Shown here one piece after another: positions 1 through 64,000 of a DNA stretch of 64,000 nt. Each line of letters starts with the position of its first letter. Position 1 is the stretch's first letter. The notes under the pieces were generated by a model that had not been told where the DNA came from, did not search any database, and saw only the letters and a program-made list of their open reading frames with translations. The stretch lies in IMG/VR virus record IMGVR_UViG_3300005573_000057, positions 76,450-140,449 of that record; one strand, 5' to 3'. A program made the position numbers and the translations under genes. This DNA is from a virus.

Positions 1-21
1 GTAGATGATCCCTAGCAAAAG

Positions 22-552
22 TCAAGAAGAAATTTCTCGATTCCCCGAAATCAAATAGTCCCCATAGACTTTAGCATTTCCGTAGACCCGAGCATTCCCA
101 GAGACACGAGCATTCCGAAAAACATGAGCATTTTCGTAGACCCGAGCATGCCCATAGAGTTGAGCATTCCCACAAACACGAGAATTCCCATACACCAGAG
201 CATTCTCGACAACCTGGGAGTTCTCGAAGATCCACGCATTACCATAGACCATAGCCTTTCCAGAAACCCATGAATTTTCAAAGACCATACTATTCTGGAA
301 GACTTGAGCATCCCCGAAGACCAAAGCATTCCCGAATACCTTAGCATCATCAAAGACCCGAGCATTTCCGAAAACTAGTGCAGTCCCGTAGACCCAGCAG
401 TTTCCCTCTTGACTCAAATTCTGTTCGGATTCGAGATAGCCGCCTATGTTTCCTGCGCGAAAATCGCCAAAATCGCGCAAAGCGCGGATACGGTAAAGAG
501 TGCGGCCAGAAAATTCGATAGATTCATTTTTCAACAGTTCATACTTGTTCAT
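22..552 (-). CDS. Hexapeptide-repeat (left-handed beta-helix-like) protein, paralog 1
   Basis: Starts MNKYELLK..LYRIRALRDFGD..GGYLESE.NLSQEGNCWV, then many [A/S]xV[Y/F][G/E/D]N hexads. Start moved to 552 because the ORF-track extension lies in an IS end. Confidence 0.8.
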   Translation of the reverse strand: MNKYELLKNESIEFSGRTLYRIRALRDFGDFRAGNIGGYLESEQNLSQEGNCWVYGTALVFGNARVFDDAKVFGNALVFGDAQVFQNSMVFENSWVSGKAMVYGNAWIFENSQVVENALVYGNSRVCGNAQLYGHARVYENAHVFRNARVSGNARVYGNAKVYGDYLISGNREISS

Positions 553-696
553 CGGTTTGCGCGTGAAACCTCGGCATTTATACCGAGTAGGTATAAAGCA
601 GAACGAGAAGCGTTCTATGCTTTGTGGCGTACCCAAATCACTCTCCATTTTTGCCACAGTTAAAAGGTGGGGGATTTCGCCCCGCTGGGGCGAGGC
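553..696 (-). mobile_element. Orphan right end of an IscB-family (IS200/IS605) element
   Basis: 560-660 aligns with the IscB right end at 7030-7130 (cgtgaaacctcggcatt..ccgagtaggta..gcagaacg..gctttgtggcgtacc..cactctcc.ttttgccacagtt). 640-696 aligns with 28213-28270. Ends directly before ATGA. Confidence 0.85.
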
Positions 697-847
697 GAGA
701 ACAAAGAAGAAATATCACATGACGCGGATTTTTGAGTTCAGCTTCTACATCATATTCGCCATCACAATGCTTCATAGCATATTCAGCAAGATTCACTAGG
801 TCTTCAAGACTATCCAATGCTAGTTTCAGCAGTTCAACATCGTTCAT
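638..847 (-). CDS. Hypothetical protein whose C-terminus runs into the IS remnant
   Basis: AAGGA RBS before MNDVELLK; last ~20 codons come from the element end. Confidence 0.5.
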   Translation of the reverse strand: MNDVELLKLALDSLEDLVNLAEYAMKHCDGEYDVEAELKNPRHVIFLLCSRLAPAGRNPPPFNCGKNGE

Positions 848-857
848 GACAAATTCC

Positions 858-1487
858 TTATGCGTTGTTCTCGAAGACATGGGAAGTTTCAAAGACCCGA
901 GAGTTACCAGAAACTACAGCATCCCCATAGACGCGAGAATTCTCAGAGACCCGAGCATCGCCGAAAACCAACGCATCCCCGCAGACCTCGGCATTATCGA
1001 CTACCCGAGCATACCCAAAGACTTTACCATTTTCGTAGACCCAAGCAGTCCCCAAGATCCAACAATTTCCGTGGACACGAGCACCCCCGAAGATCCGCGC
1101 ATCCATGTAAACCCAAGCATGCTCGAAGACATGAGCAACGTCATAGACCCGAGCATACCCACAAACCCAAGCACACCCGTAAACCGCAGAATCCCCGTAA
1201 ACCCGAGAATTCCCATAGACCTCAGAATCCCCGGAGACAAGAGCATTTTCAAAGACCCTAGAATTCTCAAAGACTTGAGCATTCTCGTAGACATGGGCAT
1301 TCCCGTAGACACGAGCATTATCGGAAACCCAACAATTTCCATCTTGACTCAAATTCTTTTCGGATTCGAGATAACCGCCTTTGTCGCCTGCACGAACAGC
1401 ACCGAAATCGCGCAGAGCGCGGATACGGTAAAGGACTCGCCCATCGACTTCAACAGTTTCATCTTTCAAAAGTTCGTACTTGTTCAT
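858..1487 (-). CDS. Hexapeptide-repeat protein, paralog 2
   Basis: Same N-terminal module and hexads as paralog 1; AAGGAG RBS. Confidence 0.8.
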   Translation of the reverse strand: MNKYELLKDETVEVDGRVLYRIRALRDFGAVRAGDKGGYLESEKNLSQDGNCWVSDNARVYGNAHVYENAQVFENSRVFENALVSGDSEVYGNSRVYGDSAVYGCAWVCGYARVYDVAHVFEHAWVYMDARIFGGARVHGNCWILGTAWVYENGKVFGYARVVDNAEVCGDALVFGDARVSENSRVYGDAVVSGNSRVFETSHVFENNA

Positions 1488-1517
1488 GATTAACTCCTTA
1501 TCAACATTTACAACTGC

Positions 1518-1546
1518 ATTATAGACCATCCACCAAAGAAATCAAG
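1518..1546 (-). promoter_or_regulatory. Sigma70-type early promoter
   Basis: TTGATT-N16-TATAAT upstream of 1487. Confidence 0.65.
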
Positions 1547-1625
1547 AAGAAATTTCTTGATTCCGGGAGACCCGAGCATTCCCAGAAATCCGAGAACACC
1601 CAAAAACGCGACCATTTCTGTAGAC
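1542..1625 (-). pseudogene. 3' remnant of a fourth hexapeptide-repeat gene
   Basis: Translates VYRNGRVFGCSRISGNARVSRNQEISS*, matching the paralog 1 C-terminus GNREISS*; no start. Confidence 0.75.
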
Positions 1626-1626
1626 C

Positions 1627-2064
1627 TCAAGATCCAAACTTGAATACAAGTTGCAAACCAAGAACCCCAGAAGTGCCTTTGACAGTTGGAGGAATAACCA
1701 TCAAATTAAAACCATAATTTGAGTGACGATACGCCACGAGTAAACCACCAATAACCGGAGTTTCATATCCGGTAGCTGGGCCACCAAACGCACCCAATGC
1801 AAAGTCGCCAAGATGAATAGGTGTATAAGAAGCAACAAAATAGACAGTCTGTTGATAATAGCTGTTCTTGTACTCTCCGCCAGAAATTCCCCAATTTCCA
1901 ACATCATACTCTAATCCAACACCAGCGTTGACCTGATCGAAACCACGGTCAGGAAAGTGTCGGCTCACCGTTGTCACGGCACCATATAAACCATCAGCGT
2001 GTGCCATCGGCATCGCAACAAGTACGCTCAACATCATAAACAAACTCAAGAACATCTTTTTCAT
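1627..2064 (-). CDS. Signal-peptide outer-membrane beta-barrel protein (PagP-like family)
   Basis: Sec signal MKK..AHA; SRHF..N.GVGLEY..YKNSY..Y pattern; amphipathic strands; terminal aromatic residue. Confidence 0.55.
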   Translation of the reverse strand: MKKMFLSLFMMLSVLVAMPMAHADGLYGAVTTVSRHFPDRGFDQVNAGVGLEYDVGNWGISGGEYKNSYYQQTVYFVASYTPIHLGDFALGAFGGPATGYETPVIGGLLVAYRHSNYGFNLMVIPPTVKGTSGVLGLQLVFKFGS

Positions 2065-2117
2065 GATAAATTCTCCAAATGTTTGAAAAACGAGATAAAT
2101 TCACGAACCTCAATTAA

Positions 2118-2147
2118 CATCATACCACACAGACGCCACCTTGTCAA
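2118..2147 (-). promoter_or_regulatory. Sigma70-type promoter; the -35 box contains the polymerase stop codon
   Basis: TTGACA-N17-TATGAT. Confidence 0.65.
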
Positions 2148-4684
2148 TCATCAAAAAATGCTTCCAGACTCGACCGTTCTTCAACATCCAGATCGGCTAC
2201 CGAACACATCTTAGACAATGGCGACAAGAACAGCTTATCAAACATTGTATCATAGTCAAACATCTTTTCCATTCCCAATTCTGGTGGAATTTCTCCAACA
2301 AATCCAAACACATTTTCCCTTGTTCTGTTCGGAGTTTTCAAATAAAAATACTTCATTTTAGATCCGTTGTAGATCATTGGATACTGAACACTATCGAACT
2401 TTCCTTTCTCCATCGCATCATTGTAGAGCAACGCTGCCCTCACATAGATTGGAGTTTTGGCAACGTATACAACACCGTTGCGATTTGACGACTTATACTT
2501 TTCAAGCCCATTGACGCCAACCGTAAACGAAATTTTGTTGATCGGAGACTCGTAAAATGCTTTCTTCACATCCTTGACATATTGGATGATCTTGGCCTGA
2601 TCACCGTCCAAGATGTAATTCAGAGATTCTTTCAAACGGTTTTGAATAAGTTTTGGTGTCGTTGAACGTACAATTTCCAAGCCAACAACTTTAAGAACCG
2701 GCTCGTGATAGTAAACACCCTCATTGTATAAAACGCGCATGACATAGCGTTTCTTCGCAACATACAAGATGTGATCACCGATTGCTTCGAGTTTGAAACT
2801 AATGAAATTTTCTTTGAATCCGACCTTTTCAAGTTGGTTGTTAACAATTCGTTGAATAGCAGGTTGGAGCTTATCAATTGCATATCGTTCAATCATTCTG
2901 ACGATTTTTGCTTTGTCTGTTCGATCTACAATTGGATAAATAAACTTTTCAACAATGGATTGAAGGTCAATATACATGCTGTCTGTATCACCAGCAATCA
3001 CGTTGGCTTGAACATTCCCCAAATATCGACCCAAAGACATTTCACATGATCGAATGATGTATTGACCGCCAGCAGTGATTGCTTCTGCCAAGTCAATGTC
3101 GAAGAATCTGAAAAACTTGTTGCCAAGCGCCCCATATGCAGAATTGAGCAAAAGCTTAAAGGCGTTCTGCATCGAGTTCAAACGAGATATTTCAATTGCA
3201 ACATTGGTTGCATCTTCGCCACTATACTCTCCAGATTCAAGACGCTTCTTGAGTGCAAGCATTTCCCCCTTAACCTTCTTGCGACGGATAAAGTAGTATC
3301 GAAACAACCGTGGAATGAATCCTTCTTTCGTTAAATCAAACAGTACCCCGTTCGCAGCAATGCAAGTCCCTTCTGGGCGTTCCACAGCTTCGACACGATC
3401 CAAAAGCGTCTGGGGATTTACATTTTCCATCCTATACAGCTTTGTATCGGGGCTAATGTTCCATGTGATAGCTGTGCTCGGATACAGGGAAGTCGCGTCC
3501 ACACTGCACGACCATCCATAATTTTTTGGAATTGGTTCAATAACATAGGCACCATCATAACTTTGCGACCGAGCTTCTTTTGGTGGATCAAAGACAACAT
3601 TTCTTCGTTCAAAGTCGTTGTAAATGATGCTTTCCCAAGTTTTGACTGGCGAGTATGCATCTTCAAAGTTCTCTTTTGCTTCATACCCTACAGAACAATG
3701 TTGATCAATGTATCCAAGCTTGTTGTCCAACACATCCACGACCCTAACGTCATCAATGTTATAGAGGACAAACCGATTCCAATGTTTCGTATAAAGTTCG
3801 ACAAAGCCACCTGATAAATCCTCAAAGGTGTTCTTTTGAACTTCCACGTTTTCATGTTCAGCAATAAATCCAAGCGTCCATGATTCTCGGCTTCCCGATG
3901 CATACTTTTTATACAGCGCCAACAAGTCAAGTTGCGAAACTCCGGGAATCCGAATAACATCAATTTCTTTGTTGTTGTAACCCTTTTCAACATCTTGGTA
4001 AACAGTACCCCAAGGAGAAAGGCTATTGGCTCTTTCTTCACCCACTACTCGCGCAGAACGAGCATAGATGTACGGCATATCAAACCCGTCTGAGTTCCAC
4101 CCACTTACAACATCCGGGTATGAGGATGCCCATTCTGCCAAAAACTTGTTCAGCAAGTCAGCTTCGCTAGAACACTGAATGTAGTACCATTTCAACGGTA
4201 ACTCACCATCAAAAGGTTTGACTCCAAACGTCTTCCCAATTTTTGTTGTTCGATTGTACAAAGAAATAAGGAGAATGGCCTGAACCGGATTAGATGGAAC
4301 AGGAATACCCATACCGGGAATAATTTCGGTTTCAATGTCAACGATTACAACATTCAACAGACTCACATCATAGGATGTTGGCAAAGTTGCCATAAACTGT
4401 TGAATATAGTTCTGGTTCCCGTAAATTTCTTGGCCATGAACACCATCAAATTGCTTTACATAAGACTTCGCATCGTTAATACAGTCAAACTCATATGGAA
4501 CAACATTGTCACCACCTAAGCTTTTCCATTCGCTTTCACGATCTGTTTTTTTAAACAGCTTTGGCTTAAACTTAACACGCTCAAGGGTTCTTTGATGCGT
4601 GTAAGTATCAATCCCTCGTACCAACAGCGTGTTGCCATACGGGGCAACATGTGTATACTGGAATGTCGATTTAGTGTAGTCCAT
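2144..4684 (-). CDS. 43: Family B DNA polymerase (T4 gp43-like)
   Basis: Exo DIET, GWNSDGFD, YNIDD; Pol DATSLYPS, KLLLNSAYG, GDTDS, KKRY; C-terminal clamp-binding SLEAFF. Confidence 0.97.
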   Translation of the reverse strand: MDYTKSTFQYTHVAPYGNTLLVRGIDTYTHQRTLERVKFKPKLFKKTDRESEWKSLGGDNVVPYEFDCINDAKSYVKQFDGVHGQEIYGNQNYIQQFMATLPTSYDVSLLNVVIVDIETEIIPGMGIPVPSNPVQAILLISLYNRTTKIGKTFGVKPFDGELPLKWYYIQCSSEADLLNKFLAEWASSYPDVVSGWNSDGFDMPYIYARSARVVGEERANSLSPWGTVYQDVEKGYNNKEIDVIRIPGVSQLDLLALYKKYASGSRESWTLGFIAEHENVEVQKNTFEDLSGGFVELYTKHWNRFVLYNIDDVRVVDVLDNKLGYIDQHCSVGYEAKENFEDAYSPVKTWESIIYNDFERRNVVFDPPKEARSQSYDGAYVIEPIPKNYGWSCSVDATSLYPSTAITWNISPDTKLYRMENVNPQTLLDRVEAVERPEGTCIAANGVLFDLTKEGFIPRLFRYYFIRRKKVKGEMLALKKRLESGEYSGEDATNVAIEISRLNSMQNAFKLLLNSAYGALGNKFFRFFDIDLAEAITAGGQYIIRSCEMSLGRYLGNVQANVIAGDTDSMYIDLQSIVEKFIYPIVDRTDKAKIVRMIERYAIDKLQPAIQRIVNNQLEKVGFKENFISFKLEAIGDHILYVAKKRYVMRVLYNEGVYYHEPVLKVVGLEIVRSTTPKLIQNRLKESLNYILDGDQAKIIQYVKDVKKAFYESPINKISFTVGVNGLEKYKSSNRNGVVYVAKTPIYVRAALLYNDAMEKGKFDSVQYPMIYNGSKMKYFYLKTPNRTRENVFGFVGEIPPELGMEKMFDYDTMFDKLFLSPLSKMCSVADLDVEERSSLEAFFDD

Positions 4685-4740
4685 GCAAAATTCTCAAAAA
4701 GATCAGTGTACTCTACACCACGATGAAAAACAAGATTACA

Positions 4741-5013
4741 TCACGTAGTAAATTCTGTAGGGTCTCCGGCAGTTATAATAGCTCCGCATCCTGTAACAGA
4801 TCCTACACAAGCAACCTCTTTTCCTTCCACAATTTTTGTGGTTGCTGGTGTTGCGACGATTGGTGTAATACCATGTCCCTTTATCGGACATATATGTAAA
4901 TCACCAATCCTTGCAATCAACTTACCACCCGAGTATGAATGCTGAGTAGACACAGATAGTATATAACCACCATGACTACTCGGATCACCAAGTCTCGCTA
5001 CTTGATCTGCCAC
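4741..5013 (-). CDS. PAAR-repeat spike-tip protein (gp5.4-like)
   Basis: VARLGD, IARIGD.H.C..GH, VACVG...CGA.I. Confidence 0.9.
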   Translation of the reverse strand: MADQVARLGDPSSHGGYILSVSTQHSYSGGKLIARIGDLHICPIKGHGITPIVATPATTKIVEGKEVACVGSVTGCGAIITAGDPTEFTT

Positions 5014-5015
5014 GA

Positions 5016-5417
5016 TTAGAACCGAATGAAGTATTCTTTAGAGAACGATCCCCATTTGTCAGCACGCGGCCCAATCAGTTCGCCACGGTCTTCTAGGGGA
5101 TAATACAGAGCGATGCAATCTTGATCAAGGGCGCGGGCCAGTTCATTGCACAGTCCAGTGGGGTTATTTGAACGCATCTTCACAACCAGAGTTGGCTCTG
5201 TATCGGACGTTTGAGTTCTGAATTGTGCGCTGCCCTCCGCAAATTTATTGCACAAATTTCGTGCCACCGACTCATTGGCTCGAACTTCATCTGGGGTGTT
5301 TGCACGATCATTGATATACAAACCAACGTTCAACTCGATCAGTTTTGTGTCATCCGATTCAATGATAATCTGTTTGACGGCATTGACAAGATCTTGGCTA
5401 ATTTCTGACAATTGCAT
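5016..5417 (-). CDS. Hypothetical, probably late/virion-associated protein
   Basis: AAGGA RBS; preceded by the putative late promoter TAACTAC. Confidence 0.6.
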   Translation of the reverse strand: MQLSEISQDLVNAVKQIIIESDDTKLIELNVGLYINDRANTPDEVRANESVARNLCNKFAEGSAQFRTQTSDTEPTLVVKMRSNNPTGLCNELARALDQDCIALYYPLEDRGELIGPRADKWGSFSKEYFIRF

Positions 5418-5589
5418 GGTGTTTCCTTTGTAAGTATTCAGTAGTTAGTGTAGCAGAAGTTGTAAACCTGATGGTGAAAAATGTCTGTGAATTGGATTTC
5501 GTGTGCTCCTAGTTGTTGGTATCGCGTTGTTCCGATAACTGAACTATAGCAGAAAAATTTCCGATATGCTCACTTGTTAACAGACTTTT

Positions 5590-5641
5590 ACATCTTTCGC
5601 ATCCTTCCCCGCCCCGAAAGGGGGGGTCTGTCTCTCAACTG
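5590..5641 (-). mobile_element. Orphan left end of a TnpB (IS1341-like) element
   Basis: TTGAT|CAGTTGAGAGACAGACCCCCCCTTTCGGGGCGGGGAAGGAT resembles the left end at 11793 (TTGAT|TTTAGTTGCGCGACAAACCCCGCCGTTCAAGGCGGGGAATGAT). Confidence 0.7.
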
Positions 5642-5642
5642 A

Positions 5643-6119
5643 TCAAATCTGAGGGTAAACCAAGGAAAGATGCTCAAGAACAGCAGACCAATTTGGATAA
5701 AATTGTGATCCAAAATGAATGATTTTTCCAGGAAAATTGGAACAGTTCGCCTTGTGAATCCGATCATCGACAAGAAAATCTCGGTATGATCCAAGAATTC
5801 CCTTGTCTTGAGTCAGGATGATCTTTTTTTGAAGATCCGGCAAATACTCCTTAATCCAATCCACCTTTTCTGCATAGGAGTGCGGAACACTTGGCGGCGG
5901 TTTTGAAGCAACCCAAACATCAAACCCCATTTGTTGTATTTTTGCCACGGAAGCGATTGCATCCGGCATTGGCGGCATTTCCCTAAAAAAATTCGGATGA
6001 TCCATGAACCATTCATCCGTGAAATCATCGTTACCGAGCTTGAATCCAAGATTAACAGCATGCGACTCGAAATCAACCAGTACACCGTCCATATCAATAA
6101 AAATTTTTCGTTGTTTCAT
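5643..6119 (-). CDS. 5'(3')-deoxyribonucleotidase, HAD superfamily
   Basis: IFIDMDGVLVDF, EKVDWI..YLP, LVDD motifs. Confidence 0.9.
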   Translation of the reverse strand: MKQRKIFIDMDGVLVDFESHAVNLGFKLGNDDFTDEWFMDHPNFFREMPPMPDAIASVAKIQQMGFDVWVASKPPPSVPHSYAEKVDWIKEYLPDLQKKIILTQDKGILGSYRDFLVDDRIHKANCSNFPGKIIHFGSQFYPNWSAVLEHLSLVYPQI

Positions 6120-6145
6120 ATCAAACTCCTTACACACATTCTACA

Positions 6146-6376
6146 TCAATCAAGAAACGAAGTCAAGGCATTCGACGATTTAGGCAAGTAGCCAAGTGAT
6201 TGAAAGTCGATTTCCAGGCGATCACGTAGGGGCATTGACATAAGTGACTGAATAGTTTCAATGTCGAGTTCTTCTTCCTCGATCATTTCTGTCAAAAGTT
6301 CCAGATGCGTCTTTTTTTCATTCAAAACACGCATTTCGATATAAGATGCAAATTCCGCTGCACTAGAGAACACCAT
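6146..6376 (-). CDS. 33: Late transcription coactivator gp33-like
   Basis: F..YIE..V..K...LE......E.DIE....LM...LRD.LE......GYLPK pattern, size and T4-like context. Confidence 0.8.
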   Translation of the reverse strand: MVFSSAAEFASYIEMRVLNEKKTHLELLTEMIEEEELDIETIQSLMSMPLRDRLEIDFQSLGYLPKSSNALTSFLD

Positions 6377-6377
6377 G

Positions 6378-7022
6378 TCATTTCACTCCAGGTTGTTTAA
6401 CGACTTTTGGCCGACCAGATACGGCCTTGAAAATTCCATCAATGATACGCCCAACTTGGTGTCTGCCGTTTGGTTCTACACGAACAACCTTGGTTGGATC
6501 TGTAGAATGTGGTTCGTAGAAAACATCTTGGGATGCAGAAAGAGTAGCAAGATCATCAATGGTAGCAACTGGTGCCACGACTTCGGGAGTTGTAGGATTC
6601 AAAATCAGATCATCCCACCCATAAATCTTTGCCAACTCTTTATAGGGAATGTTAGGGTACAAAAGATCAAGCTTTTGATCCTTTACAGCAATCAAAATTT
6701 CACACTCGGGCTTCGTCAAGCCGGTCAAGAGTTCAATGAAAATAGACTCGCGCTGCACTGCGCGAACATCTGCGCGACAAAACACATAAAACCTGCGCAG
6801 TTCGTTGTTCAGATTCACAGCAGTCATTGCGTAAGGAGCCGGATCAAACTTGTAATTCTCTGGTGCCCCTTCTGGAAGTAGAAACTTTTGACCAGAACGA
6901 ATTGCATGATTCAGAAGCAGCTTGAGCGCAGAAGATCCAGCAACATCATGAACACGATCCGGGTTTTCATTGAGCCACACAATCAGTTCATAAATGCGTG
7001 TCGGAGGCGTATTTTGATTCAT
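6378..7022 (-). CDS. Conserved T4-like hypothetical protein
   Basis: FLLPEGAP.Y..RE.IFIELL.GL...E..IL...KD pattern; start lies immediately after the IscB right end. Confidence 0.7.
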   Translation of the reverse strand: MNQNTPPTRIYELIVWLNENPDRVHDVAGSSALKLLLNHAIRSGQKFLLPEGAPENYKFDPAPYAMTAVNLNNELRRFYVFCRADVRAVQRESIFIELLTGLTKPECEILIAVKDQKLDLLYPNIPYKELAKIYGWDDLILNPTTPEVVAPVATIDDLATLSASQDVFYEPHSTDPTKVVRVEPNGRHQVGRIIDGIFKAVSGRPKVVKQPGVK

Positions 7023-8436
7023 CATTTTCGCGTGAAACCTCGGCATTATTGCCGAGTAGGTAGAGCGCAGAACGCTTCGCGTTCGTTGCTTTGTGGCGTA
7101 CCTGTTCACTCTCCTTTTTTGCCACAGTTGAATAACCATAACCATCCGCACGTTGTACCAAAGTACAGTGCTTGTAGGATATGCCTTGAACGACACCCGT
7201 TGCGGTTTGTATATTGAAGTATCCATTTGCACGAACCACTAAGCGCCCAGAATGGATTCCAGATTTCTTACCAGTAGGAACACTGGCCTTAACCATATCA
7301 CCCGTCTGGAAACCTTTGATACTCTTTTTCCTAGTTAGGTATCCACGCGGAAATCCGAATGCATTCAACTGTGTGCGCTGATAGCGTCCTCGACCTGTAC
7401 ACTTAATTGCCAGTGTCGGTCTTTGCCAGCCCGTAACGGAACTAACTCGACCTACGCATACCGCATCAAGCGCGTGTGTTTTCGGAATACCGAGTTGCAT
7501 ACGATTGAATTTCGTCAAACCGCCTGAACCTGTTGTGACCGGAACGTTAACAGCTTTGAGCGCATTGAACAACGCCCAACGGGTTGAATTAACCGCCGAT
7601 GCGTCTTTAAGAGGTCGTTTTGCTTGAGCCAAAATACGATCAAGTCGTTTGGTATCGTTCGCCAAGAATACGCGAACATCCTGCGCACCTTTTTTCTGGT
7701 TGCATGATTGGCAAGCCAAGGCCAGATTCGAGACCCGATTGCTTCCGCCTTTAGATCGAGGATGGATGTGCTCAATCTGTAATGGCACATCTTTTGCACC
7801 GCAGTACGCGCAAACCCTGTTCCACTTGTTGAGCAGATATTCGCGCACTTCATAACCGGCTAATGTGCCTTGTTGATACTCAACACCAGAAATTTCCACA
7901 TTCTGCATTTTTTGCATATCAAACCGAACCAGTTCCTGAGCAATACCAGCAACCGGCACCACACGTTGAAAACGATTGACCCATGCAACGGTTGTATCAA
8001 CCCGGTGTTGTAGAGAAGGAGCTAACCAACCTTTAGGTTTTGTCCGATTGTCGAAACGGGCTGGCCTATACCGCAACTTGGAACGACGAAAACTTCGATG
8101 TTGCCTCCGTGCCGTTAAAGCCTCGCTAATCTGACGCCCGCGATGCAACAATTCAAAAAGATTAAGCACATGGACACCAACACTAATTTCACCACTTTCC
8201 GCATCAATTTTCTCTGATTCTCTGACCACTGCAATACCTGTAAACTTACTACCCGGATCAATTTTTACCTTGATCGGTTGTAATACACAACTGGAAACTT
8301 CACGATCAACAATGCGTATCGAAAACGGGATCAGCCGATGAACACGCGCACGACCAGACGCGAGCAGTTTTTTTGCTCGTTTCTCGCTGCACGGCATCAG
8401 CGGTTTTCCTCGTTTGTCGATTACAAATACTGCCAT
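6988..8436 (-). CDS. iscB: IscB RNA-guided endonuclease (PLMP, split RuvC, HNH)
   Basis: PLMP; IDPGSK (RuvC-I); Arg-rich bridge helix; QELVRFD (RuvC-II); CAYC..EHIHPRSKGGSN..NL..C..CNQKK (HNH); HALDA (RuvC-III). Confidence 0.96.
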   Translation of the reverse strand: MAVFVIDKRGKPLMPCSEKRAKKLLASGRARVHRLIPFSIRIVDREVSSCVLQPIKVKIDPGSKFTGIAVVRESEKIDAESGEISVGVHVLNLFELLHRGRQISEALTARRQHRSFRRSKLRYRPARFDNRTKPKGWLAPSLQHRVDTTVAWVNRFQRVVPVAGIAQELVRFDMQKMQNVEISGVEYQQGTLAGYEVREYLLNKWNRVCAYCGAKDVPLQIEHIHPRSKGGSNRVSNLALACQSCNQKKGAQDVRVFLANDTKRLDRILAQAKRPLKDASAVNSTRWALFNALKAVNVPVTTGSGGLTKFNRMQLGIPKTHALDAVCVGRVSSVTGWQRPTLAIKCTGRGRYQRTQLNAFGFPRGYLTRKKSIKGFQTGDMVKASVPTGKKSGIHSGRLVVRANGYFNIQTATGVVQGISYKHCTLVQRADGYGYSTVAKKESEQVRHKATNAKRSALYLLGNNAEVSRENDESKYASDTHL

Positions 8437-8724
8437 TTACTTCCTTAAATGCGCTTACGCGCCTAGTGACGGAGACCTTACGGCCTCGCTCCCCTCGGGA
8501 ATGTCTGTAACCGGCTCCTGCCTTGCGGCAGCGACTAGAACCTTCGGGCCTTTACCTTTGCCCAGCATGATCCTAATCTTCCAGTGTCCGGGACTGAGGA
8601 AGCATCCCGGAGTGGGTCTCAACGACCTGTTACAAACGTAGCGGATTGGATACCGCTTTCCCTGGTCAACCAAGCTATCAACCTTACGGTTTCTAGCTCC
8701 AGCCCGAAAGCCGGGGTAATTGAC
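7023..8724 (-). mobile_element. Non-autonomous IS200/IS605 element encoding IscB and omegaRNA
   Basis: Left end GTCAATTACCCCGGCTTTCGGGCT; right-end hairpin CTCGGCAATAATGCCGAG followed by ATGA; no tnpA. Confidence 0.9.
8450..8724 (-). ncRNA. omegaRNA (HEARO) scaffold of IscB; guide is the 3' end of rnh (..CGGATTAACGATTTTTA)
   Basis: GTCAA..TTGACCAG, CTACGTT, GGATGCTTCCTCAGTCC, ACATTCCCGAGG hallmarks directly upstream of iscB. Confidence 0.9.
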
Positions 8725-9611
8725 TAAAAATCGTTAATCCGATCAACTAAATGTCGGTTTTTTTCCAAAAAATAGTTATACATGCCCATCTTGTTTTTCT
8801 TTGGTACTTCTTTTTGATACTCTTTCACAATCTCTTTCGCTAAAGAAGTAGGTATCTGACTCAGATCAATCAAACGTCGATTCCGAGTATATCCAGCTTC
8901 GGCTTTCCAATACCGCCTACCGCTGTTAGTTTTTGTCTCGGCCAAAACTTGTTGCGTAATTGGCAACTGTTTTTTCTTATCGACAAATGACATATCATGG
9001 CTTCGAGCGTTAGGAATTCCATCACTACGATCACCGCGCATGATCAACTCGTGAAGTTGCTCTAGTGCTTGTTCTTGCGTCAGTTTGAAATATTCGTCTT
9101 TGATAGAACTGTATTGAGCAACATTCGGAAACCGATGTAGTTGCTTGAAATCCTTATCACCAGACACAATCAAAATGTCTTGTGGCCTTTTCTCTCCAAA
9201 CTCGTCCTGAATCAGTTCATTGAATTGCGACCAAATAGTCAATACACCAATAATATCATCAGCTTCCGCATATTCGACTTCAATCAACCTGTACGGGAAA
9301 CATTGCTTGATACCAGTTTTCATATCATCAACAGTTTCTCGAATTTCATCCCACGGTAAGGTAGACGCTTTGCGTATTGCTTCGCGGCTATGCTTATATG
9401 GAGGAAAAACACTTCGACGCCAATATTTATCGTTGTCGATTGCGATACACAATTCCCCGTACTTTGTTCCAAACTTTCGTTTGATTCGAATCAATGACGA
9501 AAAAAGGCTTTCCATCAAAAGTTGTGACACATCAGACGGGCGAGCCGCAAAATCACGCTCAAGAACGTGAGAGTTTGCGTGGATCATCGCACTGAAATCA
9601 ACAAGGATCAT
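8724..9611 (-). CDS. rnh: RNase H / 5'-3' flap exonuclease
   Basis: MILVDFS, YWRR..FPPYK, EADDIIG, IVSGDKDFKQL, GDRSDGIPN. Confidence 0.95.
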   Translation of the reverse strand: MILVDFSAMIHANSHVLERDFAARPSDVSQLLMESLFSSLIRIKRKFGTKYGELCIAIDNDKYWRRSVFPPYKHSREAIRKASTLPWDEIRETVDDMKTGIKQCFPYRLIEVEYAEADDIIGVLTIWSQFNELIQDEFGEKRPQDILIVSGDKDFKQLHRFPNVAQYSSIKDEYFKLTQEQALEQLHELIMRGDRSDGIPNARSHDMSFVDKKKQLPITQQVLAETKTNSGRRYWKAEAGYTRNRRLIDLSQIPTSLAKEIVKEYQKEVPKKNKMGMYNYFLEKNRHLVDRINDF

Positions 9612-10294
9612 TTGTCCAATTCACCAAAATTGGTGGATTCTACCTCCAGAGCGACGTAGTATTCCAATTTGCCATCAGCACTTCGGAACCGGCTAACACG
9701 TTTACGATGCAACGCAACACGATACTCTGTCGGAATCATCTTCATGTTTTCTGTTCGCATGTAAGCTGTAAACGGGAGTTTTGTACTTGCTTCTCCCAAA
9801 TCCAACACGAAAGCGTTTGAAGTATCGTTCTTTTTATCAGCGACTAGAGCAGAAACAGTACCGCCACCGTCAGAAGTAAAAGCCACGTCATACGCTCTAA
9901 GAGTCGTTGATGCACGCATAATTCTCTGAAAATCGTGTTCTTTGATGGTAAATTCAACATCTTCTCCCGGAAAAGCAATTTTCTTGCTTCGATAGATCAA
10001 AACAGATGGGTCTGCAAAATAAAATTTTACACTGCTTCCAGCACCTTCCAATCGAACAAATTTTTCCTCAAACTTGAGTTCTGGCGGTGTTTCAAACAAC
10101 GCACAAGCCCCAAGAAATTCGGACAAGTCGTAAATCCCAAACTGCACAGGAAACACTTCTGAAACCTTTGCATACCCAACAATCGTTTTTTGGGCATTCA
10201 TAGTGTTCAATTCACTTCCGGGCATGATCAAAAGATTCGAATTGATCGAAGAAAAGTTTTTGAGAACAGCTATCGTTTCTCTTGATAATTTCAT
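9608..10294 (-). CDS. 45: Sliding clamp gp45
   Basis: MKLSRETIAVLKNFSSINSN, FGIYDLSEFL, YYVALE. Confidence 0.93.
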   Translation of the reverse strand: MKLSRETIAVLKNFSSINSNLLIMPGSELNTMNAQKTIVGYAKVSEVFPVQFGIYDLSEFLGACALFETPPELKFEEKFVRLEGAGSSVKFYFADPSVLIYRSKKIAFPGEDVEFTIKEHDFQRIMRASTTLRAYDVAFTSDGGGTVSALVADKKNDTSNAFVLDLGEASTKLPFTAYMRTENMKMIPTEYRVALHRKRVSRFRSADGKLEYYVALEVESTNFGELDK

Positions 10295-10476
10295 AAAAAT
10301 TCCTTTGGTAGTCAATTTGCAAATTTTAACACGACAACGATTGAAAGTGAAGGGATGCTTTTTCTTTACACTCCAAAAATTTTTCAATGTACTCGCGTTT
10401 CAGAGGACGAACAAAAACTTGAGGACTGCCCATTTGACATCCTCCCCGGCTCAAAGGCGGGAGATTCCTACTGCGT

Positions 10477-11694
10477 TCAACACAAAACATGCTGACTCGC
10501 TTCGGCGGGTTCCTGCTTCACAGAACGGCCTTGCTGCACCGATTCTCCACAGGCTAACAAGCGGTATCCCCGCTCTAAAATGTTAATCGCGCCGACCAAA
10601 TCGGCGTTTTCCTTAAAACCACATTCTACACATGCAAACTTGGCTTGTGTTTGGCGGTTCTCTGCGGCAACATGACCGCAGTGCGGACACGTCTGGCTTG
10701 TGTAATGAGCCGGAACTGGAAGCAGAATGCCACCGTTCCAAGTCATTTTGTATTCCAGTTGTCGCCTGAATTCGTCCCATCCCTGATCGAGAATGGCGCG
10801 ATTCAGTCCAAACTTCTGAGCTACGTTTTTACCCGGTGCTTCGCTATTGCCTTTAGAAGACTTGGACATATTCCGTACCTGCAAATCTTCAATAACAATC
10901 ATAGCGTGGTTTTTGCTGATTGTGGTTGAAGTCTTGTGCAGGAAATCTTTGCGGGCATTAGCGATAGTGCTGTGAATCTTCTGGACTTTAGCTTTCGCCT
11001 TTTTCCAGTTACTACTGAACTTAACCTTTCGAGACATGGCACGTTGGTACCGTGCTAGTCTTTGTTGATGTTTCTTGAAACTGTTAAGCGGTTTAATATA
11101 GCTACCATCGCTCAAGGTAGCAAACCGAGTAATGCCCATGTCGATTCCAATGGCGCTAGTAGCTGTTGGAATAGGTTGTTCAACTTCGCGTTCAGTTTGA
11201 ATACTCACAAACCACTTGTCACCGGCTTTGCTGATAGTGACATTGCGTACATTGCCTAGCACATCACGACTGTTGCGGTAACGCAACCAACCAAGTTTAG
11301 GCAGGTAAATACGGTTGTTGCATTGTTCTAGTTTGATACTTTTCGGGTCTGGATAACGAAAACTGAGGTGTTGCCCTTTTTTCTTGAACTTTGGAAAATC
11401 CGCACGCTTGGCAAAGAAATTGGCATAGGCACGTTCCAAATTCTTGAGCGATTGTTGCAACGGGTGAACAGGAGAATCTCTTAACCACGTAGTATCGGTG
11501 CTGTTGCGCCATTCTGTGAGCATCTTGCACAACCCCGCATAACCAAGCTTTTTCTCGCGTTGCTCGTAACGCTCTTTCTGCATCGCTAAAGCCTTGTTGA
11601 AAACAAACCGGCACGACCCGGCGAAGCTACGCATTTTGCGTTGCTGTTCGCCGTTTGGCATCAGTTCGTATTTGTAGGCTTGTAGACGTTTCAT
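10477..11694 (-). CDS. tnpB: TnpB RNA-guided endonuclease (type A, copy 1)
   Basis: GIDMG, IEDL, TSQTC..C..C..C zinc finger, NADLVGA. Confidence 0.95.
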   Translation of the reverse strand: MKRLQAYKYELMPNGEQQRKMRSFAGSCRFVFNKALAMQKERYEQREKKLGYAGLCKMLTEWRNSTDTTWLRDSPVHPLQQSLKNLERAYANFFAKRADFPKFKKKGQHLSFRYPDPKSIKLEQCNNRIYLPKLGWLRYRNSRDVLGNVRNVTISKAGDKWFVSIQTEREVEQPIPTATSAIGIDMGITRFATLSDGSYIKPLNSFKKHQQRLARYQRAMSRKVKFSSNWKKAKAKVQKIHSTIANARKDFLHKTSTTISKNHAMIVIEDLQVRNMSKSSKGNSEAPGKNVAQKFGLNRAILDQGWDEFRRQLEYKMTWNGGILLPVPAHYTSQTCPHCGHVAAENRQTQAKFACVECGFKENADLVGAINILERGYRLLACGESVQQGRSVKQEPAEASQHVLC

Positions 11695-11700
11695 GGCTTT

Positions 11701-11729
11701 ATTATACTAGGTCTATGGTTCAAAAGCAA
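11701..11729 (-). promoter_or_regulatory. tnpB promoter, probably giving a leaderless mRNA
   Basis: TTGCTT-N17-TATAAT ending 6 nt before ATG; the same promoter is present upstream of 27186. Confidence 0.7.
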
Positions 11730-11814
11730 CAACAGATTTACTTTCGCGCTATCATTCCCCGCCTTGAACGGCGGGGTTTGTCGCGCAACTAAAATCAAGA
11801 ACAGATCGAACCCA

Positions 11815-12561
11815 TTAACTGGCTGTTCCAACTCGTTCAGAAGCCTCGATAAATTCTTTGACCAACGAAGAACGAACAATATCATTGATCGTAAACCGTA
11901 TCCCCGTATGAGATTTCATGCGATTAGCAACTTGCATGAATTCCCCCAATCCACTAACTTCATGACGCTTGAATTGCAGATCATCCTGACGCACATCCCC
12001 ACAAATGATGATCTTCGAATCATGCCCAACTCGGGTAATGATAGTTGACAGTTCTCCGAAGTGCATGTTCTGAGCTTCATCGACTATGATCACAGAGTTG
12101 TTAAAAGTTGTTCCGCGCATGAAAGATGTGACCATAAAACGGATATGCTTTTGTTCAACAAGTCGTTGGTATGCATCAGGACGACCAAGCAAGTCTGCCG
12201 CAATCTGCGTATAGGGAGTTTCATACATTGCGGCTTTTTCTTCAACAGTACCAGGGGTGAAACCAATATCACGGCCCTGCACAGCAGATCGAACAATAAT
12301 CAAATGCTGATATGGTGTCGATTTATCCAACACTTCATCCAACGCAAGATACATCGCCAAAAAGCTTTTCCCGGTTCCAGCACTTCCCAACAAAGTCATA
12401 AAATAATCACCACGTCGATAGGCTTTGAAAACCTCGTTTTGCGCCATTGTCAATGGCTTAATTTCTTTCAAGTTGTTATGACTAACTTTCAGAGTCGTTG
12501 TACGCGGGGCATACTCAGGCGCAGGACGTTCGATTTCTTGGACTACATTACGTTTTGCCAT
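11815..12561 (-). CDS. phoH: PhoH-like ATPase
   Basis: GSAGTGKS, IGFTPG..EK, FMRGTTF, IVDEAQN, GD..Q.D, DIVRS. Confidence 0.95.
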   Translation of the reverse strand: MAKRNVVQEIERPAPEYAPRTTTLKVSHNNLKEIKPLTMAQNEVFKAYRRGDYFMTLLGSAGTGKSFLAMYLALDEVLDKSTPYQHLIIVRSAVQGRDIGFTPGTVEEKAAMYETPYTQIAADLLGRPDAYQRLVEQKHIRFMVTSFMRGTTFNNSVIIVDEAQNMHFGELSTIITRVGHDSKIIICGDVRQDDLQFKRHEVSGLGEFMQVANRMKSHTGIRFTINDIVRSSLVKEFIEASERVGTAS

Positions 12562-12584
12562 AATTATTTTTTTAGAAAGTCTGG

Positions 12585-13226
12585 TTAGTTAATATCAGGA
12601 GGGAGATACGGAGCCAAAACTGGTTCTCTCCAACCTGCCGGTTTTACGACTTTACCATTTTCGTCACGGTTAGCATACATTCCAGATCCTTGACAAGTTG
12701 GGCAATCTGGATTCAATGGATCAGGAGCATCGCACAAAGAAAACTTTTCAAAATTTGCCCTTGCCACTTCCTTCCATGCATCCGGCGTTGCATAGCCACC
12801 AGCAGCAGTTGCACCAATTGTGACCCAAACAATGTCTAGCAAATGATCAAGCAACTTCGCGGCTTTTGCTTGTTGATTATTAAATACGGAGTTGACAAAA
12901 TCGGGTGTATCTTTGTTTTTGAGTTTTTCAGCAGCCTTTTTGAGTTCAATTAGGAGTTCTGGTGTAAAAACGTCACTACCTTCGAATTCAGTAACGAGTT
13001 CCGACATTTCTTCCATCATCAACCCAAGTTGAAATTGTAGAAGCTTAGAATCAAATCTTCGCATCCGTTGAAGTTGTTTCGCAATCATCATCCATGAAAC
13101 CACGGAAGAAATAGGGTTTTCACTGATTGATTGGAACACCGAAACGGCATGAGCTTGAACTTCTTGTTGTGTTACAACAACTTCTGCGTCTACGTGCTCT
13201 GTTTGTTGCTTTTCTTCTGTATTCAT
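12585..13226 (-). CDS. All-alpha NTP pyrophosphohydrolase (MazG/PRA-PH-like)
   Basis: EEMSEL, LLDHLLDIVWV, EV..AN..K, RDENGKVVKP.GW..P. Confidence 0.8.
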   Translation of the reverse strand: MNTEEKQQTEHVDAEVVVTQQEVQAHAVSVFQSISENPISSVVSWMMIAKQLQRMRRFDSKLLQFQLGLMMEEMSELVTEFEGSDVFTPELLIELKKAAEKLKNKDTPDFVNSVFNNQQAKAAKLLDHLLDIVWVTIGATAAGGYATPDAWKEVARANFEKFSLCDAPDPLNPDCPTCQGSGMYANRDENGKVVKPAGWREPVLAPYLPPDIN

Positions 13227-13234
13227 AAAATTTC

Positions 13235-13525
13235 CTAAACAACGGCAAAGTCGCCGGGAGATTTACGGGGCTTCAAATGCAAAACGATACATTCACCAGC
13301 ATCATCATAAGAAATATCAAAACAAATCAAGGAAGATCCAAAATAAGTCAATACTCCATTAGTATAACGAATTGACGTAATTTTGTTTTTTGATCTTTTG
13401 GAATCTACATTATAAAGTTCGGTAATAAGTTCCTTCATCGTTTCATTAAAATCATACCGAAGCCTAAGATTGACCGATGTGATAATCGTTTGGAATTGTG
13501 CTTTGTCAGAAACTTTGATTTCCAT
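13235..13525 (-). CDS. Hypothetical protein
   Basis: Fills the gap in the operon. Confidence 0.55.
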   Translation of the reverse strand: MEIKVSDKAQFQTIITSVNLRLRYDFNETMKELITELYNVDSKRSKNKITSIRYTNGVLTYFGSSLICFDISYDDAGECIVLHLKPRKSPGDFAVV

Positions 13526-13532
13526 GCAAACA

Positions 13533-13550
13533 AGGGGGATTGCTCCCCCT
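13533..13550 (-). terminator. Rho-independent terminator after gp32
   Basis: AGGGGGA-GCAA-TCCCCCT followed by TGTTT. Confidence 0.6.
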
Positions 13551-13557
13551 TCCCTTC

Positions 13558-14502
13558 TTAAGTTTTTGCTTCCAAGTGTGCAAAATAGTCTTCGATGCTT
13601 CCTTCGTCCGAATCGAAGTTTGACTCTGCGCTTGTACCGCTTTCTTTCTTTTCCATCAAGGGAGCAATTGACGGCTTTTCAGGCGCTGATTTTGCAGGTG
13701 GCAGACTTGACTGTTGAATACTTCCGCCAAGCCCGAAACGAACATTGTCGGTGTTCCCGATAACCGCCAAAAACTTGCGCTTGAGTTCGTCGTATGACTT
13801 GAACTGATCTGGAGCAACGAATGAAGACAATAGTGGCAATTCCTCCATCATCTTCACAACTTTGTCAATATCAGCGTTCAGAGGCCCCTTCTTGTACCAC
13901 GAACTTTTGTCATAGTTCATCTGTTCATCAACTTTTGTCGCCCGAAGCTTAAATGTTGCACCATCGTCCCACATATCCCATGCGCTTGCAATTTCAGTTT
14001 CTTCATCGACAAACTGTGGTTTCGCCTTTTCCATGATCATTTCAAAAATCTTCCTCCCGTATCGGAAAAAGAAAACCTTTCCTTCATTGTCGGGATTACC
14101 CGGATCACGAACAACATAAATCTTTGAAATATAAAAAAGCTTTCGTTTACGTTGACGCGCAATCGCTTTCGCTTCATTAGTACCGACCTCATTCCACAAG
14201 ATTGTGTTTGCTTCTGCTACCGGATCGTCTTCGCCAATGGTAGTACGAGAATTTTCGATATACCACTTACCTGTCGGCCCCTTGAATTCATGTTTGTACA
14301 GTTTAACCCAAGGCAGATCATCACCATCCAAATTGATCAAAAATCGAATATCAGCAGAAGCATTTCCACTCTTATCAGGAGTGTATTTCCAAAACCTCGG
14401 ATCTTCGTATGACGAATTACTGTTCGATTTACTCATTTCTTCCGTGATTGTAGAAAAGCTAGAGGCAGCTTTAGCACGGAGTTTATCAAGTTGTGTAGAC
14501 AT
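13558..14502 (-). CDS. 32: Single-stranded DNA-binding protein gp32
   Basis: D.RFWK...DKSGN, GKWYIENS.TTIG..DPV, RKRKL.Y, NEGKVF, acidic tail. Confidence 0.95.
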   Translation of the reverse strand: MSTQLDKLRAKAASSFSTITEEMSKSNSNSSYEDPRFWKYTPDKSGNASADIRFLINLDGDDLPWVKLYKHEFKGPTGKWYIENSRTTIGEDDPVAEANTILWNEVGTNEAKAIARQRKRKLFYISKIYVVRDPGNPDNEGKVFFFRYGRKIFEMIMEKAKPQFVDEETEIASAWDMWDDGATFKLRATKVDEQMNYDKSSWYKKGPLNADIDKVVKMMEELPLLSSFVAPDQFKSYDELKRKFLAVIGNTDNVRFGLGGSIQQSSLPPAKSAPEKPSIAPLMEKKESGTSAESNFDSDEGSIEDYFAHLEAKT

Positions 14503-14563
14503 TTGTATTTCCTTTAAGATGCGCCACAGAATAACGTGGCAAAAGTGGCATTAACGCCTAGTT

Positions 14564-14743
14564 TTATTCACGAATGAACCGCTTCAAATCGACACCATAC
14601 TTTGATTCGATCTCGCTTATCTCGTCATCGTCATCATTCTGAACGATTGACTTCGATTTTTTAGTTACATTGGATGAACGCTTTTGGAATTCTTCATCTT
14701 CAAGCGTTTTCCGAAACTTTTTACAGTTTTTAACAGTCTTCAT
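14564..14743 (-). CDS. Small hypothetical protein
   Basis: Short charged ORF upstream of gp32. Confidence 0.45.
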   Translation of the reverse strand: MKTVKNCKKFRKTLEDEEFQKRSSNVTKKSKSIVQNDDDDEISEIESKYGVDLKRFIRE

Positions 14744-14880
14744 GGTGAAAATTTTAGAGAGTAATGTTATTCTTCGCCGTCCAGAAAAGCAACGTTTGCC
14801 GAGCAATCGTTAAAAATCTCATTTTGACACCTGTTCCAATATGTAGGCAGTGTATCCCAACGGAAATTGAAAAGCAAGAC

Positions 14881-16278
14881 TTAATCGAACACAAAGCCAC
14901 TATGACGTGAGCGATCCGTCGAACGATCAAACAACGGAACATCATCACGATTCGCAGGAGAATCCTTATCGGCTTTCGGCGTATCGAACAACGGCGCATC
15001 AACATCAAACAGCTTCATGCGACTCTTATCGACGCCAACGATGAACCGCCGCATCACCGAAACATCCGAATATCGGTTTTTCAGTTGTTTGAACAGCAGT
15101 TGATTGGCCTTTTCAAGTTCTTCGTTCGTCATCACAACAAGAAGCAAATCGGCAGTCATAGGGCCACCAACGCTATCGGAAGTGTCCCCCAAATCAACAT
15201 CGGAATTGTTCATCCCACCACGATTGGTTTGCGTGCTTGTTATAAGTGCAACATCGTATTCTACAGCCAAACCGCGCAGTTCTTCCGCAATCGACTTCAC
15301 ATAGGAGTAAGTATTCACTCCAGTTCCCATCTTCAATCGCTGACTTGCAGCAATGTTCATGTAGTCCACAATGACGATCTGAGGGCGGAAATCTTTCTTA
15401 ACCTTTAGTTCCTCAATGAGAGCACGAAAATGGCCAGCATGAGCCTGAGCAGTAGGATACTCTTTGATGATGATTTTACCACGCTTGAGCGCATTGATCT
15501 TTTCAAGATAAATCCCCTTGTTCATCTTTTTAAGGTCTTGCAAGGGCACATTCAGTAGGTTAGCATCAATACGTTCAGCAATCCGTTCCTCGGCCATTTC
15601 GAGAGTAATGTAGAGTACATTGTAGCCCTTCAACAGATAGCTTGCTGCAAAATGACAATTTACCAAGGTTTTCCCAACACCAGTTGGAGCCATGATGATT
15701 GACAAAGTTTTCGGCATCAGTCCACCATTGGTAATGGTGTTCAAACACTCAAGGTCAAATGGAATCTTTTCCTCAAACTTGTGGCGCAAATCAAACCGCG
15801 CTTCCGCGTCCTCAATAAAATCATGTCCGATCTTGGTATCGAAATTGATCTGCAAAGCATTTGAAAATAAGGTAGGCAACGAATCCTTTTTCATACTTGG
15901 ATGGTTCCCTTCGATAATCTCAAGTGACTCCATAATCGCCAAAAACAAGGCTCGATCCCGACACCACTTTTCCGTTTTTTCAATCAACCACTTTTCATCT
16001 GTTACAACGACTTTATGAAGTTCGCTTAGGAGTTCATGACTTTCGGAAATCACTGCATCTGGAAAGCCGGTCAACGAGTTAACATCGAGGCTAACCATCG
16101 TCATTGTTGGAACTTTATTGTACTTATTGAAACTTTGTTGAAACGCCGAAAAGATTGCTTGTTCTGGTTTCTCGCTGAAATAATCTGGTTTAATATAAGG
16201 GGTCACATATCGTGCATACGTATCACTGTTCAAAAGACCACCAAGGATTGCTATTTCAATTCGTTTTGGCAAGTTCAT
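14881..16278 (-). CDS. 41: Replicative DnaB-like helicase gp41
   Basis: APTGVGKT, YITLEMAEERIAERIDAN, IKEYPT, VDYMNI, QLKNRY. Confidence 0.96.
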   Translation of the reverse strand: MNLPKRIEIAILGGLLNSDTYARYVTPYIKPDYFSEKPEQAIFSAFQQSFNKYNKVPTMTMVSLDVNSLTGFPDAVISESHELLSELHKVVVTDEKWLIEKTEKWCRDRALFLAIMESLEIIEGNHPSMKKDSLPTLFSNALQINFDTKIGHDFIEDAEARFDLRHKFEEKIPFDLECLNTITNGGLMPKTLSIIMAPTGVGKTLVNCHFAASYLLKGYNVLYITLEMAEERIAERIDANLLNVPLQDLKKMNKGIYLEKINALKRGKIIIKEYPTAQAHAGHFRALIEELKVKKDFRPQIVIVDYMNIAASQRLKMGTGVNTYSYVKSIAEELRGLAVEYDVALITSTQTNRGGMNNSDVDLGDTSDSVGGPMTADLLLVVMTNEELEKANQLLFKQLKNRYSDVSVMRRFIVGVDKSRMKLFDVDAPLFDTPKADKDSPANRDDVPLFDRSTDRSRHSGFVFD

Positions 16279-16550
16279 AGTGAGAGTTGATAAGTGCATT
16301 GTTCTTGGTTCGACATTTCTTTCACAACTTCTTCCAACACACTATACAGACTTGGGCGACTATCTTCTTCAAAATCCTTTTGATTAACCCACTTGAAAAC
16401 CGAATTCTCTGTTTTACTTTGGATAACCATTGTAGGCAAATTTTCAGCCCAAGCATCTAAAATCTTCACGAATACCAATAATGTATCCGTTGAAAACTGA
16501 AACATATTGTAAAAGTCAACAGTCACGTCATCAAGCTTGAGCTTCGTCAT
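16275..16550 (-). CDS. Hypothetical protein (gp40 position)
   Basis: Between uvsX and 41, overlapping both. Confidence 0.55.
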   Translation of the reverse strand: MTKLKLDDVTVDFYNMFQFSTDTLLVFVKILDAWAENLPTMVIQSKTENSVFKWVNQKDFEEDSRPSLYSVLEEVVKEMSNQEQCTYQLSL

Positions 16551-17595
16551 CTGTTTCTCCGGTTTCTTCTACAGTTGCAGGAACCTCGCTACCAAACATA
16601 AACGCACTCTTAGTATACGTGTCAATCATATCAAGAGTAGCAGGAGTAAAATACTTTTCTGGATCTGCGTAAATCCTAGATTCAAATGTCTTTTCTTCGC
16701 CAATCTTGATAAACTTTCCCTCTTTCGACCAGATCCCCGCTGCAAGGGCAAAATCGAGAAGTCCGTGATACCGAGACAAGCCATTTTCATAGGACAAGCT
16801 TGTTTCGACTTGCAACCCTTCGCGTGTAAAGCGGCTTTTTGCCAACGTGATTTTCAGAGTGTTCCCAACAACGAGCGAACCATCCTTTTCTCGGGTTTTG
16901 CTGATCATCAGGACTGTGCTAGCAGCATAGTTGCCACCTTTGCCACCACCTGTCGTTTTTGTCGGAACATACGATCCAATTGTATCACTCACATGGTTTG
17001 TCATGATCAGTGGGACATTCAAAACACCCATTTCGAGCGACAAGATCCTGAAAGCCCCACGGATCAATTGAGCGCGTGTCATGTCCCGCGTATCTTCACC
17101 TTCCTTCGCATCCCCAATTTCTTTACTCGTCGAAAGCATCCCCAACGAATCTAGCACCATCATCATTGGAGGACGATTTTTCATTTTTTTGTATGATTCC
17201 AAAACCCTAGCAGCTTGTGTTCGAAATTGTTGTACTGTTGCAACAGGCACAACAAGAATTCGACTCGTATCCATCTTACGGGATTTGAACATATTCAAAC
17301 TCAAAGCACCTTCTGATTCAAAAAACACAACCTGACCAGTCGGGTTTTTACTCAAGAAATCGGCCATGAAGGACATGGCAAAGTACGTTTTGCCGACCGA
17401 TGGATCACCTGCCAACATGATCGTTTTGTTTGATGGAAACCCCCCATAAATTGATCCGCACAAAAGAGCATTCAAGGCATAGCTGCCAGTGTCTATGTAT
17501 GTTGATACTTGACCGATAAGGCCATCTTCGACTACTGATGCATATTCATTGCCGAGAACAGAGACAATATTTTCCAAAAAAGTGTTTGTTGCCAT
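16531..17595 (-). CDS. uvsX: RecA-like recombinase UvsX
   Basis: DTGSYALN, GDPSVGKT, LDSLGMLST.KE, DMTRAQ, TNH. Confidence 0.95.
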   Translation of the reverse strand: MATNTFLENIVSVLGNEYASVVEDGLIGQVSTYIDTGSYALNALLCGSIYGGFPSNKTIMLAGDPSVGKTYFAMSFMADFLSKNPTGQVVFFESEGALSLNMFKSRKMDTSRILVVPVATVQQFRTQAARVLESYKKMKNRPPMMMVLDSLGMLSTSKEIGDAKEGEDTRDMTRAQLIRGAFRILSLEMGVLNVPLIMTNHVSDTIGSYVPTKTTGGGKGGNYAASTVLMISKTREKDGSLVVGNTLKITLAKSRFTREGLQVETSLSYENGLSRYHGLLDFALAAGIWSKEGKFIKIGEEKTFESRIYADPEKYFTPATLDMIDTYTKSAFMFGSEVPATVEETGETDDEAQA

Positions 17596-17666
17596 AGGAG
17601 AAAGATAAAATAGTGATGGAAGACAATTCTATGCTGGCTAGAATTGAACGCTAGAGATTGACTACA

Positions 17667-17918
17667 TCAAACGTCTGCAACCTTGTCCAGTTGCGAACCA
17701 GGAGTGCGATGATGAATGTCCCGTAGAACCTCTTTGAATCCCCCAGGAACCTTTTGGCGTGACAGGCGAATAGGATCTATAAAGGAATTGATAGGGGGCG
17801 TCAAATGGACTTGCTCAAGTTCGGGGTGAGTTTCCAAAAAGGTTTCACGTTCAGAAATTTTCATCAACTGTTCGAACGTTTCACCAGTTTCTTTGTTGCG
17901 AAATTCATATGTGGGCAT
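17667..17918 (-). CDS. FmdB-like small regulatory protein
   Basis: MPTYEFRNKETGE..E; common in T4-like phages. Confidence 0.8.
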   Translation of the reverse strand: MPTYEFRNKETGETFEQLMKISERETFLETHPELEQVHLTPPINSFIDPIRLSRQKVPGGFKEVLRDIHHRTPGSQLDKVADV

Positions 17919-17963
17919 AGCGGTTCCTTTTGTTGTTTGGTAGTTATCACGAGACTACGAAGT

Positions 17964-18221
17964 TTACTTTCTCCCGTAGGAACCACGCTTAACTCCAGAA
18001 ATGCTTCCGCGACCACGTTTCTGTCCATCTGTTGAAATGGTATCTGTATTATAATCCATATTCTTTTCGTATGTCAAGCCTTGATTTGTGTAGTAAATTG
18101 TACCACATCGAAGTTTTATCTCTGATTGGTCTTTTCCCCACCGATAATCTACCACGGAAACGGATGGATCTGAATTTCCTAGATCACACACCTTGCTCAA
18201 AAGTTCATCTAATGAAATCAT
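17964..18221 (-). CDS. Hypothetical protein
   Basis: ORF track and position. Confidence 0.5.
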   Translation of the reverse strand: MISLDELLSKVCDLGNSDPSVSVVDYRWGKDQSEIKLRCGTIYYTNQGLTYEKNMDYNTDTISTDGQKRGRGSISGVKRGSYGRK

Positions 18222-18230
18222 GGACGATAA

Positions 18231-18248
18231 AGGGGCCTTTCGGCCCCT
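18231..18248 (-). terminator. GC hairpin after the DUF932 gene
   Basis: AGGGGCC-GAAA-GGCCCCT then TTAT. Confidence 0.6.
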
Positions 18249-18256
18249 CCCTCTTG

Positions 18257-19234
18257 TTATGCCAGTGCCAGAAGTTCTTCCATCGCACGATCTTTCATGT
18301 CCGAGGAAGCGCCTGTAAAACTATCAGCAAACTGCGCTGACTGATCGCGGCGACCTGTACCGTGAGTGTACATATTCGTAACCGCATTCAACGCGCCCCA
18401 AGCTGTACCCTTTGCCATGTCTGCGCCTGCACCTTCATTGTACAGACTCAACAGTCTATCGAGCCTACGAGTGGCACCCCACTTTTGATCTTCTTCGGAA
18501 AGCTTCGGATCGAACACCAGCTTCTTGAAGAACTCATTGACTTGTTGATCTGCCATCGGCGTTTCGGCCAGCTTGTTGATCTTATTGATGAACACGACCC
18601 AACTATCATCAAGAACGCCCATGTCAATCTTGACCGATTTGGCATCGAATTCGGCATGGTGAGTCTTGCGAATCACTTTACCGCCTTCACGAAGCGCGAC
18701 ATTCAGCGTGTTATTGCACACCACCCGAGTTGACACAAATTGTGCTGTTGTCGATTGAGTACCATCCACAGAAGTTGTCAGAAGCAGGTTTCCACGAACT
18801 TCATCATTGCCATTGATCTTGGTTTCCTTGCCAACTTCGGCAAGTGCCCAAAACTTTTTGCCGCCAAACAAGGTTCCAGCAGTCGAAAGCTTCATTCCAT
18901 TCAAGGCGACCAGATCGCGGAAAAATTCAAGAACCTCTCCAGGTTGTACAATCTTGAAACTTTCACCCATCACCGAAAGCGGCGCTTTCGTATCGCTACG
19001 GTAGAGCACTTTCTTACCAGGAAACGGAACAACCTGATACCCTTGATCGTTGGTGTAGTCAAAAAATACATCCGAACGCTCGACTGTCCAATCCAAACCG
19101 GCAACCTTTTTCCATTCTTCGATGGACGCATTTTCTGGAAGTTCGTTTCCAAGACCGTGCCAAATTGCATCCCGACTACCGATGAAAGCAAATTCAACGG
19201 AACCATCTTCACGTACTGTAAGTTCATGAGACAT
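18257..19234 (-). CDS. DUF932 / phage-plasmid TIGR03299-like protein
   Basis: WHGLG, AGLDW.V, VQP.EVLEFF, AG.L.GG, RVVCNNTL, GTAWGALNAVT. Confidence 0.9.
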   Translation of the reverse strand: MSHELTVREDGSVEFAFIGSRDAIWHGLGNELPENASIEEWKKVAGLDWTVERSDVFFDYTNDQGYQVVPFPGKKVLYRSDTKAPLSVMGESFKIVQPGEVLEFFRDLVALNGMKLSTAGTLFGGKKFWALAEVGKETKINGNDEVRGNLLLTTSVDGTQSTTAQFVSTRVVCNNTLNVALREGGKVIRKTHHAEFDAKSVKIDMGVLDDSWVVFINKINKLAETPMADQQVNEFFKKLVFDPKLSEEDQKWGATRRLDRLLSLYNEGAGADMAKGTAWGALNAVTNMYTHGTGRRDQSAQFADSFTGASSDMKDRAMEELLALA

Positions 19235-19277
19235 GACAAACTCCAAAGTTGAGAAAGAAATTACAAACCACAATTGA

Positions 19278-19305
19278 ATTGTACATCAATTTTCCCGACT
19301 GTCAA
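19278..19305 (-). promoter_or_regulatory. Sigma70-type early promoter
   Basis: TTGACA-N16-TACAAT. Confidence 0.7.
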
Positions 19306-19356
19306 GAACCTTTTTCAACGTTTGTGGTAGCGGCCATAGAAAACGCCACCCGGAAC

Positions 19357-20654
19357 GTGAATTGCCCCGCCCTAAAGGACAGAGCTTCTAATTTCGACGG
19401 CACGAGCAAGGACAGAAGGGTTCTTCCCTCTGACTTGGCTAACAGTGCCTCGATTAGCAGTACCGGCGATTCCCGCCGCTATTATTCTTTGCGCTTCATT
19501 GCTGATGTTTTTGGCGGCATTTATGTCCCTATCATGCAGAGTGCCGCATTGGTCACATCGCCAAGAGCGAATACTTAAAGGCATTGAAGGTTGAACGTGT
19601 AGACAACACGAACAAGTTTTACTCGACGGGAAATAGCGGTTTACCTTCACGAATCCTTTGCCCGCTTTCGCGGCCTTGTATTCGAGAAATCTGGTAAACA
19701 TGCCCCATCCCGCATCCCCAATAGCCTTTGCCAAGCAATGATTTTTCATCATTCCTTTGACGTTCAAATCCTCAACGGCAATGACTTTGTTTTCGTCAAC
19801 AAGTCGTCGAGAAAGTTTGTGCAACCAGTCCTTGCGAGCATTAGCGACACGTTCATGCGCCTTTGCCACAAGGATTCTAGCTTTGTTTCTGGTGTTACTA
19901 TCTTTCTTTTTACGGGAAAGCTTTTGTTGCTTCCGTTTTAGGTTCTTGGTTGCTTTCGCCAAGTGACGAGGATTTTTGAACTTCGATCCGTCGCTAGTGA
20001 CAACAAGATGAGTAAGACCAACATCTATGCCGATGATCTTGCCGTCAAAAGAAACTTTTGGTACGTCAAGACCGTTTTCAGTCAGAATAGAAGCAAAGTA
20101 TTGACCCGATTGATTCCGGCTTACAGTGACGGTTTTGATCTTTCCCACAATCTCACGATGCACGACTGCCTTGATGTGACCGATCTTCGGCAAATAAAGT
20201 TTACGCCCATCAACAATCTTAACGTCTTGTGGGTATTGGATGGACTGTTTACCGTGCTTCGATTTAAAGTTAGGGTACTTAGCACGATTCTTGAAGAAGT
20301 TTACAAAAGCACGAGAAAGATTAAGACTTACAGCTTGAAGTACCTGAGCATAGGGTTCAGCAAGCCACTCGTATTCTTTCTTGAGTTCTGGAAGGCGCTT
20401 GGTCAAATCGAAATGGCTAAGACCTTTGCCGGTTTCTTTATATGTCTTTTGCGTTTCTGCCAAGCTGTTGTTCCACAACCACCGCGCACAGCCGAACGCC
20501 TTGGCAAGAGATTCTTCCTGCTTGGCGTTTGGATAGATGCGAATTTTGGTGGCTGTTAACATATCTTTAGTAGGTAGTGTACCCTAATTTTATTCAAAAG
20601 TCAATAGAACACTTACATTCCCCACCTAAAGGAGAGGGTTTTACGTGTAATCGG
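19357..20654 (-). mobile_element. IS605-group TnpB-only element, both ends present
   Basis: TTAT|CCGATTACACGTAAAACCC left end with hairpin; right end ..GGGCGGGGCAATTCAC| followed by predicted guide GTTCCGGGTGGCGTTT. Confidence 0.85.
19372..20562 (-). CDS. tnpB: TnpB RNA-guided endonuclease (type B, copy 1)
   Basis: RIYP HTH, GIDVG, VEDL, PSSKTCSCC, DRDINAA. Confidence 0.95.
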   Translation of the reverse strand: MLTATKIRIYPNAKQEESLAKAFGCARWLWNNSLAETQKTYKETGKGLSHFDLTKRLPELKKEYEWLAEPYAQVLQAVSLNLSRAFVNFFKNRAKYPNFKSKHGKQSIQYPQDVKIVDGRKLYLPKIGHIKAVVHREIVGKIKTVTVSRNQSGQYFASILTENGLDVPKVSFDGKIIGIDVGLTHLVVTSDGSKFKNPRHLAKATKNLKRKQQKLSRKKKDSNTRNKARILVAKAHERVANARKDWLHKLSRRLVDENKVIAVEDLNVKGMMKNHCLAKAIGDAGWGMFTRFLEYKAAKAGKGFVKVNRYFPSSKTCSCCLHVQPSMPLSIRSWRCDQCGTLHDRDINAAKNISNEAQRIIAAGIAGTANRGTVSQVRGKNPSVLARAVEIRSSVL

Positions 20655-20712
20655 ATAACGATGCACGATGCACGAAGCATGATAGCACCTTTTGAATTGC
20701 TCGACGATTTCA

Positions 20713-21000
20713 TCAGTATGCAAACCTTCCGCGATACATCCGATCAAGGCGAATTTCTTCTGCTTTCAAGTCGTCGATGTGATCGCGTTCAAGCTTAACA
20801 TATTTGTCATATTCTTTCTTCGCCCTAGGTTCCAACGACGAGTTAATAATTTCGTCTGACAACAGACCCATCAAATCATCGCCAGCGTGAATGGCGCTAA
20901 TGATGTAAACCTCACCATCCTCTGCATCTACGCCGTAGCGCACATCCAGCGGCACACCTTCAATCTCGGTACTAAATGTATCAATATGATCGCTTTTCAT
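20713..21000 (-). CDS. Hypothetical protein
   Basis: AAAGGA RBS before MKSDH. Confidence 0.6.
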   Translation of the reverse strand: MKSDHIDTFSTEIEGVPLDVRYGVDAEDGEVYIISAIHAGDDLMGLLSDEIINSSLEPRAKKEYDKYVKLERDHIDDLKAEEIRLDRMYRGRFAY

Positions 21001-21010
21001 TTCAATTCCT

Positions 21011-21199
21011 TTAGTCCGTCTTGTCTTCACTGCGATCTTTGGCAATGAACCCATAATAAACGAGCAAAGCCCACAAAAACATCATCACAGCAAGGATAGC
21101 AGTCTGGACACTCAAAGAGAACAACGGGGTCACTGCAAATAGAATGATGATGCCACTAAAGCAAAGTAGCACTTTTTGAAGATTGCTTAACGGTTTCAT
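21011..21199 (-). CDS. Small two-TM membrane protein
   Basis: Two hydrophobic segments; AAAGGA RBS. Confidence 0.6.
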   Translation of the reverse strand: MKPLSNLQKVLLCFSGIIILFAVTPLFSLSVQTAILAVMMFLWALLVYYGFIAKDRSEDKTD

Positions 21200-21238
21200 T
21201 TCAATTCCTTTCAAGATCATGACTTGATCATAGTCGAT

Positions 21239-21877
21239 TCAAAGATCTTTGTCAAGGGGGATGTACTCTCCACCTTTCAACAAATTATGCCACATACCAA
21301 TCCTGCAATAGAACAAATTAAGACTGCTTTCAGAAATATACTCACTAGTAACGATACTATTGATCGTTACGGATTCACCAACCGAACGCTCCACAGCAGC
21401 ACTAGCGGCGAAAGCATCAATTTCAATCGGGTTGTTCATGTATGCCTTGCGATCATTAGAATCATAAGGGGCTTCAAACAATTCTTGACTATTAACACTT
21501 TGAGCAAGGTGCGCAAGTTCGTGCGTAAGACAACCAACGGTTTCAGCAACGATTGATTTTTTTGATTTTTCCGTATTCAGTAGATGTTCTTTCAAAGCAT
21601 TGACATAACAATCAATCTCAATTGAATGCATAGAATTTCCGGTAAAGATTCTACCAACAACGAAATATGGAGAAGAATTGACCGCCCTAGGATCATAAGC
21701 CGAAATTTTTCTAAATGATAGAGTAGCAAATCGAGTAATCTCGTCAACAAGAGCCTTCGTTTTATAGATTGGAAGTGAAGAACTTTTGAATTCGCCCATG
21801 ATGTTCATGATCATTTTAGAAGGATCAAATTCTTTAACAAGATGGGAAATTTTCATTTTTGAGGCTATGTCACACAT
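21239..21877 (-). CDS. HExxH metallopeptidase-like protein
   Basis: THELAH..Q and Y...P.EIDAFA; CAGGAG RBS. Confidence 0.6.
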   Translation of the reverse strand: MCDIASKMKISHLVKEFDPSKMIMNIMGEFKSSSLPIYKTKALVDEITRFATLSFRKISAYDPRAVNSSPYFVVGRIFTGNSMHSIEIDCYVNALKEHLLNTEKSKKSIVAETVGCLTHELAHLAQSVNSQELFEAPYDSNDRKAYMNNPIEIDAFAASAAVERSVGESVTINSIVTSEYISESSLNLFYCRIGMWHNLLKGGEYIPLDKDL

Positions 21878-21975
21878 GATAAACTCCTGAAAGATTCGCA
21901 CGACGCCCACAAAACAATGATAGTCCATTAAACCTTTCTTGTCTAGCCCAAAGTTGTAAATTATCGTGACATGGT

Positions 21976-21999
21976 TGGTGCCGGATGTAGGAATGGAAC
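21976..21999 (-). pseudogene. Degenerate duplicate of the tRNA-Thr 3' end
   Basis: tggtgccggatgtaggaatggaac vs tggtgccggatacaggaatcgaac at 22212. Confidence 0.55.
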
Positions 22000-22081
22000 A
22001 TCCAGACTCCTGTACTAGAAAGATTTTTTCATGCTTTACTTCGGTCACTTAGTTTTTTGGACTTTGACATATCTATCTCTG

Positions 22082-22170
22082 TGGTACACGGAACGGGAGT
22101 CGAACCCGTATGACCTATTAAAGTCGGTGGATTTTAAGTCCACTGTGTCTACCAATTCCACCACCCATGC
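22082..22170 (-). tRNA. tRNA-Leu(TAA)
   Basis: Cloverleaf, GTGGA-CTTAAAA-TCCAC, long variable arm, CCA. Confidence 0.92.
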
Positions 22171-22211
22171 ACTGAATTACTTACTACAAGTAGTTCTACT
22201 ACAATTATAGT

Positions 22212-22287
22212 TGGTGCCGGATACAGGAATCGAACCCACGACCTCCAACTTACAAGGTTGTTGCTCTACCAACTGAGCTAATCCGGC
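22212..22287 (-). tRNA. tRNA-Thr(TGT)
   Basis: GCCGGAT acceptor, CTTGTAA loop, CCA; T-stem has three G-U pairs. Confidence 0.85.
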
Positions 22288-22316
22288 ACATTCCAAGACA
22301 AAGATCAATGATTGAA

Positions 22317-22345
22317 ATCATACCAAACTTTCAATCCCATGTCAA
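22317..22345 (-). promoter_or_regulatory. Promoter for tRNA-Thr/Leu
   Basis: TTGACA-N17-TATGAT. Confidence 0.65.
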
Positions 22346-22369
22346 GAACATGGGATATAGAAGCATGCT

Positions 22370-23473
22370 TCACAGGGCGAAATCTAAAACTTCATCACCA
22401 ACATCGTGCTCGACCATGCCTAGCATATAGTTTGCAGGTTTTTCTTCTTGGGGGCTAGACTGCATCTTACCCATATCAATCCATTTTTCCATAAACTTTA
22501 GTGGATTTTTTTCAGGAAAGGCATAAGCGCAGTCGATTTCAAAAAATTTATAGACTTCCATAGAGGAAAACAAAACAAACGAGAAAAGTTTATCACTGGT
22601 AAGGCCCGGAAACTCTCGGTTGTCAGAAAGAATATATTCGGCCCATTCTTTCTCTGTTTCAACGACCAAATCTACCATTTCTTTAATTTTAGGTTTAAGT
22701 CGGTACAAAGCTTCTGAACCTCTTGGTGTCGATTTTTCAATTTTCAAAATTTCATAGTCTGCCAGAGAATGAATTTCATATTCATCTTGGGCGATTTTTT
22801 GCACAGCTTTACCAATTGGCATAAACTGTCCGGTCTCTGCCACGGCAAAAGTAACTGCGAAGGAAGAAATAAATTGGATACGCTCCAAGATATACATCGC
22901 AGCCATGTACAGAATCACCGAATCGTAGACTGCTGGATCGTCTTTGGCGAGTAGCCCAAGAGCAAGTTGATGTGAAATCACATAAGTTTTCTCTAGGGCA
23001 TCCGTGATAGGCTTTAGGCGATGATGGGCTTCTTTGACTTTGAGAATTTCATCCAATATGTCGTCCGGGTTGTCAAAAGAAGTTCTGACAATCTCGGAGT
23101 ATGTAAAGGAATGCAAACTCTCGTTTTCGCCAATGCGCTGCCACAAAGCCCAAAGTTCGGAACTACTCGTGATATTTGCGCCAATACCTGCAACCGACCG
23201 ACTGACTACACTGTCGGCTTCCCATTGCCAAGCAAGTGTTTTAATCATAATATCGTAGGTATTCTTATCGCAAATTTGAAACTCACGCTTACAACTGGAA
23301 AAATTAAACTCGTTTTCATCCCAATCCAAAGCTTTGAGTTTTTTGTAAAGATTCCATAGTTTAGGATACTGTTTATTGATGGTATCAACTAGACCCGGAG
23401 ACTGCCCCAAAAACAAAGGAGTCTTCTTATACTCAGAGTAATTCAAGTTAATAATGGATGATGGTAAGTTCAT
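22370..23473 (-). CDS. nrdB: Class I ribonucleotide reductase beta subunit
   Basis: W..NE, EADS, ESLHSFTY (radical Tyr), ERIQFISSF, DEYEIH. Confidence 0.93.
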   Translation of the reverse strand: MNLPSSIINLNYSEYKKTPLFLGQSPGLVDTINKQYPKLWNLYKKLKALDWDENEFNFSSCKREFQICDKNTYDIMIKTLAWQWEADSVVSRSVAGIGANITSSSELWALWQRIGENESLHSFTYSEIVRTSFDNPDDILDEILKVKEAHHRLKPITDALEKTYVISHQLALGLLAKDDPAVYDSVILYMAAMYILERIQFISSFAVTFAVAETGQFMPIGKAVQKIAQDEYEIHSLADYEILKIEKSTPRGSEALYRLKPKIKEMVDLVVETEKEWAEYILSDNREFPGLTSDKLFSFVLFSSMEVYKFFEIDCAYAFPEKNPLKFMEKWIDMGKMQSSPQEEKPANYMLGMVEHDVGDEVLDFAL

Positions 23474-23489
23474 AAAAGTCCTTTGTATG

Positions 23490-25742
23490 TTACAGGGTAC
23501 AAACACCAGACTCACAACCGACACTTTCGGGTGTCGAGTCACGTTCATCGTCAGATGTTAAACTATTAGTGTAATACTTACTCTTTAGCCCGTATTTGAT
23601 CATGGTTAGATAAAGATCGAGCATTTCCTTGGTTTTGATACTAATGTTGGCTGTTCTGTCTCGGAACAGATCTGCACTGATGGACTGATCAGTAAATTTT
23701 TGAATGATTGCGTAAAATTTGACAAGATCAATTTCTGAAATATCCCAAGCTCTTTGATAGGACTGATTCATCAAGTCACCATCTTTAGCACACCACTCAA
23801 CCGCGTTGGTGCCGTCTGTTTTCTTCAAAGCCAAACCACGGATAGGATACAGCCCGTTAGGAACTCCAGAAGCCTTGGAAGAAGATTCGCTTGGCATATG
23901 AGCGATCAAACTTGAAAAACGAATACCGCCATTATCAATAATCTTTTTTCTCAAATTCTCCCAATCGTACTGATAGGAAGGTTCAACAAGTTCGTCTACA
24001 CTTTTGTTATAGGTATCAATAGGCAACCATCCTTGAGGCCATTTTGTTTTGTGTATCCAAGGAGCATTTCCTTTTTCCATACCCAATTTCAGGGCTTGGT
24101 TGATAGCATGCCACGCATGGCGTTCAGCAACTTTGTGCGCAAAAGCAAACCCTTCGGGCGTATCGAATTTTTGATTGTTTTCTGCCATGAGGGTAGCTAG
24201 GCCAATGATTCCAACCGCTGCATTGCGACGCATCTTTGTCGTGTATTCTACGTGTGGCAGTTCATAATCGCTAATTTCAATACATTGATCAATCATTTCT
24301 AAGCAATGATACATGGCCGAAGCATAGGTTTCTTCGTCATGAATATTGCAAACGACAATGCCGCCGATGGTACACTGAGAGACTTCACCACGTTGATGAT
24401 CTTCCTTCTTAAACAGATCTTCCATCGACTCGTATGGGGCAGTTGGCTGAACAATCTCTGCACAAAGATTCGAGCTATAGATAGGATCTATATAAGAAGT
24501 GTGGCGATTGACTTCATCAATTGATAGATGATATACAGTGGATACATCGTAAAATTGCCCGATAAATTTAAGGGCCAATTTACGCGCATTGAAGTATTTC
24601 TTTTTGAAATTAGGATCGTTTTCGTATTTTTCGTAAATAGCTTTGAAAGTGTCAATGTCTCCACTATAAAAGGCTTTGTGTAAATCGGGAGCAGATTTAA
24701 CATTAAAATGAAAACATTCTTTGTTTTCAATGACTTTCTGAGCAAAAAATTTATTAGTCAGAATACCAAAATGCAAGAGTCGGTTTTGAACATCAACCGT
24801 AGTCTTTGGGTTTTGTAGCATTGTAATGGTTTCTGCCTCGGGATCAAAGCAACTGTAATAAACCGTACATGCGCCACCCCTAGACCCTTGTATGTTCGCA
24901 CGGACAGCGCCAGCAAGTGATCGGTAATATGGCAGCTTTCCTTGGTGCGAAATAGCTCCATTGCGCACACTATCACCTACCGAACGGCACATAACGTTGC
25001 TTCCGATTCCGGCAGACATATAAGTCTGTGTATAAGCAATGAAATCCCCAATCGCCAACGACCTAGCCGAGTCCCCAGCCGCATACAAACAGCAAGAGGC
25101 CAACCCATGATGAGGGGTGCCTAGATTGACATAATTTGGGGTAGGTGCGTTGATTCGGTTAAAAGACAGATGATCATAAAACTCTTTAACATATCGAAGT
25201 TTAACATCGGGACTCTTGTTAGCGTGAATCGCCATAGCCATTCGCATATAGATAACCTGCGGGGTCTCATAAGCTTGACCTGTTTTTCGGTTTTGCAGTG
25301 AATACTTATGTGACATATAGCGAATTTGAAAAAACGCTAGATTAAAGTCCCTATTATGATCAATGATTTTTTCAATGGCTTCATATTCTTCTTCGGAGTA
25401 GCCTAGATCAACCATCAGTCCCAGGTCGATAAGGTTTTTATGGATCTCCTTTAAAGGAGGAATCTGGTCTCCGTAAATATCTTTTCGCAGTACCGCGCTG
25501 TACAAACGCCCCGCCATAATTTGATAAGGCCAAGAATCTCGGCCCAAACAAACATCAATGAGTTTTTTCTGTAAATCTTGGGAAGAAATTTCTTCTGGAC
25601 ACTCTTTAATGGCGTCTAAAACAACACCACTCCAATCGACACGATCACTAATATGTTCAGAAGCCCACATACTCCACTTGTTAAGTTTACTAGGATCGAA
25701 ATTTTCAATAAACTGATTTCTTTTAATAATTTTTTTTAGCAT
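23490..25742 (-). CDS. nrdA: Class I ribonucleotide reductase alpha subunit
   Basis: ATP-cone-like N-terminus, YETPQ, APTP, ASCC, SNLCAEI, MPSESSS, KYY, C-terminal CxxxxC. Confidence 0.95.
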   Translation of the reverse strand: MLKKIIKRNQFIENFDPSKLNKWSMWASEHISDRVDWSGVVLDAIKECPEEISSQDLQKKLIDVCLGRDSWPYQIMAGRLYSAVLRKDIYGDQIPPLKEIHKNLIDLGLMVDLGYSEEEYEAIEKIIDHNRDFNLAFFQIRYMSHKYSLQNRKTGQAYETPQVIYMRMAMAIHANKSPDVKLRYVKEFYDHLSFNRINAPTPNYVNLGTPHHGLASCCLYAAGDSARSLAIGDFIAYTQTYMSAGIGSNVMCRSVGDSVRNGAISHQGKLPYYRSLAGAVRANIQGSRGGACTVYYSCFDPEAETITMLQNPKTTVDVQNRLLHFGILTNKFFAQKVIENKECFHFNVKSAPDLHKAFYSGDIDTFKAIYEKYENDPNFKKKYFNARKLALKFIGQFYDVSTVYHLSIDEVNRHTSYIDPIYSSNLCAEIVQPTAPYESMEDLFKKEDHQRGEVSQCTIGGIVVCNIHDEETYASAMYHCLEMIDQCIEISDYELPHVEYTTKMRRNAAVGIIGLATLMAENNQKFDTPEGFAFAHKVAERHAWHAINQALKLGMEKGNAPWIHKTKWPQGWLPIDTYNKSVDELVEPSYQYDWENLRKKIIDNGGIRFSSLIAHMPSESSSKASGVPNGLYPIRGLALKKTDGTNAVEWCAKDGDLMNQSYQRAWDISEIDLVKFYAIIQKFTDQSISADLFRDRTANISIKTKEMLDLYLTMIKYGLKSKYYTNSLTSDDERDSTPESVGCESGVCTL

Positions 25743-25926
25743 TTTTTTACCAGCAATGAAAGAAAGTAATGGTTAGAAAAAGAAAAACCCCTCGAACAAG
25801 GGGTGGTCTATGATGTACAGAAAGATCAGAAAATCTTACAAGTTTGGTGACTACTTGCGGCATTGATTATCAAATTGGTCTACAAGGTCATGAAAAGTGA
25901 ACGCGAAATCCAAAAATTCCTTTTTT

Positions 25927-27223
25927 TTGACATCCTCCCCGGCCCGAAGGCCGAAGATTCCTACTGCGCTACACGATAATTTGTGTAGTCACTTCGGCGG
26001 GTTCCTGCTTCACAGAACGGCCTTGCTGCACCGATTCTCCACAGGCTAACAAGCGAAATCCTCGCTCTAAAATATTGATTGCACCGACTAGATCGGCGTT
26101 TTCCTCATACCCACAGTCCACACATGCAAACTTGGCTTGTGTCTGGCGATTCTCTGCCGACACACAACCGCAGTCCGGGCAAGTCTGACTGGTGTAATGA
26201 GCCGGAACTGCAAGCAGAATGCCACCGTTCCAAGCCATTTTGTATTCCAGTTGTCTCCTGAATTCGCTCCATCCTTGATCGAGGATCAAATGGTTCAGAC
26301 CGGATTTTTGTCTGACTTTCTTGCCGTGTTGTTCACTATTGCCCTTTGAAGACTTGGACATATTCCGTACCTGCAAATCTTCAATAACAATCATAGCGTG
26401 GTTTTTGCTGATCATTGTTGAGGCTTTATGCAGGAAGTCTTTCCGGGCATTGGCGATACTGCTGTAAATCTTCTGGACTTTGGCCTTCGCCTTTTTCCAG
26501 TTACTACTGAACTTAACTTTGTGACCCATTCGCCGCTGGTATTTTTTCAGGCGCTTCTCATGTTTCTTGAAACTGTTAAGCGGTTTAATATAGCTACCAT
26601 CGCTCAATGTAGCGAAGCGAGTAATGCCCATGTCGATACCAACGGCAGTTGTGGCCGTTGGAACAGGCTGTTCGACTTCACGTTGCGTCTGAATCGAGGC
26701 AAACCACTTTCCTGCCACCTGACTTACCGTGACATTTCGCAGTTCGCCTAGAACATCACGACTGTTGCGGTAGCGCAACCAACCAAGTTTAGGCAGGAAA
26801 ATACGGTCATTGGTCTGATCAAGCTTAATCTTTTTAGGGTCAGGATAACGAAAACTGACGTGTTGATCTTTTTTCTTGAACTTTGGAAAATTTGCACGTT
26901 TAGCAAAGAAGTTCTTGTAAGCGCGTTCTAAGTCTTTAAGCGTCTGTTGCAACGGATGCACAGGAGCATCCCCGAGCCACGGCGTTTCCGTTCCATTGCG
27001 CCAACCAGTCAAGTGCTTCGTCATAGAAAAGTAGCCGATGAACTTGTTCCCAGCTTCGTGATTTTCTTTCTGCAACGCCAAAGCCTTGTTATAAACAAAC
27101 CGGCACGACCCAGCGAAGCTACGCATTTTGCGTTGCTGTTCGCCATTCGGCATCAGTTCGTATTTGTAAGCTTGTAGACGTTTCATAACTTTATTATACT
27201 AGGTCTATGGTTCAAAAGCAACA
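25927..27223 (-). mobile_element. TnpB-only element with truncated left end
   Basis: Right end ..GGGGAGGATGTCAA|; similarity to the 10434-11793 element stops just beyond the promoter; left hairpin and TTGAT absent. Confidence 0.8.
25969..27186 (-). CDS. tnpB: TnpB RNA-guided endonuclease (type A, copy 2)
   Basis: Close paralog of 10477-11694; GIDMG, IEDL and NADL intact. Confidence 0.95.
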   Translation of the reverse strand: MKRLQAYKYELMPNGEQQRKMRSFAGSCRFVYNKALALQKENHEAGNKFIGYFSMTKHLTGWRNGTETPWLGDAPVHPLQQTLKDLERAYKNFFAKRANFPKFKKKDQHVSFRYPDPKKIKLDQTNDRIFLPKLGWLRYRNSRDVLGELRNVTVSQVAGKWFASIQTQREVEQPVPTATTAVGIDMGITRFATLSDGSYIKPLNSFKKHEKRLKKYQRRMGHKVKFSSNWKKAKAKVQKIYSSIANARKDFLHKASTMISKNHAMIVIEDLQVRNMSKSSKGNSEQHGKKVRQKSGLNHLILDQGWSEFRRQLEYKMAWNGGILLAVPAHYTSQTCPDCGCVSAENRQTQAKFACVDCGYEENADLVGAINILERGFRLLACGESVQQGRSVKQEPAEVTTQIIV

Positions 27224-27244
27224 TCTAAACTATGACGGCGAAAA

Positions 27245-27337
27245 TGGCGGGAACCGTGAGACTCGAACTCACACGCCCCTTTCGGGGCCTTCGGTTTTCA
27301 AGGCCGCTGCCGCTAGTCCAACTCGGCTTAGGTTCCC
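27245..27337 (-). tRNA. tRNA-Ser(TGA)
   Basis: Long variable arm GCCCC-GAAA-GGGGC, CTTGAAA loop, GCCA end; two anticodon-stem mismatches. Confidence 0.85.
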
Positions 27338-27346
27338 AATTCTAAA

Positions 27347-27370
27347 TGGTCTGTGTGGTAGGATTTGAAC
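27347..27370 (-). pseudogene. Duplicate 3' fragment of tRNA-Pro
   Basis: tggtctgtgtggtaggatttgaac vs tggtctgtgtggtaggattcgaac at 27559. Confidence 0.75.
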
Positions 27371-27436
27371 TTTTATTCAAAAGTTAAAGCAAACTTACAT
27401 TTTACACCTAAAAGAAGTGGTTTTAGGTGTAATCGG
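27371..27436 (-). mobile_element. Orphan, degenerate left end of a type B TnpB element
   Basis: Aligns with 20588-20654 (ttttattcaaaagt..acttacatt..cacctaaa.ga..ggtttta.gtgtaatcgg). Confidence 0.8.
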
Positions 27437-27445
27437 TTAGATAAT

Positions 27446-27532
27446 TGGTGGGTTGCCAGGGAGTCGAACCCCGTTACTCCGTAGAGCGTCTGATTTACAG
27501 TCAGGTGCATTCGCCAGTGATGCTCGCAACCC
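27446..27532 (-). tRNA. tRNA-Tyr(GTA)
   Basis: CTGA-CTGTAAA-TCAG, variable arm, CCA. Confidence 0.92.
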
Positions 27533-27558
27533 AAAAATCGTGAAAATTAGTTTTCTAA

Positions 27559-27636
27559 TGGTCTGTGTGGTAGGATTCGAACCTACGACAACTCGGCTCC
27601 AAACCGAGGACTCTGGCCAGACTGAGCTACACACAG
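27559..27636 (-). tRNA. tRNA-Pro(TGG)
   Basis: CTCGG-TTTGGAG-CCGAG, CCA. Confidence 0.92.
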
Positions 27637-27659
27637 GTACAAATGACATTGAAACAACT

Positions 27660-27733
27660 TGGAGCGACAACTGAGAATCGAACTCAGGTTAGTAGATTGG
27701 AAATCTACAGTTCTACCATTGAACTACTGTCGC
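27660..27733 (-). tRNA. tRNA-Gly(TCC)
   Basis: GTAGA-TTTCCAA-TCTAC, GCG..CGC-TCCA. Confidence 0.92.
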
Positions 27734-27739
27734 AAATCT

Positions 27740-27815
27740 TGTTGGAACTAGTCGGATTCGAACCGACGACCTTCTGCTTACAAAACAGATGCTCTACCTT
27801 CTGAGCTATAGCTCC
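27740..27815 (-). tRNA. Atypical tRNA: Ala-like body, TGT (Thr) anticodon, ends A-ACA
   Basis: GGAGCTATAGCTCAG..TCTGT-TTTGTAA-GCAGA..TAGTTCC-A-ACA. Confidence 0.7.
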
Positions 27816-27851
27816 AATTCGTTTAATTATTAACAACACTCAAAATTCAAA

Positions 27852-27927
27852 CGGTTGCGGGAGTGGGATTCGAACCCACGGCCTCCGGGGTATGAACCCG
27901 GCGCTCTACCAACTGAGCTATCCCGCG
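27852..27927 (-). tRNA. Initiator tRNA-fMet(CAT), ending CCG
   Basis: C1:A72 mismatch, GGG/CCC anticodon-stem pairs, CAT anticodon. Confidence 0.85.
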
Positions 27928-27951
27928 AAAAAATGTTTGTACTACTCTTTA

Positions 27952-27980
27952 ATTATATCCCACAAACTAACCAATGTCAA
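27952..27980 (-). promoter_or_regulatory. Consensus promoter for the tRNA cluster
   Basis: TTGACA-N17-TATAAT; the -35 box overlaps the upstream TGA stop. Confidence 0.8.
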
Positions 27981-28207
27981 TCTTTATTTAGCTCGGCTTT
28001 CAAAGCAATCACACTAGGAAAATCATCGGCCATATTATCAGAAAGATTTGCCAGATCCCAACCACGAAGGTAAGCATCCAACAACTTATCCACACCACGT
28101 TCAGCCACTACGCACCTACGAAGGAAATCATGATTCAGTGCAGGAGCACGCCCTTTGCCAGCTTTGAAAGCATCAACACCGGCCTTGAATGCATCGTTTA
28201 CGTTCAT
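27977..28207 (-). CDS. Hypothetical protein
   Basis: GGAG RBS; AFKAG..AF..G and AYLRGW (Rmf/CrpP-like pattern). Confidence 0.6.
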   Translation of the reverse strand: MNVNDAFKAGVDAFKAGKGRAPALNHDFLRRCVVAERGVDKLLDAYLRGWDLANLSDNMADDFPSVIALKAELNKD

Positions 28208-28273
28208 AGCAATCTCCATTTTTGCCACAGTTAAAAGGTGGGAGCTTTTCACTCCGCCGGGCCGTGAGGCTCT

Positions 28274-28548
28274 GCCCGTAAGGGCCTAGTGACGGAACCT
28301 TTCGGTTCGCTCCCCTCGCCAATGTTGTAACGCAGCTTCGTCCTTTAAGGGACTTGCGACAAGCTGTTTCGTGCGTACCCTATGCTTGTCTACTCCTGCC
28401 GCTTGCAGAGCAATGGACTGAGGAAGCATCCATTGGTGCGTCTTGTACTTCGTTACAACGTAGTCACGATGTTTTGTGACTGAGGCTGGTCAACCGAGCT
28501 ATCGACCTTGCGGTTTCTAGCTCCGGCCCGAAAGCCGGGGTAGTTGAC
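28274..28548 (-). ncRNA. Stand-alone omegaRNA (HEARO) with no iscB gene
   Basis: Complete scaffold homologous to 8450-8724 with compensatory stem changes; followed by a short linker and partial right end (28213-28273). Confidence 0.88.
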
Positions 28549-28584
28549 ATCAATCTCCATTAGTTTCGATCAACCTACAACTGA

Positions 28585-28612
28585 ATTATACAGCATCTAC
28601 GGAAAAAGTCAA
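28585..28612 (-). promoter_or_regulatory. Early promoter driving guide plus orphan omegaRNA
   Basis: TTGACT-N16-TATAAT, 36 nt upstream of the scaffold. Confidence 0.75.
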
Positions 28613-29445
28613 GAAGGAATTTTCTTGTTTTCGAAGACCCAAGCATTCCCAGAGACCCGAGTATTCTTAGATACCACACCATCATCATAAACCCGAGAAT
28701 TCCCATAGACCCGAGCATTCCCACAGATCAGAGCATTCCCACAGATCAGAGGATTCCCGTAGACCCGAGCATTCCCATAGACCTGAGCATCATCGAAGAC
28801 CCAAGCATTCTCAGAGACCTTAGCATCATCATAGATCCAAACATACCCGTAGACCCGAGCATTTCCGTAGACCCGAGCATTCCAAGAGACCCAAGCATTC
28901 CCGTAAATCCGGGCATTCTTGTAGACCCGAGCGTCCTTGTAAACCTGAGAATTGCCGTAGACATTAGCATCCCCATAGACCTGAGCGTTCCCAAAGACTA
29001 AAGCATACCCATAGACCCGAGCATGATCGAAGACCGAAGCGTTCCCGAAGACCCGAGCATGATCGAAGACCCAAGCGTTCCCATAGACCCGAGCATGTTC
29101 GAAGGCGAAAGCACCCCCGTAAACCCGAGCATTATCGTAAACAAAAGCGTTTTCAGATACTAGAGCGTCCCTGTAGACCTCTGCATTCCCGAAGACCCGA
29201 GCATTTCCACATACCTCGGCATTTTCGGATATTTGGGCATCCTCATAGACTAGAGCATTATCAAAAACACAAGCATTCCCCGAAACCCAGCAGTTTCCCT
29301 CGTGACTCAAATTCTTTTTAGATTCGAGATAACCGCCTTTGTCGCCAGAACGAACATCACCAAAATCGCGCAAAGCGCGGATACGGTAAAGCACACGACC
29401 ACCGACTTCAATGCTTTCGTCTTTCAACAATTCGTACTTTTTCAT
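28609..29445 (-). CDS. Hexapeptide-repeat protein, paralog 3 (longest)
   Basis: Same N-terminal module, more hexads (ARVYGN). Confidence 0.82.
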   Translation of the reverse strand: MKKYELLKDESIEVGGRVLYRIRALRDFGDVRSGDKGGYLESKKNLSHEGNCWVSGNACVFDNALVYEDAQISENAEVCGNARVFGNAEVYRDALVSENAFVYDNARVYGGAFAFEHARVYGNAWVFDHARVFGNASVFDHARVYGYALVFGNAQVYGDANVYGNSQVYKDARVYKNARIYGNAWVSWNARVYGNARVYGYVWIYDDAKVSENAWVFDDAQVYGNARVYGNPLICGNALICGNARVYGNSRVYDDGVVSKNTRVSGNAWVFENKKIPS

Positions 29446-29479
29446 CACAAATTCCTAAAAAATCAAGCTAGTGAATTAG

Positions 29480-29740
29480 TGTAGGGAATTCTGTTCCCAA
29501 GTTTCCCTACAGACTCGTAGCCTATTGCTTAAGCAGCAATCGCTTGGGCGTAAACCTCGTCGTTAGCGTTTACAGTTTTGCTCTGATTACGTCAGTCGCC
29601 TCTCGTGTTGCAACCTCAATTTCTTTAGCATGTCGAATCCAGATCGCCCCCATCAAAAACACTCCTTAAAATGCTTATGGTGGAGGCGGCGGGAATTGAA
29701 CCCGCGTCCACGCCGCTTCCATCTTAGTTGAATAACAACA
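29480..29740 (-). ncRNA. ssrA: Circularly permuted two-piece tmRNA; tag (A)ANDEVYAQAIAA*
   Basis: Acceptor 3' piece (GGACGCGGGTTCAATTCCCGCCGCCTCCACCA, ends 29678) lies upstream of the 5' end GGGGGCGATCTGGATTCGAC (29651); tag at 29567-29529; outer limits approximate. Confidence 0.9.
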
Positions 29741-29788
29741 ATTCTGTGAATTTTGTTGGTTTAGTATGTAGAGAAACCGAGTTTTTGG

Positions 29789-29965
29789 TTACTCTCCAAT
29801 CACCTTTTCACTTAACTGAACAGACTTAGCCTTTTTCTCACCAAGTTCGGCAAGAACAAGAAATCGTTTGAAATCAGCACGTTCTGCGTTTGTTTTACAC
29901 TTGTACGTCGCAAGACGCACCTTGCTACCTTTGCTCAAACGAAAATGACTATCAAGACCTGTCAT
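29789..29965 (-). CDS. Small basic hypothetical protein
   Basis: GGAG RBS; promoter TTGACA-N16-TATAGT upstream. Confidence 0.55.
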   Translation of the reverse strand: MTGLDSHFRLSKGSKVRLATYKCKTNAERADFKRFLVLAELGEKKAKSVQLSEKVIGE

Positions 29966-30031
29966 GATTTTTACTCCAAAGATGAATTTTTCTATCGAAA
30001 AGACTAAACTATACCACAAAAATTCGATTTG

Positions 30032-31201
30032 TCAAGACCCCATCAACAATTTTTTTGGAACTGAGTCGTCGAACTCATTTTCATTACGAGTGTACCACTT
30101 TCCACCAGAAACCGCAAAATCCGTGATCGGAATGTAGTCAAAATTGGTTGATCGTGTCTTTGTGTCAACATTGACAATGACGAATCCATTGTGCCACTTT
30201 TCGCCCTCTGTGTAACTTGCAGATCGTTTGTGCCCTGCACCAATTTGTTGCCATTCATAAGCACCATAGACCGGACTAAACATCGACCATACATGGTGCG
30301 AATGATGATGCCCATTCACTCCTGGCAATCCCATATTACGCCCATAGGGGTAGTGGTGACAAAGAACTGATTCGTAGTAGACCTTATAGTTGTTCCCGAG
30401 TTCTTTCTGAATATCTCGCTGATTCCATGATGCCATATCTGCCTTGGCAATGTAGTTAATCTCGTATTTTTCAAGACCAAGCAACTTTCCGATTGTCATG
30501 CCATGCAAATCAGACAGCACAGCTTTCAAGGCCGGTGTTGCATCTGCCATGTGCTTCAAAAGCCGAAGTTCGTGATTTCCCTCAATCAAATCAATCTGGC
30601 TATCTGGACACACTTCACGAATAGGATTCAAAATGTTATCATGAACGAATTTTATCCGGTTCACTACATCCCAATCACGCGGATCAACTGTATATCGTCC
30701 AAATTCGGGCAAATCAAACACATCGCCATTCAGCACGATCACATCTGGTTGCACACGTTTAGCAGTATCAATCAAGACACGCAAATAAAATTTGTCAACT
30801 TCAATATCGTGTAGATCCGAAGCCACCAGAATGCTCTTGTAGCGGTTCGAATTTGGTCTGATGTACTTGTCGCCCCATTCCGACCTTTCCCGCTGGAACG
30901 ACCTGTAGTGGTCTACACTGGCATGTTTGGCAATTTCTCGTTCAAGCTTGTGTTGTTGTCTGGTTAAGATGATCCCGGATTGTCGCTTAAATTCGTGAAA
31001 CGTTCCGAAATGAACTGACCAAGCTGATTCGGCGTATTTTCCGTGAATCCGATAGTAGTTCCTACTAATCACGCGGTCTGGTTCAGACACAGCCATGATC
31101 CGCAAATCTTTGATGCATTCTTCCTTGGTTGCATCCTTGATCTTTGGAATGATCGTTTCTGATAGGGGTTGATCTGTTTCGTCAGTATCTTTTGTCATCA
31201 T
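30032..31201 (-). CDS. Calcineurin-like metallophosphoesterase with a small N-terminal helical domain
   Basis: SDLH, NGDVFD, EGNHE, HH, GHHH. Confidence 0.85.
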   Translation of the reverse strand: MMTKDTDETDQPLSETIIPKIKDATKEECIKDLRIMAVSEPDRVISRNYYRIHGKYAESAWSVHFGTFHEFKRQSGIILTRQQHKLEREIAKHASVDHYRSFQRERSEWGDKYIRPNSNRYKSILVASDLHDIEVDKFYLRVLIDTAKRVQPDVIVLNGDVFDLPEFGRYTVDPRDWDVVNRIKFVHDNILNPIREVCPDSQIDLIEGNHELRLLKHMADATPALKAVLSDLHGMTIGKLLGLEKYEINYIAKADMASWNQRDIQKELGNNYKVYYESVLCHHYPYGRNMGLPGVNGHHHSHHVWSMFSPVYGAYEWQQIGAGHKRSASYTEGEKWHNGFVIVNVDTKTRSTNFDYIPITDFAVSGGKWYTRNENEFDDSVPKKLLMGS

Positions 31202-31238
31202 TTGATTTCAGGTTCGGTGAATGAATAGCACGCTGTAG

Positions 31239-31469
31239 TTACGCAACTTGATCTACGGTTGGCGTGTCGAGAACAAGATCGCAACTACGGGGAGACCCAA
31301 CGCCAATGAACTTGCCGTTAAGATCCCATCCGACAGGATACCACTCGTTTTCGGAAGCTTTGTACGCCCCGATCATCTTGGTATCGGTTGTCATGAACAC
31401 CAAAGCATCCGAACCCCCTAGTGTCTTGAATGACGAACATTTACAATTGTTTTCTACATTTTCGGTCAT
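31239..31469 (-). CDS. Hypothetical protein
   Basis: AAGGA RBS; W...GK.......DL phage motif. Confidence 0.6.
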   Translation of the reverse strand: MTENVENNCKCSSFKTLGGSDALVFMTTDTKMIGAYKASENEWYPVGWDLNGKFIGVGSPRSCDLVLDTPTVDQVA

Positions 31470-31480
31470 GTAAATTTCCT

Positions 31481-31759
31481 TTAATCGGTGGTGCAGTTGA
31501 TGGTTTCATCTCGTGCTTGCCAGCCAGCAATGAAATAGCTTCCTTGAATGTCGAACCATCCTTCATCCGATCCGTATACTCGCACAAAATCTGATCTAAT
31601 TTTGTCGTGAACTCCATCTTCTTCTGGTGTTTCGCCATGATCAGATTCGTGACAATAATCGGGTGGTGGCGTCTGATCTACAGGTTCAATCCAGCTTGGA
31701 CAGCCGCAGTATTTACAGCGGTATGGAGGATTGTTGATGCGTTTTGGTAGTGTTGTCAT
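31481..31759 (-). CDS. Hypothetical Cys/His protein
   Basis: CKYCG..PPPDYCHESDH. Confidence 0.55.
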   Translation of the reverse strand: MTTLPKRINNPPYRCKYCGCPSWIEPVDQTPPPDYCHESDHGETPEEDGVHDKIRSDFVRVYGSDEGWFDIQGSYFIAGWQARDETINCTTD

Positions 31760-31760
31760 T

Positions 31761-32141
31761 TTATTTCACCGGGATCTGTTCGACGGGCCACTTATCTTTT
31801 TTCAAATTTTCAGAAAACTCTACTTCGTCTTCAACCTCAACGCCTTTTGCCCAATAACTCGGAAGGCAGTACGGAATTTTTTTGGTATTTAGAACGACAA
31901 CCTTGGATTCGCCAAACTGACTTGCAGTTACATCCACAATGTAGTCGCCAACTACAACAAAGCAGTGACCATGATTGTACTTGATCTTGGATTGAAAGCC
32001 AACCTTTTTGAGCGCCTTATGCAACAAAAATGCACCGTGAGCACACATCCCGACAAGGTTTTGTTTGAATCCCTTCTCAACAGCAACAGCTTCGACTTCC
32101 TTACGAACTTCTCTTGCTACACTGATCAACTCGTCTTTCAT
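31761..32141 (-). CDS. Hypothetical protein with papain/transglutaminase-like C-H-D pattern
   Basis: GMC...HCFVVV..IVDVTASQF. Confidence 0.6.
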   Translation of the reverse strand: MKDELISVAREVRKEVEAVAVEKGFKQNLVGMCAHGAFLLHKALKKVGFQSKIKYNHGHCFVVVGDYIVDVTASQFGESKVVVLNTKKIPYCLPSYWAKGVEVEDEVEFSENLKKDKWPVEQIPVK

Positions 32142-32171
32142 GATCTATTCCTTATCAATGTCTACAGCTAA

Positions 32172-32231
32172 AGTATAGACGATGGTCTTCGATTGTCAAG
32201 CTTGACATTGAAACAAGTTGTGAGATACAAT
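32172..32231. promoter_or_regulatory. Back-to-back sigma70 promoters sharing a palindrome
   Basis: TGTCAAGCTTGACA (32194-32207); minus TTGACA-N16-TATACT; plus TTGACA-N18-TACAAT. Confidence 0.7.
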
Positions 32232-32789
32232 GGCATCGTGTTCAGAAATTCGGTTCTTCCATCTATGAAGAAAAGCTATCGAACATTTGCTTTCGATGAA
32301 ATTTTTAAATGATAGTCAAAAAGTTGAACTTTTTCACTAACTACAGTATCGAAGCAAGATTGACAGGTTGAATCACCTCGTAACAGAAGATTCCAATACA
32401 GATGTTGTTTGTTGGCATCTGGGTTCATTGTAATACAACAACCGTGATAGGACAAGACCTTACTGTTCCACGGAAAAGTCGAAGTCAGGCATCTTCATCC
32501 CCAATCGACTCTAAATAATCACCGGATTCTCGTAGTGTCGCTTGGTAGAAGCCCAACCATTTAGAGAATCCAAAAACCATAGGTTTCTGTGACGCGGATA
32601 ACGGCGCACCTTCTTTCCCTATGTTTCACAATTTTTGTGAAGAACTACAAAAAGACCGGGATGCATTTCATAGTTTTCCTTTATTGTCCGTTCTAAAGTT
32701 CTTCCAAAATAAAAAAAACTACCTTTCCTAAAGAAAATAGTTGTTCTCTAAAGAAACTAAAGTAAAAAACAAAATAAAATCACCAGATA

Positions 32790-33130
32790 ACTAGAGACCA
32801 CTAAGTAAACCAAGGAACCAAGGAACCAGAGACCACTAAAGACCACTAAAGACCACTAAGTAAACCAAGGAACCAAGGAACCAGAGACCACTAAGTAAAC
32901 CAAGGAACCAAGGAACCAGAGACCACTAGAGATTACTAAAGGCCACTAGAGACCACTAGAGATTACTAAAGTCCACTAGAGACCACTAAAGACCATTAGA
33001 GAGCCGACAGTGACCTATAGACCAGTAGAGAATAGGAAATTAGTAGACCACTAGAGATTACTAAAGGCCACTAAAGGCCACTAGAGACCACTAGAGACCA
33101 CTAAAGACCACTAAAGACCACTAAAGAGTC
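32790..33130. repeat. Tandem 10-bp (GACCACTARA) and 8-bp (AACCAAGG) repeats; candidate origin iterons
   Basis: About 22 decamer copies by eye and three 35-bp superunits; AT-rich flank 32700-32790; at the strand switch. Confidence 0.85.
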
Positions 33131-33416
33131 TATAGTGACCTCTAGGCCCATGAAGTTACGTCCTAAATTTTTGTCTTAACACAGATTAAAAACGCTGTAG
33201 CGTTTGATACTGATTGACATGGTGAAACCATAGTAGGTCTTGAAGCGCACTGCAAAACATCAGTTCCGGTTGTTTTTTTCTTTTTCACCAAAAGACCCAA
33301 TTTTTGAAGAATGCGGTATCTTGAAACCCTTGACCGCGTGTGTAACAAAATGTAACAAAAGTGTTTCTCAAAGGTCTACATAACTACTTGAACTTATTTC
33401 AACGCCTCTCTCCACC

Positions 33417-33944
33417 ATGATTTCCAACACCGATTTTGCAACTGTCAACAGTTATCAACTTACGATTTCCAAACTTCCCGGAGTTGGGTTTTTTTGCGTC
33501 AAAGCTTCATTGCCGGGTATCCGTCTTCCAAGTTTAGCTCAATACAGTCCCTATAAACCCATTCCTCAAGCCGGTTCTGAAATGACTTTAGAACCGTTTT
33601 CTGTTGACTTTTATATTGATCGGATGTATAATAATTATATTGCGGCAATGAATTGGATCTTGGCGCTTGGAAGAACTGATGATACTCAATATCAGAATTT
33701 CTTGATTTCAAACAACGTATCGTCCCCTCTTGGAGAAGGATTGGTAGATTCGAGTGATGGGTCTCTCATTGTTCTGACAACCAATAACAACCCCGCACTT
33801 GAAATCGTCTATCACAACTTGATCCCGGTTTCTCTAGGAACCCCATACCAAGCTACGAGTGTTGGAACGGATGTTCAGTATCTCCAAGCCACCATGACGT
33901 TTGAATATACAGACTTCACTTTGAATCAACTAGGTGGAGCGTAA
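33417..33944 (+). CDS. Tail completion / tube terminator (gp3-like)
   Basis: L.ISKLP.V.FFC..ASLPGI; Y..A..TF.Y..F; position before uvsY. Confidence 0.75.
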   Translation: MISNTDFATVNSYQLTISKLPGVGFFCVKASLPGIRLPSLAQYSPYKPIPQAGSEMTLEPFSVDFYIDRMYNNYIAAMNWILALGRTDDTQYQNFLISNNVSSPLGEGLVDSSDGSLIVLTTNNNPALEIVYHNLIPVSLGTPYQATSVGTDVQYLQATMTFEYTDFTLNQLGGA

Positions 33945-33961
33945 CCTTTTGTGGGAATTCA

Positions 33962-34411
33962 ATGTTTCAAAGTATCGAAGAATTAAAGCAAGCTTGGGAA
34001 GCTGATTCAAAGATAGACATTCGAAACCTTGGTGTTGAAAGCATCAAGTCGCCATCAATTCATTCAAAATATCTGTCTGAATACATTGACGCAAAGAAAC
34101 GTATCATCAAAACTCAGTCCGACTACAACATCCTTGTTGGAAAAAAGGTACGTTACTGGCGTGGTGAAATGAGTCCAGAAGAAGTTGCCGAACTTGGGTG
34201 GAACCAGTGGCAGTATAACAAAATTGCTATGGGACAAATTGATCAAATGGTTGATGCAGATGAAGAATTGTCGGTCATGTCAAGCAAGCTTAATTACTGG
34301 AAGTTATATGCAGATGCAGCAGAACGCATTTTGACCTCAGTAAAGCAACGTGACTTTTCAATTTCAAACGCAATCAAGTTTATTCTTCACATGAATGGGG
34401 AACAGGTTTGA
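33962..34411 (+). CDS. uvsY: Recombination mediator UvsY
   Basis: W..DSKID..L..ES...P.IHSKYL; R.F.I.NAI. Confidence 0.9.
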   Translation: MFQSIEELKQAWEADSKIDIRNLGVESIKSPSIHSKYLSEYIDAKKRIIKTQSDYNILVGKKVRYWRGEMSPEEVAELGWNQWQYNKIAMGQIDQMVDADEELSVMSSKLNYWKLYADAAERILTSVKQRDFSISNAIKFILHMNGEQV

Positions 34412-35937
34412 ACGGCTTCGAAGACGATACAATTTATGTTTCACCTTTCAACGAAGCCTTTATTCGTGTGCGTGGCACCGAAGCGGTTGAAATGCATCTA
34501 TCGGATCACCTGAAATTTCGTTCTCCAACTGCAAGATGGTCTAAAAAGGTCAAGATGCGCCTACAAACGGGCGATGTGTATCTGTACAACCGCAAAGACC
34601 ATCTTGTTTTGAAAGGTTTGTACAATCGAATCCTACTATTTGCTAGGGTTAACAACTACAAAATCAAATCGACGTTGACTGATGAAGCAACTGTTCCTAT
34701 GGAACGTGCTGAATCGTATGCATCAAAGGTCTTGGTCAACATTAAAGACAAAGGTGCTGTTCACCTTGACAAATATCAACAGGATGCGGTAGCCAAAGCA
34801 ATCCACTACGAACGATTGTTGTTGCTCTCTCCTACATCATCCGGGAAATCGGCAATGATGTACGCAATGGTTCGATGGTACTTGTCATACAAGAAGCGCA
34901 TCGTGATCATTGTTCCGTCAACATGGCTTGTTGACCAGATGTATCAGGATTTTGTCCAGTATGCAAAGGACATAGACCCAAAATTCGATCCAGAAAAAAC
35001 CTTTCACCGTCTATACAGTGGGCAACCCAGAAAATTTTCTCAACCATGTTTGATTACGACATGGCAGACTCTAAGCCTTTTGGAAACAAAATTTTTCAAC
35101 GGCTTCGATGTGATTATTGGGGATGAAGCTCACGGATTCAATGCTAAGGTTTTGTCGTTGATGATGAAAACCAATGTACGTTCAAAAGTACGGATTGGAA
35201 TGACCGGGACAATAGATGACCTCAAAGTGCATCTTTATAATCTGGAAGGATATTTTGGGCCAACCTATCAGGTTAGCACAACAAAAACACTGATGGATGA
35301 AGGTCGGGTTAGTCAACTATCTATTGAGTTTATTTGTCTAAACTACAAAAACTTTGATCAACTGTTGGAGTCGAAAGGATATGCTTCAAAGCATCGACTT
35401 GAATATACCGAAGAAGTTGATCTAATTCAGAATGTTCAAAAAAGAACCGATTTTATTGCTCAACTTGGTGCTAAAGTCATTAAAGGTACGACTCTGATCT
35501 TATTTCAGAACATTGCTCACGGAAAGGCCATTGTAGAATCTTTGAAAGCTATGAATCTTGATGACATTGATGTGCATTACATCGACGGTCAAGTTGAAGT
35601 CGATGGCAGGCAGGAAATCAAGTCGATTGTCGAATCGAGCAAACGTCATGTCATTGTTGCAAGCTATGGAGTTTTGCGTCAAGGGGTTTCAATTCCATCC
35701 ATTGATGCTATCATTTTTGCCCACCCAACGAAAAGCAAGATACGCAGTCTTCAATCCATTGGTCGGGGACTTCGCCTGAAAGACGGTAAATCGTCTTGTA
35801 CCCTTTACGATATTGTTGACATTTTTTCAAGTGCTGGCAGAGCAAGCTATTGCTCGGTGCATGGTAGGGAACGTGCATCTTTTTATCAGGCCGAACAGTT
35901 CGATATGAATATACGGCGTTTGAACCTTGAATTGTAG
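34408..35937 (+). CDS. uvsW: SF2 helicase UvsW
   Basis: SPTSSGKS, TTWQ, GDEAH, GMTGT, LQSIGRGLR. Confidence 0.95.
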   Translation: MNGFEDDTIYVSPFNEAFIRVRGTEAVEMHLSDHLKFRSPTARWSKKVKMRLQTGDVYLYNRKDHLVLKGLYNRILLFARVNNYKIKSTLTDEATVPMERAESYASKVLVNIKDKGAVHLDKYQQDAVAKAIHYERLLLLSPTSSGKSAMMYAMVRWYLSYKKRIVIIVPSTWLVDQMYQDFVQYAKDIDPKFDPEKTFHRLYSGQPRKFSQPCLITTWQTLSLLETKFFNGFDVIIGDEAHGFNAKVLSLMMKTNVRSKVRIGMTGTIDDLKVHLYNLEGYFGPTYQVSTTKTLMDEGRVSQLSIEFICLNYKNFDQLLESKGYASKHRLEYTEEVDLIQNVQKRTDFIAQLGAKVIKGTTLILFQNIAHGKAIVESLKAMNLDDIDVHYIDGQVEVDGRQEIKSIVESSKRHVIVASYGVLRQGVSIPSIDAIIFAHPTKSKIRSLQSIGRGLRLKDGKSSCTLYDIVDIFSSAGRASYCSVHGRERASFYQAEQFDMNIRRLNLEL

Positions 35938-35990
35938 CATTTCAATCTATGTCGTGGTATACTTTATCCTAGTTTTATAAAGGATACAAA

Positions 35991-36605
35991 ATGAAATCAA
36001 AACCAAAAAGAGAAAAGGCCGAAGGGCATAAAGCGGCATCCCATTATGTCGATAATCGGGAGTTTCTCAAGGCTCTCCAAGAGTATCATCAGGAGTTGAA
36101 AACTAATCCCAACGCCCGAGTAAGCGAGTTCATTGGGGAATGTATCCTCAAAATATGTTCTGGAGTGTCTAAAAAGTATCAGTTCAATAATGAAATCAAT
36201 CATCGCTACATCAATGATATGGTTGGTGATGCTGTTTTGGTTTGCCTACGGGCTGTTCCGAAGTTTGATTCGTCAATGAATACAAGCGCATTCAGTTATT
36301 TTACGACTTGCGCGGAACGTGCATTCCTGCATCGTATCGAAGGCGAAACCAATCAAGTGATGATTCAGTACAAGGTGATCGTTGATTACTTTGATGAAAT
36401 GGGAGAAATTCCAGACGGATTTTCAGAAGATGATGCTGCGATTCGCAGTGAAGGCATTGATACTGATCAAGTCGAAAACATGCGGCAAAAAATTCTTCAA
36501 AAGGAACTTGCGCATATGCAGAAAATCAAAAAGGTCAAACCGCTGACTCCATTGGAAGAACTGGACAGCATTGATGATCTCGAAGGATTGGAGGATTTCG
36601 TTTGA
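35991..36605 (+). CDS. 55: Late sigma factor gp55
   Basis: HYVDN.EF..AL, IGEC..KI, AFSYFT....AFL.RI..E. Confidence 0.93.
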   Translation: MKSKPKREKAEGHKAASHYVDNREFLKALQEYHQELKTNPNARVSEFIGECILKICSGVSKKYQFNNEINHRYINDMVGDAVLVCLRAVPKFDSSMNTSAFSYFTTCAERAFLHRIEGETNQVMIQYKVIVDYFDEMGEIPDGFSEDDAAIRSEGIDTDQVENMRQKILQKELAHMQKIKKVKPLTPLEELDSIDDLEGLEDFV

Positions 36606-37684
36606 AGGTCGCCATTCTAGGGGATCTTCATTTTGGGGCCAGTGGCGATTCGGCTCGGATGCACGCTTACCAAAAGCGCTTTTTTGAGGAATGCCTTTTC
36701 CCTACTCTCAAAGAACGCAACGTTGAGCACATCTTTCAGCTAGGGGATGTGTTTGATCGACGGAAGTTCATCAATTACTATACGATGGCAATGTCGTATC
36801 AGAACTTCTTTCATCCTCTTGAGAAAAATGGCTTGAGGATGATTACGATTGTTGGCAATCACGATATGTTCTGGAAAGACGATATGAGCATCAATTCTCA
36901 TTCGCTCTTGTTGTCTGATTACAAGAATATTCAGTCAATCTCCAAGCCAACAGTGATCAATGTAAAGGGTTGTCGATTCGCCTTTGTTCCGTGGATTTGC
37001 AAAAGCAATCAAGCAGAAGTGACAGAATTCCTCAAAAATTGCAACGCTGATGTATGCATGGGCCACTTTGAAATCGAAGGATTTTCGATGAACAAAGGGA
37101 GTGCTCCTGGAAGTGGTTTGTCTCCGAAGGTTTTTGAACGGTTCGATCATACGTTTTCTGGTCACTACCATACTCACTCAATCCAAGACAACATCATCTA
37201 TACTGGCACCCCTTATGAGTTGACGTGGATTGATGCTGATGATCCCAAGTGTTTTTTCATCTATGACACGGATGCCCGTACTTACGAAAAGATCATCAAC
37301 CCCTTTACATTGTTTGAAAACTTGTGGTACAATCCAGCATTAGATACAAAAATGTATCTTAAACAAGAACTCGAAGGAAAGTATGTAAAACTTCATATCG
37401 CTTCTGATGCTCCAGTGACAGACTGGAACCACTTCAACAAATGTGTCTCGGAAATTACGGATTCGGCACCTTCTGAACTGAAAGTGTCGGATCACTCTGT
37501 TGTAAAGTCTTCTGAACAAGCTTCCGAAGATGTAGATGATGCAACCAACGTTCTCAGTGCAATCAAAACGAACATTGATATGGTTGTATCTGACGATGCT
37601 ATTCGATCTGATTTGTTTTCTTACATGAACGGCGTATACGAAACCGCACTCGAAACAATCGTTGACAAAGATGGTGGCCTGTGA
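36602..37684 (+). CDS. 47: Mre11-like recombination nuclease gp47
   Basis: GDLHFG, GDVFDRRK, GNHD, GHFE, SGHYH. Confidence 0.95.
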   Translation: MKVAILGDLHFGASGDSARMHAYQKRFFEECLFPTLKERNVEHIFQLGDVFDRRKFINYYTMAMSYQNFFHPLEKNGLRMITIVGNHDMFWKDDMSINSHSLLLSDYKNIQSISKPTVINVKGCRFAFVPWICKSNQAEVTEFLKNCNADVCMGHFEIEGFSMNKGSAPGSGLSPKVFERFDHTFSGHYHTHSIQDNIIYTGTPYELTWIDADDPKCFFIYDTDARTYEKIINPFTLFENLWYNPALDTKMYLKQELEGKYVKLHIASDAPVTDWNHFNKCVSEITDSAPSELKVSDHSVVKSSEQASEDVDDATNVLSAIKTNIDMVVSDDAIRSDLFSYMNGVYETALETIVDKDGGL

Positions 37685-39393
37685 AATTTCATAAAATCGA
37701 ATTCAAGAATTTTTTATCCTATGGCGCTGCACCTACTGTCATCAATCTTGACTATGATGGAATTACGTGCATTGTGGGTCGCAATGGTGCTGGAAAATCC
37801 TCTATACTTGAAGCTATCTGTTTTGCTTTGTTCGGTAAAGCGTATCGAGCAATCAACAAAGGCGATCTGGTCAATACGGTCAACAAAAAAGAAAGCCTAG
37901 TCACTCTCTATTTGAGTCACAAGGGGCACGATTACCGCATTGTGCGTGGCATGTCGCCAAACGTCTTTGAAATTTATGACAATGATGTTTTGATTCCGAT
38001 TCCCCCCGATGTGCGCGAATATCAGAACAAGTTGCAAGCGTTGTTGCGAATCAACTACAAAAACTTTACCCAGAGTATTTTTATCGGGAATGCAGGATTT
38101 ACACCGTTTATTCAACTAAGTGCCGCTGAACGAAGGAAAGTTGTTGATAATCTTCTTGATATTGATGTGCTTGGCGTAATGCTAACCAACGTCACAAAGG
38201 ATCTATCAGCAACGGTTACACGCATTGCCGAATCGAAAAACACTATTGTAAAGAACAAGATCGAAGTTGATGGATACCAACAAGTCATTGATGTAATCAA
38301 GAATCAACAAACTTCCTTGGTCAATGAACTCGACTCCAAGATCGAATCTTTGGATGCTGAAATAGCATCTTTGGGAGGGCGCCTAGATGGGCATACAACG
38401 GCTTTGCAGATTGCCAAGGATGGGTTGGCCTTGGTTGATAAACAAATCGAATCCGAAGTATCTGGAAAGACTGCCGAAATCAACAAACTCAAGTGGGAAA
38501 TTCAGCAATTCAAAGTGTCCATCGAAAAGATGGGAACCGATACAATTTGCCCACACTGCTATCAATCCGTATCGGAAGAACATCGGCAAAAAGTTAGGGA
38601 TGGGTTCGAATCGTCTTTGAATGAGTTGACACCAAAATTGAAGTTGTTGACCAAAGAACGTGATGAAAAAGAGTTCGAGTATGCAGAAAAGCGCAAAGAA
38701 TTTGAAGCAACGGTAACAGCAGAAAGATCGGAAATTTCTACCATCAATGGCATCATAGCTGAAAAAAAGAAAACAAAATCTGGTCTTCTTGAAGAAAAGA
38801 AAAAAGCGTCCTCGAACAACTCGGAGTTGCTGGAAGATACAAAAAAGAAGATGAAGGATGTGATTGATCGTACCAACGCAATATTGAAAGAACGAAAGAA
38901 AGACATTCAATTGCAAGGCATTCAAGAACAAGCCCAACAACTCTTACGAGACAGTGGCATCAAAAGCTACATTATCGGAAAATACCTTCCTATGATCAAT
39001 AACAGCATCAATGAACGCCTTGATGCAATGGAGTTCCCTGCTACATTCGCATTCGACAACGAATTCAAGGAACGGATCTTTATTCGACGCCGTGACGATG
39101 TTTCATATTTTTCTTTGAGTCAGGGCGAACGCCAGCGCGTTGATATGGCGATCCTTTTTACTCTCAGACATATCGCGGCACGCATTCATGGTGCAGATTC
39201 TAATTTGTTGATTCTGGATGAAACTTTTGATAGTTCATTGGACGATACAGCGTGCAACTATCTACTTAAACACCTCAAAGAACACGAAAAATCTGTGGTG
39301 ATCATTACCCATAACGATTCTGTTGCAGAACAAGCAGACCGACTTTTGACAGTCAAAAAGAACGGCAACTTTAGCGAGATTAAAATTGAATAA
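37681..39393 (+). CDS. 46: Rad50-like ATPase gp46
   Basis: GRNGAGKS, coiled coil, CPHC hook, LSQGE, LILDE.FDSSLD. Confidence 0.95.
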   Translation: MKFHKIEFKNFLSYGAAPTVINLDYDGITCIVGRNGAGKSSILEAICFALFGKAYRAINKGDLVNTVNKKESLVTLYLSHKGHDYRIVRGMSPNVFEIYDNDVLIPIPPDVREYQNKLQALLRINYKNFTQSIFIGNAGFTPFIQLSAAERRKVVDNLLDIDVLGVMLTNVTKDLSATVTRIAESKNTIVKNKIEVDGYQQVIDVIKNQQTSLVNELDSKIESLDAEIASLGGRLDGHTTALQIAKDGLALVDKQIESEVSGKTAEINKLKWEIQQFKVSIEKMGTDTICPHCYQSVSEEHRQKVRDGFESSLNELTPKLKLLTKERDEKEFEYAEKRKEFEATVTAERSEISTINGIIAEKKKTKSGLLEEKKKASSNNSELLEDTKKKMKDVIDRTNAILKERKKDIQLQGIQEQAQQLLRDSGIKSYIIGKYLPMINNSINERLDAMEFPATFAFDNEFKERIFIRRRDDVSYFSLSQGERQRVDMAILFTLRHIAARIHGADSNLLILDETFDSSLDDTACNYLLKHLKEHEKSVVIITHNDSVAEQADRLLTVKKNGNFSEIKIE

Positions 39394-40393
39394 AAAAACT
39401 ATTTTGCTTCATCCAGCAGATGAACAAGGATGCGGAAATTATCGAGTTATTCAGCGCGGAGTGATGTGGAACACGCACTATGCGCCAACCAACGACTTTT
39501 TCTGTAAACAGTCTTTTCATTATTTGAACAGAGAAACTCTGTTGACAGAAAATGTAAAAATTGCTTTTTATCAAAGACAAAATACGGTAGAACAAGTTAA
39601 ACACATCGAATTCTACAAAGATATGGGAATTCGGCTAATCAATGATACAGACGATCTTTTGTGGAAGATTCCGCCGTCTAATCCGGTCAAAAGTGCATAT
39701 GGGGTAGAAGCAGTCAAATCATTGAAACGGTCAATGCAACTCGCTGATATAAACACAGCTAGTACGATTCCGCTTGCTCAAGAAATCAAGCGATTTTCTG
39801 GAAATAGTAGCATCGTCATTCCAAATTTTGTGTTTCCCAACTTTTTTGTTAAAGAACCAAAGCGGCGATTGCCGGATAAAAAGTTTGTTGTTGTATGGGC
39901 CGGGTCTCAAACTCATGATGAAGATTTGTCACCGCTGTTTCAAGTTGCCGCAGAAATGAATGATATTGAGTTTCGTATCATTGGATACAAGCCCAAAGGA
40001 TTCAGAGAAGTTTCGAACATTGTTTATGTTTCGGGTGTATCATTCGTTGATTATGACGCTCTTTTGAAAATAGCTACTGCTGATGCATCACTGGCTCTTG
40101 CTCCTTTACATCCATCACTTTTCAATGAGTGTAAAAGCAATTTGAAACTTTTAGAGTATGGTTCTCAAGGATTGCCAGTTATTTCATCGGACATTTACCC
40201 ATATCAAGACAACCCGTATCGAGTTGAATGGAACAAAAAACAATGGAAAAAATGGGTAGACCTGATTCGATTTTTCAAAGATAACGAAGAAGAACGGTTC
40301 AAAGCCGCCGAAGCATCACTTGCTTATGCAAGGAAATTTGCTGCTGATCATCCCGACAATCTACAGCAACTCAAAAACCTTTTTTCACTTTAG
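39386..40393 (+). CDS. GT-B glycosyltransferase
   Basis: GCG.YR, DTDD, WAGS.TH..D, APL...FN.CKSNLKLLEY. Confidence 0.85.
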   Translation: MNKKTILLHPADEQGCGNYRVIQRGVMWNTHYAPTNDFFCKQSFHYLNRETLLTENVKIAFYQRQNTVEQVKHIEFYKDMGIRLINDTDDLLWKIPPSNPVKSAYGVEAVKSLKRSMQLADINTASTIPLAQEIKRFSGNSSIVIPNFVFPNFFVKEPKRRLPDKKFVVVWAGSQTHDEDLSPLFQVAAEMNDIEFRIIGYKPKGFREVSNIVYVSGVSFVDYDALLKIATADASLALAPLHPSLFNECKSNLKLLEYGSQGLPVISSDIYPYQDNPYRVEWNKKQWKKWVDLIRFFKDNEEERFKAAEASLAYARKFAADHPDNLQQLKNLFSL

Positions 40394-40403
40394 GATACAT
40401 ATC

Positions 40404-40844
40404 ATGGAAAATCAACAAAACGAAGAACTTCAAGCAGATCTTTCAATGGAAGATTTTTGGAAAACTGCCGTGTTCGCTGCCGAAACTTGTCACAATGTCA
40501 ATCGTGTGTATTGTCAATCCTTGGGCGATTATAGCCAACCGACATGGGATGATGCTGACGATGAAACTAAAGCCACTGCAATCACTGTAGTAGTAAGCAT
40601 TGTAACTCATGGCCGGGATGCAAGCCCTCAAAAGTCCCATGAATCGTGGATGAATTCCAAGAAACTTGATGGATGGGTCTATGGCGAAGTCAAGGATGCA
40701 AAAAAGAAAACACATCCTTGCATGGTTCCCTACAGTGAACTTCCTCCTGAGCAAAAGTTCAAAGACGAACTTTTCTACACGATTGTTCGCACGTTTTTTC
40801 CATTGAGCAAAGAAGTAGAGGAAAGTCGCATCATCACGCTCTGA
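40404..40844 (+). CDS. RyR-domain protein
   Basis: HESWM..K..DGWVYG..KD..KKTHPCMVPY.ELP.EQ..KD. Confidence 0.9.
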   Translation: MENQQNEELQADLSMEDFWKTAVFAAETCHNVNRVYCQSLGDYSQPTWDDADDETKATAITVVVSIVTHGRDASPQKSHESWMNSKKLDGWVYGEVKDAKKKTHPCMVPYSELPPEQKFKDELFYTIVRTFFPLSKEVEESRIITL

Positions 40845-40861
40845 ATAGGTTTTCTAACTAC

Positions 40862-41284
40862 ATGATGGAAAAAACATTCAAAAAATATCTACAAGAAATG
40901 TCACGGAGCACAGCGCGGGGTGTCGAAGCGCAATTGAACGCCATTGTTGCCGACACTCCGTTTGACATTGTGTTCACGAACCATTTTTATGATCGTCTGG
41001 AAGGACGAGAAGATTCGGTGACGCCCGCCGAACTGGTTTCATCTTTCGAAAAGTTCTTTCGGAAGTTTCACGAAACTCTTACAACGATGGTGGGTAAGAC
41101 ACATGCCGAAATTGCTGTGATCCTCAAAGATTATGCATCCAAGCTGAACATTCCTCTGGAAATTGAAGCCGGTAAAAAGGATAGCATGGGCAAATACACC
41201 ATCCTTGGAATTACGATCATGCGCAAGAATCCCCGCGAGTTCCGTAGTAGCGGGAGAAGTGAAAAGCAGTTCGATGTGTATTGA
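40862..41284 (+). CDS. Putative internal head protein with capsid-targeting N-terminus
   Basis: MEKTFKKYLQE; FT.HF.DR...R and TIMRK motifs. Confidence 0.65.
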   Translation: MMEKTFKKYLQEMSRSTARGVEAQLNAIVADTPFDIVFTNHFYDRLEGREDSVTPAELVSSFEKFFRKFHETLTTMVGKTHAEIAVILKDYASKLNIPLEIEAGKKDSMGKYTILGITIMRKNPREFRSSGRSEKQFDVY

Positions 41285-41287
41285 AAG

Positions 41288-41965
41288 ATGAAACCAAAAA
41301 TCATCTTTTTTGTTCCTGGTGCCTTTTCTGGGCAAGAATCGTTCAACTTCATTCGGCAAAACCTTGCGATTTCGTTCACAGAACCTGTTGTCACTTTTTC
41401 CTACGACATAACCGAAGAACCTCTCGAAACGATTGTTACTCGATTGGTCAAAGAAACTCAGAAGATCGACAAAGAAAAGTATGATGTGGTGATCATTGGT
41501 CACAGCTACGGTGGCTTGATTGGGAGGCTGGCTTGTTTACAATTTGCTTCTGCAAGGGAACTTATCACGATCAATTCACCGCATCATGGTTTCCCAGCCT
41601 ATTCGTACAATTCGTTTTTGTTCCCCATTTCAAACATGATGTTTTACCAAAACACCAATGAATACAACGAGTTGATCAAGTTCAATGGGCGTTGTTCATT
41701 ACCAGAAGGGATACGCCATCTAAATATTACAGGAGACCGTGGGGTTGATTCTTGGTTTTTCAATACAAACGAGAACGATACTGTCGTTCCTTGTAAGTCA
41801 CAAACATTGGTTACAAATAGAGTTCATTGGTATTCGTGTGAAGAATGGTTTGAAAAATCCTGTCCTGTTCATGATTTGGTGGAGATTTGTTTCCATTTGA
41901 ATCATTTTGAAGTTCTTTTAGCAGAGAACGTGTGTAAATCTATCGGTATATTTTTAGGAGTCTAA
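41288..41965 (+). CDS. Alpha/beta hydrolase (lipase/esterase-like)
   Basis: FVPG, GHSYGG, TINSPHHG, ND.VVP, NH. Confidence 0.85.
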   Translation: MKPKIIFFVPGAFSGQESFNFIRQNLAISFTEPVVTFSYDITEEPLETIVTRLVKETQKIDKEKYDVVIIGHSYGGLIGRLACLQFASARELITINSPHHGFPAYSYNSFLFPISNMMFYQNTNEYNELIKFNGRCSLPEGIRHLNITGDRGVDSWFFNTNENDTVVPCKSQTLVTNRVHWYSCEEWFEKSCPVHDLVEICFHLNHFEVLLAENVCKSIGIFLGV

Positions 41966-41966
41966 G

Positions 41967-42152
41967 ATGACCAATATCAAAGCGTTTTTTAAGTTGACTG
42001 TTCCGGGTCATGAAGAAATCGAAATCCCATTCGAGGATGCCGAAGTTCTTTACGGTCAACTCAAAGATATTTTTGGAGCAAAATACACGTTTCCAATGGA
42101 TAAACCCATCCCCCGTCCGTTTGGCCCCGAAGATTACAAGGTTACTTGCTGA
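41967..42152 (+). CDS. Small hypothetical protein
   Basis: AGGAG RBS. Confidence 0.55.
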   Translation: MTNIKAFFKLTVPGHEEIEIPFEDAEVLYGQLKDIFGAKYTFPMDKPIPRPFGPEDYKVTC

Positions 42153-42173
42153 ATAGCACTATTGCAGATAAAG

Positions 42174-42195
42174 GCCCCTTAATTGGGGCTTTTTT
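42174..42195 (+). terminator. Rho-independent terminator
   Basis: GCCCC-TTAATT-GGGGC-TTTTTT. Confidence 0.8.
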
Positions 42196-42250
42196 GTGGG
42201 CGCTTTCTTTGTACTCTAAATACTGAATAGACCTTCCAGATTTCATACCA

Positions 42251-42892
42251 ATGCAAACATTCAAACAATATTTGAGCGAAGAAGATCAGAATTTGGCCAG
42301 CATAGCCACGACTATTAACCGATGGTTCAAAGGGTACTACATGAACGCGCCTTTGACTTCATCTGATGAAGACACTATGATCAATGCCTTCCGTGAAGCC
42401 ATAAAACTCATTCCTAACCCTTCTCGTCCACCGTCTAATACCCTGTATAGGGTGTTTCCTGATCGTGAGTTTAAGACCCTCCTAGACGCCGAAACGAACA
42501 AGAAGCTTGATGCTTTGAAGCCGGGACAGTTCGGAGCCTATGAAAAAATCGTGAACGACGCATTGGATGGTCGTAATGTCTCACTTAACACAGGCTTAAA
42601 AAACATTCAATCATGGTCTGATTCGCAAGATGCCGCAAAACGTGTCTATGAGGAAATTGAAGACCATCGAGTTCCTTACGTCTTGGCTCAGAGTTCGTTC
42701 AGTAATAGTGAAATTCTGTTTTATTACAAAAACATAAACGAGTTTCTTAAAGCAACTTTTAACAATCTTGGAATTACCAGTGCTATCCGCAACTCTTTGG
42801 ATAACTTGAGTTATATTTTTGCCTATCAGAAAGAAGTTGTTGTCGATACCCGCAACCCACGTCCAGTCAAGATCCTGTCATTTTTCTATTGA
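42251..42892 (+). CDS. Putative internal head protein, ADP-ribosyltransferase-like (R-S-E)
   Basis: MQTFKQYLSE; TLYRV, IQSWSDS, YQKEVVV. Confidence 0.6.
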   Translation: MQTFKQYLSEEDQNLASIATTINRWFKGYYMNAPLTSSDEDTMINAFREAIKLIPNPSRPPSNTLYRVFPDREFKTLLDAETNKKLDALKPGQFGAYEKIVNDALDGRNVSLNTGLKNIQSWSDSQDAAKRVYEEIEDHRVPYVLAQSSFSNSEILFYYKNINEFLKATFNNLGITSAIRNSLDNLSYIFAYQKEVVVDTRNPRPVKILSFFY

Positions 42893-42895
42893 TCT

Positions 42896-43594
42896 ATGAA
42901 AACATTCAAAGAATACTTGTTGGAAGCAACAACTGTTGTACAACAAGATGCAACCCCCTATGTCAATGCTGTTGCTCTATTGCGAAAATGGTTTGATGGT
43001 GATTATATGGCAATGGATCAGTCAACCTTTAGTTCGAGTCAACAAAAACTGGTCGATGCATTCAAGTTGTTTACAGACTATATCAAACCAGCAAATTTCG
43101 GCCCATCGACTTTGTATCGCGTCTTTCCAGAAGATCATTTGAAACAGTTTCTATCAGACAGTGATGTCAAGAAGTCCGAATCTTACACACAAGGAGACAA
43201 AAAAAGATTTTACAATGCGGTTCTCAAAGGAAAGAACGTCGATTTATCAACTGGAATCAAAGAAATCCAAAGTTGGACTGAATCTTTGAGTTCGGTAAAA
43301 ACTTTTCACCGAGATATTCATTTTCATCAAAAACAACATGAATGGTTTTTTCTTGTTAAAAGTTCATTTTCTGATAGCGAAAAACTATTCTACTATGGTA
43401 TGTTTACACCAATTATAGATAAACTTAACGATTTTGATTACACTACTACAAAACTCAATCAGAAATGGCATGATGTTTTATTCGATTTTATTTATTTAAG
43501 ACAGTCATATGAAAACCAAAAGGAAACAGTAGTTGATACCCATCAACCAAGAGAAGTTGAAATTCTTGAGGTTACTAATCCCCTTCACGCATGA
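42896..43594 (+). CDS. Paralog of the previous gene, ART-like internal head protein
   Basis: MKTFKEYLLE; TLYRV, IQSWTES, NQKETVV. Confidence 0.6.
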   Translation: MKTFKEYLLEATTVVQQDATPYVNAVALLRKWFDGDYMAMDQSTFSSSQQKLVDAFKLFTDYIKPANFGPSTLYRVFPEDHLKQFLSDSDVKKSESYTQGDKKRFYNAVLKGKNVDLSTGIKEIQSWTESLSSVKTFHRDIHFHQKQHEWFFLVKSSFSDSEKLFYYGMFTPIIDKLNDFDYTTTKLNQKWHDVLFDFIYLRQSYENQKETVVDTHQPREVEILEVTNPLHA

Positions 43595-44370
43595 AAACAT
43601 TCAAAGAATATCTTAACGAAAATAGCGGGTTGATCACTACTTCTCTTGACGAAGATCCAGAGAAGTTTCTGAATACCTATTGCAAAGCGTTTGCTAAAAG
43701 TGATGTTCCGTTGTTGTATCGGGGAAGTAGTCATTTGTACGAAGTCGGAAAAGAAAACCTTAAAAGGAATCGTCTGACTTTTTTGGATGCAACATCTTCT
43801 TATCGAGAATCGAAATCAGGCCCAAACTACAATACGATGATTCTTGATTATCTGTTCAAAACCAAATTTCCTCAATTTCCTTTACGTTCAAAAAGTTTGA
43901 TTGCTACGACTGACATTTCTTATTGTAAAACTTTTGGCCCAAGAAACCTGATTATTCCGTTTGATGACGACAAGCTTGGTTGTGTAAATGATGGTGATAT
44001 ATGGTTTGTTAGATTGAATTTTACCGAATCTGTAACTTTCTTAAACTTTTTTCGGGCGCTTACCGCAGCATCTTCTGATTACAGACTACCAACTGATAAT
44101 ATTGATGAATTTTTTGCTGCTCTAGACAAGGGAATCAAAGAAGACAAGTTCACAAACCCGTATATTCCAATCGTGATTCCAACAAAGGCCAAGATCATTG
44201 CAGCCTTTACAGAAGTGATTGAGAACAAATTTAGAGCATGTAAACCGGCATCCTTCGATAATCCGGGCGAAGTATGGTTTGGGCCAAAAGCTGTCGCTGT
44301 CCCTTTTAACAATTCATTTGATTACGCATACATTGAAAGAAAAAATGGAAAGTGGGTTATCAACCAATAA
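43591..44370 (+). CDS. Putative internal head protein, ART-like
   Basis: MKTFKEYLNE; LLYRG, RSKSLIATT, GEVWF. Confidence 0.5.
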   Translation: MKTFKEYLNENSGLITTSLDEDPEKFLNTYCKAFAKSDVPLLYRGSSHLYEVGKENLKRNRLTFLDATSSYRESKSGPNYNTMILDYLFKTKFPQFPLRSKSLIATTDISYCKTFGPRNLIIPFDDDKLGCVNDGDIWFVRLNFTESVTFLNFFRALTAASSDYRLPTDNIDEFFAALDKGIKEDKFTNPYIPIVIPTKAKIIAAFTEVIENKFRACKPASFDNPGEVWFGPKAVAVPFNNSFDYAYIERKNGKWVINQ

Positions 44371-44377
44371 AACTAAT

Positions 44378-45109
44378 ATGAAAACATTCAAACAGTACAT
44401 AGAAGAATCTATCAATGACCGTGGAATTTTCAAGGCGGTCTTTGTCATTGGTATCCCCGGTGCTGGGAAGTCCTATGTTGTCAACCAACTTGGCGGTATT
44501 GGTGCCAAAGTTGTCAATACAGATCGAGCAACAGAGTTTTTAACCAAACTACTCCATACTCCGTCAACCGATGATAACTGGTCTACATTTCGAGATCGGT
44601 CTTACAAGATTACCCGCGAGTATCTAGTACAGTATGTCAACGGGATGCTTCCTCTTTTTGTGGATGGAACATCCAATGATGTATCGAACATTCTGAATCG
44701 TCAGGGGATTTTGGAATCTGTTGGTTATGATGTAGGGATCGTTCATGTCAAGACCTCTTTGGATGTTGCACTACGCAGGGCAGACGAACGCGGGAAGAAG
44801 ATCAACCGAACAGTGTCCCCGGATTTTATCAAGCAAGTCTATAATATTTCTGAACAAAATGCTAACTACTTGGAAGGGAAGGTTAAGTTTTTTAGGACAA
44901 TCAACAACGATTCTGATGAACTTGGCGATTCGGAAATCAACAAGGCGTTTGGATCTGTGGAATCGTTTTATGGTCAACCAGTAGAAAACGTGGTTGGTCA
45001 ACGCAACATTCAAAAACTCAAACAAGACCATCAGAAGTATCTGGTTCCTACCATTTTTTCAATGGATGAAATTCAACGCAAGATAGACAGTTGGTATCGA
45101 ACAGCATGA
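44378..45109 (+). CDS. P-loop kinase (AAA_33/zeta-toxin-like) with capsid-targeting N-terminus
   Basis: MKTFKQYIEE; GIPGAGKS, VNTD, FVDGT, GY.V....V.T..D.A..R...R. Confidence 0.8.
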   Translation: MKTFKQYIEESINDRGIFKAVFVIGIPGAGKSYVVNQLGGIGAKVVNTDRATEFLTKLLHTPSTDDNWSTFRDRSYKITREYLVQYVNGMLPLFVDGTSNDVSNILNRQGILESVGYDVGIVHVKTSLDVALRRADERGKKINRTVSPDFIKQVYNISEQNANYLEGKVKFFRTINNDSDELGDSEINKAFGSVESFYGQPVENVVGQRNIQKLKQDHQKYLVPTIFSMDEIQRKIDSWYRTA

Positions 45110-45930
45110 TCACATTCAAACAGTACCTTAACGAAGCTATTGTATCTTTTGGTAACAATCCAAAAGGACAAGTTGTTATTCTTGCCGGTGGCGCTGGATC
45201 TGGAAAGGGGTTCATTCTACAGTATGGAATCGACATTGATGGTAAACACATTGATACGGATGAAATAAAAAGTTTGGCTTTGCGCTGGCCTCAATTACAA
45301 GATGCCGTCAAAGAAAAAACCGGCATAGACATTCAAAAACTAGATCTTCGCAACCCATCCAATACGGAACAACTCCACGATATTATGAAAAAAATGGGAT
45401 GGTATGATGATCGTCTTTTGAATCTCATGGCAAGCATTGCTGCTGGTAATCCAGAAAACCGGCCAAATTTGATTTTTGATGTTACCTTGCAAAATTTTTC
45501 TAAACTTGAAACATTGTGTGATGATGTTAAATCTGTTGGGTATTCACCGCGTAACATCAATATAGTATGGGTGTTGGATAGTGTGAAAATGTCGATTCAA
45601 AAGAACCTTTCTAGGGACAGGGTTGTTCCGACTGACATTTTGGTTAAAACACACGAAGGAGCAAGCCAAACGATGCGCGAAGTTTTAGACGACTATGATC
45701 GTGTGAAGCAATATGCCGATGGTTACTACTACATCGTGTTCAATGCTGTTGGAATTGATAATAATGTTTACCATGACTCAACAAAAGGAATTTTTGTAGA
45801 TGTAAAAGGCAGACTTTTGATCAAAACTCCCGGAAATGGGATTGATCAAAGTAAATTGACAAAGGAAGTGGTCGAAAAGATCAAATCATACGTCCCCAAC
45901 CCTGATATTTGGAAAGACACCCAAACTTAA
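45106..45930 (+). CDS. P-loop kinase (zeta-toxin-like) with capsid-targeting N-terminus
   Basis: MITFKQYLNE; GGAGSGKG, IDTD, IFDVT, N..RDR.VP..IL..TH. Confidence 0.8.
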   Translation: MITFKQYLNEAIVSFGNNPKGQVVILAGGAGSGKGFILQYGIDIDGKHIDTDEIKSLALRWPQLQDAVKEKTGIDIQKLDLRNPSNTEQLHDIMKKMGWYDDRLLNLMASIAAGNPENRPNLIFDVTLQNFSKLETLCDDVKSVGYSPRNINIVWVLDSVKMSIQKNLSRDRVVPTDILVKTHEGASQTMREVLDDYDRVKQYADGYYYIVFNAVGIDNNVYHDSTKGIFVDVKGRLLIKTPGNGIDQSKLTKEVVEKIKSYVPNPDIWKDTQT

Positions 45931-45935
45931 AAATT

Positions 45936-46331
45936 ATGGCACTCGCAACAGAAGTCAATTGGATCGACGTATCCTTATCCTTCCAGCCTATTCCGGGTTC
46001 GGGAGACATTGGAGTTAAGAAGAACGAAGAAGCCATCAAAGGGGCTATTCGGAATCTTGTGTTGCGTTCTCACTATGAAGTTCCGTTCCATAGTGAAGAA
46101 GGTTCTGATGCTGCAAACATCTTGTTTGAGACCTTCAACCCGGTTTCACTCACAGCGATGCGTGATTCTTTAATTCGACTTTTGAGTACATACGAGCCTC
46201 GGGCGTTTGTGAACGATGTTCAAATTCTCACAAATCCCGATAATAACTACATTATAGTAACGATCATTTTCACCCCGATCAATTCAAACAATCAGGTAAC
46301 GGTAACAGTTCCGCTAAAACGCACCCGGTAA
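45936..46331 (+). CDS. 25: Baseplate wedge subunit gp25
   Basis: D..LSF..P, AIK.AIRNL, E.PF, LFE, YEPR. Confidence 0.9.
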   Translation: MALATEVNWIDVSLSFQPIPGSGDIGVKKNEEAIKGAIRNLVLRSHYEVPFHSEEGSDAANILFETFNPVSLTAMRDSLIRLLSTYEPRAFVNDVQILTNPDNNYIIVTIIFTPINSNNQVTVTVPLKRTR

Positions 46332-46335
46332 AGCA

Positions 46336-48201
46336 ATGACTACGCAGCTATCAACAACACTCCAAAGTCCAATTCCGCTGACTGGCTTCGATAGTATCAA
46401 GGCTGATTTGATTGCTTATTTGCAATCGCTTCCGCAGTTTACTGACTATAACTTTGCCGGATCTAATCTACAGGTTATCATCAATCTATTGGCGTATAAC
46501 ACGTATTACAACATTCTGTATCACAATCTAAGCATCAATGAAATGTTCTTGGATTCCGCATCCAAGCGAGATAGTGTTGTCAGTCGAGCATCCGAACTCG
46601 GTTATTTGCCTCCAAGTACAACATCGGCTGTGGCGATGGTCAATTTGCATGTCAATCCGGGGGCTTCTGGTTCCCCGGCACAAGCCGTTTTACCGGCTTT
46701 TTCTCAATTTTCTACATCCATCAATGGAACTACGTACAACTTTTACACGCTCCAAAGCTATGTCGCGCCTGTCAATACAGACGGAAGCTATGATTTTAAT
46801 AACGTCACGATTGTCGAAGGAACGCCAGTCAAAAACACCTATACCTTTACTGGCAACACTTCGACTCAGATCCCAATTGTTATAGCCAATCAAAACAGTG
46901 ATGTAAGTACGTTGTCTGTGAATGTCTACGCCTCTGCTGGTAGCGACACTTATACAGTTTACAATTCAATCAATGATCTAACTTCTGTCACATCGACAAC
47001 CCCGGTTTACTTTATTAAAGAAATCCGAAACCAACTGTATGAAGTGAGTTTTGGTCAGGGTGGATTTGGAATGACACCTCCGGCTAATTCGATTGTGCAA
47101 TTGACATACTTGGTCAGTAGTGGCCCAGCCGCCAATGGTGCCTATGGATTCGCCTTTGTACCGAATCAATTTTTGGGCGCTACTGTTGTCGTTACAACGA
47201 CCTCAAATGCCGCTGGTGGCGCTCCATTGAGTTCCTTGGACACAATTCGCTTCAATGCTCCGCGTCAGTACGCTGCCCAGAATCGTGCCGTGATTGCTGA
47301 AGATTACATTCAGTTTGCTTACCAGTATTTTCCATCGGCCCAGAGCATCAATGCTTGGGGTGGTGAGGACAATGTTCCGCCACAGTACGGCCAAGTTTTT
47401 ATTTGTGTTCAACCTACTGGCGCTGCGTTGTTGACCTCTGCCCAATCTTCTCTTTTGGTTTCCCAACTAAAAAACAAGGCAGTCACAACTATCATTCCTA
47501 AAATTGTTCCACCAGATCAACTTTTGATCAATATTACTTCCGATGTTTATTATAATCCATTATTGACAAACAACACTCCAAATTTTTTGCAAGCTAGTGT
47601 AACCAGCACAATTTCGAACTTTGGGTCAACGATTCTAAAATTTGGGTCGATGTTTAGATATTCGAATCTGCTGACTGCCATTGATCAAACTGATCCATCT
47701 ATTCTCGGAAACACAACTTCGATTACGTTGACTCGGGTTTACAACAATCTTTATATCTACTTCGGAACAACAAGTAGCTACTCGTTTGTTCTTGGCAATC
47801 CAATCGAATATACCGGGAATCCAGAAGAAGCCATTTTGACGACCGGATTCATGATCGCTGGTGACACGGTTAACACCTATTACATTGACGATGATGGAGT
47901 TGGAAATTTGAGATTGTTCTACTATGACATAAACCAGAACAAAACCATTACAAATACTGCAATTGGAACGGTGGACTATAGTTTTGGCCAGATTTCAATT
48001 CCTTCTCTGAATCTTTCTAGCGTTGTTGGTGGGCAGTGGAGTTTTAACATCAAACCACAATCCTACGATGTTTATTCATACCAGTCTCAGATTTTGTCAA
48101 TCAATCAATCTGCAATCAATGTCAATGTCATTGTTGATCCAACGTCCACTGGTCAACTGGTAAGTTCAACTGGTTATCCATTTAGTAGCATTCGGTCATG
48201 A
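46336..48201 (+). CDS. 6: Baseplate wedge subunit gp6
   Basis: FTDYNF.GS, LAYNTYYN, NEMFLDSA..R.SVVS.A..LGY.P, QNRAV..EDY, WGGE...PPQYG.VFI. Confidence 0.93.
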   Translation: MTTQLSTTLQSPIPLTGFDSIKADLIAYLQSLPQFTDYNFAGSNLQVIINLLAYNTYYNILYHNLSINEMFLDSASKRDSVVSRASELGYLPPSTTSAVAMVNLHVNPGASGSPAQAVLPAFSQFSTSINGTTYNFYTLQSYVAPVNTDGSYDFNNVTIVEGTPVKNTYTFTGNTSTQIPIVIANQNSDVSTLSVNVYASAGSDTYTVYNSINDLTSVTSTTPVYFIKEIRNQLYEVSFGQGGFGMTPPANSIVQLTYLVSSGPAANGAYGFAFVPNQFLGATVVVTTTSNAAGGAPLSSLDTIRFNAPRQYAAQNRAVIAEDYIQFAYQYFPSAQSINAWGGEDNVPPQYGQVFICVQPTGAALLTSAQSSLLVSQLKNKAVTTIIPKIVPPDQLLINITSDVYYNPLLTNNTPNFLQASVTSTISNFGSTILKFGSMFRYSNLLTAIDQTDPSILGNTTSITLTRVYNNLYIYFGTTSSYSFVLGNPIEYTGNPEEAILTTGFMIAGDTVNTYYIDDDGVGNLRLFYYDINQNKTITNTAIGTVDYSFGQISIPSLNLSSVVGGQWSFNIKPQSYDVYSYQSQILSINQSAINVNVIVDPTSTGQLVSSTGYPFSSIRS

Positions 48202-49538
48202 CCGCAATAGTCAAACCTTTAACATCGAACTTTACACCGGCTCAGGTTCCGCATTTTGTTGCGGAAAGCTACCCGGTGTTTGTTCAATTCATGCAGGCGT
48301 ACTATACGTGGCTCGATAGCTATGTTCCTCGGGATCTGGAAAATGAACAGAACGTTGATGATAGTTTGAGTGGGTTTCTGTCGCATTACAACGCAGAGTT
48401 GAACTATCTTAGTGGTATTTTCGCAGGGTTAACTCCGCAGCAATTCATCGAAATATCAAAACAGTTTTATTTGTCGAAGGGATCTGCTGCATCTTATCAG
48501 TTGTTGTTCAATCTTTTGTACAACGAAAGTGTAAGTTTGACATATCCAAGTTCTCAAATATTCAAGCTTTCGGATTCACAATGGATACAAGATCGGAGTA
48601 TTTTTGTCAATATCACGGTCGGTAACGCATTCAATCTTATTGGACAAACGGTAACAATTCAAGTTGGGTCAAACAGTTATGTGGTTTTGGTGTCTGCTGT
48701 TTCTGTTGTAAACGGAACGATTTATGAGTTGTCTTTAGATGCCTCTGCCCGAAACGTTCCTATGAATTGTGTTGGATATATTGTTACAAGTTTGGTGGGG
48801 GTTAGTGGCACCGTTGTTGGAGTTGTCAACCCATTTGCATCAACCATCTACCAAGCTGGAAACGGGTTCTCGGTTGGTCAGACTTACAATGTTCAGCCAG
48901 TAGGAAGCACTTCTTCGACCACGATTAAGATTACAAGTGTCACATCTGGCGGTGGTATTGGAAGCTTCGAAATCATTAAATTTGGATCTGGATATACGGC
49001 TCCTTTTAACGTTGTTATTGTCCCGACAACGAATTCAACTAAAGCAACAACAACTGTTTACAATCCATATGTCGATAATCTCGGAAATTTTAGCGAAAGT
49101 GGTTATATTTTAACGTCAAACTATTGGATTGTTAATCAGTCAAATACGGCTGTTCAGTATGGAAGTGCAGATTATGTAGGTCAGGTTATTTCGTCTTTTT
49201 CTTCGACTGAAAATACTGGTCTGGCTTCAACGACAACTCCGACTAATTTAGCCATTGTTTCTTTCGGGATTGGTGGTGTAGCAAATTATCCTGGCTACTA
49301 CCAGACAGCTAACAGTCTGTTGGACAATCCTGCATCTGTCTTGCAAGATAGTTTGTATTATCAGCAATTCTCGTATTTGATTAAATCGACGCACCCGTTG
49401 AGTGATTTTGAACAGTATGTCAAGAACTATCTCCATCCTGCCGGAACAAAAGTGTTTTCGGAATATGGTATTGAGACTGTATCTCCGTTTAACAACTCTC
49501 CACCGCCAATTGTACAGACAATAACAACATATCCGTAA
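48198..49538 (+). CDS. Baseplate wedge protein (gp7-like)
   Basis: YP.FV.F..AYY.W, FY.SKGS, LQDS.YYQ.FSY, HPAG.K.F. Confidence 0.8.
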   Translation: MTAIVKPLTSNFTPAQVPHFVAESYPVFVQFMQAYYTWLDSYVPRDLENEQNVDDSLSGFLSHYNAELNYLSGIFAGLTPQQFIEISKQFYLSKGSAASYQLLFNLLYNESVSLTYPSSQIFKLSDSQWIQDRSIFVNITVGNAFNLIGQTVTIQVGSNSYVVLVSAVSVVNGTIYELSLDASARNVPMNCVGYIVTSLVGVSGTVVGVVNPFASTIYQAGNGFSVGQTYNVQPVGSTSSTTIKITSVTSGGGIGSFEIIKFGSGYTAPFNVVIVPTTNSTKATTTVYNPYVDNLGNFSESGYILTSNYWIVNQSNTAVQYGSADYVGQVISSFSSTENTGLASTTTPTNLAIVSFGIGGVANYPGYYQTANSLLDNPASVLQDSLYYQQFSYLIKSTHPLSDFEQYVKNYLHPAGTKVFSEYGIETVSPFNNSPPPIVQTITTYP

Positions 49539-49583
49539 CAGCAATTCTCCATACCTAACTACTAAAGACTAACAGGACGGCCA

Positions 49584-50024
49584 ATGCAAGAAAGCCTTAA
49601 ATTAACAGGGGAACTTGAAATTATCACTAGAGATTCTAGTGGAAAAGTCAAACTTCACCTAAAAAAACCAAATTTGATTGTTACTGTTGGAAAAACTTGG
49701 GCAGCTAGCGCATTGATTGGGGCTGTCCCGTATATGAATGCAATTGCAGTTGGTACAAGTTCAGTCCCTCCTAATGTAAGCGATGTAGTGCTTGGGGCCG
49801 AACTTGCTAGGGTAGCGATGAATACGCCTACGTCTTCGGGATCGACGATCACGTATACAGCAACTTTTAATAGTGGTGTAGGAACCGGAACGTGGGCGGA
49901 AGCTGGAATCTTTAATAGCACAAGTCCGACTAGCGGAACAATGCTTTCCCATACAACATTTTCTCCTGTTACCAAATTATCAACTGATGTAACAACAATT
50001 ACTTGGTCGATTACAATCAACTGA
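49584..50024 (+). CDS. Virion structural protein (baseplate/tail associated)
   Basis: NLIVTVGK, AVGT, EAGIFN, ITW.I. Confidence 0.7.
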   Translation: MQESLKLTGELEIITRDSSGKVKLHLKKPNLIVTVGKTWAASALIGAVPYMNAIAVGTSSVPPNVSDVVLGAELARVAMNTPTSSGSTITYTATFNSGVGTGTWAEAGIFNSTSPTSGTMLSHTTFSPVTKLSTDVTTITWSITIN

Positions 50025-52009
50025 TGACTACACAGACATTCAACACTAGTGCTTTTAGTACCTCGATGGCTCAACGTTTCGTGGACGATGTGCTATACAA
50101 CACTGGAAACTACTTTGTCGGTTATGGATACGGGATTCCTTGGGGCAATCCCGATATTCCTCCGACCCTGTATGACAATGCTCAAACCGAGTTGACTGCT
50201 CGGCGCAACCTCATTTTCGTCAAACGCTTGACAGATCCTCAAATTGTGTTTGGAACTGTTCGCCATGATTGGGTGAGTGGAACGGTTTATGACTTCTATG
50301 ACGATGCAATATCCCCAACAAACCCGGCACACTCTGGCGCTACAAGCCTTGAAACATCCATTTTTTATGTTTTAACACCACAAAATAACGTTTATAAGTG
50401 TCTATTCAATAATTATTCTTCTCCATCAACAGTGATGCCTACTGGCACATCAACTAATCTGTTGTACACTGCTGATGGATATGTGTGGAAATTCCTGTAC
50501 ACGGTTCCTCCTTATCTGGTCAATTCGTTTCTTGATTCGAATAATTTGCCGGTTGTGCGATCTGTTCAATCGAATTTTTACAGTGGTGGGAGCATTTCTG
50601 CTGTAACGATTACGAATCCCGGAAGCGGTTATACAAGCGCATCTATCAGTATTAACGGGGATGGATCAAGTGCAACGAATTCGTTTTTGATTCAATCTTT
50701 GACGATTACTGCTGCTGGTTCTGGATATACGTCAAGTCCAACGATTACTTTTCAAGCTCCGCAATCAACAGGAACCGGAAATGTTACTGCTGTTGGAAAA
50801 ACAACTATCAATGCTGCTGGTCAGGTTACAACGGCAACTTTAACTGTAACAGGATATGGGTATACATCTTCACCAACGATTACTGTGAGTTCTCCGGTTG
50901 GAAGCTATATTCTTTGGAATCCGGGAACGGTAGTGATTGGTGGTCAAGTTTTGTTTACTGGAACAAACTACTATACAGTAACACAGGGCGGCACAACAGG
51001 CACAACGGCTCCTACGGCAACTTCTGGAAGCATTTCGGATGGGGGGGCAACATTGGCTTTCTCCGGTTCTCAAGCCATTCTTACGGTAAACGGAGTCTCA
51101 AACCCAGCAAAATTTACACCAAATATTGCGAATGGTCAAATCACTTCGGTTACGATCAATGATCCCGGAATTGGTTATAGCTATGCCGATTTGGTCGTAA
51201 CTGGAAACGGAAGTGGGGCTTCTATTTCCCCTGTTATCTCAACATCCGACCTGACAACAAACCAATCAACAGTCGAATTAACTGCCGTCAAAGGGTCACT
51301 AAGTTCAATTCTTGTAACCAATGGTGGTCAAGGATATAGCACAGCAAATGTTGTTATTAGCGGCGATGGGAGTGGGGCGACTGCAACTGCTACCGTCACC
51401 AACGGTAGAATTACCAATGTCCTTCTTACAAACATTGGTTCTGGATATACCTACGCAACTGCAACGATAACCGGAAATGGAAGTGGCGCTACCTTGCGTG
51501 TCATTGTTGCTCCCATGAATGGTCATGGGTGGAACGCGGTTGATGAACTCAAATGTTCGTCTATTTTGATTCGTGCTGGCATTGGAAGTGATCAAAACAA
51601 AGGATTTAGTCCTCAAACGTCTTATCGGCAAGTTGTCTTTTTGCGCAACATCAACTCATATGGATCTAAAAACAGATTTCTCGATTACAGTGGAAGTGCA
51701 TGTTTTGTTGCAAATGGTACAGTGAGTTTGTCACAATTTTCTGCCGGTATGATTTTAACACAGGGTTCTAACCAATTTCTTATTGTTGCGGCAACGACTA
51801 CAGGACTACTTTTGCAAGCTCTAAGTAATGTGGCTCCTACGCCAAACACTACCTATTTGAATCCTAGTAACAATTCTTTTATTCCGACATCTATTGTCAA
51901 TCCCGATATTGATGTGTTCTCGGGAGATATGCTACAACTTAATGCATTGGCTCCGTTTTCTCCGTCAGGAACACAACGGGTCAGTTTCAACAGTAACTTG
52001 CTTTTCTAA
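50024..52009 (+). CDS. 8: Baseplate wedge subunit gp8-like with beta-repeat insertions
   Basis: R.DW.SGTVYD.YDD, FYV.....VYKCL.N, DGY.WKFLY, GHG.N...EL, SGD. Confidence 0.8.
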   Translation: MTTQTFNTSAFSTSMAQRFVDDVLYNTGNYFVGYGYGIPWGNPDIPPTLYDNAQTELTARRNLIFVKRLTDPQIVFGTVRHDWVSGTVYDFYDDAISPTNPAHSGATSLETSIFYVLTPQNNVYKCLFNNYSSPSTVMPTGTSTNLLYTADGYVWKFLYTVPPYLVNSFLDSNNLPVVRSVQSNFYSGGSISAVTITNPGSGYTSASISINGDGSSATNSFLIQSLTITAAGSGYTSSPTITFQAPQSTGTGNVTAVGKTTINAAGQVTTATLTVTGYGYTSSPTITVSSPVGSYILWNPGTVVIGGQVLFTGTNYYTVTQGGTTGTTAPTATSGSISDGGATLAFSGSQAILTVNGVSNPAKFTPNIANGQITSVTINDPGIGYSYADLVVTGNGSGASISPVISTSDLTTNQSTVELTAVKGSLSSILVTNGGQGYSTANVVISGDGSGATATATVTNGRITNVLLTNIGSGYTYATATITGNGSGATLRVIVAPMNGHGWNAVDELKCSSILIRAGIGSDQNKGFSPQTSYRQVVFLRNINSYGSKNRFLDYSGSACFVANGTVSLSQFSAGMILTQGSNQFLIVAATTTGLLLQALSNVAPTPNTTYLNPSNNSFIPTSIVNPDIDVFSGDMLQLNALAPFSPSGTQRVSFNSNLLF

Positions 52010-52021
52010 CCAAAACAAAAC

Positions 52022-55000
52022 ATGAACCTTAATATTGCTCCTTACTACGATGATTTTAGCGAATCGGATCAATACCAACAAGTGCTTTTTAAGCCTTCTG
52101 TTGGGGTTCAGACTCGTGAACTCAATAACGTTCAGTCGATCCTTCAAAACCAAATCGCTCGGTTTGGTCAGAACGTTTTCCAAGAAGGCTCAATGGTTAT
52201 TCCCGGAAACGTTACTTATAACGGATCTTATAATTATGTGAAATTGCAGAACTCCTATAACGGATCGTCTGCATCTTCAAACATCGTACAGTTGGTTGGA
52301 TACGAAGTCGAAGGACAAACCAGTGGCGTCACTGCATTGGTGGTAAACTATTTCAATCCTTCCAATGGAACTCCAACGTTGTATGTTCAATATACATCGA
52401 CTGGTACAAATACGACTCAAAAGACCTTTCTGGATAATGAAGTCATTGCTCCGACCAACCCGCTGTTGGCTGCATATTCGGTGCAGGCTCTTGCAAGTGG
52501 ATCGACCGGAACTGGTTCTGCATTCAGTGTGGCACAGGGTATCTATTTTGTTCGTGGGTATTTTTCTTTGGTTCTTCCGCAGACTATTTTGCTAGATCCG
52601 TATGATTCGACTCCAACTTGTTCGGTTGGCTTCCTTGTCAACGAAAGTATTGTAACAGCACAGTCAAACAGCGTATTGCTTGATAACGCGCAAGGATACC
52701 CAAACTACAGTGCTCCGGGTGCAGATCGCTACAAATTGACGCTTACGCTGTCCTCCTATGCTAGTGGTGCAACAGTCCCAACAAATTTTGTTCAAATCAC
52801 AAGTTTTGTTAATGGCGTGCAACAAGGGCCTGTCAATCAAACGACTTACAGCATCATTGCTGATACATTAGCAAGTCGCACGTTTGATGAAGCCGGGAAC
52901 TATACAGTCAATCCGTTCAGCATCAAACTGAAATCAAATCGTAACAACTCTCGTGGTGCTTGGGTTGCTGCAACAGTCTATCTCGCCGGTGATGTTGTCA
53001 CGTCGAACGGAAACTACTATACGGCACTGATTCAGGGAACAAGCTCGACAAATGCCCCTACAGTTTTGAATGGTATTCAGACCGATGGAAGCGTTGTATG
53101 GATGTACACGATTGCTCCGTATTTCAATCAAGGTATCAATCTTCCATCCAATACGGATACATTGTCAACGGCGCAAACTGCCGACTCCTACGCTGTTGCT
53201 GCAATTGGCCCTGGTAAAGCATATGTCAACGGGTATGAGTTGCAAAAAGTTGCAACGACAAACGTTGAATTGCTCAAGCCACGGACAACTGCTCAAAATG
53301 ATGCTGCCGTTGTTAACACGGAATTTGACAACTATATCCTCATTACGAATGTACATGGTCTTCCAGATTTTACCACGTTACCTGTTTGTACGCTTTATGA
53401 TCAACTGAACACAACTCCGGGAGCAGTGAACGGAAACCCTCTTGGAACATGCCGTTTGATGAATGTGAGTTATGTTTCCGGTACTCCGGGGACGACTACT
53501 GCAATTTATCGGGCATCTTTGGGCGATATTCAACTGAGTTCAACGGCGACCAATTTCAATCGTCAAGTCAAACAGATTGCCTACAAACTCGGAAGTACCT
53601 ATTTTACAGCCAGTGTTTCGAATGTCTTGATTCCAATCCAAGGGTCTGTTACGGCTTCTGCATCGACAACGTTGACTGGTACTGGAACCCTATTCTTGAC
53701 GCAGGTTCAAGTTGGCGACTGGCTTTGGATGGATGCTAACAACTATGCTATGGTTACAGCGATTGCGTCGAATACATCTTTGACGCTATCGACTGCCGTG
53801 AGTGTCACTGGCGAAGTGCCTAATTTGATCACCACAAATCTTGTTAATTCCCAAAACAACCATCTTTTGTGGGCTTTGGGGAATCCTAATGTTGCATCTG
53901 CCCGAAACGAGTTTGGCCAGATTACTACATCTTATACCGTCATTCAAAGTTTTTCGGCTACTGCTAACTCTAGTGGCGTCATTGTTATCTCCGTGACAAA
54001 CAGTGCAACCGATACGTTTGCACCAACGACGAATGCGGCCAACTATATTGTTTACGATACCACTTCAAATTCCATTGTCAATCCTGCTTCTTTGTCTTTA
54101 AATGCCGGATCAACTCAATTGACTGTGACAACGACTTCGGCTCTTAGTAATCATGTATTTATGATTGAGGCCGCTGTCAACCGTGTTGGAAACGGCACAG
54201 AAAAGACTAAAACGCTCACTGGCGGCACATTGACATTGACCACGGCGGCTGCTACCTCTGGAACTGTTATTCCTCTTGGTGAGGCCGATGGGTACTCTCT
54301 GATGCGTGTGATGCAGGACACAGGATCTTTTGCGGCCCCTACGGGAACTTATGGAATTGATATTACGGCCAACTACAACTTTGATTCTGGCCAAAGATTT
54401 TCTCACTATGCCCCAGCTTCGATCATTCGAAATACTGGTGCTCCTGCTCCAACGGCCCCCATTCAAATTTCATTCCTCTATTTCTCACATAGTGCCACTG
54501 GTGATTACTTTACGGTGAACTCTTATTTGGGGACTGTAGACTACAAGTATATTCCAAGTTTTTCCGGTATTTTCTTGGGGGATGTGATTGATTTTAGATC
54601 CCGCGTCGATACTTCTGGCTCGGCTCCATCTGTGAAGAACGGATTCCCGGCTGTTGGATACGATACTTCGATCAGCTACAGAAATTATTTGCCACGAAAC
54701 GATATTATCGCTCTCGATTCCACAGGTACGTTTAGTGATATTATGGGGGTTCCTGCTACAAATCCGCAATACCCTGTTGCGCCTACGAGTTCAATGAGTG
54801 TCTACAAGATTCAACTGAGTCCATATGTTCCATTCGTGAATTCGGAAAGCATTTCCTATACAGAAGTTGACAATCAAGTTTACACGATGGCTGACATTGC
54901 TCAACTTGATCAACGTATTACAAATTTAGAATACTATACTTCTTTGAATTTGTTAGAGCAAAACACCCTGAATCTTCCTTTGACGGATTCAAATGGTCTG

Positions 55001-58000
55001 CCTTTGTACAAAAACGGAATTGCAACTGATAACTTCGATGGAAAATCAACGCTCGGGGATGTAACCAACCCGGACTTTATGTGTTCGATGGACACAACTA
55101 ATGATGTGTTGCGTCCGTTCTATACGATGCAAAGTTTGCCTTTGGTTGAACAAGCAACGTCAACGGCACAGCGGTCTGCTGATGGATACCAGTTGACAGG
55201 TAACATTCTTTCTTTGCCCTATACGCAAACAGTCTATGCTTCACAACCATACGGCACCAATTTTCTGAATGTCAATCCATTTGCTGTGTATTCGTTCATT
55301 GGAAACTTGAGTTTGACTCCACCGAGCGATAACTGGTTCAGTACAACGTATTTGCCCGATCAGGTTACGCAAGTAGTCGATAATTATACCAATATGAATC
55401 TTGCGTTGCAAGCTTCGGGGGTTCTGGGAACGCAATGGAATGCATGGCAAACAACATGGTCTGGTGTCACATCAACCAACTCAACTGCCGATGGGTACTA
55501 TATCGTTGGTGGAAATGGTAATGCAAATTCATTGACTTTTACTCAAGCCGGAAACACTCCTTATGCTGGCGGGATTGCATCGCATTATCAGATCAATACA
55601 TCGAACGTTGCTGGTGCTCCTGCTGTTGTTTCTTTGAACGGCGCTGCTGCTTCTCAAATCTACAATCAGTATTATGCTAATGGTCAGAACGGTGGATGGT
55701 TGCATGGAACGTTCCAAGTCAACACGATCAATTCAACAACGGCGACGAACCAAACTCGTACAGGAATCCAAACAACATTGGTTCCACAAACCACCGACTC
55801 CATTAACAGTACAAGCACGGTTTCTCAGACTGCTATTCCTTATATGCGTCAACGCAACCTGCAATTTCATTGCAGTGGGCTAAAACCAACATCTGAGTAT
55901 TATGCATACTTTGATTCGACAAATCTGTCCAGCTATGTTTCTCCAGCATCAATGATTGTCTTTACGGCAATCAGCGGCCAATCAAGCACATTTGACCATA
56001 CGACAAACGTAGGATCTGCATCGAACACATCTGCGCGTTCAATCGCTGGTGATAGTGTCACGGTTCTCTCGGTTGGTGATGTTCTTACGGGACAAACATC
56101 AGGTGCAACTGCAATCGTTGTTGGTCAGGAATTCAATATTGCTCTTGGCCGTAATGAGTTGTATGTTGTCAATGTCGTTGGAACCTTTGCGGTTAATGAG
56201 ACTATTAACGGTTCTGTGAGTGGTGCTTCGGCTATTTTGAATAGCTATACGCCAAACTCAACTATCTTGACGACAAGCAACGGTAACGCATATGGTTTGC
56301 TGGAAATCCCCAATAATTCGTCGGTGTCTTTCCGATGCGGAACGGTTAATGTTGTTCTAAGCGACAATCCAACATCTGCCCTGACTTCTAACGCAACATC
56401 ATTTGCTGTTGCTCAGTTTGTTGCTGATGGTACTTTGAATACCATGCAGAACAATTTGACTGCTACCACGAACGGGCAAATTGTTCAGTCGCAAGTAACT
56501 CAGAATCAAACCATCTATGGTAACACATCGTATACCCAAGCTAATTTCTTGGGATATTACGACCCATTGAGCCAATCATTCTCGGTAACTCAAGCGAGTG
56601 GTATTTTTGCAACAGGTGTGGATCTGTTCTTCGAATCTGCCGATGCTTCGGTTCCGGTCACTGTGCAGCTTGTCACTATGTCGAATGGCTATCCTTCGAC
56701 GACTATTGTGCCATATTCCACAGTAACGCTTCCGGCAAACCAAATCAATATCAGTACAAACGGATCTGTTGCAACTCGATTCACATTCCCCGCGCCAGTT
56801 TATCTCAACGGGAATACAGAATACGCGATTCGCATTATGAGCAACAGCAACGCTTACAACTTGTTTGTAGGAACGTTGGGATCTGAGGATCTGGTTACTG
56901 GAAACTTTGTATCCCAAACTCCGTATGCTGGTGTGTTGTTCGAATCGAAGAATTCTTCGACTTGGCAACCTAACATGACAAGCACGTTGAAGTTCAATTT
57001 GTATGCTGCTCAATTCAGTACAGCCGCAGCTACCTTCAATTTGCAATCTGTGAACGCTCCCGCCGTTCCACTGCCTGTCAACCCATTCTCGGTCACTAAC
57101 GGGTCAAATCAGGTCACTGTGTCCTTCATCAGTCACGGCTTGTCCAATGGGTCAACTGTTACGTTGTCTGGCGCTACAAGCGGAAATGGATTGCCTGCTC
57201 TGAATGGTAACTATGTCGTGGAGAATTGCACTTTAGACACATTCACAATCACGGCTGGAAGCAATGCGACGCAATCTGGTTTGATGGGTGGATCTACGGT
57301 CGTAGGAACAGGGAATGTTCAATATGATGTTCTGATGACAGACATTCAGGATCTTAATTTTTCGGGAACAACGACAAGCTATGCAGTCAAGACCACAAGT
57401 GGCAAGTCAATCAACGGCACAGAAACCCCCTATCTCGTAGATGGTAACTTTACGCCGATCACGAATAACGCCAACACTTACTTTGCAAACACGAAACTTG
57501 TGGCGAATGCCCAAAATTCGACAATCAACATGGGTGGCAATCCAAGTCTTGTTGTCCAGGCAACTCTGCAATCGAATTCTGCATGGGTGTCCCCGGTCAT
57601 TGATATTAGTCGGTGTTCGGCCACATTGATCCAAAACAAGATCAATAGTCCTGCAACCAATAACGAAACTGTGGCTTACGGTAGTTCGAGTTATGCCAAG
57701 TACGTGACGAAACCACTATCGTTTGCAAATCCAGCATCGAACATTCATATTATGTTTGGTTATAACTTGTATCCACAATCAAATATTCTGGTCTATTACA
57801 AGACTGCTCTGAGTTCATCGGGTACAAATATTACCCAAGAAACCTATACGTTGGCGAATCCTGATAGTCCTCTGTCTGTTAATTCGGGTAATAACTTCAT
57901 GGATGCGTCTTATACCATCATGAATCTTCCTGTTTTTGATACTGCGGTCATTAAAATTGTTCTGCAATCCACGAACGAAGCGCAGGTTCCTCAAGTTGAA

Positions 58001-58027
58001 ACTTTGCGCCTTGTCTTTACGAGTTGA
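52022..58027 (+). CDS. Large virion structural protein (DUF4815/VrlC-like)
   Basis: NL..APYYDDF, VLFKP..VQ.REL..Q, APGADR, RT.DE.GNY.V, RI.NLEYYTSL.LLE, DPLSQSF, SPVID. Confidence 0.85.
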   Translation: MNLNIAPYYDDFSESDQYQQVLFKPSVGVQTRELNNVQSILQNQIARFGQNVFQEGSMVIPGNVTYNGSYNYVKLQNSYNGSSASSNIVQLVGYEVEGQTSGVTALVVNYFNPSNGTPTLYVQYTSTGTNTTQKTFLDNEVIAPTNPLLAAYSVQALASGSTGTGSAFSVAQGIYFVRGYFSLVLPQTILLDPYDSTPTCSVGFLVNESIVTAQSNSVLLDNAQGYPNYSAPGADRYKLTLTLSSYASGATVPTNFVQITSFVNGVQQGPVNQTTYSIIADTLASRTFDEAGNYTVNPFSIKLKSNRNNSRGAWVAATVYLAGDVVTSNGNYYTALIQGTSSTNAPTVLNGIQTDGSVVWMYTIAPYFNQGINLPSNTDTLSTAQTADSYAVAAIGPGKAYVNGYELQKVATTNVELLKPRTTAQNDAAVVNTEFDNYILITNVHGLPDFTTLPVCTLYDQLNTTPGAVNGNPLGTCRLMNVSYVSGTPGTTTAIYRASLGDIQLSSTATNFNRQVKQIAYKLGSTYFTASVSNVLIPIQGSVTASASTTLTGTGTLFLTQVQVGDWLWMDANNYAMVTAIASNTSLTLSTAVSVTGEVPNLITTNLVNSQNNHLLWALGNPNVASARNEFGQITTSYTVIQSFSATANSSGVIVISVTNSATDTFAPTTNAANYIVYDTTSNSIVNPASLSLNAGSTQLTVTTTSALSNHVFMIEAAVNRVGNGTEKTKTLTGGTLTLTTAAATSGTVIPLGEADGYSLMRVMQDTGSFAAPTGTYGIDITANYNFDSGQRFSHYAPASIIRNTGAPAPTAPIQISFLYFSHSATGDYFTVNSYLGTVDYKYIPSFSGIFLGDVIDFRSRVDTSGSAPSVKNGFPAVGYDTSISYRNYLPRNDIIALDSTGTFSDIMGVPATNPQYPVAPTSSMSVYKIQLSPYVPFVNSESISYTEVDNQVYTMADIAQLDQRITNLEYYTSLNLLEQNTLNLPLTDSNGLPLYKNGIATDNFDGKSTLGDVTNPDFMCSMDTTNDVLRPFYTMQSLPLVEQATSTAQRSADGYQLTGNILSLPYTQTVYASQPYGTNFLNVNPFAVYSFIGNLSLTPPSDNWFSTTYLPDQVTQVVDNYTNMNLALQASGVLGTQWNAWQTTWSGVTSTNSTADGYYIVGGNGNANSLTFTQAGNTPYAGGIASHYQINTSNVAGAPAVVSLNGAAASQIYNQYYANGQNGGWLHGTFQVNTINSTTATNQTRTGIQTTLVPQTTDSINSTSTVSQTAIPYMRQRNLQFHCSGLKPTSEYYAYFDSTNLSSYVSPASMIVFTAISGQSSTFDHTTNVGSASNTSARSIAGDSVTVLSVGDVLTGQTSGATAIVVGQEFNIALGRNELYVVNVVGTFAVNETINGSVSGASAILNSYTPNSTILTTSNGNAYGLLEIPNNSSVSFRCGTVNVVLSDNPTSALTSNATSFAVAQFVADGTLNTMQNNLTATTNGQIVQSQVTQNQTIYGNTSYTQANFLGYYDPLSQSFSVTQASGIFATGVDLFFESADASVPVTVQLVTMSNGYPSTTIVPYSTVTLPANQINISTNGSVATRFTFPAPVYLNGNTEYAIRIMSNSNAYNLFVGTLGSEDLVTGNFVSQTPYAGVLFESKNSSTWQPNMTSTLKFNLYAAQFSTAAATFNLQSVNAPAVPLPVNPFSVTNGSNQVTVSFISHGLSNGSTVTLSGATSGNGLPALNGNYVVENCTLDTFTITAGSNATQSGLMGGSTVVGTGNVQYDVLMTDIQDLNFSGTTTSYAVKTTSGKSINGTETPYLVDGNFTPITNNANTYFANTKLVANAQNSTINMGGNPSLVVQATLQSNSAWVSPVIDISRCSATLIQNKINSPATNNETVAYGSSSYAKYVTKPLSFANPASNIHIMFGYNLYPQSNILVYYKTALSSSGTNITQETYTLANPDSPLSVNSGNNFMDASYTIMNLPVFDTAVIKIVLQSTNEAQVPQVETLRLVFTS

Positions 58028-58036
58028 GAGGCAACC

Positions 58037-58288
58037 ATGCAAACCCTTATTGAAGTCGAACATCAACCCAACCTGTTCCGTGATAAAGAAACAAATATGA
58101 TTTTGAACTCGGATTCAAGCAGTTATAACCAACGCCTGAAAATCAAGGCTGCGGCAAAGGCTCAAGCTGATGAAGTCGAAAACATCCATAAGGATATTAG
58201 TGAAATTCGAACTATCCTTAACTCTATTGTAACAATCATTCAAGCGCAAAATCATGGCAAAAGTAACACGAATCAAGCAAGTGCCTGA
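58037..58288 (+). CDS. Small coiled-coil hypothetical protein
   Basis: VE...L.RD..T..I.N pattern; GAGG RBS. Confidence 0.65.
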   Translation: MQTLIEVEHQPNLFRDKETNMILNSDSSSYNQRLKIKAAAKAQADEVENIHKDISEIRTILNSIVTIIQAQNHGKSNTNQASA

Positions 58289-58826
58289 CACCACGGAAGT
58301 TCAGACTACACCCGAACCCGAACGCCTTGTTGCTCCGCTGAGTCCTGCTGCTCAAGGCAAGCCGGAAATCATGGCATTTCTGGATATGATTGCTTTGTCC
58401 GAAGGAACTCCACAAAGCCCTTTGACGATCAACAATGGATATGATGTGATTGTAACAGGTGTGAACGGGCCTCAAGTTTTCACGGATTATAGCAAACATC
58501 CAGGAATTTTGGTTCTTGTTCGGAACAATCCACCACTCTATTCAACTGCTGCTGGACGTTATCAACTTTTGTATCGTTATTGGGTTGCATATTGCCAGAT
58601 TCTCTCGATTCATGACTTTACCCCGGTTTCCCAAGATTTTATTGCTGTTCGCCAAATGTCAGAACGTGGTGCTCTTGATCTTATTGATGCAGGAAACATC
58701 GAAGGAGCAATTAGTGCATGTTCGAACATATGGGCTAGTTTGCCGGGGAATTCCTATGGTCAACACGAAAACACGATGAATAGTTTGATTCAAAGCTACC
58801 AGACAAGCTTGTCTAAATACACGTAA
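58254..58826 (+). CDS. Endolysin, lambda R-type lysozyme/transglycosylase
   Basis: AFLDMIA.SEGT, GYDVIV, FTDYS.HP, STAAGRYQ, WASLPG..YGQ. Confidence 0.92.
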   Translation: MAKVTRIKQVPDTTEVQTTPEPERLVAPLSPAAQGKPEIMAFLDMIALSEGTPQSPLTINNGYDVIVTGVNGPQVFTDYSKHPGILVLVRNNPPLYSTAAGRYQLLYRYWVAYCQILSIHDFTPVSQDFIAVRQMSERGALDLIDAGNIEGAISACSNIWASLPGNSYGQHENTMNSLIQSYQTSLSKYT

Positions 58827-60107
58827 ACTCTTTCTTTTAGGTGAGAAATGTAAGTGTGATATTGACTTTCCAAAAAATATGGTACACTAACTACTACAGA
58901 TATGTTAATAGCCACCAAAATTCGCATCTACCCTAACGCTAAACAAGAGGAATCTCTTGCTAAGGCGTTCGGTTGTGTTCGTTGGTTGTGGAATAACAGT
59001 CTTGTAGAAACGCAAAAGACATATCAAGAAACTGGAAAGGGGCTTGGTCAATTTGATTTGAATAACCGGATTCCAAAACTCAAGAAAGAATACGAATGGC
59101 TTGCCGAAACGCATAGCGGTGTGTTGCAATCCGTGAGTTTGAATTTATCTCGTGCTTTTGTGAACTTTTTCAAGAAACGTGCCAAATACCCGAATTTCAA
59201 ATCGAAAGACGGTAAGCAGTCAATTCAGTTTCCTCAAGGCGTCAAGATTGTTGAAGGTCGTAAATTGTATCTTCCCAAAATTGGTCATGTCAAAGCGGTT
59301 GTGCATCGTGAAATTGTGGGAACCATCAAAACCGTCACTGTGAGTAGGAACCAGTCGGGTCAATATTTCGCTTCTATTCTGACCGAAAATGGTGTTGACG
59401 TACCAGGAATTTCATTTGACGGTAACGTTGTTGGTATAGATGTTGGTCTAACTCATCTTGCCGTCACGAGTGATGGATCAAAGTTCGACAATCCTAAACA
59501 TACAGCCAAGGCTCAAAAGAACCTAAAACGAAAGCAGAAGAAACTTTCCCGTAAGGTGAAAGGGAGCAAGACCAGAAACAAAGCCAGAATCCTTGTGGCA
59601 AAAGCTCACAATCGGATAGCCAATGCGCGTAAGGACTGGCTACATAAACTTTCTCGGCGGTTGGTTGACGAAAACCAAGTCATTGCCGTTGAGGATTTGA
59701 ACGTCAAGGGAATGATGAAGAATCATTGCTTGGCGAAGGCCATTGGAGACGTTGGTTGGGGAATGTTCACTAGGTTTCTCGAATACAAGGCCATAAAACA
59801 AGGCAAAGGATTCGTGAAAGTAAACAGATTTTTCCCTTCTAGCAAAACTTGTTCGTGTTGTCTGTACGTTCAACCTTCAATGCCTTTGAATATTCGCTCT
59901 TGGCGATGTGACCAATGTGGCACCCTGCATGATAGGGACATCAATGCCGCAATAAACATCCGTAACGAGGCGCAACGTATGATAGCGGCGGGAATCGCCG
60001 TTACTGCCAGTCGAGGCACTGTTAGTCGAGGCAAAAGGCAAAAGCCTGCTGCACTTGCTCGTGCCATTGAAGCTGGAAGCTCTGCCCTTTAGGGCGGGGC
60101 AATTCAC
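58813..60107 (+). mobile_element. Type B TnpB-only element with degenerate left end, between endolysin and putative holin
   Basis: TTGT|CTAAATACACGTAAAC vs TTAT|CCGATTACACGTAAAA; right end ..GGGCGGGGCAATTCAC| followed by predicted guide GAAAAACGTATTTCTA. Confidence 0.82.
58902..60092 (+). CDS. tnpB: TnpB RNA-guided endonuclease (type B, copy 2)
   Basis: Close paralog of 19372-20562; GIDVG, VEDL and DRDINAA intact. Confidence 0.95.
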   Translation: MLIATKIRIYPNAKQEESLAKAFGCVRWLWNNSLVETQKTYQETGKGLGQFDLNNRIPKLKKEYEWLAETHSGVLQSVSLNLSRAFVNFFKKRAKYPNFKSKDGKQSIQFPQGVKIVEGRKLYLPKIGHVKAVVHREIVGTIKTVTVSRNQSGQYFASILTENGVDVPGISFDGNVVGIDVGLTHLAVTSDGSKFDNPKHTAKAQKNLKRKQKKLSRKVKGSKTRNKARILVAKAHNRIANARKDWLHKLSRRLVDENQVIAVEDLNVKGMMKNHCLAKAIGDVGWGMFTRFLEYKAIKQGKGFVKVNRFFPSSKTCSCCLYVQPSMPLNIRSWRCDQCGTLHDRDINAAINIRNEAQRMIAAGIAVTASRGTVSRGKRQKPAALARAIEAGSSAL

Positions 60108-60144
60108 GAAAAACGTATTTCTACTCATTTTCAAAGGTATTGAT

Positions 60145-60378
60145 ATGTCAACCCTTGCTCGTTATATTACAGCGGCCATTGCTTATGGAGTTTGGCTTTG
60201 GCTTGTTATTGCTTATCATGCTGACATGAAAGAGTACATCACTTGGCTTCAATATGCAATCGCTGCTCTGGCTGCTGGGCATTTTGTGAGTCCTGCAATC
60301 GGATCTGCCTTGGCAAGCAGGATGAATGCTGCTGCAAAACTAGAAACTTCTGCCACAACGCCTAAAGAAAAAGAATAA
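60145..60378 (+). CDS. Putative holin (two TM segments, charged tail)
   Basis: Hydrophobic profile; adjacent to endolysin once the IS is removed. Confidence 0.5.
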   Translation: MSTLARYITAAIAYGVWLWLVIAYHADMKEYITWLQYAIAALAAGHFVSPAIGSALASRMNAAAKLETSATTPKEKE

Positions 60379-60381
60379 TTT

Positions 60382-63069
60382 ATGGCTACCCTCGTTCTAC
60401 GATCCACAAATGGTAGTCCACTGACGAACGATCAAGTGGACGCCAACTTTACAAATCTGAATAATGACATTCAGACGCGGGCAACCTTTAACTTTGCTCC
60501 AGGCTCGATGGCGAATTTGTTGCCAAACAGTTCAGCAGAACTTGGGAATCAGTATTGGACTGGAACTGCTATTCCGGCAATAGGAAAAGGTGGAGAAGGT
60601 ACATATTGGGGAATGCCAAACGCAACAACAGCAACAAATTTTACACAATATTCCAACAATATTGGATTGGTTGCTGGAGTCGGTGTTTATCTTCAAGCCG
60701 AAATTTTTACTGGCGGCTTGAGTGCTGGAAGCGTGTTTCTTCAACTCGCTTACTATTCTTCTACCGGAACTCTTTTGTCGGTTTCCAATCCTCTGACTGT
60801 TCCAAATGGCAGTGGATGGACATTTGTGAGTGGTTTCTTTACACTTCCAACATCGACTACTGCTGTTTCTGTTCAGTTTGGTTATACTGGTGGGGTAAAT
60901 ACTAATACTGCTATCCGTAGGATTAAGCTTTCCAATAGCTTATCATTCTATTCGAATGAAGCAACGCTGTATCAAATGCAGTTTGGTAGTTCCTCGACTC
61001 CATTCAATGTAGCTAACGCCACATCATCTAATCAAGCGGTGAATTGGGGGCAAGCGGGAACGCAACTTTTATCCCCATCGGCTACTAGTGTAATTAACCC
61101 AGCGGCGTTTAATACTTTTGTTTACCCTAATAATAGTGCTGCGATTACGCTAACTGTTAACCCCGGAATTACTGATGGACAGCGGGTGCGCGTGTATGGA
61201 GGGGCGTATGCTGTAACGGTTCAATCTAATGTATCAAGCGGTTCTCCTGCACTTTATTACCCAGACCAGACTTCCAGCTATTCATGGACTATCCCTGCTG
61301 GGAGTTCTGTGCAGTATATTGATATGGTTTGGGACTATGCAAATTGGCGTTGCACTACTTCTGGTCAAACAGTTGTTGCTAATGCTACGCAGAGCAATGC
61401 GGCGGTGAATCTTTCTCAGCTTGGTAACTACAACCAAGTGATTGCGGCTTTTGCAACCGGAACGTTGCCCTCGACGTGCTGGGGCGGCGTGGTGCAGGTT
61501 AATGCTGGTGCAACGGTCACGCTTCCCACAAACAACCCGCCCGCTGGAAGTAAAGTTGTGCTGTTTAGCAGCGGTGGTGGTAGCTTTACGCTTGTCAGTA
61601 ACAGCAATCAGTTTATCTATGCTTATCAACTCGGACTAGGATCTACTACAGGGCCTTCATCGCTTACGGTTCAGGATAGCGGCTGGATTGAGATTACATC
61701 GCGGGGTTCTGGTGAATATGACGTAACAGGCGGTTCGCCATTGATTTTTCAGAATATCGCACCAGCTTTTACGAATCCTCTAGTAGTCCCAAACGCAACG
61801 GCAAGTAATCAAGCTGTAAATTTGGGGCAAGCAAATGGTCTGTATGCGCCAGTAGCAGGCAACTCGGGGCAGACGTTTGCGGTTGCCAGTGCATCTAGTA
61901 ATAGCCAAGCGGTGAATTTGGGGCAGCTTGAAAACGCCTCGATAAACGCGAATTTTAGCGGGTTAACGGTAACGCAAAACGTTACTTCTTTACCCGCTAA
62001 CTACGACGCTAATCAAATTAATTTGTTAGTTGCCACAAACGCGACAGCAGGCGTGTCGTTTAGTTCTAGTGATCCACGAATTTTAACCGCTGGCATTGGC
62101 CCGAACGGGCCGTTTATTCGTTCAAACATTAATTATCCGCTAGATTTAACTAATAGCAATGGCGTTTTAGTCCCCAACGCAACAGCAAGCAACCAAGCCG
62201 TCAACCTCGGGCAAGCAAACAGCCTCTACGCGCCCGTAGCGGGCAACGCTTCGCAAACTTTCGCAGTAGCGAACGCAACAGCAAGTAATCAAGCTGTCAA
62301 TTGGGCGCAGGCCGGAACGCAAGTTTTGACTCCTGCAACGAGCAGCACAATTACGCCAGTTGCGTTTAACACTCTGGTTTACATAAACTTTTCAGCTGCG
62401 GGAACAATTACTGTCAACCCGGGGTCGTTCGGCGGCCAACGGGTTCGTGTTTATGGTTGTGGTTATACAGTTACAACACAAACCAACGTAACAAGCGGCT
62501 CTCCTTTCCTTGCTTTCCCAGACGGGAGCACGAGTTATACATGGGTCGTTAACGGCTATAACCAGGCTATCGAAATGGTTTGGGATGGCGTTAACTGGCG
62601 TGTCACAACTACGGGCCAGATCGTTGCTGCACCAGCAGGCGCGTCAAACCAAGCCGTCAACCTCGGCCAAGCAAATAGCCTTTATGCGCCCATCGCAGGC
62701 AACTCTGCGCAGACGTTTGCGGTTGCCAGTGCAACAAATGCAACGCAAGCCATACAACTTCAGCAGACTGTTGGTGGAGGGGCGCCAGCGTACAGCAACG
62801 TGACCAGTTCGCGTTCGCTCAGTTCGGCGTTTACGAATTCATTGGTGCGACCCTTGGTAGTTTCTGTTGGAGTAGCAGGTAATGTAAACCCCGGCTACCA
62901 AGTTACAATCGCGGTACTTATATCGGGGGTAATGGTATACCAACGTAATATATACAACGATGGTACGGCGGCGCGCGCTATGACGGATTCGGCGGCTTTT
63001 GTAGTGCCGCCGGGGGCAACCTACGAGGTGCAATCGGCTAATTCGTTACTTTTTTGGTTCGAATATTAA
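60382..63069 (+). CDS. Modular tail fibre protein
   Basis: LVLR..GSPLT..QVDANFTNLN N-terminus; repeated V(P/A)NAT.SNQAVN(L/W)GQ linkers. Confidence 0.85.
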   Translation: MATLVLRSTNGSPLTNDQVDANFTNLNNDIQTRATFNFAPGSMANLLPNSSAELGNQYWTGTAIPAIGKGGEGTYWGMPNATTATNFTQYSNNIGLVAGVGVYLQAEIFTGGLSAGSVFLQLAYYSSTGTLLSVSNPLTVPNGSGWTFVSGFFTLPTSTTAVSVQFGYTGGVNTNTAIRRIKLSNSLSFYSNEATLYQMQFGSSSTPFNVANATSSNQAVNWGQAGTQLLSPSATSVINPAAFNTFVYPNNSAAITLTVNPGITDGQRVRVYGGAYAVTVQSNVSSGSPALYYPDQTSSYSWTIPAGSSVQYIDMVWDYANWRCTTSGQTVVANATQSNAAVNLSQLGNYNQVIAAFATGTLPSTCWGGVVQVNAGATVTLPTNNPPAGSKVVLFSSGGGSFTLVSNSNQFIYAYQLGLGSTTGPSSLTVQDSGWIEITSRGSGEYDVTGGSPLIFQNIAPAFTNPLVVPNATASNQAVNLGQANGLYAPVAGNSGQTFAVASASSNSQAVNLGQLENASINANFSGLTVTQNVTSLPANYDANQINLLVATNATAGVSFSSSDPRILTAGIGPNGPFIRSNINYPLDLTNSNGVLVPNATASNQAVNLGQANSLYAPVAGNASQTFAVANATASNQAVNWAQAGTQVLTPATSSTITPVAFNTLVYINFSAAGTITVNPGSFGGQRVRVYGCGYTVTTQTNVTSGSPFLAFPDGSTSYTWVVNGYNQAIEMVWDGVNWRVTTTGQIVAAPAGASNQAVNLGQANSLYAPIAGNSAQTFAVASATNATQAIQLQQTVGGGAPAYSNVTSSRSLSSAFTNSLVRPLVVSVGVAGNVNPGYQVTIAVLISGVMVYQRNIYNDGTAARAMTDSAAFVVPPGATYEVQSANSLLFWFEY

Positions 63070-63072
63070 ACC

Positions 63073-63618
63073 ATGACAATCGTCAATCCTCTCGCGTACA
63101 CAATCCAGAACGGGCAGGCGGTTGATGCCGTCCCGGTCATGGCGAACCTCAACCAGATTGTCAGCAACGTCAATGCAAATGCTGCGCCTGTATCGGGCAA
63201 CGCTGCACAGACCTTCGCAGTGGCGAACGCAACGGCAACGAATCAAGCGGTCGCTCGGGGACAAGTCCTTTCTGTAAATCCTGTACAGGTCAACGGGTCA
63301 GGTGGCACTACAGCAAATACGACGTATCAAACATCAGGATCATTTACAGCACCGTGCGCGGGCGTTGTTGTTTTTACAGGGATGTTTAACAATAACTCAA
63401 CATCCGCAATGGGGGATGCAACGCTGAGTTTATATATTAATGGAACTCCTGTTGCGGTCGATGCTCCTGGCGGCGCTCCAAGTTGGAATCTGTTTGGTTT
63501 TATTAATATAGCGTCCGGCGCTGCGGTTACAGCGACGATGCAATACACTGTCGGCTCTACTGCGCTATCTTATGGTATCTATATGCGCGGCATCGCTTGG
63601 TTTATGCCACAACCCTAA
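63073..63618 (+). CDS. Short tail fibre-related protein
   Basis: Shares the APVSGNAAQTFAVANATATNQAV linker. Confidence 0.7.
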   Translation: MTIVNPLAYTIQNGQAVDAVPVMANLNQIVSNVNANAAPVSGNAAQTFAVANATATNQAVARGQVLSVNPVQVNGSGGTTANTTYQTSGSFTAPCAGVVVFTGMFNNNSTSAMGDATLSLYINGTPVAVDAPGGAPSWNLFGFINIASGAAVTATMQYTVGSTALSYGIYMRGIAWFMPQP

Positions 63619-63627
63619 AGGTGCTTC

Positions 63628-63993
63628 ATGAACTTCCTTGAGATTATCGGCATCTATCTTGCACTCATGTATGCCACTTGGTTCGCGTTTCTCGCAGTCA
63701 TGGCCCTCCTGTCATCTCGCAACAATGGCAAACTGACCAAGGCAAGCGAAGTGCTTGCGGCGCCCATCCTCATTGTCGGCTGGCTGCTCGATTTCAGCCT
63801 CAACATGGTGTCCACTATTCCGTTCCTCGACTTGCCGCAGGAGTGGTTGCTCACCATCCGGTGCGACAGGTATCTTTCTATTGCGAACCCTAGCGGGTTG
63901 AACAGGTATCGCCAGCGTGTTGCCCGTGCGCTGTGTCAAAATCTGCTTGACCCTTTCCAGTCGGGCGGCCATTGCAGAGGAATCGACCCATGA
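63628..63993 (+). CDS. Hypothetical membrane protein
   Basis: Hydrophobic N-terminus; E.L.T.R..RY..C..LLDPF...GHC phage motif. Confidence 0.6.
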   Translation: MNFLEIIGIYLALMYATWFAFLAVMALLSSRNNGKLTKASEVLAAPILIVGWLLDFSLNMVSTIPFLDLPQEWLLTIRCDRYLSIANPSGLNRYRQRVARALCQNLLDPFQSGGHCRGIDP

Positions 63994-64000
63994 GCAAGTC

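Follow-up and report, generated by a model that had tools for sequence, protein, structure and literature searches.

What does a complete guide-RNA scaffold do in a phage genome when no nuclease gene stands behind it? The question is raised by a 64,000-nucleotide stretch (the window, whose numbering we use unless another record is named) of a 140-kb IMG/VR phage record that carries T4-like replication genes. On the minus strand, at 28274-28548, lies an omegaRNA scaffold of the IscB type, and the single intact IscB of the genome is encoded about 20 kb away. Our comparisons show that the scaffold belongs to a derivative of an ISC element (IscB-encoding, IS200/IS605 superfamily) that lacks iscB, and that this derivative was inserted precisely between a small gene's ribosome-binding site and its ATG. 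We further propose an origin for the near-repeat that flanks it and a function for its RNA in trans. Taken as a whole, this account of insertion, repeat and function is in our judgment as apt to be right as wrong, and its parts differ in strength.

An intact scaffold in a family of related elements

The Rfam HEARO covariance model (RF02033; 211 positions, gathering cut-off 83 bits) matches the minus strand from 28548 to 28305 over its entire length (93.1 bits, E 1.1e-17, model positions 1-211, not truncated), and an additional conserved hairpin extends the scaffold to about 28274. The search thus bears out the initial annotation, which had called the scaffold complete. HEARO RNA was reportedly described by Weinberg in 2010 and the IscB omegaRNA by Altae-Tran in 2021; the RNA studied here resembles them in its full-length model match, its pseudoknot and its conserved hairpin. 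All 58 columns that are invariant among 11 IscB-linked omegaRNAs are retained, and the scaffold departs at 7 of the 98 columns of 90% conservation, which is within the range of IscB-linked scaffolds of that subtype. Identity is 73% to the omegaRNA cognate to the resident IscB and 74% to that of L024, an IMG/VR locus in which an omegaRNA of the same subtype adjoins iscB; the IscB of L024 is 68% identical to the resident protein, the top value in the comparison set. Three two-sided helix differences from the cognate RNA, previously noted as compensatory changes, are indeed visible. Since both scaffold subtypes adjoin iscB in other phages, these changes do not show selection after the loss of iscB; they separate two scaffold subtypes, each apparently working with IscBs of the resident clade, and do not exclude cross-loading by the resident IscB. 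In a freshwater metatranscriptome contig (run X4) that is about 92% like this subtype over 28308-28500 and has different flanks, three base pairs of the conserved hairpin stem are exchanged, each with full compensation.

That no iscB lies behind the scaffold also held: the next open reading frame is a 76-aa gene at 28207-27977 on the minus strand, and tblastn with the resident IscB as query gave no match in the 3.2 kb downstream. Unlike other HEARO/IscB omegaRNAs, this one runs into a tail that is common to iscB-less mini-elements (28273-28233, minus strand), a GC hairpin at 28255-28241 followed by a T-run at 28236-28233, and then into 20 nt of the 3' coding end of iscB (28232-28213, minus strand). 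This remnant matches 7129-7110 inside the intact iscB, and also sister mini-elements at 661-642 of the window and 64446-64427 of G000. The hairpin and T-run resemble a weak terminator and probably mark the 3' end of the omegaRNA; they score under the threshold of a terminator scan. The hairpin is conserved, with two-sided changes at none of its four pairs in a covariation test, and sister copies diverge by several per cent in the tail they share. From a second hot-spring sample comes a contig that agrees with the window at every position of 28062-28641. In the contigs of four sequencing runs we found no junction that skips 28548-28208; the sole RNA run among the four contains a relative of the scaffold at about 92% with other flanks, and so is silent on transcription at this locus.

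The intact element of the same genome occupies 8724-6988 on the minus strand and is the only one of its kind there, with an omegaRNA at 8724-8460 and iscB at 8436-6988. RF02033 matches 8724-8483 (minus strand, 98.3 bits) directly upstream of the 482-aa reading frame, whose product has RRXRR (E 4.7e-67) and HNH (E 4.3e-14) domains, with RuvC and HNH motifs visible in the translation; it is the single RRXRR match in the genome, and the earlier claim of an intact IscB 20 kb away is confirmed. The element ends on its left near 7023, and next to it a DUF6433 gene begins with ATGAAT (7022-7017). The third full omegaRNA of the genome is a second complete orphan (G000 64761-64521, 107.5 bits), which lies outside the window, lacks iscB and precedes an RNA-ligase gene. 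Two lesser copies belong to the same family. One, at 700-553 (minus strand), was recognised by comparison with sister copies and has kept only the 3' part of a mini-element, from the tail through the iscB 3' remnant to the left-end hairpins; it lacks an omegaRNA and abuts a hexapeptide-repeat gene at its first bases, ATGAAC (552-547). The other is a 5' fragment of 50 nt at G000 43185-43235. Both complete orphans share the GC hairpin, T-run and iscB remnant of about 20 nt, a tail that is absent from the intact copy, and the second orphan and the 700-553 remnant run on into left-end hairpins like those that end the intact element. The 3' junction could be mapped for four copies in the genome, and in each of them it borders on ATGAA with T or C as the next base; in principle, therefore, a single IscB could serve every guide. 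At the second orphan we also observed (L001:1320-1311, minus strand; G000 about 64340) that the element stands 4 nt inside the RNA-ligase gene and closes with the same 6 nt in which its 5' flank ends, which restores an in-frame ATG to that gene.

A search of the 140-kb record (79% complete) for the Y1 (TnpA) transposase with PF01797 gave no match; the host may hold a copy. An intact TnpB (OrfB_IS605 and Cas12f1-like TNB domains) is encoded at 10477-11694 on the minus strand, 2 kb from iscB, and the phage therefore carries both types of OMEGA nuclease, IscB and TnpB, without a Y1 transposase.

Protein-less copies are found in other phages as well. A search of IMG/VR with a conserved 17-nt motif, a sampling biased to intact scaffolds, yielded about 30 omegaRNA loci, most of which precede iscB; the orphans in the sample number about eight. 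The tail of one (L013) is the same as that of the copy at 28548, and in another (L016) iscB has been precisely deleted and the next gene takes over its Shine-Dalgarno sequence and ATG. Four more (L051, L077, L086 and L090; 124-142 bits) consist of omegaRNA, GC hairpin and T-run, left-end hairpin and ATGAA. Two of these come from records rated 100% and 99% complete (L086:4156-4540, plus strand, 137.5 bits; L090:3724-4080, plus strand, 141.8 bits), and a search of five orphan-bearing viral records, these two among them and the other three small fragments, found no IscB with a procedure validated on the genome of the window. The protein-less form is thus a non-autonomous lineage that recurs in unrelated phage contigs, and no one-off scar. 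By the same token, with intact orphans present in complete phage genomes that lack IscB, an intact scaffold is no evidence of use by a resident IscB. Most extra matches to the 17-nt motif were coincidences in coding sequence and were discarded.

Some of the other loci have unusual arrangements. One 16-kb viral contig carries three tandem IscB elements (L009:262-7000, plus strand), and at L015:923-1434 (plus strand) an omegaRNA is inserted within the first stem region of another omegaRNA.

Insertion at the start of a small early gene

Upstream of the scaffold stands a sigma70-type promoter at 28612-28585 on the minus strand (TTGACT, 16-nt spacer, TATAAT; 11/12). Two short metagenome contigs, L026 and L027, encode homologues of the 76-aa product with 88% and 84% identity and share with the window both promoter hexamers, the first 14 nt of the leader and the small gene, all without an omegaRNA. 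In L026 the leader and its Shine-Dalgarno sequence are almost as in the window and are joined straight to ATGAAC. The promoter and the presumed guide are therefore native to the small gene (27977-28207, minus strand; an early gene of no Pfam family). What now occupies the guide position, directly 5' of the scaffold, is the native leader of that gene (28584-28549, minus strand), with the Shine-Dalgarno motif GGAG at 28558-28555. The initial annotation had credited the RNA with a promoter of its own and a 5' guide of about 30 nt; the motif is there and would transcribe the leader together with the scaffold, so the placement of the guide stands, but promoter and leader belong to the small gene and not to an RNA gene.

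The first six bases of the small gene, ATGAAC (28207-28202), are the insertion target. ISC elements, whose 5' end is GT(CA), insert at N|ATGA and produce no target duplication (PMC4810608). With the two element-free contigs as reference, the element at 28548 likewise has a 5'-GT terminus and lies immediately 5' of ATGA. By this target-site rule ATGAAC is the presumptive TAM. A distant homologue of the small protein in IMG/VR, L004, also starts with ATGAAC; it was the only homologue in a scan of that database with the small protein. A scan of JGI metagenomes with an alignment of the small protein as query gave no match, and BLAST of 3 kb around the site against GenBank phages gave no relative of the locus. 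The hexapeptide (YdcK beta-solenoid) repeat gene that precedes the promoter, at 28609-29448 on the minus strand, has its stop codon overlapping the -35 element (28607-28612), and this cassette of hexapeptide gene and promoter recurs at G000 43240-43330 and in L027.

The components of the locus are all familiar from other systems: the HEARO/omegaRNA itself, targeting of N|ATGA, transcription of the guide from outside the element, and protein-less mini-elements that need a nuclease in trans. In IscB systems the guide is the DNA 5' of the right end of the transposon and transcription must come from outside the element (Meers 2023), and the arrangement at 28548 is of this kind, with flanking DNA in the guide position directly 5' of the scaffold. 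The genome encodes no transposase, which is a further likeness to the ISC transposons of Kapitonov, Makarova and Koonin (2016, PMC4810608). The element differs from those in residing in a T4-like phage as opposed to a bacterial chromosome, in having lost its left-end hairpins and in having a 13-nt near-repeat at its flanks, a feature that does not arise from ISC insertion itself. A parallel is provided by PATEs, which are IS200/IS605 mini-elements of the non-autonomous kind; that they carry omegaRNAs to be used in trans is an accepted idea (Meers 2023). The element at 28548 is similarly protein-less, keeps a guide-RNA scaffold and would need a nuclease encoded elsewhere, and its sister copies L001, L086 and L090 retain both ends. 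Unlike the described PATEs, which are TnpB-type, its RNA is IscB-type with a terminator-like hairpin, and unlike them it lacks one end and is not mobilisable. Less familiar, then, are the residence in a phage, the IscB-type mini-element with its terminator-like hairpin, and a re-created ribosome-binding site that leaves a near-self target with a seed mismatch.

Origin of the near-repeat

The small gene is now preceded by a second copy of its native ribosome-binding site at 28220-28208 (minus strand), identical to 28561-28549 at 12 of 13 positions, the single difference falling 2 nt from the ATG. Extended to 16 nt, the match is 13/16, with mismatches at positions 2, 14 and 15 counted from ATGAA. 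Elsewhere in the 140-kb genome the 13-mer occurs, with up to one mismatch, only as two element-internal copies in sister elements, and a search with all three guides of the genome for guide followed by ATGA returned this self-site as its only match. The initial annotation took the match for a target of the guide; the repeat is real, and it has taken the place of the left end of the element and does not point to an evolved target. It stands where the sister copies have left-end hairpins. These subterminal hairpins, which Y1 recognises, are present in the intact copy, in the second orphan and at 700-553 and are absent from the copy at 28548, which is accordingly unable to transpose. The complete mini-elements L086 and L090 have no flank repeat, which is why we regard the repeat as secondary.

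How might a ribosome-binding site have come to replace the left end? The iscB remnant of the sister copies contains a Shine-Dalgarno-like stretch that is 12/13 identical to the native binding site. The most likely origin is recombination with an element-free allele, with the crossover at that stretch. An illegitimate or short-homology crossover of this kind would delete the left end and return a working ribosome-binding site to the small gene, and the product would be kept because translation of the small gene was restored. Given such a crossover, the flank duplication follows automatically, and a guide that matches a ribosome-binding site next to ATGA is its by-product. Against this origin, the likeness of the native site to the element-internal stretch is greater than a crossover strictly needs. 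Two nt from the ATG, the guide-side copy and L026 have A and the TAM-side copy has C, so the C looks derived; it may reflect escape from self-cutting or a polymorphism of the partner allele.

We asked whether likeness between guide and leader is a general rule, and rejected it: among 18 IscB-linked elements, self scores equal non-self scores, with the exception of L018. In that element (L018:4207-3920, minus strand) the 5' flank aligns with the Shine-Dalgarno leader of its own iscB at a local score of 11, the non-self maximum being 9, and at L016:6608-6330 (minus strand) the 16 nt 5' of the omegaRNA resemble the iscB Shine-Dalgarno leader of the same element at 15 positions. The two elements stand at unrelated sites, likeness of this degree is well beyond chance in both, and nested insertion or carry-over of flanking DNA is possible. 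A second target had been proposed before the gene starting at 6119. The site exists, with 9 of 10 TAM-proximal bases matched and hardly any further ones; given 1535 ATGA sites in the genome, many of them after GGAG, we dismiss the match as being at about chance level.

Possible trans use and its alternatives

We consider it plausible, at a probability slightly short of even, that the resident IscB uses this RNA in trans against element-free alleles. The promoter of the small gene would transcribe the leader as 5' guide, the omegaRNA scaffold, the hairpin and T-run and the small gene. For as long as the scaffold remains intact, the only intact IscB of the phage would load the RNA in trans, and the complex would cut alleles of co-infecting relatives in which the native leader is followed by ATGAAC. 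Recombinational repair after cutting would spread the locus, with inheritance biased by homing or marker exclusion, and the re-created self-site would escape through its mismatch 2 nt from the TAM. The evidence in favour comprises the 58 preserved invariant columns, an IscB with RRXRR and HNH domains, a promoter with 11/12, the derived C in the self-site, the 68% identity of the L024 IscB to the resident one and the unchanged arrangement in the second hot-spring sample; against it stand the 73% identity to the cognate scaffold, the loss of the left end and the decaying copies in the same genome. Element-free alleles in relatives, as the initial annotation had supposed, do exist; its perfect targets were not among them. 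Neither of the two known alleles matches guide and TAM perfectly, since two extra nt interrupt L026 at 6 nt from the start and the ribosome-binding site of L027 is a different one.

The reading that competes most closely is that the element is inert, a recent remnant that has yet to decay, is transcribed as a long structured leader and goes unused by IscB, with the repeat and its single mismatch as accidents of the repair of the ribosome-binding site. We regard this as nearly as likely as trans use. Copies of the family at successive stages of decay lie in this genome (the 3'-end-only copy at 700-553, the 50-nt fragment), which in part bears out the neutral decay that the earlier reading had named as its own undoing; the scaffold at 28548, for its part, has lost none of the invariant positions, even though the tail differs by several per cent among sister copies. 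The missing left end, the failure to find a Y1 transposase in a record that is 79% complete, the element-free state of the two nearest relatives, L026 and L027, the intact orphans of complete IscB-less phage genomes and a scaffold subtype unlike that of the resident cognate are all as expected of a remnant. Against inertness, phage genomes usually purge useless DNA, and 340 nt of it would have to have survived here; the persistence of the mini-element architecture across very divergent phages suggests a lineage that is maintained; and the derived mismatch falls in the TAM-proximal seed. If the RNA is inert, the locus is an ordinary case of transposon decay.

Two further readings keep the RNA functional without cleavage. 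In one, improbable in our estimate, the structured leader acts in cis, independently of IscB, as an attenuator or stabiliser that sets how strongly the small gene and the tRNA cluster behind it are expressed. The hairpin and T-run do lie between the gene and its only promoter (the next is at 27980-27952), so that expression needs read-through; they are, however, a trait of the mobile family and not of this locus, they fall under the terminator-scan threshold, and element-free alleles express the small gene with no hairpin at all. In the other, IscB would bind the re-created site, and perhaps that at 6119, without cutting and so tune transcription or translation, after the models of tracr-L/Cas9 and TldR. 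The initial annotation had offered this use too, and we give it hardly any weight. A 13/16 match adjoining ATGAA at the start of the gene itself is what such a regulator would use, but the guide is of mRNA sense and could pair with DNA only, and the mismatch is TAM-proximal, where R-loop formation begins. Tested against TldR, the resident IscB has kept its nuclease domains and the match at the start region is accounted for by the history of repair; the 6119 site is chance, and the 18 IscB-linked elements display no general likeness of guide to leader. We favor use in trans for cleavage, with inert debris close behind.

We know of no demonstration that OMEGA nucleases home between co-infecting phages. 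Such homing has been proposed in a review that also discusses 'transposon non-restorative homing' (PMC13565253). Trans use as proposed here would resemble the homing endonucleases and marker exclusion of phages treated there, in that the element-free allele of a co-infecting relative is cut and repaired from the element-bearing genome. It would differ from them in that specificity comes from an RNA guide taken from the leader of the interrupted gene and in that the nuclease gene lies 20 kb from the homing site. A broader and more doubtful conjecture is that one IscB and several omegaRNA mini-elements at gene starts form a multiplexed RNA-guided system for homing or exclusion. Each mini-element would have the leader of the interrupted gene as guide and the ATGAA start of that gene as TAM; element-free alleles of co-infecting relatives would be destroyed or converted; the TAM-proximal mismatch at a re-created site would be an escape from self-cutting; and, by extension, the intact mini-elements of IscB-less phages would borrow an IscB of the host.

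For the question of what IscB and omegaRNA do away from bacterial chromosomes, this genome is a compact test case, with one nuclease, three guides, defined element-free alleles and a self-site with a single seed mismatch. The guides of the family resemble ribosome-binding sites because the elements insert 5' of ATGA start codons, and the locus illustrates that phages can mend the damage of an insertion by making a ribosome-binding site anew. The type of the tmRNA points to a betaproteobacterial host: it is a permuted, two-piece, betaproteobacterial-type RNA at 29786-29472 on the minus strand (152.5 and 148.1 bits) with the tag ANDEVYAQAIAA. The tRNAs, eight in total, lie at 27245-27927 and 22082-22287. 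Cultured phages with unannotated IscB and omegaRNA, which would permit crosses, exist for Ralstonia: phages Adzire (L104:2502-4230, plus strand) and Heva (L105:2429-4157, plus strand) each carry an omegaRNA (120 bits) followed by a 'hypothetical protein' of 471 or 458 aa, which in Adzire is an IscB with RRXRR and HNH domains and which neither record annotates as such.
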